A stretch of 64,000 bases of DNA from Phallusia mammillata (Eukaryota), in the NCBI GenBank assembly GCA_965637545.1, contig OZ281498.1, positions 17,050,001-17,114,000 of the forward strand. Reading direction: 5' to 3'. The notes beneath the pieces are model-generated. The model worked only from the letters and a program-made list of their open reading frames with translations. It ran no database searches and was not told the origin of the DNA. This document shows positions 1 through 64,000 of this stretch, piece by piece. The translations under genes were made by a program, and so were the position numbers. How positions within the stretch are numbered: position 1 is the first letter of the stretch; each line of letters begins with the position of its first letter.

Positions 1-3000
1 CAGTTGTCCCGTTTGTTCCGATGAAGCACCAGTCTGGTCATACTGGCGGCCTGCACCGACCAGACCTTGTCCGGTGCCGAACTGGTTTGGCCCATACTGG
101 TTTGCGGAACCAGGATATTGATTTCCATAGTAGGGGTTGTATCTTTGGTTGTAAAAGCCATACTGGTTTCTAAAATCATTCTGCTGACCTGGTTGATTAC
201 CTGCGACTGCTCCATTGGCGTTGTAGTCGTTTAGACCGCCACCCAACTGATTTTGCGAGCTAGTTTCATCGGCGCTTGTATCATCCGAAGTATCTTTGGT
301 GTCTGAACTGGTAGCTTGTTTCCCTGAGGTGCCGCCTAGGTAGTTTAGGCTGTTGTAATAACCAGGGTACTGTTGGTTGAAATTTTGGTAAGGTGAAAGT
401 TGTCCGTTTCCTAGTAACTGGTTTTGTGCGTTGCTAGAGGAAGGCAGACCGCTTTGAGACACAGAATCTGCTGCTTTCGGGCTGGCTTGTGGGTCGCCTG
501 TCCTGCCTTGCTGATAACCAGGGTAATTGACATAACCTGGATACTGCTGTTGTTGGAAATTGTAGCCGTTGTAACCACGGAAGCCAGTATTTCCTCCAAA
601 TCCAGTGGTCTCTCCCTGAGATCCGTATCCCGGATAGCTCGCGGGATTCGGTTTCAACGCATCTTTAGCTCCTTGTGATGTTTGGCCTCCGGCAGTATCT
701 GGACTCACCAGAGGAGGAACCACCACGTTTTCACCATTGTTGGTTTGGCTTCCAGATGCGGAGGAAGAAGACAAAGATGGTGAAGAATCGGACGAAGGTT
801 GTCTGTAGCCACCACCAGTGTTTCCGAAGTTATTCCAGTCCGCTTGAAGAAGAGTGGTGTCGTAGCCTACCTTGTCAATGTCAGAACTTGGCGCATAATT
901 GGCTGGTCGCTCTCCGTACCGATTACTTGAGTATTGAGTTTCTGGGAGTTGGCCCTCTTCCTGAATTGGATCACGAAGAACGCGTTGAGTTGCTTCTAGT
1001 GCAAGAGATGTCTGTCGTGGCCCTAGGTAGAAAGGACGTTTGCAAATCATTGTATTTATATATGGTAGTGCGTTTTAGAAATGGTACGCTTTGCAGTTTA
1101 AAAGTTGTATTTGGTCAATGTATTTACCTTGGGTTCTTTCAATACATTCTTGGTCGTCGGTACAAAGCAGGGAACCACCCTCCGCGGGACAATAACACAC
1201 TTGACAGTTTGGCTTCTCTACCCTGTGGCATGCAAAATAAAAATGTTGCGTAAAAGGTTAGGAAAGATTGTACTAGGCTGTACAGGTCTTCTAAAAAAAG
1301 GTAAAAAGTGAATTGAAGAGATCCCATTGTAGATACTGTAACTATCTCGTTCAATACATTCATTAAATTGTCGCAAAATGCAATACAAGCAAGCAACAGT
1401 TTAAATTTAGTGCACTGGAAAACGGCATGTTACCATACCTGCTGCCTCCATTATGTTTTTCGCCGTCTTCTGCCACACATCCCACAGTCAGGCATTCAGC
1501 GCATCCTTCAGCATTCGTGAATGTGTCAATACAGTAGATGGGAGTTTGTGGACAGATTATCTTGGGCGCGTTCACTGGGCCAAAACCGCCAGGATTGGAG
1601 AACACCTCACCAAAGCTGTAAAAAGATTATTAAGTTAAAAATATAAACGTGACATCGGAGAGCTCAAAAAAGTTGAGATAAAATATATGTGTTGCACTGG
1701 TAGAATACGCATCAGACCAAGACAATGTTAAATTTGAGATCACATTAATGTTATGGTGCGTACCAAAAGCATTTGTTAATTTGTGAGCAAATATAAATAT
1801 TACAAAAACGTTTTCGCACACAACACCTTGGTGTGCTTTAAAAATATCTCATACACTTTTACCTTACCCTAACAAAACAACTATAGACAACATGCAACAA
1901 ACAAAACTGTTTTGTAGAAGATTTCTCGATCTTAGCTAAGGCGTTATCTTGCTTTCAAACAGGAGAAATGTCCTTAAATCGTTAAAGAACCGCCACCGCA
2001 ACATAGAAATCAAGGAAAAATATCTTTAGCCGACCCAGTAGGTTCTTAATCGCGATCAGCTGCAGCCGCCAAGCTCAAACACCCGGAAAATCGTTGAGTA
2101 TTGGAAGATATACGAAACAATAGGCCAATGTTACGACACAATAAGGCGGTTTCAAGGCTCAGGTGCCCAAAATTTAACTTGATCCTTATCCAAGGCCCCG
2201 GCAGCGGGGGAATTCCCTCTCGTGCTCTGAGGTCCGGATGTAGGTTATGGTTAAATTGACTTGGACATTAAATTGCACGATCATGTTATGACACAGTTGC
2301 GTTGTTATCTAAAACGACTCTACAATGACAGCTGTGTGTCGTTAAATTCAAACTGCGATTTTTTTTTTCAGCAACAGGTTTGCAATAGAGATTTAAAAGT
2401 GGGTACATTTCAGGAAGAAAACCAATTGGGAGAATTTTATGCAGTTAGAAGCCAAAAACTGGCCATTTTTGGCGTTTGCTAAGCTCACAAAATATTAAGC
2501 GAAAGTCCGCAAGTTTAAGTGTTCGGGTGTATGCTAAAAGAAAAAGAAAATGGGCCAAAAACGTTGTACAGTGTAGTCATAAAAAATATGTCATAGCTGT
2601 TTGTGTCTGTTTATAGTTGGTGCCATAAGTTTAATGCACTCTCTCACGTACCCGGAAATTCCTCAATTTTATCGTGTGTATTATAGCCCTTTGCCCGCAG
2701 GCCACATATATACAAGTCATAAGTTATTCGACCATCTGTACGTTGACTCCTTATCACTACAGCCGACTTCCGCGTGGCAAATCTGCTCACGGCTTGTCAC
2801 AGATCATTCGCCACTCCTTATATCAGGATTTTTGGGCGAAATTCCATGTTGTACGACCTGGCCGTATTTATAGGTTTGTGTGCCACTTCTACGAATTTTT
2901 TATTCGTGGCAAAGGACGGCATTTTGCGACACTTTGACATGGGATGTGGCTTGGTACTAACATGAGTTGCACTGCTAAACATGAAACACGTGCTGATATT

Positions 3001-6000
3001 TATCAGAGGTGTGCACACTAGTTCGCAAACTGGCATTTGTGGAACACTAAATATTTAATGGAGAAACGAAGTAGGCATAACCGGAAAAACACTTGCTCTA
3101 ACTTAAATACGATGGAAAACAGACAGAAAGTTAAAAGATTTAAGAGCTGAGCTCTAAATACGTCATATATATAAATTCAGCTGCTTTGTATTAAAATAAG
3201 TTAAACGGAAGAATTTGCATATCGATCCACTTAACAAAAAGAGGACTATCATAGACGTCCGTAACTTAGGCAATTAAACTCGGTAATCAATATGACCATT
3301 TTAAACGGACCCCGTGAAAGGTTTAAAGTTACTTAAGCATCGAGCCAACGCCCTAATGACCCAACCATCGTCTCTTACGTAACGAAACCTCGGCCTATGT
3401 TACAGATAAATCCGCTAACAACAGGAAGCGGTTGGAAACTGTGTTGGAACACGTCGTCCGTAACGCGTTGAACAGGATTTAAACGTTACGTCAAAAGAAA
3501 CCGCAAAGGCCGGAGGTCGAGGTGTATTATCAAAAGCCGACGTTTATCGCAAAAATCTCCTGTATTTTGTCACCCAAAATGCATGCATAGGATGTGATAT
3601 GCTTGTGGTTGCGGTTAGACCGATGGTTATCGAACGGATTTAGTTACCTGCAAGCTATGGCTCCGCCGCCCTTGGGACACCGACAAATTGTGCTCCCGCT
3701 GTCCACTGAGTACGATTCTCCTTCTGGCACTTGCCCGTCTCTGAAAAATAGTAAAAGCAATTTTCAGTAAGATATGACTGTGAGAGCACAGAGCAAATAA
3801 AAAAATGAAGACATGGTCCACACATAATGCAACCACAGAATATGAATATTTGTTCACCATGTTTTTTATGTTGCTAACATAGTTAAAAACCAACCAATAC
3901 TCTTCTAGGTTGATTGTGTCTTTCTATTTCTTCACATTGAACCCCTTTTGCGATTAGAATACTTACTATTTACCCCCAAGAACCCTAACTAAAGTGCGTA
4001 TGGGCAAAACACATGTGGCGCCACGAGTCCAATTTTGCTTCGGAAGCCAAACGTAAAATTTACTGCCAAAAAAACCACACTAAACAAATATCATCAAAGC
4101 ACTGTTTCTTAAGAAACGTTTGGAACAAACTAGCGTTGACTAAACGGTTGGCACAAACCAAAACAGAAAAAATACGCAGGAAGGGGACCCATAACAAGCA
4201 CTATTGTGTTTGGACCATCTTATCCGATTAGAAATCATTACGTGAAAAGCGAAACTGCAAACCTACCGAACTACACAAAAGACTGCTTGTTGTTGGGACT
4301 AATGTTAATACCAAGATAGGAGTAATGAGTCATTGCATGCCTTGTAACCTAAGTGATTGCCACGATTATCAACCTTATTAACGTCCAATACCACCGCATG
4401 ACTCATGAAGTTAAACCAGCGTCGTCTGGTCCCTAATGTTAAATAGGAAACGATGCGGCGGTGAGGTTGATCTTTTGAAAGATTACTTTAAGTATATAAC
4501 TGTTAAATAAGATAGTGTTCTTAAGCACATATTCGCCTTTCGTACCATCAACCAAAAACAAGCACGGCAGATGCAAAATCACAACAAAATAGTTGGTCAA
4601 ATCTAGCTGGGAACAAGTTCCAATTTGAATTTTCGGTCTATTGGAATATTGAAGTTTTTTGGGGATCTTCTTCAAACAGCTAAGCATGTGAACCGACCTT
4701 TGGCGTTAAGGAAACGTGTTTAAATCGCAAAATCGGGTTCACCGTACACAAGCAGGAAACCGAACGTAGAACCTAACACGAGTGTGATAACTCCGAAATC
4801 GGCTTCTGTACGTCTCTGCCGCACACAAACAAACATACAAGTCTTCAAACATGCCCGGATCATCTCGGAGTGCCGCACGCAAACAATCGAATCAGAAGCG
4901 GCTTGAAACGCTTGCCCGACGAGGCGTCAATCGTCGCTGGGGAAAACTCTTTAGCAGATGACTGTGTCGACTGTGGCCAGGTCGACGACGGCTGTAGGAA
5001 AACCGGAACCCAGGCAACTACACCCAATCATAGGGAAGCATGAAAGCATAGGGCGCAGGCGATCGGCTTCTACGATCAAGTTCTGGAAGTCGAGCACCTT
5101 GTTTACCGGTCAACACGTTCAATTGTGCATTGTAGTGGCGCGGCGTCACCGGGCGATGTTTAACAATTCGAGTATTGTGTCGCTGTTTTAATGCTATGAG
5201 AACGCAGTGAAGCAGGGGCGCCACTCCGTGTGGTTGCGGTTGTTCTAATAAGGCTGAAGTTTTTACCTTTTTGGATCATGACAAATTTTGCTTCTATACA
5301 AATTTAAACTTGTTTTCGTCGAAATCTATCGCCTAATCACTTAAAATACGAACGATGAAAGTTACCGGTAAAACACTAGACGACGTATCGTAGTTTCCTC
5401 GTGTGAAAACACGATCGAAATGCCACGCAAACAAGACAACGCAAAAATCCCAGCCCGCACGAGTAACGTCAAGAAATCGGGCAAAGAGAAACCGCTCTTC
5501 ACAGCGACTGACGAGCAAATATTGACAAAAGCTCGAAAAGTGATCATAACAGGAGCGCCACATAGGGCTTTTTGGCAACAAGGATTATTTTTCTTTCCGC
5601 TCGTCGAAGCTTGTTTCGACCCAAGCGTCTCCACACAGGCATGTCACGTAACAGATGTACGACATGAGTGGGTCAAATAAACGCCCGGTCGCTGATATAA
5701 ATACTCAATAATCGCTGGAGACGCGTGCGATACCCTCTATGGTCGGCTCCACTACCAAATCGCCGAAGGCCATTGTGATAGTTATTTTTATGTCACATTT
5801 ATACAAAATCGTCGCCTAAATTTTAAAAGACTATTCATACAAGGAAACGTATGCTCAGTGTTTTTTCAAGGTGTTTTGGGGGACCGAAACGGTCCCCCAA
5901 ATTTCTCCAGCGGTTTCCCAAAATTTGGATTTGGCTATTTTTTGGTATTTAAATGAAACACTTGCGGTCTCTTAAAACTACTTAGCGGTCACCCAAACCA

Positions 6001-7599
6001 AACCTTAAAAAAACCTGCGTATGCTATATGGTTTTATTCCATTTTTAATAAATGCAGAAAATCCCGAATTCAAGTGTCTATTTTAACACGAAAACAAATA
6101 AAAACTTACGCGTAGCCGTTTTGCTCACAGTCGTATCGTTGATGAAAACCTTGACAAATGCAGCCAAATTGGGCACAAGTGGGGCAACAGTCGCCTTGCG
6201 TTACATTGAGGCAGTTTCTCGGAGGCACGCACTGACTTCTGTCGCAAGGCTGATCCTGGTCTAAATCTGTGACGGTGGAATCCGCAGCCGGTGCCTGTAC
6301 CGCTTGGGATTCTTGTGGCGCCACTGAAAAATCAAAGACACGTTGCGGTTATTGATTGCGGTTTAAAGTGTTGGTTCATGCGGGTCCAATGCTGCTCGTT
6401 GCAGAATTGCACGCGGACCTTGCACTCTGCTGATTATTATAGGACAAAGATCGTTGAGTTGCTCGCTAAAGTTTATGGTTCAGAAAAGTTAACATGATGT
6501 CAAGTCGGCTTTAACATTTGCTGAGCAAGCACATTCCGAAAATTTGAGTCTTTTATTGGAAAATTGCGGTAAAAGGAAATTGTTAAATTTGTAAGTTGTG
6601 GGAAAACAGGTTGACCGTAGATTTTCAGTAATGTTACGCTAATTCCATGCAGTGTTTTTGAAACGAAAGCAATTCTCCTGACTTTGGAAGCCAAATTGTA
6701 GCGACATCGGTTATGATGTCATTTTCCGGCCAAATCACAAAATGGGTGAATCAACATCCGCAGTTTGTTTGTGGGGTGCAAGACAACAACTATTTTTAGT
6801 CACCAAACTTGCCAAGCCACTTTTCTGGCCTGGGATTTCGAGTCAGAAATAAGTCAGTGCTGACCGAAATAGGGGAAATGGGAAACGCTTGGCGAGCTTT
6901 GAAACGGTGCAAATCGCTTAAGGGGCCAAATAACCAGGATCTGAGCAATGATGTGGTGTGAACAAGCAGAAAATGTTTGTAATTCAACTTCAAATGCGAC
7001 ATAATTGGCCCGAACTATAATAATACCACCTGTGCCAAAACCTATTTCACTTTTGATTGTCAAATTATCTGCTGGATAAAACTATAACGTTTTGTAAACC
7101 CCCATGGATTACTTACTTTGCGGTGTTTGAAAGAAAACGTTGTAAATGTGTTTAAGTCCCAAAGCATTTTAAATGTTAACAAACCTGGTTGATCCTGTTG
7201 ATGACTTGGTTGGGGTTCCACAGATTCCGGTTGTTGCAGAGAAGATGCGAAGTTATCTTGAGATGAAGGTTGAGGATACCCTCCCGCTGCTGTCTGGAAC
7301 GCTTGATCTGCACTGGGTTCAGCATCAACTGGTCGAAGAGGCGGTACTTGTGGATTCGAGAATCCATAGGATGAGGGCGCCAGATTGTTCTGGAAGGGAT
7401 TCTGGCCGAGATAGGAAATCTCTCTGTCATCAGTCGTTTTGCCTCGTCGGCCACGAATCAACATGTCTTGTGTTTTGTAAAGTTGCCTTGGATTGGGTAC
7501 ACGGCGGTTGCGCATGTTACGCATATGGGTGTAGGGATAGCATGACGCCAAAGCGACAAAACCGACGAGAAGTAGCGGGAGCGCTAAGCGGTTTTCCAT
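1..7599 (-). CDS. FBLN2: Fibulin-2-like secreted ECM protein (5' part; continues beyond position 1)
   Basis: Exons 7599-7185, 6323-6110, 3740-3648, 1615-1439, 1222-1128, 1022-<1; all GT-AG, phases 1,2,2,2,1 join in frame. Signal peptide MENRLALPLLLVGFVALASC. The spliced Cys-rich block CDRSQCVPPRNCLNVTQGDCCPTCAQFGCICQGFHQRYDCEQNGYADGQVPEGESYSVDSGSTICRCPKGGGAIAC...CPQTPIYCIDTFTNAEGCAECLTVGCV...CQVCYCPAEGGSLLC matches the vertebrate fibulin-2 Na subdomain as I recall it. Anaphylatoxin, cbEGF and FC domains are not in the window, so the symbol is provisional. Confidence 0.75.
5856..6017. mobile_element. hAT-type MITE (family A, copy 1)
   Basis: Ends CAGTGTTTTTTCAAGGT...ACCTTAAAAAAACCTG; perfect 8-bp TSD CGTATGCT (5848-5855, 6018-6025); near-identical copy at 25211-25382. 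Confidence 0.85.
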
Positions 7600-10500
7600 G
7601 GTTACACGCAGCAAGGTATTTGTTATCCTGTTTTTGCGTTAACCTACAGTCTACAAAAAGATAAAAATGGAATTAATTTTAGAAACGTACATTGATTACG
7701 AAATATTACGGAATATATCGGTCTGGGCGTGTGACGCAAACATTATTTAAACACAATGATGGGAAATATATGTAATTAACTTGTCCTAGATCAAATCAAA
7801 AGTAGCAATTTTACATCCGATTACGCCTGGTTACGAGCAACTAATGATATCCTTCAAAGGCAAAAATTAAGAGGAGGTTTAAAATCGGGAGCTGTTCAGG
7901 TCATTGCTCACAATCATATGTGCAGAACAATAAGGGATGGTCAGTTGCCAAGCTTTGGAACGGAGATGGGCGCGCCCTGGTAGCGTCACAAGCCAAATTT
8001 GTACCTACACTGCTGCGCAAGTAATAAACGCAACTGCAGCAGAGCCAAAAATTGCGACTCGGGTAATATGACGCCCATTTGGCCTCACAATCGCAGTTTG
8101 AATGGCCGCACTTTGGACCTCAACAAGGTGCTTGGGCAACGCAGGGAGACACAGCGTGGGCGCAAGCGGCTACAAGCTCGTCGCGTCAGTTATATGACCA
8201 AACAAACAATCTTACGGCCGTCGCCACTGCTGCACCTAGATAAACAAACACCGTCCAGCCGTGTAATGCGTGTATTTAGATTTATCGCAGGGCAAACCAC
8301 AAACATCTGTGGTGCACAACTCTGTCCAGTTTGATGGCACGTTATCGCCCATTTCAGGGACTTGAAAGCTTAACTGTAGACTTTCATGCTGCCGCAAAAA
8401 CACTTTCAAGGTAGTATCTGCTGAAAAATCTTAAAAACTTAAGACCACACATCACCTACGCGTTCTTGGAATTTTCTCACTCCTTGGCCACGCCAAACCC
8501 ACAATCATCGCACTCCAAACAGGACAAAACCTGCAGTGCGCAACAATGTACATTGTACTCAAACAATCACCCACGGAGAGAAAGCTTATTTGGTTTCGGC
8601 TTAAAATTGCTCAAGTGCGCATGACCAAGAAGTCTTTTTTGTGGTTTTTCGTCGCTCCTAAACGGAGTAAAAGATGATATTCGTGTAAACAGCGAATTGG
8701 CAATGTGTACCAAGCATTTCAGACCGCCATCACCCAGTTGTGTGCGGGGAAATTTGAAAGTTGTAGTTACAGCAAAGTTCGTCAGTTAACCAACAGTTTA
8801 CTTCTATTCGGTGACTTGGGATTTGGTACATAATATATGCTACTTCACACTAAGCACCATGATTAAGTCTATCTATTATCCATCTTTGTCACATCGATAG
8901 CACAAAGAGATCGCATGCAAATCAACAACAAAGACAACAACCTACAAAAAACGTATGTAACTAAAACTTGCCATGACTTTCGGTATAGCAACTGCCTTAA
9001 ACCTATTTGACAGCTCAACAAACCTAACTGAAATGACAATTTAAATGGGGTTACTCGGGAACCCTAGCAATAAGTCAGGCCTCCCTTGACCTTAATTCAA
9101 CCGAAACCCCGTTCTGAAGTTAAAGGGAAACTTTCAAAGGCGCTCGTCTACAACGCGTTTCCTGAAATTCGCTGAGTTTTAGGAGCATTCACTACTCTAC
9201 GCCATGCGAATTATAGTCGAACCATGGGGGCCCACGACAGCGTTTGCCTACTTCTTTCACTCTGTGTGCTGTTGCTGTGTAAGCGGTGTGGGAGGCACGC
9301 TGGGTCGTTAGCGCTAGGAGCGGTAAGCTTCACCGGCGATCATGCATTTTTGGTGGCTTCGTGAGAGAATGGCTTCAACGCCAAATACTTGCGGCAAAGA
9401 TCCATTATCATTCTTTTGCAAGCCCATTTATATCTTTCCAGTTAACTACGCAATTCTAGAATAGTCACGGCTCTTACCGACATAAAAAAACGCTTTATGT
9501 GGTCTTATAACAACCAAAATTACAGCATTCCTATATAGATCCACCTGTTTTGTCTTGTTGCATGTAGTTGAATGGGCATCAAAAAACTGGCAAACGACAG
9601 ACCTTAATAGTCGTGCAGTCAACAAGGGCCCGTGTGAACATAGTTGACATATCACATTTTCGCTTGCTTTACTGTTTAGACAAACTCAAGGACAAGGACA
9701 CCAAGTTGGTCAAACACGCCGATAAAATGTTCGCTAGCATTTGATCAGACGTACAAGTGGAAGCACCGCAAAGTCATGTCATAAACCATCATCAAACATG
9801 TTACGCGTGAGAAATACACAAAAAGATAAAGTCGCGCTTCACAACCTTAACTTAAACCTGATAAATAAATAAAGTACATCGTACCTGACACCTTTCCTGC
9901 TTTAGTGGTACGCCCTCAGTGCCTGTTAACTAGACCGCGGATAGATCATTAAACGAAGTCACCCTTTTTTGTCTAATTATGCACTTGAGTTGAAAGTTTT
10001 AGCCAAGGGGCGTCGACCGCGTCCACTTAAACTGACGGTGGTACTTAGTTTGCTAATTTAATGTTGAATCTGCCATAACTCCACGTTTCAACAAGTATTC
10101 TGACACGGAATAAGCCGTGAGAAAAGTGGATTCAAGTGCTTTCCTGACCAACTTCCTGGCCATTAAACTCAAAACTACCACTGAACACAACGGTCAGACC
10201 CAGGCGAACACACATCGTACATCGCCGTTGACAAACGTTTTGGCGGGATTTGGTGCTTGAGTCTCCCGCGAAATCTCTTGTGTTTTCACATTGTGAAAAC
10301 CATTCTACTGCCAGGCAAGGCAGAAAGATCAGCAAAAAATGCGCCATATCGCGCTATTTAACTTGCTCTTTTTTCGTCGGCGTTACAGCTGCTTGTGTAA
10401 ATACGACTACACGTTCAATGGAATGCTGCGACGGTTTCCTGGCGCACTACATCACACTGACGTAACAAACGATTGGAGCAAGGCCTGGGAGCACGGACTT

Positions 10501-12529
10501 TGAATCAAGCTCTTGGGACGTGACCCGTTAACTTCAAGTCAATTCGAAAAATGTTGACGATTTTTACATTTTCTTGTACCGTAACGCAAATGGCATGTAG
10601 AACAGACACGTTTAGACCACCGGCACACACATCTCTCCACACAAAAGTCATAGGATTTTCATCGCACCACCAACGATGTTTAACACAAAACACACTTTTA
10701 GGTATGCACGATTTAACTCTTTATTGCATCACACAGCCGTGAATTGGGACGCTTGCAGTGGCGACCTTTTCAACCTTCACAAGTTTTCCAAAACCCAAAC
10801 GAGTAGTCATGCCACGCGTATAAGTGTGTGGCAGGCTACGCACTATCGCAACGGAACTACAAGAAGATAAGAACGGAAGCATTACCAAATTATGGGCGCT
10901 TGAGCTACAAACAGAGTCTAACTTGCCGCCATTGTGTATACATTCCTCTTATGATTAATTGCTTTTCCATAACTGCCGGTGGTGCCTCTTCGTAAAGCTA
11001 ACGTGCGGCAAAAAGCCAGAATATTGAACTTGTTTTGAGGCATAAGCCAAAGTTTTGAACTTATTTTCGTTCAACTTTTAAATGGTAATACTTTTTTGTA
11101 TTTTGCTTTACATGGGCTACTTTTGTTGCTATCATACACAGCTGTCTGTACAATATCTTTGTTTAAATTAGACTCTGGTATGTATAAAAATTTCCAACTC
11201 CTGCAAATTATTACCTTTCTATCCTGAGCCATTTCCAGGAAAGGTTGTTTTAACCGTCACAGTTCCAGGAAAATATTCAACTTATTTTGTTTAAAATTAC
11301 TGACCATTGACCAATTTTGCAGGAATTAAAAAGTTGCTGCACTTCAAATGTATCTCGTGCATTTGGCGTCATCCACTAGAACTACTTTGTCTACTATGAT
11401 ATCAGTCATTAATTTTATTCCACGCGTACTGTTACGTCACAGTGCTTTTCTTTTGTTGCCATGCTTAAAGTTGATCCTTCGCTCCCAAAGGCATGGACTT
11501 ATTTAGACCTCATGTTCCTGAGGGATTTCAAGCATCGGGCATTGACTGAGCTTTGGACTATGCAACCTATAATCAATTTAAATCTATTCACCGTGCAGTT
11601 TAACAACATCAAAAGTCTTGTAGAGCGTCAGCAGTAACCTAGCCTTGTGCCAGAAAGCCAGCTTTTTAGTCTTGCAGCGTCGGTTGTCAAGGGAGTTGAC
11701 ACTATAGGTAAGGGTGTGCTGCAATTGCTGTTTGTTTACTAATTGAAGACCTAGGCGTTGTGGGCATTGGCAAATATTCATTTGTTATGGTAAAAAACCT
11801 CTCATCCTGCCTTGCAAATACAAGGGGAGTGTTTATGTAAAGACTATAAACAAAGCCATTGGGTTGTAATTCAACAAGAAGCCTATTGGTTGGATTAAGT
11901 TAATGATATTGTTTTCTTACTGGGTACATCAGCACTAATAGCACCCTTACCCCTTCTTTAACTGCAACAAATTGGCTTCTAAAGTTGTCAAATCGGGCAT
12001 CATATGCAATCAAGACCAAGCAGCCTGTCTTCCCTCCACAAAACAAAGATAAGTTTTACTGAAAGATAGTGATAAATTAGTCTACAAATGAGAAGCTTAC
12101 ACTCGATTTTTTCTGGCGCCCCATGTTTGTTTTTTTTTCTTTGGGAAACCCAAAATTGTAAATCGTGATTGACATTTACCCGCTTGTTTACACAAAGTGG
12201 TTCCTGGGAAGCACTAGGTGCCATGGGCTTCGGAAGTCCAAGTCACACAGAGCGCATAGTTACCATTCTTTTCTCGCACTGCGATCTACTAGGAGTTGTC
12301 TAATGCAACACAGGGCAGGTGCCGATATATAACTCAAGCTTCCTTCGTTGGTGTTGAATGAAATTTGGCAACACTATCCGAATCAGGGGAGGCAGTAAAA
12401 GCAAACTCCGGCTTCCACAAAATAAACAACGTCGTGTTCGGGGCCTTACTGCAAGGAAACCGATCTTCTGCAGAACTGGTGGACATATGACGTGCTCAGA
12501 GTAACAAATCCCTAGGTTGTACGCTAAAG

Positions 12530-12851
12530 CAGTGGTTCCCAACCCGGGAGGAATTCCTCCCTAGGGAGGAATTTTATGAGTTCAGGGGAGGAATTTCATA
12601 AAAACTGTAAAAAAAATTACATTGGAAATGTTACAGAATATTTTTGTATCTACATTATTATGTCAATTACAATTTGGACCCGGTTCGCATTTGGAACCAG
12701 TTGTAAAGGATTCTGAAATGGACAATTATAAGGTCTGTTTCAAATTGCTATAATTTTTTCTGTTATATTTGCTTTTCTTCTTATGGGGAGGAATGAATAC
12801 TACGAAAATGGGCAAAGGGAGGAATGTAACAAAAAAAGTTGGGAACCACTG
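12530..12851. mobile_element. hAT (Charlie/Buster-type) MITE
   Basis: 14-bp TIR CAGTGGTTCCCAAC/GTTGGGAACCACTG; perfect TSD CGCTAAAG; five subterminal GGAGGAAT motifs. Confidence 0.9.
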
Positions 12852-14695
12852 CGCTAAAGGTTAAATATAAACTGAAACAACAAGATTAATGCAAACGCTG
12901 GGCATATATACATGTAAAATGTGGGATATGTCACCGAAAAACTATGCACAAATTGACACAAAGAACTGAACCTAGTTGGGAACTCTGTAATAAACAGTAA
13001 ATGTTAGGAACTCCTAAACAACTCAACACCACACTTGCTCAAACATTTGGGAAAGGTAAGGTAATATTGTGAAAGAACAGTTGTGGCGAAGACGGTCATT
13101 TTGTTGCAAAATTGCCACTTCAGTGCGTTCATTTTTCAGTCGTTCAATTGAGACTCATGGAGTATAGATATTAAATTACATGTGGTCCAATTTGTCACGG
13201 TAAAAGGAAAACTGCAACACAGTATTGGCTTAAAGGCGTCACACTTGCCATGCGAACTTTCCGGCATGCCAGCAGCAGTCCATCGTTTATCCAATTACGA
13301 TGTTGTGCCAAGACGTTTGGTTTCAGGCAGACATAGGGCCGCGTTGTTTCTGGATACATGGTGATTAAGCGGGTAGGAGGCAGCGAAAACTGGCAAACGC
13401 TAATTACCACGCTTCTCCGGTTTCATCGCTGCAAGGGGTTAGTGCATTGGTTTGGCGAACCGCAGAACACGATAAGGCACATCTATTCTCGAGTTTGGTT
13501 TCGGCGTGGTAGGTCTGCCTTGCGTTACACGAACCCCCTTCTAGCTGACTTGTAAACCTCTTGACCTGCAGCCGTTGGAAAAAACTTTCGCCTTTGACTG
13601 GCGTGCGTGACAGAATAACTCGAAACCTTGAGAAAGTTGCACCGTGGTAATATTGTAAAGTCAGTTAGGTTCACACCATGGTTACTACCTTTGTGGGAAC
13701 TAAATAGTTTGGAAAAAGTCACCTTTAACTGCACGCCTATAAATGGAGTCAACACAGAATTTTATGACTTTGGCGTCATACTACGAACTTGTGCTAATAG
13801 ATCGTATTAGTCAAGACACAACAGTACATCATTGCTTACATTGAAAAACAACGCCATTCGTTGAAATCAGGCACTTCCGCACCACCAAAAAATCCATCCC
13901 TTCGTGGCTGTACTGGACTAAATATATTTTCATAATTTATCAAAATCAGTGCCGTTTATCAAAATGAATGGCAAAACAGTTCAAAATTCACTGATGTGTA
14001 GTTATTGGCAGTCAGAACGCAAAGAAAATAAAAAGCTAGTGATCGTTAACAGGTATGCGATTTGACACTGTAGATAACAGATGCTGAAATTCTTGTAGCT
14101 TGTCTGTTGTTTCAAAAAAATACAAAGCGCCGTCATCACTTTAACTCAAACGTAACACATTATTGCTGCGTTGCTTGAGAACGATATTTTGGTTTCAGCA
14201 CCTTTAGTAGACATCAACAATTTAAGTTTAGGAGAATAGTCGCAATTACGTCACAACCTTAAGCAAGGGTTGATGTGAAGAGAATCGGTACGCAGCTGGT
14301 TTGGGCGGTCAATAATGATATTTAAAACAGAGACTTGGCGGGTTTGGGAAAAGTTTTACTGTTTTTAACACCGAACATTTATTTCTTAAGCTTTACAATC
14401 TTAGCTCGGAGGTCTTTTGTATTTATTGAAAAAGCACACCAAATCAAAAAGTGTTTATTTTTGGACAAAACCTAAAACGCCAGTTTTTGAGTTTTTAAAC
14501 ATCCAAAACTGCCTAAAAAATGCAAGCACAAGAAAAAGGTTTAGTAAGATTTCGAAAATCGAATACAGCAGATCATGTATGGTCAATAATGGTGTTTTCA
14601 GGGAGTTTAGGAATTCTTATTTCGAAATTCCCTATACAAAGCGTCTTTTAGGCAGTGGAAAAACAAAAAAAACAGCTGATGTAGGGGCAACCGAG

Positions 14696-20577
<5,882 letters not shown>

Positions 20578-20860
20578 GACTACATCAGGTGCTATCCTTA
20601 CCTTGAAAAAGAGGTAGTTAATTCTGTTCTGTCCCACTGTTTTTTCAAAAAAAGTGTAAGCAAAACTTTGATTTTGTTCCAACTTCCAACACATGGATTT
20701 AAAAGGTAGTGGGTTATGTTTTGCAGGTGAAAAGCCCTTTACATTTTGGGATAATACCACAACAACCTTTATAAATGGTATGTGAGAATTTCTGAACAGT
20801 CAGAGGTAATTGAAATAGTTGGATCTGATACACTTAAATACTTTCAGCATGTAAAAGCAC

Positions 20861-21066
20861 TAGAGTTCCTTCTCGAGAAATCTCGAAAAAATCGAGTCTC
20901 GAGTCTCGAGAAATAAATAAAAATTTCTCGAGAAAAATTACGTCACGTATCTTAAACAAAAAGTAAATGAAATCAGCTTAAATAAAAATTTCGAGACTCT
21001 CGAGAAATGGATTTTTAATTTCTCGTTTCTCGAGAAACGAAAAAGTCGAGAAATAGAGGAACCCTA
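20861..21066. mobile_element. Probable MITE with CTCGAG subterminal repeats
   Basis: TAGAGTTCCT...AGGAACCCTA (9/10 inverted match); six CTCGAG palindromes inside; no clear TSD. Confidence 0.6.
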
Positions 21067-21319
21067 AATACTCCATACTATTTCCATGTGCTTTACTATG
21101 TCCCGTCAGTGGTTATGGTCGCACATATTGATATTCCGACGTTTCTGTCAGGTCTCAGGTGGTACGACAGTTAACGGTTACGCAACAATCAACGCACGTA
21201 TAAGACTGAAAACTGCACATTTAATTTAACAAGTAATTTTTGGAGTATGTGTAAGGCATACGTGGATATGACGAGTGTTTATTAAATCATACATGTCCTT
21301 AATAGTTAACAAGCATTAC

Positions 21320-21415
21320 CTTCTTTTCTCTTCTGGGAAAACCTTTGACGAATTCTTATTAATTACGGACTTCAGCGTCTCTTCAAGACTTCATCCGTGT
21401 TCCCGCGACCAGCAA
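21320..21415 (-). other. Candidate non-coding first exon of TMEM209
   Basis: Donor AAG|GTAATG at 21320/21319; no open frame from an ATG through the donor; GC-richer than flanks. The 5' end is a guess. Confidence 0.35.
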
Positions 21416-23919
21416 CCTAAAACGTTACGCACTCATGCGTAACAATCAACAGTAGCAAACTATAGATATCATAATATAGTGTAGATTTTATTGTGAAAAA
21501 AATTTTTATTTCATGGACAAGCAATTCAATATTTCCTGCTCAGTGTTTTGTTAAAACCGGTATTATAAAATAATGACCCTTTTTTCAAGGAAAATTTACT
21601 AACACCTCATGGCAGGCCCACATTTAGATAATTTTCGTGGCGCAAAGAGCATTTTAGTCATTTAAAACGATATATCTCTAAAAATGTTCACAGTTAGGGC
21701 TATTGGGCTGGGGGTAAGGTATTAGCATTCAAAATGCAATAAAACTAGCAATAAAACTTAATGTGGGTCTGCCGTGAGGTATGATGCCAGTTAGTGGTTC
21801 CACCTTTTTTTAAGAATAACTTTTATTTGAAATCAAAAGGTTTTGTGTTCTCTGAATGAAATTCACACATTTAATTTACAAAATCTGATCACGAAATTCG
21901 TAAAAATTGATTATGTAAAAACGCGATTTGTTCATGATGGGATAAAACGCTTGAAATACTACAGTTACACGTGTTCATGGGCGTCCGCAGAGTGGGCCAA
22001 GGGGGAGCACGTGTCCCTCCTTAAAAAAACGCATCAGGTCGGAAAATCCGCAACTTAAAATAAAACACGATAAATATTCACACAATGTTGTACAGAAACT
22101 AACTTATTCATGGCATATAAATTAAAGACGTCGTTGGTACCTATACCCCGTGAAACTCACCTGATACAAGCTGTAATAACAGAACAGGTTGGGGTTTTAC
22201 AACAGATTAAATGAATCGAACATTATTACTTAACAATAGCTCGGTAACAAGCATATTAATACGTCATTGGTGGATGTGTCAAAAAGTCATTATGTGATAA
22301 CTTCACTGTATCTGTTGTTACATCTGATAAGGTTTGTTTATGTAAATCCCTCTTCCGTTGAAATCGTTTGCCAACCTACCACATATTTCAGTAATGGTGC
22401 ATATTGTGTTTATTGTATTTTTATGTTACTTTGGGATTGGTAAGAATCGAACCGTATCGTTGATGCGCATTGTGTGACGTCACGATTTCGATTCGCTAAA
22501 GCGTAAAATTACATGGTTGCCGAACCGAATCGCATTCAAGGTTTTAACTTGGCGCAAAAACGATATGGTGGTTATTGTAAAGTGATATACAAACATAAGG
22601 CCGGATAATTGTTAATTTTTAAGTATTTTTAGACTTTTAGTCTATTCTTCCAAAAAAATCTGAATTAATTTGTGTGCAGCAGTTGTTTGCGTCGAGTTTA
22701 GACATACCAAATGTATGAATTTGTTTATTGTGAACAGTTAAACCCTCAGGAATAGTTTCCAATAGTAATAAGTGCTGATTTCTAAGTTGTACGTACTAAA
22801 ACTGCATTACATTTCCAGGCCATGTAGCACATTAAAAAATTCTTTATATGAATGTACAAATCTATTAAATTTGTTTCATTAGAGTCTGTTGTGGGTTATA
22901 TGTATAAAAAACGACTAATTTGTATAACTTTGCACCAGTTGGACGAAAAAATTAATGAAATATATAACTTGGTGTATGGAACGTTCGTTCAGTATTAGCC
23001 ACAAATTTCTCCGTTATTTTCGGCACCAAATTAAACAAACAACATATGGTTTCAAGTTGACGTAATTGTTCACAAAAGAGTTCTCCTAAGCGTATTGGCG
23101 CCTAAGCGTATATTCAAACCACCTGTACCGAGCGCATCGAGAATCGGAGAAGTCTAATACGCTTTGCCTTTTTTTCTTTTTCGAAAACGAGAGAAATGCG
23201 TATCGAATAAGCGTATCGAATACGCTTAAACGCTCCATGTAAAGAGGCTTGTTTCCCGAACGGCGATTTGGTGGCGCCGCCGCCTTGGATTTCTAGAGCA
23301 CGGTGGCGGCCTCCGTGGATATTTAGGTTAGTTTGTAGCGGTGTTGCACGAAACATGGAAAAGTCTCATCAAAAACAGGGTATATTTTGCTTTAAAAACA
23401 AGCGTGCTGCCGAAAAAGCAACAAAACATTCCTAAAAAATACAACCTGGTTTCGTTAGTACCTCCTTTATGACGTCAAACACACAATTGTTTGCCAGTGA
23501 TATTTGGTCATTATTGTTTGCAATGCGAATGTTTTGTAATAAATGGTTATCTTAGGTCATATAAAGCAACAACACCTTGACGAAACATTTTTTGGATGAT
23601 AAACGTTACAGCAACGTGTTCCAAATCAAATATTATTTCGAACACATCTTTGCATTTACTTTGGTGAATGTTGCATTCTGTTGGAAGTTTGTTGGGCTTA
23701 TTGTTAGAGCTCTTGTGGCTGCACGCATTTGTGACGTCACTTGATGTGACTTCATATTTTTCGTTCGCCACCTTGCATTTTTGTAAAACTCGGCGCCTAT
23801 GGATGTGACGATAGTATTGCCCTCCCCTGTATTTATTCCTGACGATAAACGACGATCGCTTTTTTTCTTTTTCTTGATTGTCATGTCAAATACGAATCGA
23901 TACAACTAACGCTTCAGAA

Positions 23920-24220
23920 CAGGGGTTCCCAACCTGTGGTACGCAAAGGTTTCTCAGGTGGTACGCGAGTAGCGTCCGTTGTTTTTCACAAAAACATGGA
24001 TTCACAACTTTATCATTTATTTATCTGGTTTTGTTGACCAATTGGTGGACAGTAAACAAAAAAAGTTAATTGCGGCTCTTTAGTGTTATTTTAGTAGGCC
24101 AATATTATTCTCTTGAATAGAATATGATTCGATCAAATTAGTTGTTCTGCCAGAAGTGGTACGCGTGGCAGTACAGAGCGTCGAAGTGGTACGAGATCGT
24201 AAAAAGGTTGGGAACCCCTG
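23920..24220. mobile_element. hAT (Charlie/Buster-type) MITE
   Basis: 16-bp perfect TIR CAGGGGTTCCCAACCT; flanks CTTCAGAA/CTCTAGAA (degenerate TSD). Confidence 0.85.
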
Positions 24221-24424
24221 CTCTAGAATGTGACAGGGAATGCTTTAGAATAGGTGCAGTATTTTCAGTATAAAGTAAATATCAGCCTTAAAGTGGCGTA
24301 TGTTTAAGTTAGTCTGTGGTGCATATATATGATAACAGGAATTAGGTGGCTTATAGGCCTAGCTCTATATTCCCCCACTTTTGATTTTTGTTTTCTGTTC
24401 TGGTGGCTTTGAATCTGTATACAG

Positions 24425-24843
24425 CAGCGGTTCCCAAACTTTTTCGTATTTTTTTCAAAACGGTCCATATGCCATTATTTTGAGGGCTCACGGTCCTTGA
24501 GCCTAAATATGTATTTCATAAAAACAACTGTTGATTTCAGGATTTTAGCTAGTTGTGCAAATTGCGCATAAAAGTTATCCAAACACAGCTTGTGACATCA
24601 CAGACAAGACAAATGCACTACAATTGTGCGCGAACAATTACATTTTTGTTAGTTGTCATTCAATAAAGGCTATTGTTAAGCAATGAAGACAGTTGATTCT
24701 CAATTCTACTTTGATTTAAACTTATTTAGTGGCACAAACTGACGCCAAATAAGATTATAGAATTACTTCAACCGCTTCGCGGTCCCCCCAAAATGGTCTC
24801 ACGGACCCCTAAAGGACCGCGGACCCCAGTTTGGGAACCGCTG
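24425..24843. mobile_element. hAT MITE (family B, copy 1)
   Basis: 16-bp perfect TIR CAGCGGTTCCCAAACT; perfect TSD GTATACAG; diverged inverted copy at 26925-27309. Confidence 0.9.
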
Positions 24844-25210
24844 GTATACAGAATCAAAACAATGTCTTTCTAGCTATTTGAAAATATTTTGTGGTGATTT
24901 GTAAAAACATGCACTATAACCACTGTTGCACATCTTCTTGTATCAGAGTTGTAGGCTGTCCCGTAATTAGGACCCGAACCCAAAGGCCAAACCCGGTCCA
25001 AAACCAAATTTTAGTAAAAAATTGAATTAAATCCAAAAGCCAGATTTACCAAGTCAAATAATTATGACTCAGATGTTACCGAGCGTGCAGTCAAACCTGA
25101 ATGATGCCCGAACCCGACAAAAAAGCCAACTTTGTCCTGGACCGTTACTGGCCTATATGTTGAGCATAAATGCTGCTTTTAAAAACGTATACAATTAGTA
25201 TGTATATATA

Positions 25211-25382
25211 CAGTGTTTTTTTAAGGTGTTTTGGGGGACCGAAACGGTCCCCCAAATTTCTCCAGCGGTTTCCCAAAATTTCGTTTAAGTAAATATGGCT
25301 ATTTTTTGGTATTTAAATGAAACACTTGCGGTCTCTTAAAACTACTTAGCGGTCACCCAAACCAAACCTTAAAAAAAAACAG
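25211..25382. mobile_element. hAT-type MITE (family A, copy 2)
   Basis: Nearly identical to 5856-6017 apart from a short central indel; TSD TATATATA on both sides. Confidence 0.85.
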
Positions 25383-26352
25383 TATATATATACATGTATT
25401 TTTATGAAAATCTGTCAAGTAACTTAGTATTGGTAAGAAAACAGGAAAAAGGCCTCGCTTTTATGTGAAAATTTGAAAATTACTTTTGTTTGAAGTTATT
25501 TAAATCAGTGACTTTGGAATATACGTATCAGGCTTTCAGTCGCCACAGCAACGACAAAATGTTCTTGCTACAGAAAAACTGACAACTTTCTTTTGTAATC
25601 TCTTAAACATTGCCATCAAAACACACTTTTTGCAGGCAGGCAAAAAATGGTTACATTATCAGTGACAAAATAATGTTCGTTGTTTTTACCAACGAAAATC
25701 ATTGTGTTATTATATTTGAACTGATAACTTTTAGTTTACCATTGTTAAACATTTATTAGACAAAGTCTGTTTTGAGTAAAATAAGTTTTTATTCTTTGAA
25801 ACAAAGAAATTCTTTCCCACATAACAGTTAATCTGAGGATAAGTTAATCCACCCTGTTCGGACATCCACATATTGCATACAAGATCGGCTTACATCGATG
25901 CAATATAATGTTGATCCGATTAAAGCCACTTTAATGAACGAGAATTTATCCCATCCGATTAGAGGTGGTTTTATGTACAAAGGAATGTATCTCAATTATC
26001 TCGAGGTTTTATCAGTCATTTTGTCTTGTACTTCGCGCGGTGAAGTGTACAAGCAATAAGGCTATGACTTCTCAGTACGTTATTTCTATGAATAAACATT
26101 TCAAATCAGAAAGAGTGTACTTCTTACGCTGTGTTATGTGTGTAGAATACAACAGTAGATGACGTAAAAAACAGTTTTTTAAATTGGTTTTATACCAGAA
26201 AGTTGGATTTAATACTGTGATTAACGTTATCTGATTTATATGTTTTTTAGAACTAACAAGGTGTTAGGATTGTTGACTAAATAACAAGTTGACGGGCGAC
26301 CAGCGTTCAGATGTCAAAACTTGTTGTATCACGGATTGACGTTTCCTTCAAA

Positions 26353-29300
26353 ATGACGAAATACGTCAATTGCGTTCTGATTCTCTTTCTTGTGGCTATT
26401 AATTGCAACAATTGTGACAAAATCAACAGTAAGTTTAACCATGTTTTCTTGATATATTGGTTGAAAGGTTTCAAATATATTACTGTCCAAATTGTCATCA
26501 AAATTTTTTTTCGAAATTTTATTGTTTTAAACAGTTACTGAACCCATTTTTTACTTTGGACCAGGTTGCTTTATACTATAAATTTTGTCCAAAGCAACCA
26601 CACAAAGAAAAAACTTGCCTTTCAAAACTGTCTAATGTTAAAAGTGTCGTTTACATGAGAAATAATAATTATTACAATCAAAATTTAGTCTTTGTCGACG
26701 TTAAGTTGTTTGTGAACAGTAGCAACGAACCAACAGTTAATAAATACGCTTTTCCTTTTAGCAAGCCTAAACCTAACACAAATATAAACACGTCAAACTG
26801 AAAATATGACATTTATAAAATAGGCACGACAACCAATTAATAAAAACGTACAGTTAAGTATAAAAATATTCGTAATGAATAAAATTATCAAAAGAAATAA
26901 TCACAAAAGAATGTGATATTAGAGCAGCGGTTCTCTGGGGTCCGTGAGACAATTTGGAGGGGAGCGCGAAGAGGTTGAAGTAATTCTATAATCTTACTTT
27001 GCGTCAGTTTGTGACACTACAAAAGTTCAAATCAAAGTAGAATTGATAATCGACTGTCTCCATTGCTGAACAATAGCCTTTACTGGATAACAACTAACAA
27101 AAATGCAATTGTTAGCGCACAATGGTAATGATTTTGTCCAGTCTGTTATATCACGTGCTGTCTTTTCGAAATTTTGCACAACCGGCTAAAATCCTACAAT
27201 CAACTTTCGTTTTTCTGAAATATACATTCAGGCTTAACGACCGCTAGCCCTTGAAATAGTGGCAAAGGGACAGTTTTAAAAATATAATGAAAAAGTTGGA
27301 CAACCACTGTATAAAAGGTGTGTATTTGTAAATTATAAAAATGTATAATCTCACAAAACGTATCGTGCTTTGCTGAGTAGGTCTACATGTTTTTCTGAAT
27401 GACAGTTGCTTTACACGTGCAAACCACTTAAAAACGCACCAAACATCGCATTGATTCAATATCTCATAATCCTATTTCCTTTTACTCAACGAAAATTATC
27501 ACGCACTATTAGTTTCATTGGGAAGCGACAATTATTAACATTCGGATGCGATTAATTCAAGTGTTGGAATTAAACACGTACATATGTCCCTGAATGTCAA
27601 GGACTGTTAGGGTTAAAACCATACAGGAAATCTTAAGCATAAAAATGTGTACACACATGTTGTGTATTTAAACCTCATCATAAAAGATTTTTTTTTTTCA
27701 GCTGTCAATCAATTCCTGGTGACGATATCAGGTTCGAATCTTACAGCAAGTGAAGTTTTAACAAAGTTAAAGCAACTTTTAACGTCGTTAAAAGGAAAAG
27801 CATCGGGTAAGCGAAAGTATTTTTAACGAACGTTTTCGTTTCAATTACTTCACATACGCAAGCTTGCCTAGAATACATGGATTCAGTATTTTTTTTAAAA
27901 ACTAGTGAAAACTAATTAAGATTAACAGTCTGATTGTGCAACTAACAATCGCATTAAAGACTGGCTACCGTACATAATCATGCAAGTCCCAACATTAATG
28001 GGGGATCATTTCTGAAGTCATTATGCTCATCAATTACGACTAAATGTATCTTTTTTATGCAAACATATGTAATAATTATTAAAAAAAAATTGGTGAGGTG
28101 GTTGCAACGATAGCCTGTTGGAAAATAAAATAACAGTGACATATAAACGCACACAAATATGTAATTTAACAATGTTTTCAGTTATGCATGTTGTAAACTT
28201 GTTGTCGAGAAAGTGATAACGTATATTTAACATCACTTCGTGTCTTGCAGACATCGACGAATGTCGCCTTATTCTGGACATCTGCAACAAGAATGCGACT
28301 TGCATAAACACTTTGGGATCTTACAAGTGTGCGTGTGACGAGGGACACGCAAAGAATGGCAACATGTCTGACCCCTGTTCGGGTGAGATGTATTATTGTG
28401 TTATACTGTACTTGATGAGGAAGTCTTAATAAATTTAGGTGCAATCGAGGGCTAACCTCTTTGCCGTAGTAAACAGTCCAAAGTCCGTTTTGAAAGTATG
28501 ACTGTTAATCTACAATTACACAAATACAAAACCAAGGTGCCAATTCTTCTCTATATAAATTCCTGAGTTGTGTTTCACAATATACCCTGTTATTTACGGT
28601 GCCGTATACATGTCTCTACATCAGTGGTTCTCAAACTTTTAAAACACCAATTTTTTGTAGAAAAGAAATTTGTAAAAATGGTGGGGAAAATCGAATTTTT
28701 GACAAATGAGCAAAATCAGCTTTTAAACATGGCCACACGCGTCTGCGTTTCGCCATCAAGCTCTATAACACCAGAGTATGTTTGAATTTTAAAATTGCCG
28801 ATATTTCGCGACACACTTCGAAATCTCGCTCGATGCACTAGTGAAGATTACTGCTTTACATGCTGAAAAGCGGTTTCGGTCAATAAGCATGTATCAAAGA
28901 AAATGTATTTTATTTAGCCTGCAGCTCGGGGAAACTTACTTAAAAAAAGGGGTGGTGGTCCAGTGACATTCGCGTCTAAATTAATGATATCATTTTTACG
29001 GCAGATATTGACGAATGCAAAGTTGGAAGCCACAATTGCAGCGAGCATAGCACTTGTACAAATTTTCCTGGTTCTTTCTCTTGCATGTGTAACGAAGGAT
29101 TTACTGGTGACGGATATGTATGCACTGGTAAGTGAATTAGGGATAATTACTGCCATTAAGTTCGTTGTGAAGAAAACATGCAATTTTAAACAAGTAGTGA
29201 ATATATCTTGGTTTATTTTGAAGGTCTGCAATATTTGGGTAAAGGTATATGATGTAACAACAGTTTAGTCTGTTTTTCTGCTAAAACACATTATTTTTAA

Positions 29301-32300
29301 TTTGCTCTTATAAAACTTCACGTTGGAAAAAACTATGAAAAGAAGATTTAGCCTGTGAAAAAAAAGGTTTAACCCTTTAGGCTAAATTTTTGTTTATTTA
29401 TTTCTTCACAGATGTCGATGAGTGTCTAAACGCTACCATCAGTGATTGCCTGCCTAACTCGTCTTGCCTTAACCTACCTGGAACATTTGTTTGCAATTGT
29501 AATGTAGGTTTCACGGAAATTGACATGACTTGCAATGGTGGGTTTTTTATCAATATGTTGTCTAGAAAAACCTATCAGAAAATGACGAAACGAGAAATAG
29601 AAATTGACTAAAATGCTTTTGTTTGCTACACTTTGACAGATGTCGACGAATGTACTTCTGGCGCTCACAAATGCAGTAACTACAGCAGCTGTGCTAACGT
29701 GATAGGCTCATACCAATGCTCTTGCAACGACGGTTTTACTGGAGATGGCTTCAGTTGCAAAGGTATACATGAACTACCAACCTCTTGTGCAAAGTCTTGT
29801 GTAAAAGATTAGATTTTGTTTTGCAAGTTTTTCAAGTTTAGAGCTACAAATTGTCAAAACGACTTACGCATGGCCAGATGACTGTCATGAAACATATGGT
29901 GTCAGTTACTTAAGTCACCATGGATTTGTGTATCCAGTAGCAATCGAAAACGTTTTGCTTAGAAACGAGTTATTTAAACATTTGCTGGTGTCTCATGTGA
30001 ATATTTAACTAGAAAATGATCAACTGTACATTATTACTTTTTGTTTTACAATATTAACCATTGTGAAACAGATTTAAACGAATGTGAAACGAACCCGTGT
30101 CATAACAAGGCAACTTGCACAAACTTGTTGGGAACTTTCTCGTGTGAATGTGCATCAGGTTTTACTGGAAACGGAAGTTATTGTCAAGGTTGGTGTACAA
30201 TGGTTTTAGTGCAGCAAAGCTATTTGATTTGAATTTGGATAAGTAGCGCTTAATCTATTGTCCTTTCAACTAAAACCGAAGGCACGCCTTTATTGAACTC
30301 AGATTTTGATTTAGTTAGATGTTACAATTTTCTTTTTACCTGCGCAGACATAAACGAATGTATGACCAACAAAGCAAACATTTGTCATAAAAACGCAAAA
30401 TGCGAAAATCAGCCGGGCTCGTTTGTGTGTCGATGCGACGATGGCTACCATGGCAACGGATCCCAATGCCTAGGTATTTAAAAATCGTTTATTTAAAAAA
30501 ATACATGTATGTTTTTTCAATGAGTAAATGTAATAAGTTACTGATTTAAAATTTGAGAAAAAACGAATGTTAAACTGCAGCACTGCTGTGCACTGAAAAC
30601 GCTATACCTATTAAAGTATCAAAAAATTTCAATTGATTTTTTTCAGATGTTGACGAATGTCAACTTAACCAGCACAGCTGTAGTTCGAACAGTACATGTA
30701 CCAACCTACCTGGCTCATATAATTGTACATGTAATGTTGGATTTTCTGGCAATGGCATTTTCTGTGAAGGTATAGGGGACTTTTTAACTGTTTTAAATTT
30801 AAAGAAAGTTATGTATGCTATAAGTTATTTATCTGCTATATTTGTAACGTTTTTGTTTTGTTTTGTATAATCTACTTAGTAAACATCTTCGAAAATTTAA
30901 TTGGTCTTATTTCATTTTTAAGATATTGATGAATGCGATTTCAAATCCTGCCACCAAAATGCTGTTTGCTTTAACACTGGGGGAAGTTTTAAATGTGAAT
31001 GTTTGCAAGGGTTTTCCGGTGATGGACAAATGTGCCAAGGTACGAACTTTTTAACGTTTCAAGTTCTTAAAAAAAACCTTAACTATCATCACTGTAAAGT
31101 GGAAACAAAGGGGAAAGAGCTATATGGTAGGAAAAACACAAAACTTAAGCTAAAAAAAACTACTGCTTGAAAATTATCGACAATGCGCAAATGTGCCCGA
31201 TACGTTTTTTATCATCCTTAGGATCTTATTTGACCAGGCTATTTGATGTTTTTTTGCGAGTATTTCTCAAAAAATCGATCAGTATTTGTTAGTTACCGCA
31301 GCCGTCGCAAGGAGGATTACGAAACTTAAGTGGAATAGTTAGATTTACTATGTTGTTGAGCGCTGGATTTAAAGCAGTGCATGTCATAATAATCTCCTTT
31401 CGCATAAGAAGGTCATGCGTAAGATACCAGGGACGTTTACAGATCCGTGTTTTTTTTTTCTGATGATTTGTATGATGGGGTCAAATGGAGTTTGCAAACG
31501 GTGCGTTGTTTGCCACAATTGACTAATCAGGTATGAAAACAAGCCTATGCGCAGTATTTGATAACAATATACTCAAAGGAGATAAGTAATACATAATTGG
31601 GATTAACATTTCAGAATGTAGTTTTGTGTTTTCAGATGTCAATGAATGTAATACAAGTCCATGCCATTACAATGCAACTTGCACGAATTTTGTTGGTTCA
31701 TTTTTATGCGAATGCAACGAAGGTTTTGACGGAAACGGAACGCATTGTCAAGGTCAGTTACTACCGATAAATACAAATAAGAGGTTTAAAACATTCATTT
31801 AACCATAAAACAGTAGTTTTTATAAATCATTTAGACGAACGAAATTTGACATGACAGACGAATTGATTTGTGTTTTTACCTTAATATATTGAGACATTAA
31901 GAGCTTAATCATAAGTCAGATATTATGATTTCTAATCCGTTACGCATGACTGCGTTTCGACACACCAGTTGTCGTGTGTCTGCCAGATAAAAGGTCGCAA
32001 CATAAAATCCAAGTTGAGAGGTTTGGGATATCGATTTGTAGCTTTTATGATAATTGAAAACGACAAACAAAAGGAAAGATTTCATCTGGACCTCAATATC
32101 TTACGTCTTTACTTTAACTGAAACAATATGCTTTCTAATTATCACCTAATTTGACGTATGTGTCAAGAAATCAACATAATGGTCACATGTATTACGAATT
32201 TACTTTGACACATGTCATTGTTTCCTATAGTCTCCTATTTTTTAAGTTTAGTTGAATGTTTTTTGCAGATATTGACGAGTGTGAAACGAATCCGTGTGAC

Positions 32301-35300
32301 GATAACGCCACGTGTCGTAACGTAATTGGTTCGTTTTTATGTTACTGCTTTGATGGCTTCTCTGGCAATGGAACTCATTGTGCAGGTAGGATTTTCAAAC
32401 AACTGAACAATACGAGTTATGAGTGAACAGAAATATCGAAGTTCTCGTGTATCTGGTAGTTTAGAACAGGGGTCCGCAAATAGTGGGTCGCGACCCAAAT
32501 TTGGGTGGCGAGACCTTCCAGTCTGGGTCGCGAAATATTTTAAATTTCCCATGAATATAAGCATCGCATCTACAGCATTAATGAACTTCGGCTTTTCCAA
32601 CCTTATGATATGACTATGTAACTGTTACATACAGTCTATGTAACAATGTAATACTAATAAATTAAGCGCACCTGTGCAAGCATGCGGTTCTCATTTGTTA
32701 GAATAAATACGTTCGTTTACCTACTGTTTAATGTGAAAATATCAACTGACAATAGCATAATACTAGTCTTAATATTGTCATTTAGTTGTTTATTATTTTC
32801 CACAAACTTACATGCCAACAAAATGCTTATGTCGCGAGAATTTAGAGCAATTTTTTTAGGGTCGCGTCAGAAAGTATTTGCGGACCCCTGGTTTAGAACC
32901 ACGGTTACTGTTTTCATGTTTGCTTGATTACCGTGACAAACTCAATATGAGAAAATCCAAAAGTACCTTATTCTTTGCTGTCTCCCTACGTTTGCCGTTT
33001 TGCTTTGAAAAATAACAAATTTTACCAAAGAGCGCCGATGTATATCATTACAACCACTTTGTCTAATAACTTGCGATAAAACTGGCATTACTTCTTCACT
33101 TTCGTTCTTTACATTTACTTGTATGGGACGACCATTGCAAATAGAAAAAAATGTTTCTTTTTCAGACATCAATGAATGTTTGGAAAATCAGTTTCTATGT
33201 GAAGACAATGCAAAGTGTTTCAACACGTTGGGTTCCTACTCTTGTCAATGCCTATCGGGCTATGAGATGAAAAATGGATCTTGTCAAGGTGCGTAATTTT
33301 TCAAATTCGCAAATATAGCGAACACGCAATTTCATCAAATTACACCAGAAAACGTTTACAGATATCGACGAATGTGTTTTGGGCACAGCAACGTGTGACA
33401 CAAATACACAAGTGTGCGTCAACAACCAAGGGTCTTATGATTGTCAATGTCGGAAAAATCTGCGGTGGGATGGAAGCCAGTGTCGACAACGTAAGTTTTA
33501 TTGGTCGCTAAGAGGCGACAAGGAGCCAAATGTATACTGATTGAATATGTGACTATTTATAATCTGTGCCTTTAATAGTGCTGGTTTTGACTGTTTACAT
33601 CGATTTTTAAACATAATATTTTATTCAGCACCAAACGAGTGTGCGATGGGAACTCACGACTGCCACCCACTGGCAACTTGTATTCATGAAGGTCCAACAT
33701 ACTCTTGTGTGTGCAACGAAACTTCGTATGACAACAGCAGCAAAGGAAGAAACTGCGGTTAGTTGGAACAAAGCTGTTCGCCAATAACATACTTCGGAGC
33801 AAGCAGTCAAAAATTTAATTTGAAAATCATATTGCACAAATACTTGCACCTCGGATCTCTCGCGTCTACGTGATATTAGGGGCAATTAAAATTAAAACAT
33901 GCTGTTTCTTACGCAAGAAGTGCACGTTTGTGGCGCTTTTCAATAAAGTATGAAACTTGTGACATTAGGTTTAAATTTTTAGTTTCCCCGGTGAAAGTGA
34001 GTTGTACATCGAGAAGCATCTCGGTGGAAGTAGTTGCAGAATATTACAAGATGAAACACATCTTCTTACCCGATCTGCATCTCAATGACCGGAGCTGCGT
34101 CGGGGTAAAGTCATCTTCTTCGGGAAGTCACTGGATCTTTGAAATCGACGATCTTACATCCTGTGGAACAGTCGTGCGCGTACGTTTTGGATATAAAGCA
34201 AAATTTTAAAATATTCCTTTTTTTCATGTTTATATATATGTTTAACCAAATGTGGTTTATCACAGAGTTTTATTACTTATTTGGTTTGTTAATAAACAAA
34301 GTGTTTGTATCGCTTATGAAAGCAAACAAACATTTGTTTGAACGTTTTCATAATTTCCTGTAACATATAGAGTTCTAGACTTTTATAGCTCGATGGGCTT
34401 TCGATAAAGGTGCTTTTTTCTGCTTGAAAAAAGTAATTTCTCTGTTGAGTATACTGTATATTATGAGTGCTCTCTGCGTTTGTTTTTACCTTGGTTTCTG
34501 GCAATGTTTCTGAAAACCGTAGAAAGGTTTTCAGATATTTATCGCAAGAGTTTTAAATCTTTGTTGATGTATTCGCAGAAAAATCGTACCCACGTGACGT
34601 ACTCCAACGTGTTGTCTAATGCCGTGGATAGCGGAGTCTACCTGGGAACATTTGTCAGCGTTCCTTTCTCATGCTCATATCTAAGCAATCTTACCGTTGC
34701 TCTCCCAACACCATATGTGCCACAAACAAAGTAAGTTATATATTTGCCAAATATCATTCGTAGAAACCCTATACCACCGTGCTGTATTTTAATTATATTT
34801 TAAATACGCGTCTTACCCAGTTAACATTAGGCGTTTCCTCACATGCTAAAATAACAATTTCAAAAGGTCGATTGTAATGGATTAAAACATGTTGCGTTTA
34901 TGTGCTTTCACTAGTTTCCAAAATTAAAAACTTGAATGTCCAGACTATGAATGTCCAACTGAACAGTAGTTCCAAAAATTTGGACACCAGTTAAACTTTT
35001 CATTGCAGTGTAATCAGCATATCTGGACCCAATGGCACAGGAACATTTGTAGTTGAAATGCATCTTTACACTGACTCAAGCTACACGAAGATCAGCAACG
35101 AGACTGTGTACGCAACAACCGACACTCTATACGTCCAGGTTCGTAGTCAAATGAGTCATCATAATTTAAAAAATTAAAACTGGCTTTAAAGTTTGCAAAT
35201 TAACTTTAACATGATAAAGTAACTTGCTACCGATACTGCAGTTTTGATCCTAACTTCAATGACTATCGTTTCGTAACAGTTAAAAATATATGGTTTACAA

Positions 35301-37183
35301 TATTTATACTCTGAGTTGCTTCACAACTGTTTGAAATTTAATGTGACAAACAAACTGTTATCCTGTTATTGACCTGAAAAAAATGAAATGCAAGATAATA
35401 ATAATTTTGCCTCCCCAGGTGAAATTGACAGCTGATGATGAAAGATTAATTCTTCTTATTAATGAGTGTTGGGCGACTCCATCAAACAGTGGAAGTGATC
35501 CAAATGGTTACACGTTCATCGACGACGGGTATTGCATTTTGTAAAAGTTTTTTTTTAATATTCTATTCACCCTGAGCAGTATAGAAAATCATAAGTCCAC
35601 AGTTGCAACCATACACTTTACATTTAAAGCTCAATATTGTTTCCAAAGGCACATACTTTCCGATTTGTGTACAGTAGTAAACCCGAGTTAAATTGTTTTC
35701 AGATGTCCCATTCCTGGAAGAGTTGCCGACACTGTTCGGGTAAGTTAACCAAAATCACAGCAAACACAACATTTAAACATTTTACTTTGCCTGCTAGTGT
35801 TCCTTTGGACTATTTTCAAATACCACTTTATCAACTGTTATTCCAAAAAAAATTTACTGTTATTCCTAATTTTATAAAATTCGTTATGTATCATAGGTGA
35901 CATCAAACGGACAGGGAAAAACTGCACATTTCCAATCTCAAGTTTTTGGTTTTGTTGATTACAACACTACTTACCTTCACTGCACTGTAGACCTCTGTGC
36001 ACAACATCAAGGAGAGGATTGCCAAAGGGTACGTCGTTTATACCACACAAAAAAAACTCGTTTGTGTCATTGAAAAACAATATATCTATAGCAACGCTTC
36101 CCGTTTACAATTTAATAACCTGCAACAAATAGGTTTTTCGTATTGCTTGTTCGCACAGGTGTAATAATCAAACTTTCCACGTCCATTATAAAAGCGAGAA
36201 GTTGGGAGTAGTTTGTTACGCAAAGTAATTTAGGATTTAATATTCATGTAATTTCAGTCATATTGAAAACTACTGTATTAGTTGTTTTCAGTATAATGTG
36301 GCTTGATAGTGCTAAAGGTGCACCCTACTCGTATTAATCTTTCTGCATCAGACCTGTAGGTCTTCGGGCCAAGTTTGGGCTTGTGTTTTAAGAAAGCGGG
36401 CATGATTCGGGCCTGACTTTACATTCAAAATATTGTTTTCCGGGCTTGAATCGGGCTTTTTTAATTAGATTTGGATCGAATTTCCGGCTTGAACTTTCCG
36501 GTTCAGGCCGGGTCAACTCTGGTCTGCGTTATGGTTAATACCGAAATCAACTTGCACAAGTCAATATTACACAAAAAAGTTGACAATAAGTCACATAGAA
36601 GTAAATGGCACTCGGTGTTCAAAAGCTGTCGATGCTTAACATATGAACCCATTTCATTTGTGCTTGTATTCTTTGCCAGAGCTGTAACCGAAGTAGAAGG
36701 TCAGTGTTTTCTCAAAATCGTGAACGGCGCTCTGCTGATATTCAGTTTCTATCTCTTGGACCATTCATTTCGGGCAAAAGTAAGTTGCCGATTTTATCAA
36801 GTTGTTTCTCTTTACATTTTGATACGAATTTGGTATGGGTTTAAACACAAATTTTCATAACAGGAAGCACATTTGCAAATCACGTTGATGGATTCTTTTC
36901 ACGCCACTTTTCCACCATTATCAGTGCCTTTGTGTCTGCCGTCGTCCTGATGATATGTCTTGTTTTGTACGTTGTTGTAAGCGGACAACGACTGCAACTG
37001 CGAATTTTGCGGCGTTTCAGTGCTGAAAATGCGGCCAATAAGCACGATCGAGTTCGAAGCGGCAGCAACGCAACAGCTATCCGTAATCTTCACGCTGTCA
37101 TGGCGTCTGACGATGCGGCTGTCGGCAAATGTCACGAGCACGGAGCTGGTGGCACGTCATCCTTTGAGTGCAGTCGGGTGTGA
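26353..37183 (+). CDS. Type I membrane protein: signal peptide + 13 EGF (mostly calcium-binding) + ZP domain + furin sites + TM, about 986 aa (VC120/uromodulin-like layout)
   Basis: 23 exons: 26353-26428, 27702-27806; EGF exons 28251-28382, 29005-29127, 29412-29537, 29640-29762, 30072-30188, 30348-30473, 30647-30769, 30923-31039, 31636-31752, 32269-32385, 33166-33288, 33362-33490, 33629-33757; ZP exons 33983-34179, 34579-34730, 35009-35138, 35419-35528, 35703-35739, 35897-36028; then 36680-36779, 36864-37183 (2961 nt, in frame). D[IVL][DN]EC starts and CxNxxGS[YF]xC motifs; ZP hallmarks [41 protein letters not shown]; RSRR/RERR; EHP-like LSLGPFI; [23 protein letters not shown]. In-frame upstream ATG at 26311; AATAAA at 37714. 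Confidence 0.9.
26925..27309. mobile_element. hAT MITE (family B, copy 2, inverted and older)
   Basis: Aligns to the reverse complement of 24425-24843 over most of its length; degenerate TIRs; flanks TATTAGAG/TATAAAAG. Confidence 0.8.
28622..28853. mobile_element. Degenerate hAT MITE
   Basis: Left end CAGTGGTTCTCAAAC; right end decayed (GAAGATTACTG); flanks CTCTACAT/CTTTACAT (7/8). Confidence 0.6.
32467..32890. mobile_element. hAT (Charlie/Buster-type) MITE
   Basis: 16-bp perfect TIR CAGGGGTCCGCAAATA; perfect TSD GTTTAGAA; lies in the intron between EGF10 and EGF11. Confidence 0.9.
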
Positions 37184-38482
37184 CAGACAATAATGGTCAC
37201 GTGACGGCAAAGCAAATCGCAAAAGTCTTGACCATTTCGCTGATTTATCGCGGTACCAACATTGTTGTTGGTTTTGCAGGCAGCTACACGCCGTATCTAA
37301 TATAACCAACTGTTTTTAAAGTACGTTTTCAACTCGCAAAATACTACTTTATAATGTGGTCATGAAAACTGTTACATTATGTATCATGACTATATATTTA
37401 TTGCAATTATATCGTATTTTTTTATTATTGTGTGATTTTAGTTTCCATGTTTGTTTGGCGCCTTACCTTGTGTTTTCTTTCATTTGCATCAAGCATAGCA
37501 AGAGAAACAGAAGGAGTATGACAAAACATGCCAAAACTGGTACATAATTTTTTTTTGAAATTTGGCACAAGCACGCTTAAAAATGCATTTTACTTGTCGC
37601 AAAACATTTACTTACTTTCGTTATGTGTCAATACAATAGCAAATAGAATTGGTTGGTTTATGTACGAAACGAGTGTTATTAGTTAAAAAACAACTTAATA
37701 GACTTGATCAAATAATAAATAAACACATAGTACAGTTTTTAGCTAAATCCACTTCACTGTTATTTTTGTAAAGTTTTCGCAAAATTTTAGGAAACCTAGA
37801 TTTAAGGAACATTGTTCTGCCCCACATAAAACTAACAGGAAACGTATGAAGTGCTTGCGGAAATAAACAACGTACCCCAAACACCGCAAAGGACGCTTTT
37901 AGCAACGCATTGTTTCGGTGTTTACAGCAGAATCAATACAACAAATACTTCAAATCACACAATCCCTTTACAAGATTACGAAGGATTCAAACACACGAGT
38001 ATATGTTTTACGAAAGCCTGTGTAGGCATTCAAATGCTTGGGCCGAATTTAGGGCAGTCTATTTGAAATTTTTGATGCTTGTTTTGAGTAGGTGGATCTG
38101 TTTGTACAGACCGTAATGGAATTGACCTTTCGTTTGTGACAAGACGAAAAGAAACGAACCCCAAAATTGCAAAACTGTTTGTTTTATAACACCCCGGAAA
38201 CACCGATCTTGTTCAGTTTACTGTACCATGTAACTTTGATGTTTCGTTTAAGGAAGTCTGTGCTTTTACACTGCTCTAAACAATGTATCAAAACCGCAAT
38301 GAAGCCGTTTTAGGGGTTCGCGTGCGTGCACCTGGGGCCGTTATTGGAAAAGGGGTCAATCATATTTTGAGAACATGCGTCACTCAGTCAAAACTAAACG
38401 TTTCTCTTACGTAACGCTATCCGTGTCGCGGCTCTTCGAGGTCAACTACCCCTCGTCCGCGGGAAAACGTAATGAAAAAAGC

Positions 38483-38618
38483 CGCGGAGTGATGAAACTA
38501 ATCGCGAACTCGCGCCGGAAATGGGATTGCGTGCTTGAAGCTAACGGACAGCCACCTTTGAACTTGCGGCCGTACTTGGGACTTGGGCGGGAGTTCCAAA
38601 AACTGCGTTCTGACCGCG
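38483..38618 (+). ncRNA. Possible box C/D-like RNA (weak candidate)
   Basis: CGCGG-A-GTGATGA (box C, 38489-38495) ... CTGA (box D, 38610-38613)-CCGCG, giving a 5-bp terminal stem in kink-turn geometry. No convincing rRNA guide recognised. Confidence 0.2.
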
Positions 38619-39147
38619 CCCTGGGAACGCAGCTGCGTTTCTCGCCAATAGCGGATATGTCGACGAAAGTTTTTTCTTTGTTTGTTGGCCTATAAAACAT
38701 GCAGTTGACATAATGTACTGCACATCTGCGCCCAGCATTGGCGTTAGGAGTCGCTCAGCTTTACAGACTCGTGAGTCGGTGTGAGAGGTTTTGCAACTTG
38801 CAAGTCACTGGTTGATTGTAAATGTTACCTGCTGTTTTTTATAGTTACATTTGGTTGGAATTATAACAAATGCATGTTGCATTGTTTGTGCGAATATTGT
38901 CAGTGATCTTGCAATATGCTGCTTATAGCATTTTGTATATTCGTAGTTTTTTCTTCATGTCAAAAATATTCACCCTAAAAGAAAAAAAACTCCTAAAACA
39001 ACTTATTATAATTAAAAACGGCATATACGTTCGTTAAAAATAGGATAAAACGTTGAAAAAAAAACGTTACACTGAAAAAATAAAAAAATAAAAGTCAAGA
39101 ATATTGTTTTTTTCTGTAAGTTGGTTTTTGTAAAGTATTGTCTCGAC

Positions 39148-42100
39148 ATGAAAGCAGTACGCGCCGTTTGCCTTTTGCTTTGGTTTGGAATCGAAACGGT
39201 TTGTGCCGCAACATTGGGAGGATATCTAAGATGGCGTCCGATTCCTGGAAGCACGACAGTAAGTTTTAACAAATACGTTTGCATAGTACGACGTTGTTTG
39301 ATCGAAATGGGAAAATGGTTTTATACATTGATGATACAACCTACTTTAGAAGATGTTTATTTTGTTGAATTGCATCCTTCCGATTTGTTTGTGCAAAAAA
39401 ATGGGAAATAAATACTATGCAACCTAATAGCGCACATAATTACTCCACATAAAATTAAATTTATTTTAAAAAATCAACAGTAGTTTACCGCTGATTGCAT
39501 CATGCAGTTAAAACTATTGGTATAGCACGTATGTTAATTAATCACAGTACGCCAGGCCCATTGAAGGATTTGCATATGAGTGTGCCGTGATCGCTGGTCT
39601 GCATAGACGCTTCAGGGCTGATCCCAGTTATGAATTTATGTTTTTCTTAACTTAAACACGTATGTTGCCTAGATTTCATTAAATAGCATTTATTATACTT
39701 CAATTTCTGGCATCACTAGTAATAAATGCATTCTCAGTTACTACATCAAAATACACAAAACAAAATTTGTAGGACGTAACTCTTGAGACGAGCGCTGTGT
39801 TTGATGATGCAACATGCGGCCCGTCGGGTGGCACAAGCAGTTGGGATAATTGCCCTGGTTGTAGTAGACCATGGTCATCCAGCGAAGGTACATGTATTCA
39901 AACGGACAGCGACAAAATTTGGTCTATTAACTATGCCCAGGAAACATATTTGCTTTCCGAATCAACGGCCACACCTACGTAAGTGTTATAATATTTAAAG
40001 TTTTGGGATTAAATAGTTTGTGCAAAAATTTTAAAGAATTAATTGCAACACACCCCACTATGGTTTTGAATATTTTAGCTTATATTAACTAAAGACATTA
40101 TGGTATTTTCAGGGTAATACCTACCGATTTAATTTAGCCCAAACTTTCGGTTTAAATAAACATAATAACTTCTTGTGCTAGGTTTAAACAAGTAACTTAA
40201 TCGTTAAAAAAATAACTTTTCGATCTCTTTTGTACACCCTCCAATCGTGATTGGTGTTAATAAAGTTTCGTAAAACCACAAACCTGTTTTAGTGTTAATT
40301 TATTTTTTCTTTTCCTGTGGCAGTTTAACACAAAACGGATTTGACCGTGGACCACCCCCTTCAATTGTAAATAGAATTTTAAGCACGGAAATCGACACAC
40401 GGTTTAGATCAGACACAGGAAAAGTGAACTCTCCACCAATCACGGTGCTCCGACCTGTGATCACGTGAGTTACGCTTGACTGATCCTCATAGTTCGGAAA
40501 TTATTCACTGGGCACCGGCAAAAAAGTCTTAAAACTGCCTGCAAAGTATGAAGATAAACCAAACTACTTTGTTAGTTCTGTAAGTTTGTAATCATTTTTG
40601 TTTTTCCACAAATGTTTTTTTTCCACGGGGTTCGAACTTAACGCTGCCGGGGACAAATCCCGATGAATTTGTGTTTACATGGGTCAGGCGCGCCGGACCA
40701 TTCGGCCAAGTACCTGCTAATCTGTGATTTATCGGGTATTTGTAAAAACGAGTTCAAAATTTAGAGATATTCATTGTTTCAAGGGTGAAAACCAGTTTAA
40801 GTGGCGTTTTAAACTATTTTATATGGGTACCGTCTGGTATTACTTGTTAATTTTTTTCAGTGTAAACTCCGGGTGTGAAAGGGAAATTCCAATATTTGTA
40901 CGTGACGAAGATGGAGATAATATTGAATGTCGATTACCAACAGACACCGCACACTGTGGAGACTTTTGTACCGATAGTTCTCACATTACTTTAACTGAGG
41001 TAGGCTATATTTGTGGTACAGAGCAGCTATAGATCATACAAGCGACACCATGACGTTAAAACATGTTTAAAATTGCATAACTATCATTTTTTGCCATTCT
41101 GGTTTTAATATTTGAATGTATCAGGTAAAAAGCAGCATGAATTAAGTTGTATGAAAACATGCCCTTAAAATTGATTATGTTAAATCGACGATGTATACCT
41201 TACAAAACGCGCTTTACTAAAAATCTAACGATAACAGTTTTCAATCCAAAATCCTTTATTTTTAGTCCACGTGCGTTATCACATACAACGGTGGCGGGGT
41301 TGTCACAACTGGTGATATAGTTGTATCAATGTTCATCGAAGACTTTCCAGTATCAGACATCACAGTGGGCTCAGACACCGTCACCACGTCCACCAGATTA
41401 AGCCGAGTTTCTCTGCAATTTGTAATACGAAGTAAGTCAGTTTCTGCTCCTGTTCTTTGTAGTCATCTGGATACATATTACTAAAAGAGCAAATTAGTTG
41501 TTTGCAGCTAAAGAAAAATTGGGCATGATTTGGACTTAAAACAAGGTCCGACAATGCATAGGTCATTGTTTAGTTTTGTTCAATAGTTTTGTTTAACACA
41601 GGGCTCGGCAACTTTTTTGTATTTTGTATTGTATTGTGGTTTTGAAACTGAAAACTTATCGCGGACCGGCGTTCAAAAAACTACAAATATTCAGCAATGA
41701 AAACGAATAAATTAGTTTATTATCCCTGGAATACATAGGCAAACTGTTCAAAAACATTTAACCTGAAAAACTATACAGCCCGGTAACGAACTCCTCGCGG
41801 ACCGGCGGTTGCCGACCACTGGTTTAATCGATAACATAACCATTATATCTACACATCGCCACAATGTTCAAATGCATCGGTGTACATCGGCTTCAAGACC
41901 GTTTTTTTTGTTTAACGGAACAGTGTTACATAATTCAATGTTAAGATATGGCGTCCTTATTTTGTTTTTACATTTATATTTTAGTTGAAGCGGGTTTGGC
42001 AGATTGTACCACTTTGCCGGTTTTAGCTGATTTAAGTGGTGGTGATTCTGCTGTCGTCAACACAGGAACAGTTTTCTCTCAAAATGTTGTAGCTTCCGCA

Positions 42101-45100
42101 ACCGGATCAACGTAAGTGCTTTAATATCTTTTTTTCTGAAATGAAATTGTAATTAGACAACTTTATATGCTTAACGTTCGTACAGGCACGCAGATGTTAT
42201 ACTTTGCTTCATATTATTTTGGTAGTTTTGTAACCAAGGTTTGAGTTTTCACGTACTAGCACTTTACACACAATGTTTTTGATTTACCTCATTTTAAAAT
42301 CCGAAAAAATGTCAGAAAACTGTTGACATTTTTTAACTCAAATTTTACATTCAAAAATAGAGTCACAAAAATCACCGCCTTTGGTCTAAACACTGTCACT
42401 TCATCATCTGTTACTGCGGTGGCAGGAGAAGCGGACACTTACACCGCCGATTTTACGTGGACTGCAGACGCTGTATACACGGGAGAAAACACCGTATGCT
42501 TCACAGCAGAGCTTGCTAGCGGGTACATGAAAACTCTTTCATAATTTTGAATTTGTTTGTAATATCTTTTAGCTAATTTTAGAGTGTTTTAACAGCAGAA
42601 ACAAACGCTGTCTTTTTTACAGGACTGAATCGAATCAAAGGTGCAAAACCATCACTGTCGAAGGTATTTCATTTTCGACGAGTATTTCTTAAATAATTTT
42701 GAAATGCAAAACTGTCACTTTTACATTGTATTTCGGCTTTATTTTCTAATTTCAATTGCTTAATTTTGCACATATTAATTAAATAGCGCGGAAAAAACTT
42801 CCACCAAAACTTTCGCTATCAATTCAAACACATTTGGCTATTGTGAAAATTTTAGAAATTTTTTTTTTCACAGAAGTAACCAATGTTACAACCACAGCTA
42901 CGACGGCGGCTGCTGAAGACCCTACGACAGCGGCTGTAACCACATCAGAAGTAAATCCATGCTTGACAGCCAATGGCGGTTGCAGTGACATATGCAACTG
43001 GTCAAGCGGAACGCCGGTCACGTGCTCATGTACAAACGCGTGCTGGCATTTGGCTAGGGATGGAAAGAACTGTATACGTAAGTGGAAACTTAAGTAAATT
43101 ATTGTTCTATTTGAATAAGGAACTGATCTTGTTGTAAATGTTGATCTGCGCTAACGTATATTTATTATTTGTCACAAGAATTGTATGACGATGATAGATT
43201 TATTAAGTTTTAAATAGGTGCTTGAGATTTTGATTTGGCTTACAATAGAAACAAAATATTTTTTTTACATTATTTAATGTTATCAAATAGTAATACCATC
43301 ACGATCCGTATTGTCAAATCCAAGAGAATGGCCTAAAACGTCAACTTAAATTAAGCCCAATTGAGTGTTTAGTTAAATGATTACATTGACTTCCACACCT
43401 TCTGTTGTATATTAAACAAAATACACGTGTTTATTTAGCTGAAGTCCAGCTCCTTTGTGAAGACGGTCTGGCTAAAATTTCTGTGGATAAGTGCGCAAGC
43501 TCTGGAATCATCTCAGTAAACGATTTTGATCCAATCAATTCGCCCGAAAGCATACCTTCAAACTGCCGTCCTGCTGACAACGGAACGCATACGAACTTCC
43601 AATATTCTTTGAACCTATGCGGCAGTTCCATAGTCGTAAGTTGGATACTCTTTTGTTTGCTTTTTCAATTATTATGTTCATCCTTCTTTGCAGACGTTTT
43701 CTTTAGCGAATTATAGCCTTATAGAGTATGACAGCCCTTTATATTTTGACACATTTATGAATTAAATGATCATTCAAAACAACTCCTTTGAAATAAAAAT
43801 TATCACCAGAAAACTATGTTAAAATTTGATGGAGCATAATGTATTTTATCCCATGTAGCGCGACGAAGCATCGCAATCAGAATTGAGCGCACATTTTGTA
43901 TTTTTTCATACATTTCTTCTTGCAAATTAACCCATAACGATTACTGATATAAAAAATGACAAAAACCAACCCCTTCTTAGGATAGCAGCACGGCGATCGA
44001 GTACACAAACAACGTCAAATTTTGGACAACTGATACGGGAACAACGATTACCAGAGGAACAGGTTATGTTGTTTCTGTGGTCTGTTCCTTTCCCAAGTAC
44101 AACAATCTCTCTTCGGAGTTTGACCCTTTGGATGATTTCGTCAACTTTTTGGCTGTTCCCGGACTTGGCTTCTTCACTTTTGATTTCATGTTCTACTTTG
44201 ATGAAACTTTTGGGGTACGGCTGTTTTAATTAATTACTTACCAAAAGTTTAAAAATCAAATCGAGTCCAGTTTGGGTTTGTAGTATTTTGTACTCTATAA
44301 TAATGTAAAAAAATGATTTTCAGGTTCTGTGATTGACGTTCCAGTTTTGAATCGATCAAACAAAATTACAATTAATTGATTTGGTACAACCTTATACAAA
44401 ACTACTTGTATAAACACAAATTTTTGTAGATGAAGTCCAACATATTACTCAAGTCGAGTAAAACATTTGATCACGTGGGATATGTTAAATCCACCCATTT
44501 AAAACTCGCAGATTAAACAAAATTATCGCCTTAGCCCCTGCTGTCCCCTAAAGTAAAAAAACTAATAAATAAACATAAAAAAATGCCCTGCTCAGACAAA
44601 CATTTACGTGCAGGACTGACCTTTAAGTATAAATCTGTAGTAAAATATGTAGAGTATCACCTAAATTGCGTTGGTAAATATGCATTTATTCATTACAGGT
44701 TGTACGTGGTGATACACCGGTTCGATACCCACTTAACTCGGACATCTACTTTGCAATCGAAGCAACAGGTGGTTCAGGTGTTGAACTCTTTACGGAAACT
44801 TGCATAGCTGAACCCACCGCTCCTGTTGCTGAAGGAAGTACGCCCGAACAATATACCTTGATTGAAAACGGGTAAATTTTTGTGTTATTGTTCAAATATT
44901 CATCTTTGTCACATATTAACGCCGAAAAACAAAATAGGCAAAACTTTGGAAAGATCTTTACACTATAATGTAGGTATAGCATTATTAGCAGAAATCGATA
45001 AAACTAAAACCCAAGGACGATAACACTCCCAGTTTTCCGGTTGTGAAGTGAATTGCCTATTCGCTTGCCAACAGCTAATCATTTAAGCCCAAACGTTACG

Positions 45101-48100
45101 CCTATGACAATATGGATTAATCAATCTTTTTACGTATATTGAAAACTTTACGGCGTAGTTAAGGCATATTTGAAGCAATCTGCTTTTCTCGCTACGGTTC
45201 GTGAGATTGACATATAGTTTCGATATCTTATGGGTTTGGCTTTCCTTTAGCAAACTTTGGAGGCACCCGAAACAGCACAATAATAGCAGTAGTTCGATGA
45301 AAAGTGACATGTACCGATGAAAGACCTTTGCGCTTCATTAGTTATCGCCATTGGTTCGTCAAAACAGTTTGGACAGTTGCACGCCCTTGCCTTTGATAGA
45401 AGTGTCAAGACATACATTAATTATGCCTGATGTTAACCTTATAATCCTTAAAGAACGAGTGGGTGGCAGTTTGTTCGGGGGAGAAAATACACATCATTAT
45501 CAAAACAAATGTTTTCATTTACAATACAATTTTGAATAAAAAATATCTAAAGGTCAGGAAAGTAACTAGAGAAGTGACCAAAATGACTTGATCAGCTCCG
45601 ATATTTATGGTATAACTTGCCAAACAAATAAATAGAAACTCTTGTTGGTAATTTGGTCTGTAAAACAGATATCTCCCAATGAGAAAAAATGGCACCGCGA
45701 TACAGAGTTTATTAAAAACAGATGGAATTGAAAGAAAATGAGCCCAAATGAATTATAAACCAAAATATACGTGCTATATATTTGATAATTAAATGTTGAA
45801 AATGTTGTTTGATCAGATGTCTTGGCGATTTTACAATGCGGTCATATGAATCAACCAATCCGATGCACAACCGTTTCAGCATCAAGGCATTCCGCTTCGT
45901 TGATTCTCTTCCTGGTTTAACCAACGACACCAATGTTGCAATCAAGGTAATTGTATTGTACAACAGTATGTGCTGCACTTAAAAGAAAGTTCCAAAAAGC
46001 TAAGATGAATATGTTCACACTGGGATCAGCCCTGAAGCGTCAATACAGACCAGCGATCACGGCATACTTATCGATAAATCATAGTACTCCAGGTCCACTG
46101 AAGGTGTTAAACCCCTTTAATAGGCCTGTCGTACTATGAAGGTTCCAAAAAACTTTTTTTTCATGCTTATTGTTTGGAAAAAAACGCCTAGTTGAAAACA
46201 TAAAAAAACGCGAATTAATGTACATATTTTGGTTTCGCATGTAAGGAAGTGTTCTTGAAAAATAGCAACTCTTAAAAGCATAACGTTTTTAGTACATATA
46301 TTAGTGGAAATTAGGAAAAATCGAATAGGCTGCTCTCCACGTATTCCAAAATTTTAATTTCCTGTTCGTTGGCAGTGTTACGTTGTGGTCTGCGTCATTG
46401 ATTCCGCGACAACGACCCGTTGTTCCCGTGGATGCGTGACGTCACCGGTGAGAAGGAGGCGTGACGTGAACTACGGGAAAAGGTAAGGTTTTACTTGACG
46501 GCAGATTTGAGCCTCGTTCCCATGAATTCGAGTTACTAGATACAACAAATAAATTTTGTGGTGAATGTTTAAAAAAATGCAATATCCTGTGATAAAAGAC
46601 CTCATGAAAAGCTTTGAAGTGAGTTAATATTTAAATTCGGTTTGATCCTGAATAACGGTATTGCGAAAGTTTGTGGCAAACTTATGTAGGAGCAACAGTA
46701 GGTTGGAAATATATCTGGAGAGTTTTTTTCAGTACACATTAGCTGTACAATGACAGTATGAATGATGTGTGTTCTTATGGAATGACATAAACATGCACAA
46801 ATGGTAGCAAAGATTTTTGCCATTACATTGAAACAATAAGATAGTTAGAGAAACTTCTTTTTGTGGGTGTCAAACAGAAATCGATTTCCCTGAATTTATT
46901 TGGTAACGTTTAAATGCTAAAACTTTATGATCACGATTAGGTTAACTATAATTGTATCGTTTTGTTTATTTGTCGGTATTACAGACTAAAAAGACAGACT
47001 TCGTCTTTTAACCAGACCGTTGAGCAAGAGGTCTTTGAGTCTACAGCTCATCTGGTAGCAAGTGTTGAAGTCCAGCTGGAAAAGGAAAAAAATGGTAAGT
47101 GATTATTCCATGTTTTTGAGGAACAAACAAATGTGAGAAAACAATAAACCAAAAAAAGGAAAATGTTGCAGTTAATACACACCACAACGTGGCGCAGTCG
47201 CTGGCAAACGTATTTATCGCAAAAAATAAACCTTTATATAAGCATGAAACCTACATCAAGGATAATGTTAAAAAATCCACACCCTATAGTAATCTTATCA
47301 TTCATGTCCTTATGGAAGTGACCTATTCAAACCACATTTTCGCCTGCACCTTGATTTTTTCAAGGGTCCTCCTAGACATGGCATTTATAAGACGACAAAG
47401 AAAATACTCGCAAGACAAACAAACTGTTAGGTTGTAACTCTTCACCCAAACTTCAATAGTTACACTCAATTGCTCACTTCTAAAATGTGAGTATAGTGTT
47501 GTTGCCAGGCATTTTTGTGTTGTTGTCACGTTCCGTTTTCACGGGTACGCAAAAGATTGGGACTGACTATCGGAAGTTCCTTAATAGCTAACGTACGTGT
47601 ACTCTGATCGGCAGCAAACCTTTCCTTTCACATTTATTCACGTCCAACAACACGTAATTAAAACAACAAATTCACTAGTCCGGCGCTACTTCGGAGTTAT
47701 CTCTGTTTTATCTTATATTCTATATCTTAAATCGTTGGGTGAGGGCGCTTATATATCTTGCGTTACAATTCGGGGAAAAAGGCGTTAACTCGCTATGACC
47801 ATTTCCGGAAGATAATAACAATGAACACTGTATATAGCGAGTTTTGGCGATGTGATAAAACTGGCACAATAGAACAATAACAACACAATAGCGTCTGCAA
47901 CCATAGACTCGAGACGAGCAGAAATTACCCATGATCTGTGGTAACTGGGTTGCGGGATATTGTCATGGGCGGTCTAGAACATTTGTGACAGTTGTTACCC
48001 ACATTCATTGATTTATCACAATTATAAAGCGGATCAAATAAATATGTTCCGCCTGTGTATCAGAAAACTTGTTGGATTGGAGATGGATACTTCTGATCAT

Positions 48101-48281
48101 AGCAGCAGCATTGGGAGCTGCCCTTGTACTTCTGGCGTGTTGCAGATGTTGCTGGATCTATCCTCTGGGAAGAAGGAGGAGACGAAAAAAGGAAGAAGAC
48201 GAGTTAGAAAACCAAGACAGTGGCATCGACAACGGAGCTTTTAAAGTTCCAAAATGGTACAAGATTCCCATTGGCCACTAG
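39148..48281 (+). CDS. ZP-domain type I membrane protein with Sib-like/cadherin-like N-terminal region, Thr-rich linker and EGF (paralog A), about 821 aa
   Basis: 16 exons: 39148-39258, 39773-39978, 40324-40464, 40861-40999, 41266-41431, 41985-42111, 42361-42522, 42623-42663, 42874-43077, 43439-43635, 43981-44214, 44699-44871, 45817-45946, 46376-46482, 46985-47094, 48064-48281 (2466 nt, in frame). Signal MKAVRAVCLLLWFGIETVCA; ZP motifs VQLLC, LCGSSIV, VVCSF, FTETCIAEP, RFSIKAFRF, CYVVVC; furin site RRRR; TM WILLIIAAALGAALVLLACC. AATAAA at 48493. Confidence 0.9.
41599..41821. mobile_element. hAT MITE
   Basis: CAGGGCTCGGCAAC...GTTGCCGACCACTG; flanks GTTTAACA/GTTTAATC. Confidence 0.75.
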
Positions 48282-49936
48282 GGGGAGACATCGAGTCACA
48301 ATTTTTGTTGTACTGATGTAAAGTCAAATGAAACCTGGATTTCTCAATACATTATGTAGTGTACTGCTTTTTTTTGATAAACCTATAAATAACAAACATT
48401 TTCACCGTACTGCTTTTTATTTAGTTTCTTTAATCGTACCTTTTGCTTTGGTCCTTTGGCCATTGCTATAACGCACGTTATACTATTTGTACAATAAACT
48501 AGCGCAGATATGTGGTTATGGATGTACAGATATCAAAAGGTAACATTATATATGTTAATGTTAAACATGTTTTGAGAATATTGGTCGGTGTCAAACTTAC
48601 CTACAAGTAAAAACAAAGGGGCGGCACACATTTTTTCACAAACATTTAAAAATCATTGTTTCAAACTGCATTAGTTTCGTAATTGCGATTTCGCAATTTG
48701 TCGTCAACTTAAGCGTTAAATATACAAGGTGATCCGCAAACTTTTCAGTTTTTTTTAAAGGTACCTACAATTTGCTTGCCCACTTGAAGACCAACGTAAA
48801 TGCGTTGTTGTAATTAAATATTTATTACACAAACGGAAATTTGGATTCGTCAGTTTAAAGTTACGTTAATTTTTCCAAACTTATCGCTATTACGACGTGG
48901 CGGGTAAATTTGATATAATTTCACAGAGCTATCTGGGATATCCAAATATTGATCCGGCTAATCACAAACAATAAGACCAAAACCCCATTGAAATCAACTG
49001 CTATTTGTAGTTACACAAAAGAGCGTTGGTCCATAGAGTAAAGTAGACTAAAGTTAAAAAAAAATCTACAAATCTACAAAAAGTTGTACTAAAAAACTCG
49101 ATATGACATAAAAAATTCAATATAATCTCAAGCTCTTGTCCTTGGCGACCCTGCAAAAAACGCTTTGCAAAGTTTTGGAACAGTTGATATAAAGTATCAC
49201 ATGTTTGCAACAGTTGATGTTTTGGGAATTCTCACCCCGGAATTAAATCAGGCAGATAATTTTTGTTAAAAAAATAAAAAATAAAAAAAGGCCTTTAATT
49301 AAAGCAGTTCCAAAATGGCATGCATTCGTATAGAGACATTTTGCTGAAGGTTTGCACCTGAAAAAGTTGTTTATGGCTTAAAAATGCGGTAGAGCCAATA
49401 ACACCACTCCTCACGGCAGACCCAAATTTAGCTTATTTTCTATAAGTGGCGCAGGAGCGGAATTATTTACTATTTATTTTTCAATACAAACTATAACTTC
49501 TATTGTTAGTTTTATTGAATTTTGAATGCTAATGCCTTACCGCGACCCTAATAGTCCTAACCGTGAGCATTTTTGGAGATGTATTGCTTCAAATGACAAA
49601 AGTGCTCTTTGCGCCACCTATCGAAAATTAGCCAAATGTAGGTCTGCCGTGAGGTATGGTGTTAGTAGATTTTCCTTAAAAAGCAATAGAAAGTTGATGG
49701 TGCGCATTGTATCATGGAAAACTGTTGAATACGTAAATCACGTTCAGCTTTGTTCTCGTTTAGATCTCCACTCGTTCTTAAGTGCCAATATGTCACGCAT
49801 ACTTGAAATTTAAAAAACAAGCGAAAACACCTACACATTTAATTTGCAAAAAGGTAAGTTAATTGGTAATTCGGAAATCTAACCGCCGCCAGACTCTCAT
49901 ACAAAGTGGTGCCTATGGTGCGGGAAAATAGCAGTT

Positions 49937-52900
49937 ATGGATTGTAAACTGTTATTTGCCGTTTTTGCTGTGTTTTTTCTTAATTATGCTGATTGCTCTT
50001 TTTTCGGTGGGACTGTTAAGTGGAGGTTCTTGACGCAGTACGAAAGCGTGTCTGAGGTGGGCGACAATCTTTATTTATTTCGGCAACTTTTGATACGTAG
50101 AGGAATTAAATACCACTAAAAATCCTGTGCAGTAATAGTTGTGTTGAAGTCCAGGCAAAAACATTTATATCGAGAAAAGGCATTTTTTTAACCAACAAGT
50201 AGAGATTCAAAAAAGGATAGTCATTTCTTAATAGACAAAATCTCAAAACTGAATTTACGCAAGATATTGTTATTTAGGGTTATTTGGTTTATCATTTATG
50301 TTTCTCAAAATCATTCTCACTTCTTCGTTTCGTTGCGTCGCTTGAAAAGGAACCCATATTTTTACACCCTCAAATTAAATATCTTAAACCTACCAATTAA
50401 TTTACTGCCTGACTCACATCGACATGATTATTTTTTTAGGTCGAAACTTCTCAAACAGTTTTCCTTTCAACCGACGAAGTTTGTTCAGTGGGCGAATGGA
50501 CTTGCAGTGCAGGCTGTTCTGGGACTTTAATCGTTGATGATGCAGCTACGGCAACTTGTGACGTTACCAGTACCCACGGAGGATGGAAAATTGCCGAATA
50601 TGTTGAACGTGTGAATTTCACGTTAGATACCACCAACATTGTTCAGTCGTAAGTATGAAACTTTTCTGATATTTTAAGATTTAGAACTTTAATTTTACCT
50701 TATCCAATATATCTTGTGTTATTTTTCGACATCATCTGCATGGTTTTGAAAAAAAGCTTTGGTTGTAGATCTCCCAGATGCTGTTGGACAGAAATTGATG
50801 GCGATATCCCAGATTTCGGACTGTCGTATTCAGCAAATGTGAATCCACGCTCCGACACAGGATCCCCTAATCATCCACCACAAGTAGTATTAGATCCACT
50901 GGTCAGGTAATTAGCAATTTTCGATGATGGCAAAGAAAAAATACTTGATTGTAAAAAATGCTTGAGAGGGAAAACAGATAGATTATATTGTGCAACTCTA
51001 CTTCTCCGAATCGAAAGATCCCAGTTGAGATGGTTTGGCCATGTTAGCAGAATGCCTCAGGAAAGGCTTCCCAAACAATCTTTGCTTGGCTCGATCAAGT
51101 TGAAAGTTTAACTTGAAATCGTTTGGGACTATCTAAATTCTAAATGAAGTGAAGGAATTGGTGAAAGATCGTGAAGTGTGGAGGCTCAATCTTGAGCTGC
51201 TGCCCCCGCGACCATCAGTTAAGGATTAAGCGGGACAGAAAAATGATGATGATGATTAACAAATAAGATTTACGTTTGTAATTTTTCAGATTGCGATCCG
51301 GTTGCGTCAAAGTTGTCGATATCCGCGTCACTGATGACGACGGTGATGATGTCAGGTGCCGAATCGGAACTAATGAACTAGAGTGCGGATCCAGTAATTG
51401 CGGAGACTATCGATATTTTTCTCTGGACGAGGTCTGTGAATCACAAAAGTTACAAATTATTGAACCCATCATTCGGTACCATTTGACGAGCGGGTTCGCG
51501 TTTTGACTGGCTTTAGGATTTTAATTTCTAAAAAAAGTCCGGTTTGATGTGGAACATGATTTAACAATCGTATTGCGCGGGCCATCGAACAAATTGTCTT
51601 TTGTACAACTTACTTGAGGTAAAAATACATTCTTGTCTATGGACAGAGTTTGGACTCAAGTAAATTCAAAATATATTCAAATTCAGTTTGGGTTAGAGAT
51701 GAGTAAGTAACATTAAGATCCCGTTAGGGCTGTTATCAAATAAAGGTTTTTATTTTTTCAAATAATCAAATAATTTAAATAATTTAGAATACCTGATACA
51801 TAAAGCCCCGAGTCATAATTCAATAATGATAGATGAAATTACTGAACGAAATTGGTAATCTCTTAGTCATTAAATCTAAGCTACATCTTTTTTTTTTGTT
51901 TAAAATAATAAATTAGTACAGATAGATACATGCTTCAGTTATTCTCCGTATTTTGGGATAACCATACGTATTTCCATGTGTATTTTTTCACTTTATTTCA
52001 ACAGATTTTAAGGGGAACTTGCTGAATTGAATTGTGATCTATATCTATAACATTTTAATCACTTGTTGAATAATCTAAATTTTTAACCTATGAATTGGGT
52101 TAATGAACATTTATATAAGGCTAAAAACATATGTTGCAGTAACCGCAATTTCATAAAAATGTCACCAATGTGTTCAAGTAAATTGATTTTGCACATATAT
52201 CGAGGTATACTGCATAGGAAAAAATTATTTGATTATTTGAAATGAGTAAAAAATTATTTGATAAATTTTCAAATGATACAAAATTTCAAATAATCAAATA
52301 ATAATTATTTGTTTGATAACAGCCCTAGGTCCTATACGGAGAAAAAATTGAATGAAATTTTCCCTCAGATGTTGTCACAGTCAAAAAACAACAATCAACG
52401 ACGATATAAATGATTTGTGACAACTACTCCATGGATTGGCTTTGCTGCTATTTACTTTATTTATTATCTAAAAAAATGTTGTAGGGAAACTGTCGTCTTT
52501 TTTACAACGCCGGTGGCCCAGGTGATGTTAGATACGGAATTCGAATCGTCATCGAAGATTTTGCGCAGGCAACTGTACAGATCGGCAACGCCACATTCGG
52601 AACGGATGACGTACTTAGTTACGTCACTGCGCAATTTACAGTTGAAGGTGCAAAATGTGCAAATATACTGCAATACTTTTCGATTTATTTTTCGATCCAA
52701 AAAATGTAATGATACACCCACGACGATAAAAGTGGTTTCTGGACGACTTACAGATGCCTAAGCTTGAAGGTAAAGCTTTGTTCACAGAAAAACTGTCCTG
52801 AATCACAAATCCTCAATTTGCAGGATCTGAAAAATAAGTGATATAGATGTATTGAAAGCTCCAGTGCTGTATTTTCGAGCTGAAGTAATTCCCACTTTTT

Positions 52901-55900
52901 CTTTTTCAGTGTATTCGGATGACACGACAACCTGCAACCATGAGCCATTTTTCATTGATCCAACTCCACCAGATGGACAAACTATCGCAATAGCGAATGG
53001 AGCAACGTTCTCTACGACGTTGTACGCCTCCCCAAGTAACTCGGAATGGAGGTCGGTATGCGTATAAAATACAACATGCCTTGAAAATATTTTTGTGTTT
53101 CCTAAACACTACATAGGTTTCGATTTTTTCGGCATCGTTTCGTTTCTATTTGATATTTTTTTAACAAAATATCAATCATTAATGATTGATAAATCATTAA
53201 TGAATTGACAGCTGTAACGCAATTTTTACTTTTTTGTTTGATTTAAAGCTATTTTGTATTACTTGTTCATTTACTGGGTGCAACGTCCTTAAAACTTATT
53301 TAAGTGGTGTCTTTTTTTGTAACTGAATCAATGCATGTAACTTTTTGATCAATAAATGTTTTGTCTGTTAAAATACACACTAAAGAGGCATATATTACCC
53401 TCAAAGAGGTTTCTTCGGTTCACGTTTTACGAAACTACCACGTTGTACAACTTGAAATGTCACGCACAAGCATTTACGAACAAAGGGCCGTTACACCGTT
53501 TTTCATTTCAAATTAGACAAGAAATTGCCACTTTTGTCTATGACAACAAGCAAATCAATCTACTACTTTAAACTTGTTTTTTTTTCACAAGCATATCAGA
53601 ATTTGTGGTTTTGGGCGCCTCGAGTGCTGTAATATCGGGTGTTACATCGGATGATAGCAACGTTTACAGCGCGACTGTGCAGTGGAGCGAAGCGGCTACC
53701 GGAGGTGGAAATCATTTGTTGTGCTTCGTTGCCGTGGATTCACAAAGGTAATTTGAATAACTTAGTTTAGTAAGGCTAAAACAAGAGTATTTTGAAAACA
53801 ATAATTGGATTATTGATTTGTCACAGCAAGTCAGTGTGTCTGCAAAGTGAAAGCTAAATTTTGTTCGAAAACCGGAAGAAAACTATTGATTTCATTCTTG
53901 GTTGACATATGAAAATAGCGACGAAATATGCAAAAAATTCATCTGTTACAAAAAGCCTAGACTATTTTAGCTTAAAGTTGGCTGATCATGATTCCAAGGA
54001 AAGCAAAAAGATCCGATAACCTCTTGCTAAACCCCATTGCAGGCCAAATACTTCGATATTTTTAACGCATGGCCATCAGTCAGCTCATGTTAAAATATGC
54101 CCAAAGTACAGTGGTGAGAATCAATCTGCTTAGCAACTGGTTCGCTTAAACACCCATTGTTGATCACAAGCCATATATGGGAACCCTCCGTATGATGATT
54201 ATAATAGATCCACTCGACAAAGTTTGGCATTAACCGGTTCTCTCCCGAACCCATGCGAACCATCCGAATCCTACCACTCCCAAAATCTCATTACAAAATC
54301 ATTGTATTTCACAGTCATTCTTCAAGTCAGCATTGCATCACACTCGTGGTGGCAGGTAAGCCGTTTGATTTTTTGTTCACTACAAACTAAGTTGCCAAGC
54401 AACCAAAACTTAATTTCAGACAGCAACGATCCGTGTGATGTAAGTAATGGCGGATGTAGCGACAGATGTGTATGGGACGGTTCAGCTCCTTACATTTGCG
54501 AATGCTTCAGGTCCTGCTGGCATCTGGCAGCTGACCAACGAAATTGTATACGTGAGTTTTAATTTATAAATTGCTCAAGTGTGTCTAGTGCCAAATAAAA
54601 CAAATTTACAAGTAGTTGGACCTGTCAAACTCGAAATATCGATGAAAAATTTAAACAAAATTTAAACACTTTTAAACAGTGTCCACACTTGATATTCTAT
54701 GCTTTAATTGTTATTATTGTATTTGGCTAGTCTTTAAGACAACCAACTTTACAAGTTTCAACCAGTGGTGCACAACTTTTAGTTATTAACGGCCGAAAAA
54801 CAGGTCCTTGTTTCACCGACGGCCGCCAAACGTGTCTGAATGTTTTTTTGTTTGTTTTGAAATAAATGATTAAAAATACATAAATTCGTCTCTGATTCCG
54901 TACGGTTGTGCACCCCTGGATTAAAAAAACAATACTAACTAGATCTTAGAAATAAGTTGCGTAATAAGTAAGTCCTTTTCAGTGTGTGGGTTTATGGCGC
55001 AAATAAAACTTGTGGGGGGTAAAACGTATAAAATGCCACACAGGGCAAATTAGGCAAAAACGTATATTATTTTAGCTATGTTTGAAACAACTTGTGGGAG
55101 TGACGACATAACAGTGACTATTCCATCTTGTGCTGTGGACGAACTGATTGCCTTGTCTGACTTTGACACCGCATCACAGGATCTGACGCCAAACGAATGT
55201 CGCTATTCAAACAACGACACGTTTTATTGGTTCCAGTTTGGATTTCAAGATTGCAGCACCACATCTGAGGTGAAGACAAAATCTACTAACAGCTGTAACT
55301 GAAAATGTTTATAAAAGATGAAACTGTTTTGAGCCAACCGTTCACAAAAAAATTCTAAAAATGTTGAAAAGGTTTCGAAAGGGGTGAATTGGAATTCGGA
55401 AATTAAAGTCTGTATTCCAGTCTCTATTCTTTTGTACGCAAGAGTAAATATGCTTTCAAAATGATTTTCTTTTTAACGTTTTTACATGCTGCTTCTAAAA
55501 CTATTGTGCCATTCTTCTTTGGCATTTGAAACCTAAGGTGTTTATAAAACGATTTTTATTTTATCTACCAATCGTGTAGTTTGATCACCAATCCCTATTA
55601 TTGCATTGATCGTAACATAACACATTTAGGAGGACCTTCTTGAAATAAGATACGACAATTCGATTCGAATGTGGGTGAATCCTGAAGGAGAGGAAGGCTC
55701 AGGTTCTATAACACGAGGCCAGTGGTACAATGTCGCCATAAGATGCTCATATCCCAAACATGGATCGGTAAACGGGACATTTACTCCAGTAGAACAAGAA
55801 GTCAATCTGCTTTCAGTTCCTGGCCTTGGGACTTTCAGCTTTTATTTCAATTTCTTTAGCGATGTCTCGTTCGAAGTGAGTGAATGCTTAAGTCGTTTTT

Positions 55901-58582
55901 CAGATATTTGGTTTGAACTTATTTCAAACGCCACATTAAGCTTGTGGACAAACGGTTTTGCAATTAGAATCATTTTTGAACATAAATCCCAGCAAAAACA
56001 TACTGCAAACAGCAAAGAACGTATGGATATAAAATCTAACTTACTATAAAACTGTCCCAACAACAAATTTCAAGTCAAAAATTAGAGATATTTTTTATTC
56101 CCAAATTAGTGGTAATTTGTGCTAGTCCAAGATTTGCTTGAAAATGTTTTGCTCTGTACGCGTTTTGTAGCAAATTGCAGGTGGTACTTCACTCACATGA
56201 ATATACAACACACCCCTTTTTAGTACGCTTATTCGCCGATTGAGTATCCTATTTCTTACGTGTTGAACTCCGACATATACTTTGGCATCGAAGCAAGAGG
56301 AGGTTCAAACTTGGATTTATTCACTGAAACTTGTGAGGCGAAGCCAGTCACTCAAACTGACACAACTGACACTTACGAGATGATTAAAAACGGGTAAGAT
56401 ACCATTTCTTGCAGAAAACCCTTATCTGACGTAAGGCGAGAATAAGTAAATAGTTGTGATGCACACTAAAACCTAGTTTAAAAAAGAGTGGTGTGGGTGA
56501 AAAAAATAGAAAACAAAAATATTTTGTTGCCAGTTTAAAAACCCATTGTGTTATACATGATCTACGAAAATAGTCTTCTAAACTTAAACGATTTTTACTA
56601 ATAATGTACAATAATTGTTTAACCTATATCTAGGGCGGCCACAATTTCCCAAGTCATTGCTTTTATAAGTGTTATTGATGTGTGTGAAGCAAGTGATCCA
56701 AAAATACACAAGCTAGGTTCCATGCGCATTTGCAACGCATAATCGACAAAGTTAATGAAGGTCCCCTTCGCACGAAAGCGTCGGTGTTTGTTTTTCTAGA
56801 TTTCAAGGTTACCTTTAAATTAAAGACGACTTACGGGAACAACGTTTATTTATCATAACAAACTCAAAGGACTGGTTGTGAGTTTTCTAACAAACCACTC
56901 TCTGCATGAAACTCATACAATCTTGTGAAAACAATCAAACGTTTTAATCAATGCTCATAGAATGATTGACATTCAAAGCATAGTTTGTCCAAGTCATTTT
57001 GGTAAGTTATTGTATGCTTGTTTTGTGTTTAGTTGTTTGGAAGATGACACGATGCTAAATTACGATATTGACGAACAACCGCTGGAGAATCGGTACAGCA
57101 TTAAGGCTTTTCGATTTCGCGATGGACTTCCGAACATCACCGCCAATACTAATGTGTACATCGAGGTGCGTATTTTTACCTTTGACTGCTTGTCAAACAG
57201 TTTTTATTACTGAGAACAGAAAACTGGTGGCATATATCAAAATGCAAACTCTTTGTTTGTCTAATTCAAAAACAAAACGTCCAACCGGTTACATTACGAA
57301 ACAACGAGATTAATTTCATCAACTTTTATTATAAATTACCATGACGTCACAAAAAGAACGACAAAAGTACCAAATGATAATGTAATTGCATTTTGAAAAA
57401 TGTCGAATTACCACTTTAGGGGTAATTGACCAGAACCACTGGTATAAAGGCACCTGTAAACACTACAAAACCGTTTAAAAGCATTTTTACGTAAACAAAA
57501 AAAATAGTATCAAAACCTAAGAATGCATTTCGGCTGTGCAGTGCACTGTTCGTCTTTGTGTGGCATCTGACAACACGACGCGGTGTTATGAAGGCTGCGT
57601 ATCTTCCGCTGAAGCCAGAAAGAAACGCCACTCTGATGAGGATTTGTGGGATAATGAAAACGCCCTGGGTGTTGCGCACACTCGGTAAGAAACATTTAAA
57701 TTGAGTGTGCATATTGCTTTGATATGCACAGGCAATAAAACTTTATAATTTATAAGAACTTTCAATGCAAGTTAGGACAATATCAATATCTGTTTTAGTG
57801 GGAGAATTTTAGCATTCTCAACTAAACTCACTCACATATGCCATATGCCTCGTAACACTTTAGTTTTGTCGCAATTTGTTTCAAAGACTCATTTGCAATA
57901 ATTTCGCGTTAAACCCGTCAGACAAAAAATGTTAACAAATGCGAAGTTATGTTAAGCTACATTTGCTTTCCAACTTTTGAATGGCTTCGATTGTTTTGGG
58001 CAGCAAATATAGGTTTATTATTAAGCGAGGAGCTATGGCTAATTATAAGATCCTAGGTGTTAAATGTGATGAAAAACTGGCCTAGAAAAACTGGAAAAAA
58101 ATTACAACAGATTTGCATGGTTTATTTTGTTCAACAGGAGTAAACGCCAACAAGAAGTTCGACAGAGTGATTCACATCCCGTAGGAGGAAACAACGCCAT
58201 CCGAATTCAAGTGGTAATTTCAAGTAAGCATCTTACATTGCAGTAAAAATAATCTTTACTAAGATATTTTTAAGCTGGATGTACGAGTACAACTTTATTT
58301 TATCCTTCTGTGTATGCAGACAATACAGTTGTGGTAGAAAATGACACACCAACAGATGATGGTACACAGCAAACCCTAATTATCATCGCAGCATCGGCGG
58401 GATCGGTGATATTTGTGCTACTTGTTTTAACTACAGTGTATGTTAGCTATCAATCCAAGAAACGAAAGGAGATGTTAGCAGCAATCATGCCCTTGAATCA
58501 CCCAGGAACACCGCCAAGTGGTCAATGGGCAATTAAGGTCCCTCCGCCGTACTTTGAAGGTGACTCAGTAAAAAGAGAGTAG
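49937..58582 (+). CDS. ZP-domain type I membrane protein with Sib-like/cadherin-like N-terminal region and EGF (paralog B), about 825 aa
   Basis: 16 exons: 49937-50056, 50440-50648, 50769-50906, 51290-51431, 52485-52647, 52910-53051, 53592-53747, 54315-54355, 54420-54551, 55076-55269, 55630-55875, 56224-56393, 57033-57165, 57542-57684, 58138-58223, 58320-58582 (2478 nt, in frame). Intron phases identical to paralog A. Signal MDCKLLFAVFAVFFLNYADC; furin site RKKR; TM LIIIAASAGSVIFVLLVLTTVYV; cytoplasmic PPPY. AATAAA at 59102. Confidence 0.9.
50998..51256 (+). mobile_element. 5'-truncated RTE-clade LINE 3' end (Rex3/Expander-like)
   Basis: Translates [30 protein letters not shown] (RTE ORF C-terminus), followed by GCTGCTGCCCCCGCGACC (Rex3-type 3' motif) and an (ATG)n microsatellite tail; internally deleted and decayed. 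Confidence 0.8.
51725..52327. mobile_element. hAT-type MITE with TAGGGCTG ends
   Basis: 16-bp perfect TIR TAGGGCTGTTATCAAA; AAATAATCAAATA subterminal repeats; TSD decayed (5/8). Confidence 0.8.
54763..54918. mobile_element. Short hAT MITE
   Basis: CAGTGGTGCACAAC...GTTGTGCACCCCTG; TSD not preserved. Confidence 0.65.
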
Positions 58583-60310
58583 ATTTACGTTGCCGACCAA
58601 AGCACGGTAAAGTATAATTGAACACTTTGTACATGATTGATAACTTACAATGATTATTTGATGTATGTGTACATTTTGATTTACTATCTTATTACCGACT
58701 TTTCATACCTGATTCTTATGAATTATGATTGTCTGTGAATAGTTTACCATGCAAACTTTTAACTGAAGCTGAACTTTCTAACGCCTCCGTCATATTATAG
58801 ATTAAACCAACAGCCACGTGCCGTATACTTTCGCAATCGCGTTGACTTAATGTCGCGACCGTTGTTTATATGCATTGACTTTGCCTCATGACTCAAACGG
58901 ACACGGAAAGAATTAATCGATTCATTCATAAAACATTTCTTATACTAAACCCATACACTTTTTTGTTGTTTGTCATACAAAACACAGCTGATTTTATTAA
59001 AGCCTCTCACTTTCCTAACCCCAGCCCCAAAACTAGCTTGTAAAGATTTCTTCAAGTTACCGGTGGGTCTTTTCCCAATTTATGCCATACAGCTACCGAT
59101 AAATAAATCGTGTAAATAAAAGCATATATCTAATTAAACCCAGTATGATGTCGTCTATTGGTTTTCGATTTTATTTGCTGCACTGTCTACCTTCCATAAC
59201 CTTAACCGAAAAAAATCGAGCTACCCATAGTAAATCTAGAAAAGAGGCTTTGGTATATGTAGCCAATTGACCATACTTGCAACGAATATACAAACGTTAC
59301 GTAATTTGAAATTCTTATCTCTTTCTGCCATTTTCAGGGTAAAACCGGCGCCAAATTACTTTTTCAAGGTCTTTTGCAAAAGTTGGCTTTTTTCAAAACT
59401 TTTCCAGGCCTTAAAAATACAAATTTAAATTCCATAACCTTCAGGTTTTCCATACCCGCGGGAACCCTGTTTGAAAGCTAAGTGATTTAAAAATGTTCCT
59501 TTAAAAAACGATGACAAATTGACATCGGTATTCAAGTTAAAAATAGCCAATGCAATGGAGAGGTTTGCTTAAGTTTATGAACGATTTCGCCGACTCAAAG
59601 TGTACGTTTTTAGCTCACCTCAAGCAACTGTAAATACCCTGAAGGAGCTGGTCTAGCCTTTGACGGAACTTTTATTGTCGAATTTTGGATTAGGAACAAA
59701 CAAATGAACACAATTTCACATACACACATCAAGACAGTGAGGCAGCGTTACAACATTGCACAGACACAGACAAGTATAATTAATTGAACCAACACAAGTA
59801 AGCGTACAAACAACGAAAATATGACAAGGTTTGCAATAATCGGTGTTAAAAGCAAAATTATAATCTCGCCGTTTCCGCCTGAGAAATACAAATGTGGCAT
59901 TGCAGCAGTACATTTTTGACACTTGTGTATATTCTAGCTGTTCTTAGTACTAATACTTAGAACGCAGCATTGTATGTTAAATGCTTGCGTCGGTGCCTTA
60001 TTGTAATACTTTTTAGAATAACTTAATAAGATTTAGAGATGCAAGGAATTCCAAAACCTTTTTATTGCAATTTGCGGATAAAATAAAGTTACCTTTATTA
60101 AAGGGGAGAAAATGAAACAACTGCTCCGTTGTTATATTATTACGTACGATAGGGCTGATAACACCTGAGCGAGCGCGGCCTGGAGTAATTGGAAAAACTA
60201 TTCGTTTAAATCGGCAAAACCACAAAAAGAACAACCTCTTAGAAGTTCACGGTTATTTGGATTAGGCATAACATTTGACATTTCTTAAGAAATATAACGT
60301 TAAACGGTGT

Positions 60311-63300
60311 CTAAAGATACATGGACTGTTTCTTTTCAATTTTCTTCCGACAAATATGACAGACTTTTAAAGTTTCTGAGCACTTGCGACAGGTAGTATG
60401 ACCGCATGGAACAAATACAACTTCCATTTGAGTTTCCATGCATATCGGACAAGTCTTTTCCTCTTGAAGTGCGTTAAGCTGTAAACGACATAGTTGGCAC
60501 TAACTGCTAACGTTAATTGATATTGCTACAATAAAGAGCATGTGTATTTAAAAAAGAAAATGCCTATTTCATTTCAGTTTTAAGAAATATTAGGATGAAA
60601 AACAAATTGAACAGTTTTTTGTATTTTAATTAAGTTAAATTCGTTGACAAAGCAGAAAGTTAAATTCGTTCTTAAAAAGTAGAACTACAGACGAATTCGG
60701 GTAGTTGTATAAAAGCTTGGCAATTCAGAGATGCGATTAACCGGATTTGCATTGCAGTAGATTCATTACAATATACCTATTTTCTCTATAGAGCAGTAGT
60801 TCTCAACCGGTGATCCACATGACGTTAACTATATTTTGTGTCAAATTGGAAATAGGCTAATTGCAAATAATTTATAGAATATTCAGTACGAAAAAAGCTG
60901 ATTCAAGTATCTAATTGGCAATTTGTTGTTATCTGTTATATCTCAAATACATTAAAAAATATATTTCAAGACAACATGCTTGTGGTGGAAGCTTTCTTTA
61001 TCCTTATTTAACAATGGACTGGTCCACGATATTTATTTGACTGGACTGATCGTCCATGGCCTGAAACGAGTTGAGTACCACTGCTACAGAGCCTGTTGTT
61101 GACGAAACCTCCAGGGACCGTAAATGCAATTCAAGTAGCTTAAAATGAACTCAGATCATCAAAAAAAATTAGTTTAATTTAGCGAAATGGCCCGCAGCTT
61201 TAACTCAAATGAATCCGCTGCTTAAAAAAATGTAATTAGTACATAGCATTCAAATTATTATTTTTCCCAAGTGGATGAAGCATAATATTTCCAGTTTATA
61301 GACCTTTCAAGAACCACTAAAAAACTAATAAAGGCACTCTAAATCGTTTGGTCACACCTTTTGTTGCATCTGTTCCACATTGCTCGTTAGAGGCAAGTCT
61401 TCTCCATTGACGGATTTTGAACAAATCGGTTTCTTGCATTCAACACATTTTTTGGCACGACGGGCACAATCTGAAAAACAGTTAGAAATGTTAAACATAA
61501 TTTTGTTTCCAAAACTAGAGCAAACACCTTAAAATAGAAAACAAGCTGTCTTCTGGTTTGTTTCGAGATGTTGCCCATTATTTAATTAAATTGGATGCCA
61601 AATTAAGTATTTTTGCCATCTTGGGCATAATTAAAACATTTCACATTTTTAATTAGGCACTTTACTTAATGTTCGCTATACCACACCATGCCAAAAAGGG
61701 CGATGTCAACAAACACAAAATTTCATAACATAACATTATTGTACATTTATTGAGTCATAACATTATTGTACATTTATTGGGCCATCACAGTTTTGCGGAA
61801 TTGACTAATAAAGGATTTTACTTGAACTTACCAACACATAAGATCACGTGACCACAGGGTCCGAAGTGCACAACAGCAGGGTAATCTTCACACAGTTGGC
61901 ATAGACGCTCGGCTAAAGGCGTTTGACTGAAACAAGAAAAAAATGCTCGGAATCAAATGGGTCGTTGAGTTTGAGGTTGTTTTACTTACAGATTTTATGG
62001 TTGTGATTTATTGAGATGTTTATTAACTAGTAAACTACACATACAGCAGCAGTTAATCCGAGAAGTAACGTTGGAAAACGAATAAAGTAAGAATTGATCT
62101 CATGGAAAGAAACACTTTTTTGCTCATGTGAGTACCAACTAAGTTTGTGTATTAATTTTTCACCTTGTTAATAATCCTGCACAATCCATTAAACAATCAA
62201 CATGATGTTGGGAAGCAATTCTTTCAACGAGTTTCGACACAGTGGCACCTCTAGAAGCAAGATAGCAGACGAGAGCAAAAGACTTTGAGATAGCGCTATT
62301 CAATGCGATTGGAATATGTCTCAAAAAGCAGGATTTTACCTAAAACAAATTGTATAGCATATGGTTATAGTTAAAAGGTTGTTTCGTCATGGCCAAAAAT
62401 TAAAATAAAATCTGCATACGGTTTAGTAAAGAAAAGTGTTAAACGGGTAATTTGCTTCTGAAAATGTTTTTAGACATAAATTAATTTGTGATCGCGATAA
62501 TATTACGCCTACCTTAAGCCAGCTGGCATCACGTTGACACAATTCATCGCTGATGGTAAAAGTATCAGTGTCCCTGCATACGTCCGCCGTTTTATTTACA
62601 CAGGACTCCACTACTTCATTCAGCATGTTTTCTTCGACACCAGAGACGCTAAGGAGTTCAGTGATCACGTCAAAATGCAGGTTTCCACAGGCAAGATGAA
62701 AAGCAGTCTTGAAATCGCCAGTGCGCAGAGCAGGGTTACATTCCTGTGAAAAATATGTCAATTTATCCCTTAATAGTATATAATTTTTTAAGCACTGAAG
62801 TCGGACTAGGAGTTCGGATAGTTGTGAAAACAACGCGTAAAAAGACTGTATGGACCTGTTAAAACTCACAAAGTAAAGGGCTTACACAAGAAAGAAGTGC
62901 CTTCACTACACTCAGGTGACCGTGAAACGCGGCCAAGTGTAACGGAGTCATGCCATCACGTGACAGTTGATCTGCAATGTCGCTGCGTTTTCGCAATATG
63001 TCCTCCACAATTCTGGAACAAAATGCACATTGATAAACAGAATAAAGGCCAATAGCAAGTTTACAAAATACGTTTCAATGATGAAATTTTGCAAATAATT
63101 TTCATAATCTTAAACTTTTATAAATTGTTTCCTTTACAAGCTTTGAAGCGTTTGTATGATAACACTCTAATTTGTCCGAAAAGGTTTCACCATTACAGTT
63201 TTATCATTTTTTATCTCGAATTAAAAAAAAATAATGCTGTGTTATTTGTTAACAATGCCGTCTTACATAGTTCTGCCTTGTTCAGCAGCATAGTGCAAAA

Positions 63301-63787
63301 CATTGTATCCGTTATTGTCCAATACAGCAAAGCGGTCATCCCACGAATCTAGGAGACCAAGAGCGCTTGCGTCATCGACTTTGTGACGTAGGCAATGATG
63401 CAAGAGGGTACCATCATCGGAGAAATGCTTAACGATGTCAAAAACATATATTTTATTTACTGAATTACCACTGATGTAGTGTAAGACATGTGATTCAGTA
63501 AACATTGATAAAATATCAAATTTTCTGCCTTTGTTGCACAAGCAACATCATTAAAACAAATACACGTTTTTGTGAAATCATTAAAACAAATACACGTTTC
63601 ACTTGAGAAAAATAAATTTAGTCCAATATTTATGTTTGGTTTAGCAACAAGGGGTTAAAACTACAGTTCATATTTATTTTTACCGTAGTAGAGACTCTTT
63701 TGGTAACTGCACTGATGTCATCAAATTCTTTCCGCCGAGAAGTCCCTTCCACGCAATCCATGACGTCATCATGTTCATGTAAAGGGG
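60311..63787 (-). CDS. MIB2: Mind bomb-like E3 ubiquitin ligase, ankyrin repeats + two RING fingers (3' part; 5' end off window)
   Basis: Exons 63787-63684 (frame uncertain), 63427-63267 (acceptor uncertain), 63012-62886, 62743-62513, 62339-62164, 61926-61832, 61470-61358, 60478-60311. Ankyrin motifs GYNVLHYAAEQG, GMTPLHLAAFHGHLSVVKALL, KTAFHLACGN; LVCYLASRGA; RING CQLC...FGPCGHVILCVDCARRAKKCVEC; terminal RING CPICM...FVPCGHTTCRKC...CHIC. Two RINGs fit MIB2 rather than three-RING MIB1; orthology is not established. Confidence 0.8.
60794..61083. mobile_element. hAT (Charlie/Buster-type) MITE
   Basis: CAGTAGTTCTCAAC...GTTGAGTACCACTG; TSD CTATAGAG/CTACAGAG (7/8). Confidence 0.8.
61729..61779. 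repeat. Tandem duplication, 24 bp x2 (period 27)
   Basis: CATAACATTATTGTACATTTATTG at 61729 and 61756; intronic. Confidence 0.85.
63547..63599. repeat. Tandem duplication, 23 bp x2 (period 30)
   Basis: ATCATTAAAACAAATACACGTTT at 63547 and 63577; probably intronic. Confidence 0.85.
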
Positions 63788-64000
63788 CTGCAAAATCGCG
63801 TGACTGCTATTAATGTCTCAAAATGCACCAACTTCAAGCAATAGCAGCTAATAAAATCAGTAAGAAACCGTTTTTAACTCATACATTGATGTTACAGATG
63901 GCAGCTGTTAAAACAAAGCCCAAGTTTTTTTAATTATCAAATTAAAAATAAACATATTAAGATCCACAGAAATTCAATACCGGGATCAAGCCTGAAGCGT

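Follow-up and report, generated by a model that had tools for sequence, protein, structure and literature searches.

The locus of Phallusia mammillata analysed here encodes 13 EGF modules, a ZP module, and a transmembrane (TM) anchor, which raises the question of whether the gene corresponds to Halocynthia VC120. A counterpart of this kind would be a precursor that is cut and whose polymorphic EGF array serves as a self/non-self sperm receptor. An earlier note on this DNA proposed a VC120-like reading from the shared module count, and offered a uromodulin-like somatic matrix protein with a coincidental count as its alternative.

Gene model and transcripts

A 23-exon gene encoding a 986-residue protein was modelled on the + strand at positions 26353–37183 of the window, the 64,000-nucleotide stretch of contig OZ281498.1 that was analysed. 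Its frame of 986 codons is open from the ATG at 26353 to the stop codon at 37181–37183, and all splice sites are canonical. The predicted protein consists, in order, of a signal peptide, a 35-residue segment, 13 EGF modules, ZP-N and ZP-C, two furin-type sites, a hydrophobic patch, a TM helix, and a tail. Pfam was run on the separate exon pieces; its E-values are given below with the exons concerned.

Exon 1 (26353..26428) contains the ATG and the signal peptide, which amount to 25 codons plus 1 base, and ends in phase 1 with a GT donor. This exon lies outside the RNA read coverage, and was accepted because its phase matches that of exon 2, the RNA contigs carry 283 nt 5′ of EGF1, and the signal-peptide exon of the Ciona intestinalis orthologue described below occupies the same place. 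The signal peptide proposed in the earlier note was thereby retained. Exon 2 (27702..27806; 105 nt, phase 1-1) had been overlooked there, although the EGF, ZP, furin, and TM parts of that exon set held. It encodes the 35-residue N-terminal segment, which carries one N-glycosylation sequon, shares 63% identity with its counterpart in the orthologue, and matched no Pfam family. The loose ends of RNA contigs located before 28250 map uniquely to 27776–27805 within this exon.

The EGF array extends over 28251–33757, where each of the 13 modules occupies a single phase 1-1 exon, as had been described from the letters, with AG/GT borders. Twelve of them are calcium-binding (cb) EGFs, namely EGF1 (28251..28382), EGF2 (29005..29127), EGF3 (29412..29537), EGF4 (29640..29762), EGF5 (30072..30188), EGF6 (30348..30473), EGF7 (30647..30769), EGF8 (30923..31039), EGF9 (31636..31752), EGF10 (32269..32385), EGF11 (33166..33288), and EGF12 (33362..33490). 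These 12 share the hallmarks of a D/N-x-D/N-E/Q-C start, an Asn/Asp β-hydroxylation consensus, six cysteines, and one-residue linkers. The exception is EGF13 (33629..33757), an atypical module without the calcium-binding consensus that adjoins the ZP module; an EGF13-type module was the sole EGF seen before ZP-N in loci L002 and L003. The modules are 39–44 residues long (39 for EGF5 and 44 for EGF1, the latter matching EGF_CA at 4.4e-12), in agreement with the compact cbEGFs recognised earlier, and EGF1–12 together comprise 491 residues with 15 lysines. The O-fucose consensus is present in 9 of the 13 modules. The array resembles those of the fibrillin/Notch type in its D/N-x-D/N-E-C start, hydroxylation consensus, one-residue linkers, and one phase 1-1 exon per module, but differs from them in that it is joined to a ZP module and a membrane anchor, with no TB or other interspersed domains.

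The ZP module reported earlier was recovered by Pfam as ZP-N and three ZP-C pieces. ZP-N is encoded by a first exon at 33983..34179 (2.7e-7) and a second at 34579..34730, which also contains the interdomain linker. ZP-C is encoded by exons at 35009..35138 (1.7e-5), 35419..35528 (2.4e-6), and 35897..36028 (1.5e-7), together with a mini-exon of 37 nt at 35703..35739, which restores the frame and is nearly identical to the same stretch of the orthologue. The first two ZP-C exons are supported also by their splice sites and by collinearity with the orthologue. The next exon (36680..36779) encodes two furin-type sites, RSRR (residue 851) and RERR (residue 861), with the external hydrophobic patch downstream of them. 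The last exon (36864..37183) encodes the TM helix (hydrophobic segment 896–921), a cytoplasmic tail of ~65 residues, and the stop codon, and was assigned from its sequence and the length of the RNA contigs. Both the furin sites and the TM helix had been noticed before.

The gene was confirmed to be real, transcribed, and spliced. Spliced contigs of 3.2–3.4 kb were obtained from runs of three studies, and their EGF junctions match the model exactly: GT..AG joints were found for all 12 inter-EGF introns and for the intron between EGF13 and the first ZP-N exon, of which the joints 28381/29004 and 33756/33982 were detected in four runs. Past 34179, the contigs enter the second ZP-N exon at its first letters; they extend 1162 nt beyond that position, as compared with 981 nt of modelled coding sequence. 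No expression was found in six runs of two other studies. Across ~1.8 kb, the list for four runs from three studies comprised three substitutions, one synonymous and two non-synonymous (T243S and I448S); minor alleles are masked in such contigs, and the tally has no control gene for comparison.

The Ciona orthologue and the type of ZP module

A phmmer search with the ZP-N exon retrieved a C. intestinalis fragment at 58% identity. Judged from the sequences, the orthologue of the P. mammillata gene is C. intestinalis LOC100187424, which was automatically named "uromodulin" by NCBI. Its products are XP_026694384/5 ("uromodulin isoform X1/X2") and the UniProt fragment F6S5F0; the full form, XP_026694385 (802 residues, hereafter P0015), is collinear with our model, and the newest C. 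intestinalis annotation splits it in two at the mini-exon. The identity to P0015 is 53% in the EGFs, 68% in the ZP module, and 28% in the tail. The genomic locus (L001), which was reached through a truncated protein (P0019), has the same exon order and exactly 8 EGF exons. Hence, the two genes share their exon and domain order, the first and last EGFs, the ZP module with its mini-exon, the hydrophobic patch, and the TM anchor, but differ in the number of EGF exons, in the furin site (RPKR, which precedes the patch in P0015, versus RSRR/RERR here), and in the diverged cytoplasmic tail. The neighbouring genes also differ between the two species. A literature search by the orthologue accessions found no paper naming LOC100187424, and the supplement of a Ciona larval proteome contained no match to it; a "uromodulin" unigene is mentioned in a 2017 study of C. 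savignyi embryos (PMC5612238).

Between the two EGF arrays, reciprocal best matches were obtained for EGF1 (61%) and for EGF13 with the last EGF of P0015 (51%) alone, and the middle modules are not related one-to-one. Within P. mammillata, EGF5, EGF9, and EGF10 form one group (EGF9 is 64% identical to the other two), and EGF2, EGF4, and EGF7 form another (54–56%). On this comparison with the 8 EGF exons of C. intestinalis, a total of 13 is specific to the lineage. The array may have lengthened and shortened as symmetric phase 1-1 exons were duplicated or lost, a turnover that would have left the N-terminal segment, the two terminal EGFs (EGF1 and EGF13), and the ZP module unchanged in their places.

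The ZP module of P0015 matched uromodulin (4e-33) and GP2 (3e-29) in the PDB over ~225 residues, and more weakly TGFBR3 (3e-6), choriogenin H (8.5e-5), and ZP2 (1.8e-4). These strong E-values come from the orthologue and not from the P. mammillata exons, of which those at 34579..34730 and 35897..36028 matched uromodulin and GP2 alone at marginal E-values of 1e-4 to 0.04. Within the aligned part, the ZP cysteines line up with those of uromodulin/GP2 from the third ZP-N cysteine on. The ZP module was thus shown to resemble uromodulin/GP2 more closely in sequence than it does the egg-coat proteins of solved structure, ZP2 and choriogenin H. The first ZP-N exon and the EGF13 plus ZP-N stretch gave no significant PDB match, and EGF13 is therefore not claimed to be homologous to uromodulin EGF IV, there being no detectable sequence similarity between that module and the EGF adjoining ZP-N here. 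A tandem duplication with two neighbouring ZP genes was also rejected, as tblastn of the ZP module matched nothing at 39–58 kb.

The calcium-binding EGFs ahead of the ZP module and the hydrophobic patch that comes after a cleavage site are further likenesses to uromodulin and GP2. Unlike them, the present protein has 13 EGFs versus 4, has no D8C domain (Pfam found EGF and ZP families only, both on P0015 and on the P. mammillata exon pieces), and has a TM helix and a tail versus a GPI anchor: its hydrophobic segment of 26 residues precedes a stretch of ~65 that opens with basic residues, which does not correspond to a GPI signal. An orthologue of uromodulin or GP2 proper was ruled out on the lack of D8C and a GPI signal.

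A putative filament-forming precursor

The gene product is probably a filament-forming precursor, a type I membrane glycoprotein that belongs to the uromodulin/GP2 branch of ZP proteins and is orthologous to LOC100187424, not to VC120. By analogy with what is established for ZP proteins, uromodulin among them, it would arrive at the cell surface and then be cleaved by a furin-type protease at RSRR/RERR, on the stretch that links ZP-C to the membrane anchor. With the external hydrophobic patch released and its block lifted, head-to-tail polymerisation of the ZP modules into filaments outside the cell may follow. Such a process is consistent with the protease site and subsequent patch located ahead of the anchor, the latter being conserved in P0015. 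The 12 cbEGFs with one-residue linkers as in fibrillin, together with the non-calcium EGF13 beside ZP-N, are predicted to form a rod a few tens of nanometres long, heavily glycosylated and stiffened by calcium, which may stand out from each subunit of the filament and could be the part that presents ligands. With respect to the site of these filaments, a somatic or larval matrix is favoured over an egg coat by somewhat less than two to one. Of the alternative put forward in the earlier note, the uromodulin-like ZP module and the coincidental count have stood, and its somatic site is moderately favoured.

The principal competing explanation is that the protein is a vitelline-coat component, one of the ascidian oocyte EGF-ZP proteins, which builds the coat or binds sperm without being the VC120 orthologue. 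Ascidian egg coats are rich in EGF-repeat ZP proteins, as exemplified by 11 in the Ciona proteome and by HrVLP-1 and HrVLP-2 in Halocynthia (PMC9265791, PMC8849226, PMC3543715), and several HrVC120-related Ciona genes are reportedly expressed in oocytes (PMC4523013, which cites Kurn 2007). A uromodulin-type ZP module is also compatible with an egg coat, as the egg-coat ZPD proteins sit in the uromodulin/GP2 cluster (PMC6262864). The restriction of expression to three of the five studies agrees with such a role, and so does the frequency of the O-fucose consensus, since the Ciona coat has fucosyl glycoproteins to which sperm fucosidase binds (PMC9265791). That consensus, however, is retained in only ~3 of the 8 EGFs of P0015, as read by eye from its sequence, and the few inter-individual differences contrast with the Ciona oocyte ZP proteins and HrVC70, which are described as highly polymorphic. 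As the orthologue is not named in the papers retrieved, either, a coat component is considered possible but distinctly less likely than a matrix protein.

A non-polymerising membrane receptor or co-receptor, like endoglin and betaglycan with their ZP modules, would account for the true TM helix and the cytoplasmic tail in place of GPI, and the ZP-C part does weakly match TGFBR3. This explanation is nonetheless improbable: both species have furin-type sites with a conserved hydrophobic patch behind them, as polymerising ZP proteins do, uromodulin is a far closer match than TGFBR3, and the tail is poorly conserved. Slightly more doubtful still is the specific proposal that the protein is one of the fucosylated high-molecular-weight glycoproteins in a vitelline coat of the Ciona type to which sperm α-L-fucosidase binds, in which case the O-fucose-rich cbEGF rod would be the sperm-binding surface and the gain or loss of EGF exons would aid species-specific binding.

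Comparison with VC120 and significance of the count

The order of a signal peptide, an EGF array, a ZP module, and a C-terminal anchor, together with a nominal count of 13 and an atypical last module, is common to the present protein, HrVC120/HrVC70 (PMC9265791, PMC4523013), and HaVC80 of H. aurantium. This domain order is shared by many ascidian ZP proteins and does not discriminate between them. HrVC70 consists of twelve full repeats and one incomplete repeat, is cut at Arg668, has an array of ~650 residues with only two lysines in all, and is fucosylated at residues 143, 254, 362, 470, and 578 in EGF-3, 5, 7, 9, and 11 (PMC9265791), whose spacing indicates ~54 residues per repeat. The modules of the P. 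mammillata protein are instead shorter cbEGFs with many more lysines, as described above. HrVC120/HrVC70 is also specific to the gonad, is cleaved by a trypsin-like protease of the follicle cells, and varies strongly between individuals at restricted EGF sites, whereas few substitutions were seen here in contigs that mask minor alleles. Furthermore, the literature names CiVC57 as the orthologue of HrVC70 in Ciona; it likewise combines an EGF array with a ZP module and a TM helix, but its EGFs number 24 and it carries a vWF domain as well (PMC7018956, PMC8849226). Pfam detected no vWF domain in P0015 with its 8 EGFs or in the P. mammillata gene, for which just 283 nt of contig lie 5′ of EGF1. 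A database search with the orthologue ZP module yielded Ciona entries, one herring ZP4, and one Clavelina protein; it missed uromodulin too, so that the absence of HrVC120 from it is uninformative.

A counterpart of VC120 is thus very improbable, as its shared order, total, and atypical last module are outweighed by the differing repeats, the 8 EGFs of C. intestinalis, the identity of CiVC57, and the three substitutions among contigs that hide minor alleles. From these sequence features, the P. mammillata gene is judged not to be an orthologue of Halocynthia VC120, and the 13-module match to be a coincidence; the VC120-like reading based on the count was accordingly abandoned.

The analysis thereby removes a tempting but wrong tie to the ascidian self/non-self sperm receptor, and provides an RNA-supported gene model that includes the 35-residue exon and the 37-nt mini-exon. 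The gene is an ordinary new addition to the known EGF-ZP membrane proteins. It offers a tidy case in which the length of an EGF array appears to have changed by exon duplication, 13 versus 8, between two sea squirts, while the putatively polymerising ZP core remained fixed. If it is expressed in oocytes, the protein would be a candidate coat component that differs in length between species.

Gene model and spliced transcripts

The 64,000-nt window, which contains 0 N runs and has a G+C content of 33–44%, was scanned in six frames for the cysteine pattern of EGF modules. Thirteen were located, all within 28262–33756 of the + strand, with 3 further matches in the entire window. Each module is encoded by a single exon, bounded by a polypyrimidine-AG acceptor and a GT donor; all 13 exons are of phase 1-1. 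The ZP-part exons downstream, also on the + strand, were assembled manually, guided by splice sites and reading frame. They comprise two ZP-N exons (33983–34179 and 34579–34730), four ZP-C exons (35009–35138, 35419–35528, a 37-nt mini-exon at 35703–35739, and 35897–36028), an exon carrying furin-type sites and a hydrophobic patch (36680–36779), and a last exon for the membrane helix and tail (36864–37183). Pfam searches with exon pieces of the gene, the first ZP-N exon included, matched ZP-N (2.7e-7), ZP-C (1.7e-5, 2.4e-6, and 1.5e-7), and EGF_CA (4.4e-12). The complete model is a 986-codon open frame of 23 exons, running from the ATG at 26353 to the stop at 37181–37183 with AG/GT borders throughout.

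Part of the window was contained in 11 public RNA runs of one organism. Runs of the studies P1, P2, and P4 held 0.19–0.24 of the sampled window words, approximately the expectation from exons alone; 0 sampled words were present in 6 runs from two other studies. Reads of 4 runs from 3 studies were placed on 28240–34200, yielding spliced contigs 3245, 3256, and 3378 nt long, besides one pair of contigs (860 and 2647 nt). These contain 13 of 13 EGF exons with GT..AG joints coinciding exactly with the modelled borders, pass 34179 into the initial letters of the exon at 34579, and list no exon skipping over this interval in the 4 runs. They also reach 283 nt 5' of EGF1, where their terminal 30 letters map uniquely to 27776–27805, revealing a 105-nt exon of phase 1-1 at 27702–27806. 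The earlier note missed this exon, which the RNA contigs carry. For exon 1, which lies 5' of the interval on which reads were placed, support comes from its phase, from the 178 nt of contig left over beyond the 105-nt exon, and from the orthologue structure. The architecture proposed in that note, namely 13 one-exon phase 1-1 EGFs, ZP, furin sites, and a TM segment, was thus confirmed by the cysteine scan, Pfam, spliced RNA, and the open frame. The intron between EGF10 and EGF11 (32618–33015) was partly covered by separate contigs of the runs X1, X2, and X4 at a word depth of 15 or less, which could represent a transcribed repeat or another transcript. Upstream on the − strand, an open segment at 15242–15589 matches Pfam CytochromB561_N (2.9e-7), so that a TMEM209-like gene is probably located there in the opposite orientation.

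The 986-aa model is ordered as a signal peptide, a 35-aa segment, 13 EGFs, ZP-N/ZP-C, furin-type sites, a hydrophobic patch, a hydrophobic segment, and a tail. EGF1–12 are calcium-binding EGFs of 39–44 aa with a D/N-x-D/N-E-C start, the hydroxylation consensus, and one-residue linkers; EGF13 has no calcium consensus. The O-fucose consensus C2-X4-5-S/T-C3 occurs in 9 of the 13 EGFs, and 26 N-glycosylation sequons were counted in the model. RSRR (residue 851) and RERR (861) precede the hydrophobic patch, followed by the 26-residue hydrophobic segment (896–921) and a tail of ~65 residues.

Orthologue and probable turnover of the EGF array

Relatives were sought exon by exon rather than with the joined 986-aa model. 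A phmmer search of 1.84 billion representatives, with the 65-aa ZP-N exon as the query, gave 11 matches, headed by a Ciona intestinalis fragment (UniRef F6S5F0, 58% identity), and a word search with this fragment retrieved its full form P0015 (XP_026694385), an 802-aa protein of LOC100187424 auto-named “uromodulin isoform X2”. The two proteins align end to end, and their identity falls from 68% (ZP module) through 63% (N-terminal segment) and 53% (aligned EGFs) to 28% (tail); the mini-exon stretch is almost identical, and the hydrophobic patch and TM anchor are conserved. This alignment provides an independent validation of the 3' half that had been assembled manually. The 35-aa segment (27704–27805, in the exon 27702–27806), which matched no Pfam family, is more conserved than the EGFs and carries an N-glycosylation sequon kept between both species. 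The gene is the orthologue of the uncharacterised C. intestinalis gene LOC100187424.

In the C. intestinalis locus the exons come in the order seen in the window gene, and the EGF exons number exactly 8. Of the EGFs, only EGF1 and EGF13 have a reciprocal best match in the other species, and EGF5/9/10 (64%) and EGF2/4/7 (54–56%) are closer to each other than to any C. intestinalis module, a pattern that would be expected from duplications in the lineage of the window. The EGF count of 13 is lineage-specific. Further relatives occur on metagenome contigs, one of which has at least 4 EGFs. Another (L002:4591–14767 and L003:1218–11394), from an animal that is probably a tunicate, has ZP exons 40–70% identical; within 4.5 kb upstream of its ZP-N a single EGF, the EGF13-like one, is visible, which recalls the one-EGF architecture of HrVLP-2. 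At the C. intestinalis locus (L001:10001–18168; GCA_018327825.2 AP043567.1), the 602-aa protein of the newest annotation (P0019) stops exactly where the 37-nt ZP-C mini-exon is due, and what follows is annotated as a gene of its own (218 aa). The mini-exon is present in the older model P0015 of 802 aa.

ZP type and the comparison with VC120

The P0015 ZP module was compared with all PDB sequences, matching uromodulin (4.4e-33) and GP2 (2.9e-29), then TGFBR3 (3e-6), choriogenin H (8.5e-5), and ZP2 (1.8e-4). In the printed alignment, its cysteines match those of uromodulin in position, beginning with the third one of ZP-N and continuing across the linker and ZP-C. ZP-N exon 2 and the last ZP-C exon of the window matched uromodulin and GP2 only, with marginal E-values, and ZP-N exon 1 and the region of EGF13 had no PDB match. 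Neither a D8C domain nor a GPI signal was found in the protein, so that, judged by its sequence, it is a uromodulin-type ZP protein and not a uromodulin orthologue. A tblastn search of the ZP module gave no match at 39–58 kb of the window, and the neighbouring ZP genes there are accordingly no close paralogues.

Egg-coat ZPD proteins cluster with uromodulin/GP2/tectorin, and Ciona sequences lie close by (PMC6262864); the ZP type alone is therefore compatible with an egg coat. Since ascidian coats contain many EGF-ZP proteins (PMC9265791, PMC8849226, PMC3543715), a coat role of the product is conceivable, and we regard it as rather doubtful.

The earlier note had pointed to the equal domain count (13 EGFs, ZP, and TM) in Halocynthia roretzi HrVC120, a gonad-specific sperm-receptor precursor cleaved at Arg668 to HrVC70 (PMC9265791). 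HrVC70 is fucosylated at residues 143, 254, 362, 470, and 578 in EGF-3, 5, 7, 9, and 11 (PMC9265791), a spacing that gives ~54 aa per repeat. It is highly polymorphic and has two lysines in total (PMC9265791), whereas EGF1–12 of the window gene hold 15 in 491 residues. CiVC57, the published Ciona orthologue of HrVC70, combines a vWF domain with 24 EGFs, ZP, and TM (PMC7018956, PMC8849226), a form shared by neither the window gene nor P0015. Only three substitutions (one synonymous, T243S, and I448S) were listed in ~1.8 kb of coding sequence from 4 runs of 3 studies; as minor alleles are lost in contigs and the comparison had no control gene, this count weighs little as evidence. T243S (window 30113) alters the O-fucose consensus residue in EGF5 but leaves the site intact; I448S (window 32326) falls in EGF10. 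The match in number was not borne out as meaningful, given the shorter and lysine-richer modules, the different form of CiVC57, and the 8 EGFs in C. intestinalis. Taken together, these features indicate that the equal count is a coincidence, and the gene is a well-supported, ordinary addition to the uromodulin-type EGF-ZP membrane proteins.

What the first reader, a model, noticed from the sequence alone, without database searches (positions are those of the whole stretch)
39148..58582. Tandem paralogs fusing an unnamed Sib-like/cadherin-like head to an EGF-ZP tail
Seen: both proteins (identical 15-intron phase series 0,2,2,0,1,2,2,1,1,0,0,2,0,2,1) share, ahead of the EGF, a roughly 350-aa region with GGxxxWR right after the signal peptide, RSDTGxxNxPP, GCxxxxxIxVxDxDGDxxxCR, CG, IEDF, LSxVxxQF, and a further beta-rich repeat ending WxxxxxxxGxxxxCFxA. 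Knowledge (from memory): this motif series resembles the N-terminus of Dictyostelium Sib (integrin-beta-like) adhesion proteins and many uncharacterised marine invertebrate and bacterial surface proteins; NxPP plus DxDGD recalls cadherin-like Ca-binding folds. I know no vertebrate ZP protein with this head. Inference: an uncharacterised family of polymerising adhesion or microbe-binding matrix proteins, and the best candidate for an undescribed system in this window.
Basis: partly seen in the sequence, partly recalled or inferred. Interest (0 to 1): 0.78.

Follow-up and report, generated by a model that had tools for sequence, protein, structure and literature searches.

The report
Sib-like-headed ZP matrix protein gene pair
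Two neighbouring sea-squirt genes encode membrane-anchored, filament-forming (ZP) matrix proteins whose large outer head is the same three-domain module found at the tip of amoeba Sib adhesion proteins and some bacterial adhesins; the family runs from corals to bony fishes, yet I found no study of any member.

Summary
Two intact + strand genes lie in tandem, g1 at 39148-48281 (821 aa) and g2 at 49937-58582 (819 aa). Each has 16 exons, all 30 introns are GT..AG, and both show the phase series 0,2,2,0,1,2,2,1,1,0,0,2,0,2,1. The proteins are 33.5% identical. Three g1 introns are confirmed by spliced contigs from public runs.

Architecture: signal peptide, a ~345-aa head, one EGF, ZP-N/ZP-C, a furin-type site (RRRR / RKKR), a hydrophobic patch, a TM helix and a short tail.

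The head is not nameless. It matches a 360-position family profile end to end (190-210 bits). Coral members of that family pass Pfam's threshold for PF24907 (SIBA-E_N). A homologue's head folds with pLDDT 90 into three beta-sandwiches: the N domain, a cadherin-like/He_PIG-type Ig carrying DxDGD, and a third Ig.

At least 120 listed ray-finned fish ZP proteins, of 233 hits, carry this head. So do proteins of Styela, amphioxus, echinoderms and corals.

Most likely function (inferred): cleaved ZP filaments displaying Ca-stiffened adhesive arms. This is an unstudied variant of ZP matrix proteins, of moderate interest. The scan had not noted this family before on other DNA.

The parts
39148..48281 (+). 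Gene g1, 16 exons, 821 aa. Exons: 39148-39258, 39773-39978, 40324-40464, 40861-40999, 41266-41431, 41985-42111, 42361-42522, 42623-42663, 42874-43077, 43439-43635, 43981-44214, 44699-44871, 45817-45946, 46376-46482, 46985-47094, 48064-48281.
   Evidence: Model built by hand. All introns are GT..AG. Introns 5, 6 and 11 are confirmed by spliced contigs.
49937..58582 (+). Gene g2, 16 exons, 819 aa. Exons: 49937-50047, 50440-50648, 50778-50906, 51290-51431, 52485-52647, 52910-53051, 53592-53747, 54315-54355, 54420-54551, 55076-55269, 55630-55875, 56224-56393, 57033-57165, 57542-57684, 58138-58223, 58320-58582.
   Evidence: Model built by hand. It has the same phases as g1 and all introns are GT..AG. 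The exon 6 donor (53051, or 53021 instead) is the least certain boundary.
39148..42663 (+). g1 signal peptide plus Sib-like head (aa 1-364, exons 1-8). N domain about aa 21-146, cadherin-like Ig with DxDGD about aa 147-255, third Ig about aa 256-364. Exon 8 is a 41-nt micro-exon.
   Evidence: A head profile built without the window proteins matches aa 24-363 at 189.7 bits; the N-domain profile gives 25.1 bits.
49937..54355 (+). g2 signal peptide plus Sib-like head (aa 1-364, exons 1-8).
   Evidence: The head profile matches aa 21-363 at 210.3 bits; the N-domain profile gives 36.6 bits.
40406..40933 (+). g1 conserved linker motif RSDTGxxNxPP (40406-40438) and the GC...DxDGD...CR loop (40871-40933). 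Candidate Ca site at the junction of domains 1 and 2. The g2 equivalents are 50848-50880 and 51300-51362.
   Evidence: These columns are invariant or nearly so across 42 family heads: D170, D172, D174, C160 and C178 invariant; R136, D138, N143 and P146 at 90% or more. Ca binding itself is inferred.
42874..43077 (+). g1 exon 9: a Thr/Ala-rich linker (42888-42950, g1 only) plus the EGF domain. The g2 EGF exon is 54420-54551.
   Evidence: Pfam FXa_inhibition-type EGF, E 2.5e-5 for g1 and 7e-5 for g2.
43439..46482 (+). g1 ZP module (ZP-N plus ZP-C, exons 10-14), with the furin-type site RRRR at 46451-46462.
   Evidence: Exon-level Pfam: ZP-N 20.8 bits, ZP-C 24.4 bits. It aligns through the ZP module of P0027 and P0036.
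55076..57684 (+). g2 ZP module (exons 10-14), with the furin-type site RKKR at 57617-57628.
   Evidence: Exon-level Pfam: ZP-N 28.5 bits (cut-off 24.7) and ZP-C 27.4 bits (cut-off 24.6).
46985..48281 (+). g1 exons 15-16: hydrophobic patch after the cleavage site (about 47049-47078), TM helix (48078-48155) and a basic cytoplasmic tail.
   Evidence: Kyte-Doolittle maximum of 2.9 at aa 758. The role of the patch as an EHP is inferred.
58138..58582 (+). g2 exons 15-16: hydrophobic patch (58196-58222), TM helix (58373-58450) and a cytoplasmic tail with PPPY (58541-58552).
   Evidence: Kyte-Doolittle maximum of 2.7 at aa 751-752.

Best explanation
g1 and g2 are two intact, old tandem duplicates. They belong to a conserved animal family of type-I membrane precursors.

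Architecture (shown by sequence): signal peptide; a Sib-type head of three beta-sandwich domains; one EGF; a ZP module; a furin-type cleavage site; a hydrophobic patch; a TM helix; a short tail. The three head domains are the SIBA-E_N domain, a cadherin-like/He_PIG-type Ig carrying an invariant DxDxD loop, and a third Ig.

Mechanism (inferred by analogy with uromodulin and egg-coat ZP proteins, from established knowledge of those families). The precursor reaches the apical surface. A proprotein convertase cuts between ZP-C and the hydrophobic patch. The released ectodomains polymerise head-to-tail through ZP-N and ZP-C into filaments. The EGF plus the head project sideways as arms. The conserved RxDTGxxNxxP linker and the DxDGD loop probably bind Ca2+ and stiffen the junction of domains 1 and 2. 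The fast-evolving head surface binds a ligand: a cell, matrix or microbial surface.

The tissue is unknown.
For: Gene integrity, identical exon structure and three confirmed splice joints.

Tail: EGF, ZP-N and ZP-C Pfam hits on single exons, above the cut-off for g2. RRRR / RKKR after ZP-C and one strong TM segment.

Head homology: 190-210 bits over the whole 360-position family profile. Family members pass the PF24907 cut-off.

Fold: the AlphaFold model of the homologous head P0027:16-382 has pLDDT 90.1 and pTM 0.87, is all-beta and has three domains. The same three-domain shape is found at TM 0.83-0.87 in echinoderm ZP, mollusc and rotifer clusters and at TM 0.60-0.62 in Bacteroidota T9SS surface proteins. 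Domains 2-3 resemble SraP cadherin-like modules, the GspB Siglec domain and cadherin-23 at Z 8.7-9.9.

Conservation: the D-x-D-x-D and linker residues are invariant or nearly so in 42 heads.

A full-length uninterrupted transcript of a related protein shows the same architecture (P0027/L002).

Dictyostelium SibA is an adhesion molecule (PMC3279395).

In the head tree, g1 and g2 group with the ascidian clade, next to the fish clade, on long branches of 1.7-1.8.
Against: There is no expression site, no protein-level data and no ligand.

The structure was predicted for a homologue only 31% identical to g1 and g2, because the spliced window proteins could not be handed to the tools.

I had no model coordinates, so clustering of the Asp residues into a metal site was not checked.

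Single head exons of g1 and g2 give no Pfam hit.

The N domain has no convincing solved relative (best Z 6.9), so its function cannot be read from its fold.

Some ZP-module proteins, such as endoglin and betaglycan, do not polymerise.
Confidence: 0.6

Rival explanations
1. Egg-coat (vitelline coat) components. The proteins polymerise into the ascidian egg coat, and the fast-evolving Sib-like head takes part in sperm-egg or self/non-self recognition. This is a specific biological role within the polymer model.
For: The gene just upstream in the window was noted as a 13-EGF + ZP + TM gene of the ascidian VC120/VC70 type (not tested here). Ascidian egg-coat ZP proteins typically carry EGF domains (PMC3543715). 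The heads of g1 and g2 sit on very long branches. The paralogues share only 33.5% identity.
Against: The family is kept in corals, echinoderms, amphioxus and most ray-finned fishes with a conserved head, which is unlike typical lineage-specific gamete-recognition proteins. The ZP modules of g1 and g2 have no detectable similarity to the neighbouring gene at E below 1e-3. No gonad expression data are available.
Confidence: 0.2
2. A membrane-retained adhesion receptor. The protein stays anchored and works like Dictyostelium Sib or like the non-polymerising ZP receptors endoglin and betaglycan. The ZP module serves as a stalk or dimerisation unit, and the cytoplasmic tail handles trafficking or signalling.
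For: The head is shared with the Sib adhesion receptors. The tails carry possible sorting or acylation features: PPPY in g2, CCRCC plus a polybasic run in g1.
Against: Both proteins keep a furin-type site and a following hydrophobic patch between ZP-C and the TM, which is the arrangement of polymerising ZP precursors. The tails are not conserved between g1 and g2. They lack the VWA domain and the long EGF-repeat stalk of Sib, since no such Pfam hits were found.
Confidence: 0.15
3. Decaying or mis-modelled genes with no function.
For: The N domain of g1 is weakly conserved (25 bits). RNA support is thin: low depth, and some contigs also cover intron sequence.
Against: Both have complete ORFs across 16 exons, with 30 of 30 canonical splice sites and identical phases. 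All family-invariant Cys and Asp residues are kept. Three g1 joints are seen spliced. Intron positions match a Styela clava gene.
Confidence: 0.03

Closest known systems
Dictyostelium integrin-beta-like adhesion proteins SibA-E (Pfam PF24907 SIBA-E_N, PF24908 Ig_SIBA-E_2nd, PF24910 Ig_SIBA-E_3rd)
   Same: They share the N-terminal three-domain module in the same order, placed directly after the signal peptide of a type-I membrane protein. Family members reach the PF24907 cut-off.
   Different: Sib proteins continue with a VWA domain, repeats and an integrin-beta-like cytoplasmic tail (from memory of Cornillon et al. 2006). g1 and g2 continue with one EGF and a ZP module with a cleavage site. 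Chordate heads fall below the Pfam thresholds.
Uromodulin / GP2-type polymerising ZP proteins
   Same: Membrane-anchored precursor, EGF next to a ZP module, convertase site and hydrophobic patch before the anchor. In both, non-ZP N-terminal domains are expected to project from the filament as binding arms.
   Different: The uromodulin head is EGF I-III plus D8C and its anchor is GPI. Here the head is the Sib-type triple beta-sandwich and the anchor is a TM helix. No sequence relation exists outside EGF and ZP.
Ascidian vitelline-coat EGF-ZP proteins (HrVC70/VC120, CiVC57 type) and molluscan EGFZP shell-matrix proteins (PMC9290575)
   Same: An EGF-ZP-furin site-TM tail. The genes are arranged in tandem arrays.
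   Different: Those proteins have only EGF repeats ahead of the ZP module, described as SP-EGF-EGF-ZP-TM, and no Sib-like head.
Bacterial cadherin-like / He_PIG / Big_9 repeat adhesins and Bacteroidota T9SS (CHU_C) surface proteins
   Same: Domain 2 has the same strand-loop signature (I-x-V-x-D-x-D-G-D). The whole head superposes at TM about 0.6 on T9SS proteins. One bacterial protein, P0202, has SIBA-E_N + He_PIG/Ig + Ig followed by RTX repeats.
   Different: The bacterial proteins are long repeat arrays with bacterial secretion signals. They have no EGF, ZP or TM. Sequence identity is very low.
Uncharacterised ray-finned fish 'ZP domain-containing proteins' (e.g. P0038 Phoxinus, often mislabelled CUZD1, DMBT1-like or OIT3) and Styela clava LOC120328850/647/786
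   Same: They share the head and the ZP-TM tail; the Styela proteins (except isoform P0034) also keep the EGF. They form a clade with g1 and g2 in the head tree. Intron positions are shared with Styela.
   Different: They are 24-35% identical to g1 and g2. The fish proteins show no EGF hit between head and ZP. None has a described function.

Membership tests
ZP-module proteins (Pfam ZP-N PF23344 + ZP-C PF00100) | ZP-N domain | tested here: met
   The g2 exon 10 peptide scores 28.5 bits against a cut-off of 24.7. The g1 exon 10 peptide scores 20.8 bits while covering only 58 of 101 profile positions. Both align through the ZP-N of P0027 and P0036.
ZP-module proteins (Pfam ZP-N PF23344 + ZP-C PF00100) | ZP-C domain | tested here: met
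   g2 exon 12 scores 27.4 bits against a cut-off of 24.6. g1 exon 12 scores 24.4 bits on a partial match. The homologue P0027 scores 81.4 bits over the full domain.
ZP-module proteins (Pfam ZP-N PF23344 + ZP-C PF00100) | Polymerisation apparatus: a convertase site after ZP-C, an external hydrophobic patch, and a membrane anchor | tested here: met
   RRRR (aa 703-706) and RKKR (aa 682-685), followed by a hydrophobic stretch and one TM helix, read from the sequence. Whether these features function was not testable.
ZP-module proteins (Pfam ZP-N PF23344 + ZP-C PF00100) | Actual filament formation | not testable with these tools
   This needs expression, cleavage assays and EM.
Sib-type head (Pfam PF24907 SIBA-E_N + PF24908 + PF24910) | N-terminal domain reaching the PF24907 gathering score (28.1 bits) | tested here: inconclusive
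   The spliced g1 and g2 proteins could not be scanned whole, and single exons give no hit. Relatives pass the cut-off: P0193 33.6, P0196 35.4, P0195 28.2, P0202 41.8 bits. g1 and g2 match an N-domain profile that includes those relatives at 25.1 and 36.6 bits.
Sib-type head (Pfam PF24907 SIBA-E_N + PF24908 + PF24910) | Second and third Ig-like domains following the N domain in order | tested here: inconclusive
   Hits to PF24908 and PF24910 in family members are all below the cut-off (E 2.3e-5 to 0.03). The three-domain order is seen in the model. The whole-head profile match is 190-210 bits.
Dictyostelium Sib proteins (full-length family) | VWA domain, repeat stalk and integrin-beta-like cytoplasmic tail | tested here: not met
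   No VWA or related hit appears in any exon of g1 or g2 or in the full-length homologues. The body is EGF + ZP. g1 and g2 therefore share only the head with Sib and are not Sib proteins.
Classical cadherins | Cadherin EC repeats (Pfam PF00028) in tandem | tested here: not met
   No PF00028 hit in the family heads. There is only fold-level resemblance of domains 2-3 to cadherin-23 EC13-14 (Z 8.8, rmsd 22.7 over two domains), which is generic.
Molluscan EGFZP / EGFL shell-matrix proteins | SP followed directly by two EGF domains, then ZP (PMC9290575) | tested here: not met
   g1 and g2 have a ~345-aa head before a single EGF. The paper describes no such head.

The most novel reading that the evidence does not exclude
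The Sib-type head is an ancient Ca2+-dependent surface-binding module shared by bacteria, amoebae and animals. Fused to a ZP module, it would form a so far unrecognised class of filamentous 'flypaper' coats, analogous to uromodulin. These coats would trap microbes or mediate cell-matrix adhesion on the wet epithelia of aquatic animals from corals to bony fishes. The family was not seen in tetrapods in the hits I could list. The two divergent ascidian copies would be specificity variants.
Probability: 0.2. Interest if true: 0.7.

Novelty: new variant of a known kind. Interest (0 to 1): 0.45.

Why it matters
ZP-module proteins build egg coats, urinary and inner-ear matrices and invertebrate cuticles. 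What each one does is set by the head it displays.

This head is linked here to four groups:
- the amoeba Sib adhesion receptors;
- bacterial cadherin-like adhesins;
- a large set of mislabelled fish 'CUZD1/DMBT1/OIT3-like' proteins;
- coral, echinoderm, amphioxus and ascidian ZP proteins.

Recognising them as one family has three uses. It corrects the database names. It defines a conserved but unstudied extracellular matrix component of aquatic animals. It gives a tractable entry point (ascidian, medaka or carp) for asking what the Sib N-terminal module binds, which as far as I know is also unknown in Dictyostelium.

Tried and rejected
- Pfam on single head exons of g1 and g2: no hits. The exons are too short for this to count against homology.
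- ESM Atlas search by features with exon 5: only 0.76-score chance-level rows.
- PDB sequence search with the head profile: nothing up to E = 10.
- Foldseek against PDB with the whole head: only generic tandem Ig and cadherin chains at TM about 0.2-0.3, because the domain geometry differs.
- N domain alone against PDB: best Z 6.9, below the level that means anything. I do not claim a new fold, only that there is no close solved relative.
- A link to molluscan EGFL/EGFZP shell proteins: rejected, because those lack the head.
- A link to the coral skeletal-matrix 'ZP domain-containing protein' or to the DMBT1-named protein of the Desmophyllum skeleton proteome: could not be established. The accession was not found in the text or the supplement.
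- Literature search for six LOC identifiers of family members and for the Pfam names: nothing.
- Tandem arrangement around Styela LOC120328786: no second family gene within 10 kb.
- A direct alignment with a Dictyostelium Sib sequence was not possible.
- Whole-protein scans, folds and database look-ups of g1 and g2 themselves were left out, because spliced sequences have no reference. The window's own proteins did not turn up in the protein libraries (best exon-4 hit 63 bits).

Full report
**What is in the sequence.** The window has no N runs. I compared stop-to-stop ORF pieces of 39000-49000 with those of 49800-58700. This gave 12 collinear protein matches, 25-56% identical, with E down to 9e-20. 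From these blocks, the nearest acceptors and donors, and the requirement that reading frames join, I built two + strand gene models. g1 runs 39148-48281 and encodes 821 aa. g2 runs 49937-58582 and encodes 819 aa. Each has 16 exons, including a 41-nt micro-exon 8. All 30 introns are GT..AG. The head occurs nowhere else in the window.

**Transcription.** Contigs from public runs of the same organism hold about a third of the sampled words of g1, which is what a spliced message would hold. Laid on 39050-45000, they show three joints with GT..AG ends: 41431>41985, 42111>42361 and 44213/4>44698/9. These are exactly my introns 5, 6 and 11. Depth is low, some contigs also cover intron sequence, and the runs are only guessed to be RNA. 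This shows that g1 is spliced as modelled. It says nothing about level or tissue.

**The tail.** Single-exon Pfam scans find an FXa_inhibition-type EGF in both genes. They find ZP-N at 20.8 bits in g1 and 28.5 bits in g2 (cut-off 24.7). They find ZP-C at 24.4 bits in g1 and 27.4 bits in g2 (cut-off 24.6). After ZP-C come RRRR (g1, aa 703-706) or RKKR (g2, aa 682-685), then a short hydrophobic stretch, one strong TM helix and a short non-conserved tail. This is the layout of polymerising ZP precursors.

**Finding relatives of the head.**
- Single head exons give no Pfam hit.
- The spliced proteins have no reference, so I searched 1.84 billion cluster representatives with a profile of exon 4, the GC...DxDGD...CR exon.
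- Of the 35 hits, several carry the motif about 150-220 residues from their start.
- Two word searches and a cluster look-up from these hits showed that the ~360-aa head is shared by many proteins:
  - three Styela clava proteins (LOC120328850, LOC120328647, LOC120328786);
  - a full-length ascidian-like transcript, P0027/L002, with the layout SP-head-EGF-ZP-TM;
  - many scleractinian coral proteins (head + EGFs, with or without CUB, + ZP);
  - a brittle star and a sea cucumber (head + ZP);
  - amphioxus (head + EGFs + ZP);
  - a sponge;
  - oyster 'integrin beta-like protein A';
  - rotifer 'integrin beta A'.
- A third word search, from the fish hit P0038, returned 233 proteins. All 120 listed are ray-finned fish ZP proteins. 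Their database names are 'uncharacterized', 'ZP domain-containing', or mislabels such as CUZD1, DMBT1-like or OIT3.
- A head profile matches each of these fish proteins. For most it covers all 360 positions, with E values for those full-length matches of about 1e-62 to 1e-120; about ten give only partial matches.
- A profile built without the window proteins matches g1 aa 24-363 at 189.7 bits and g2 aa 21-363 at 210.3 bits.
- blastp aligns g1 and g2 to P0027, P0036 and P0034 at 31-35% identity across head, EGF and ZP.
- The window's own proteins did not turn up in the libraries.

**Naming the head.** Pfam now has three families made for the N-terminus of Dictyostelium SibA-E.
- PF24907 (SIBA-E_N) is passed by coral ZP proteins P0193 (33.6 bits) and P0196 (35.4 bits), by sponge P0195 (28.2 bits) and by P0202 (41.8 bits). 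The cut-off is 28.1 bits.
- P0202 sits on a dense, prokaryote-type metagenome contig. It continues with He_PIG / Ig_SIBA-E_2nd, then Big_9 / Ig_SIBA-E_3rd, then RTX repeats.
- Other members, including the oyster and ascidian ones, give only sub-threshold hits to the three SIBA-E families, to PKD, He_PIG, Big_7 and Big_9.
- The exon-4 profile also picks up bacterial proteins made of Big_9, He_PIG and Cadherin_4/5 repeats.

'Unnamed' is no longer accurate, and the statement about vertebrates is wrong.

**Fold.**
- With a 42-sequence alignment, the head of P0027 (residues 16-382) folds at pLDDT 90.1 and pTM 0.87 into three all-beta domains.
- In the ESM Atlas the whole head superposes at TM 0.83-0.87 on echinoderm ZP-protein and rotifer clusters. 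It superposes at TM 0.75 on a mollusc cluster and at TM 0.60-0.62 on Bacteroidota T9SS (CHU_C / Por tail) surface proteins.
- Against solved structures, domain 3 and domains 2-3 look like ordinary Ig, PKD or cadherin-like modules. The matches are GspB Siglec, SraP cadherin-like modules and cadherin-23 EC13-14, at Z 8.7-9.9.
- The N domain folded alone (pLDDT 79.5) has no convincing solved relative; the best Z is 6.9.
- The profile finds nothing in PDB by sequence.
- Across the 42 heads the invariant columns are three Asp of the DxDxD loop, a further Asp (D225) and three Cys. R, D, N and P of the RxDTGxxNxxP linker are at least 90% conserved. In the model's secondary structure these fall in the linker after domain 1 and in a loop early in domain 2.
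- A Ca2+ site at this junction is my inference. I had no coordinates to check it.

**Evolution.** In a maximum-likelihood tree of 24 heads, g1 and g2 join the ascidian clade (support 85/89), which sits next to the fish clade (80/85). Both lie on very long branches (1.7-1.8, against a median of 0.69), and their relation to each other is unresolved. The intron positions of Styela LOC120328786 line up with those of g2 after a ~25-aa offset. The duplication is therefore old and the heads evolve fast.

**Function.**
- Shown: the architecture, its conservation and the splicing of g1.
- Inferred: convertase cleavage, ZP polymerisation into filaments with EGF + head as side arms (by analogy with uromodulin and egg-coat proteins), Ca2+ stiffening of the head, and ligand binding by the head. 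SibA is an adhesion molecule in Dictyostelium (PMC3279395).
- Rivals: an egg-coat role, suggested by the neighbouring VC-type gene and the fast-evolving heads; a membrane-retained receptor; non-functional genes.
- I found no paper on any member. The only literature traces are entries in RNA-seq tables.
- Molluscan EGFZP shell proteins share the tail but have no head.

**Verdict.** The genes are new members of an unstudied, widely conserved family: ZP matrix proteins with a Sib-type head. I rate this a new variant of a known kind, of moderate interest.

Noticed in passing
window 42888-42950: g1 has a Thr/Ala-rich, mucin-like linker of about 21 aa between the head and the EGF. g2 and the Styela and Logan homologues lack it. 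It is probably an O-glycosylated spacer.
   Followed up: no
window 58541-58552 and 48130-48180: The cytoplasmic tails differ. g2 carries a PPPY motif, a possible WW-domain or Nedd4 site. g1 has CCRCC at the end of the TM helix, followed by RRRRRKK, which suggests possible palmitoylation and a basic anchor.
   Followed up: no
window 39567-39652, 40679-40717, 41757-41827: Short stretches inside g1 introns are covered at high depth by many contigs that run on into unrelated sequence. They look like dispersed repeats of this genome.
   Followed up: no
window 50962-51111: An ORF in g2 intron 3 contains ...LRWFGHV..., which I recall from retrotransposon reverse-transcriptase tails. Pfam finds nothing.
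   Followed up: partly
window 42623-42663 and 54315-54355: A 41-nt micro-exon (exon 8, phase 2 into phase 1) is kept in both genes. It encodes the conserved Q-x-C-x-T strand at the end of the third head domain.
   Followed up: partly
window 52219-52285: An AT-rich 29-bp tandem repeat, 2.3 copies, in g2 intron 4.
   Followed up: no
L001 3121-7011 (metagenome contig): A bacterial protein, P0202, has SIBA-E_N + He_PIG/Ig + Ig + RTX repeats. It overlaps by 8 bases a CarboxypepD_reg-repeat gene and is followed by a transglutaminase-core gene. This may be a bacterial adhesin operon carrying the same head module.
   Followed up: partly
P0005 (Nothobranchius furzeri LOC107395574) and P0012 (Gambusia affinis): These fish proteins carry two or three Sib-like heads in tandem, at 17-365, 401-726 and 756-1071 in P0005. 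So the head also exists as a repeat unit in vertebrates.
   Followed up: no
window 42954-43079 and 54428-54553: The EGF domain has seven Cys rather than six in g1, g2 and P0027. The extra Cys lies in a C-x-C-x3-C stretch and may pair outside the EGF.
   Followed up: no
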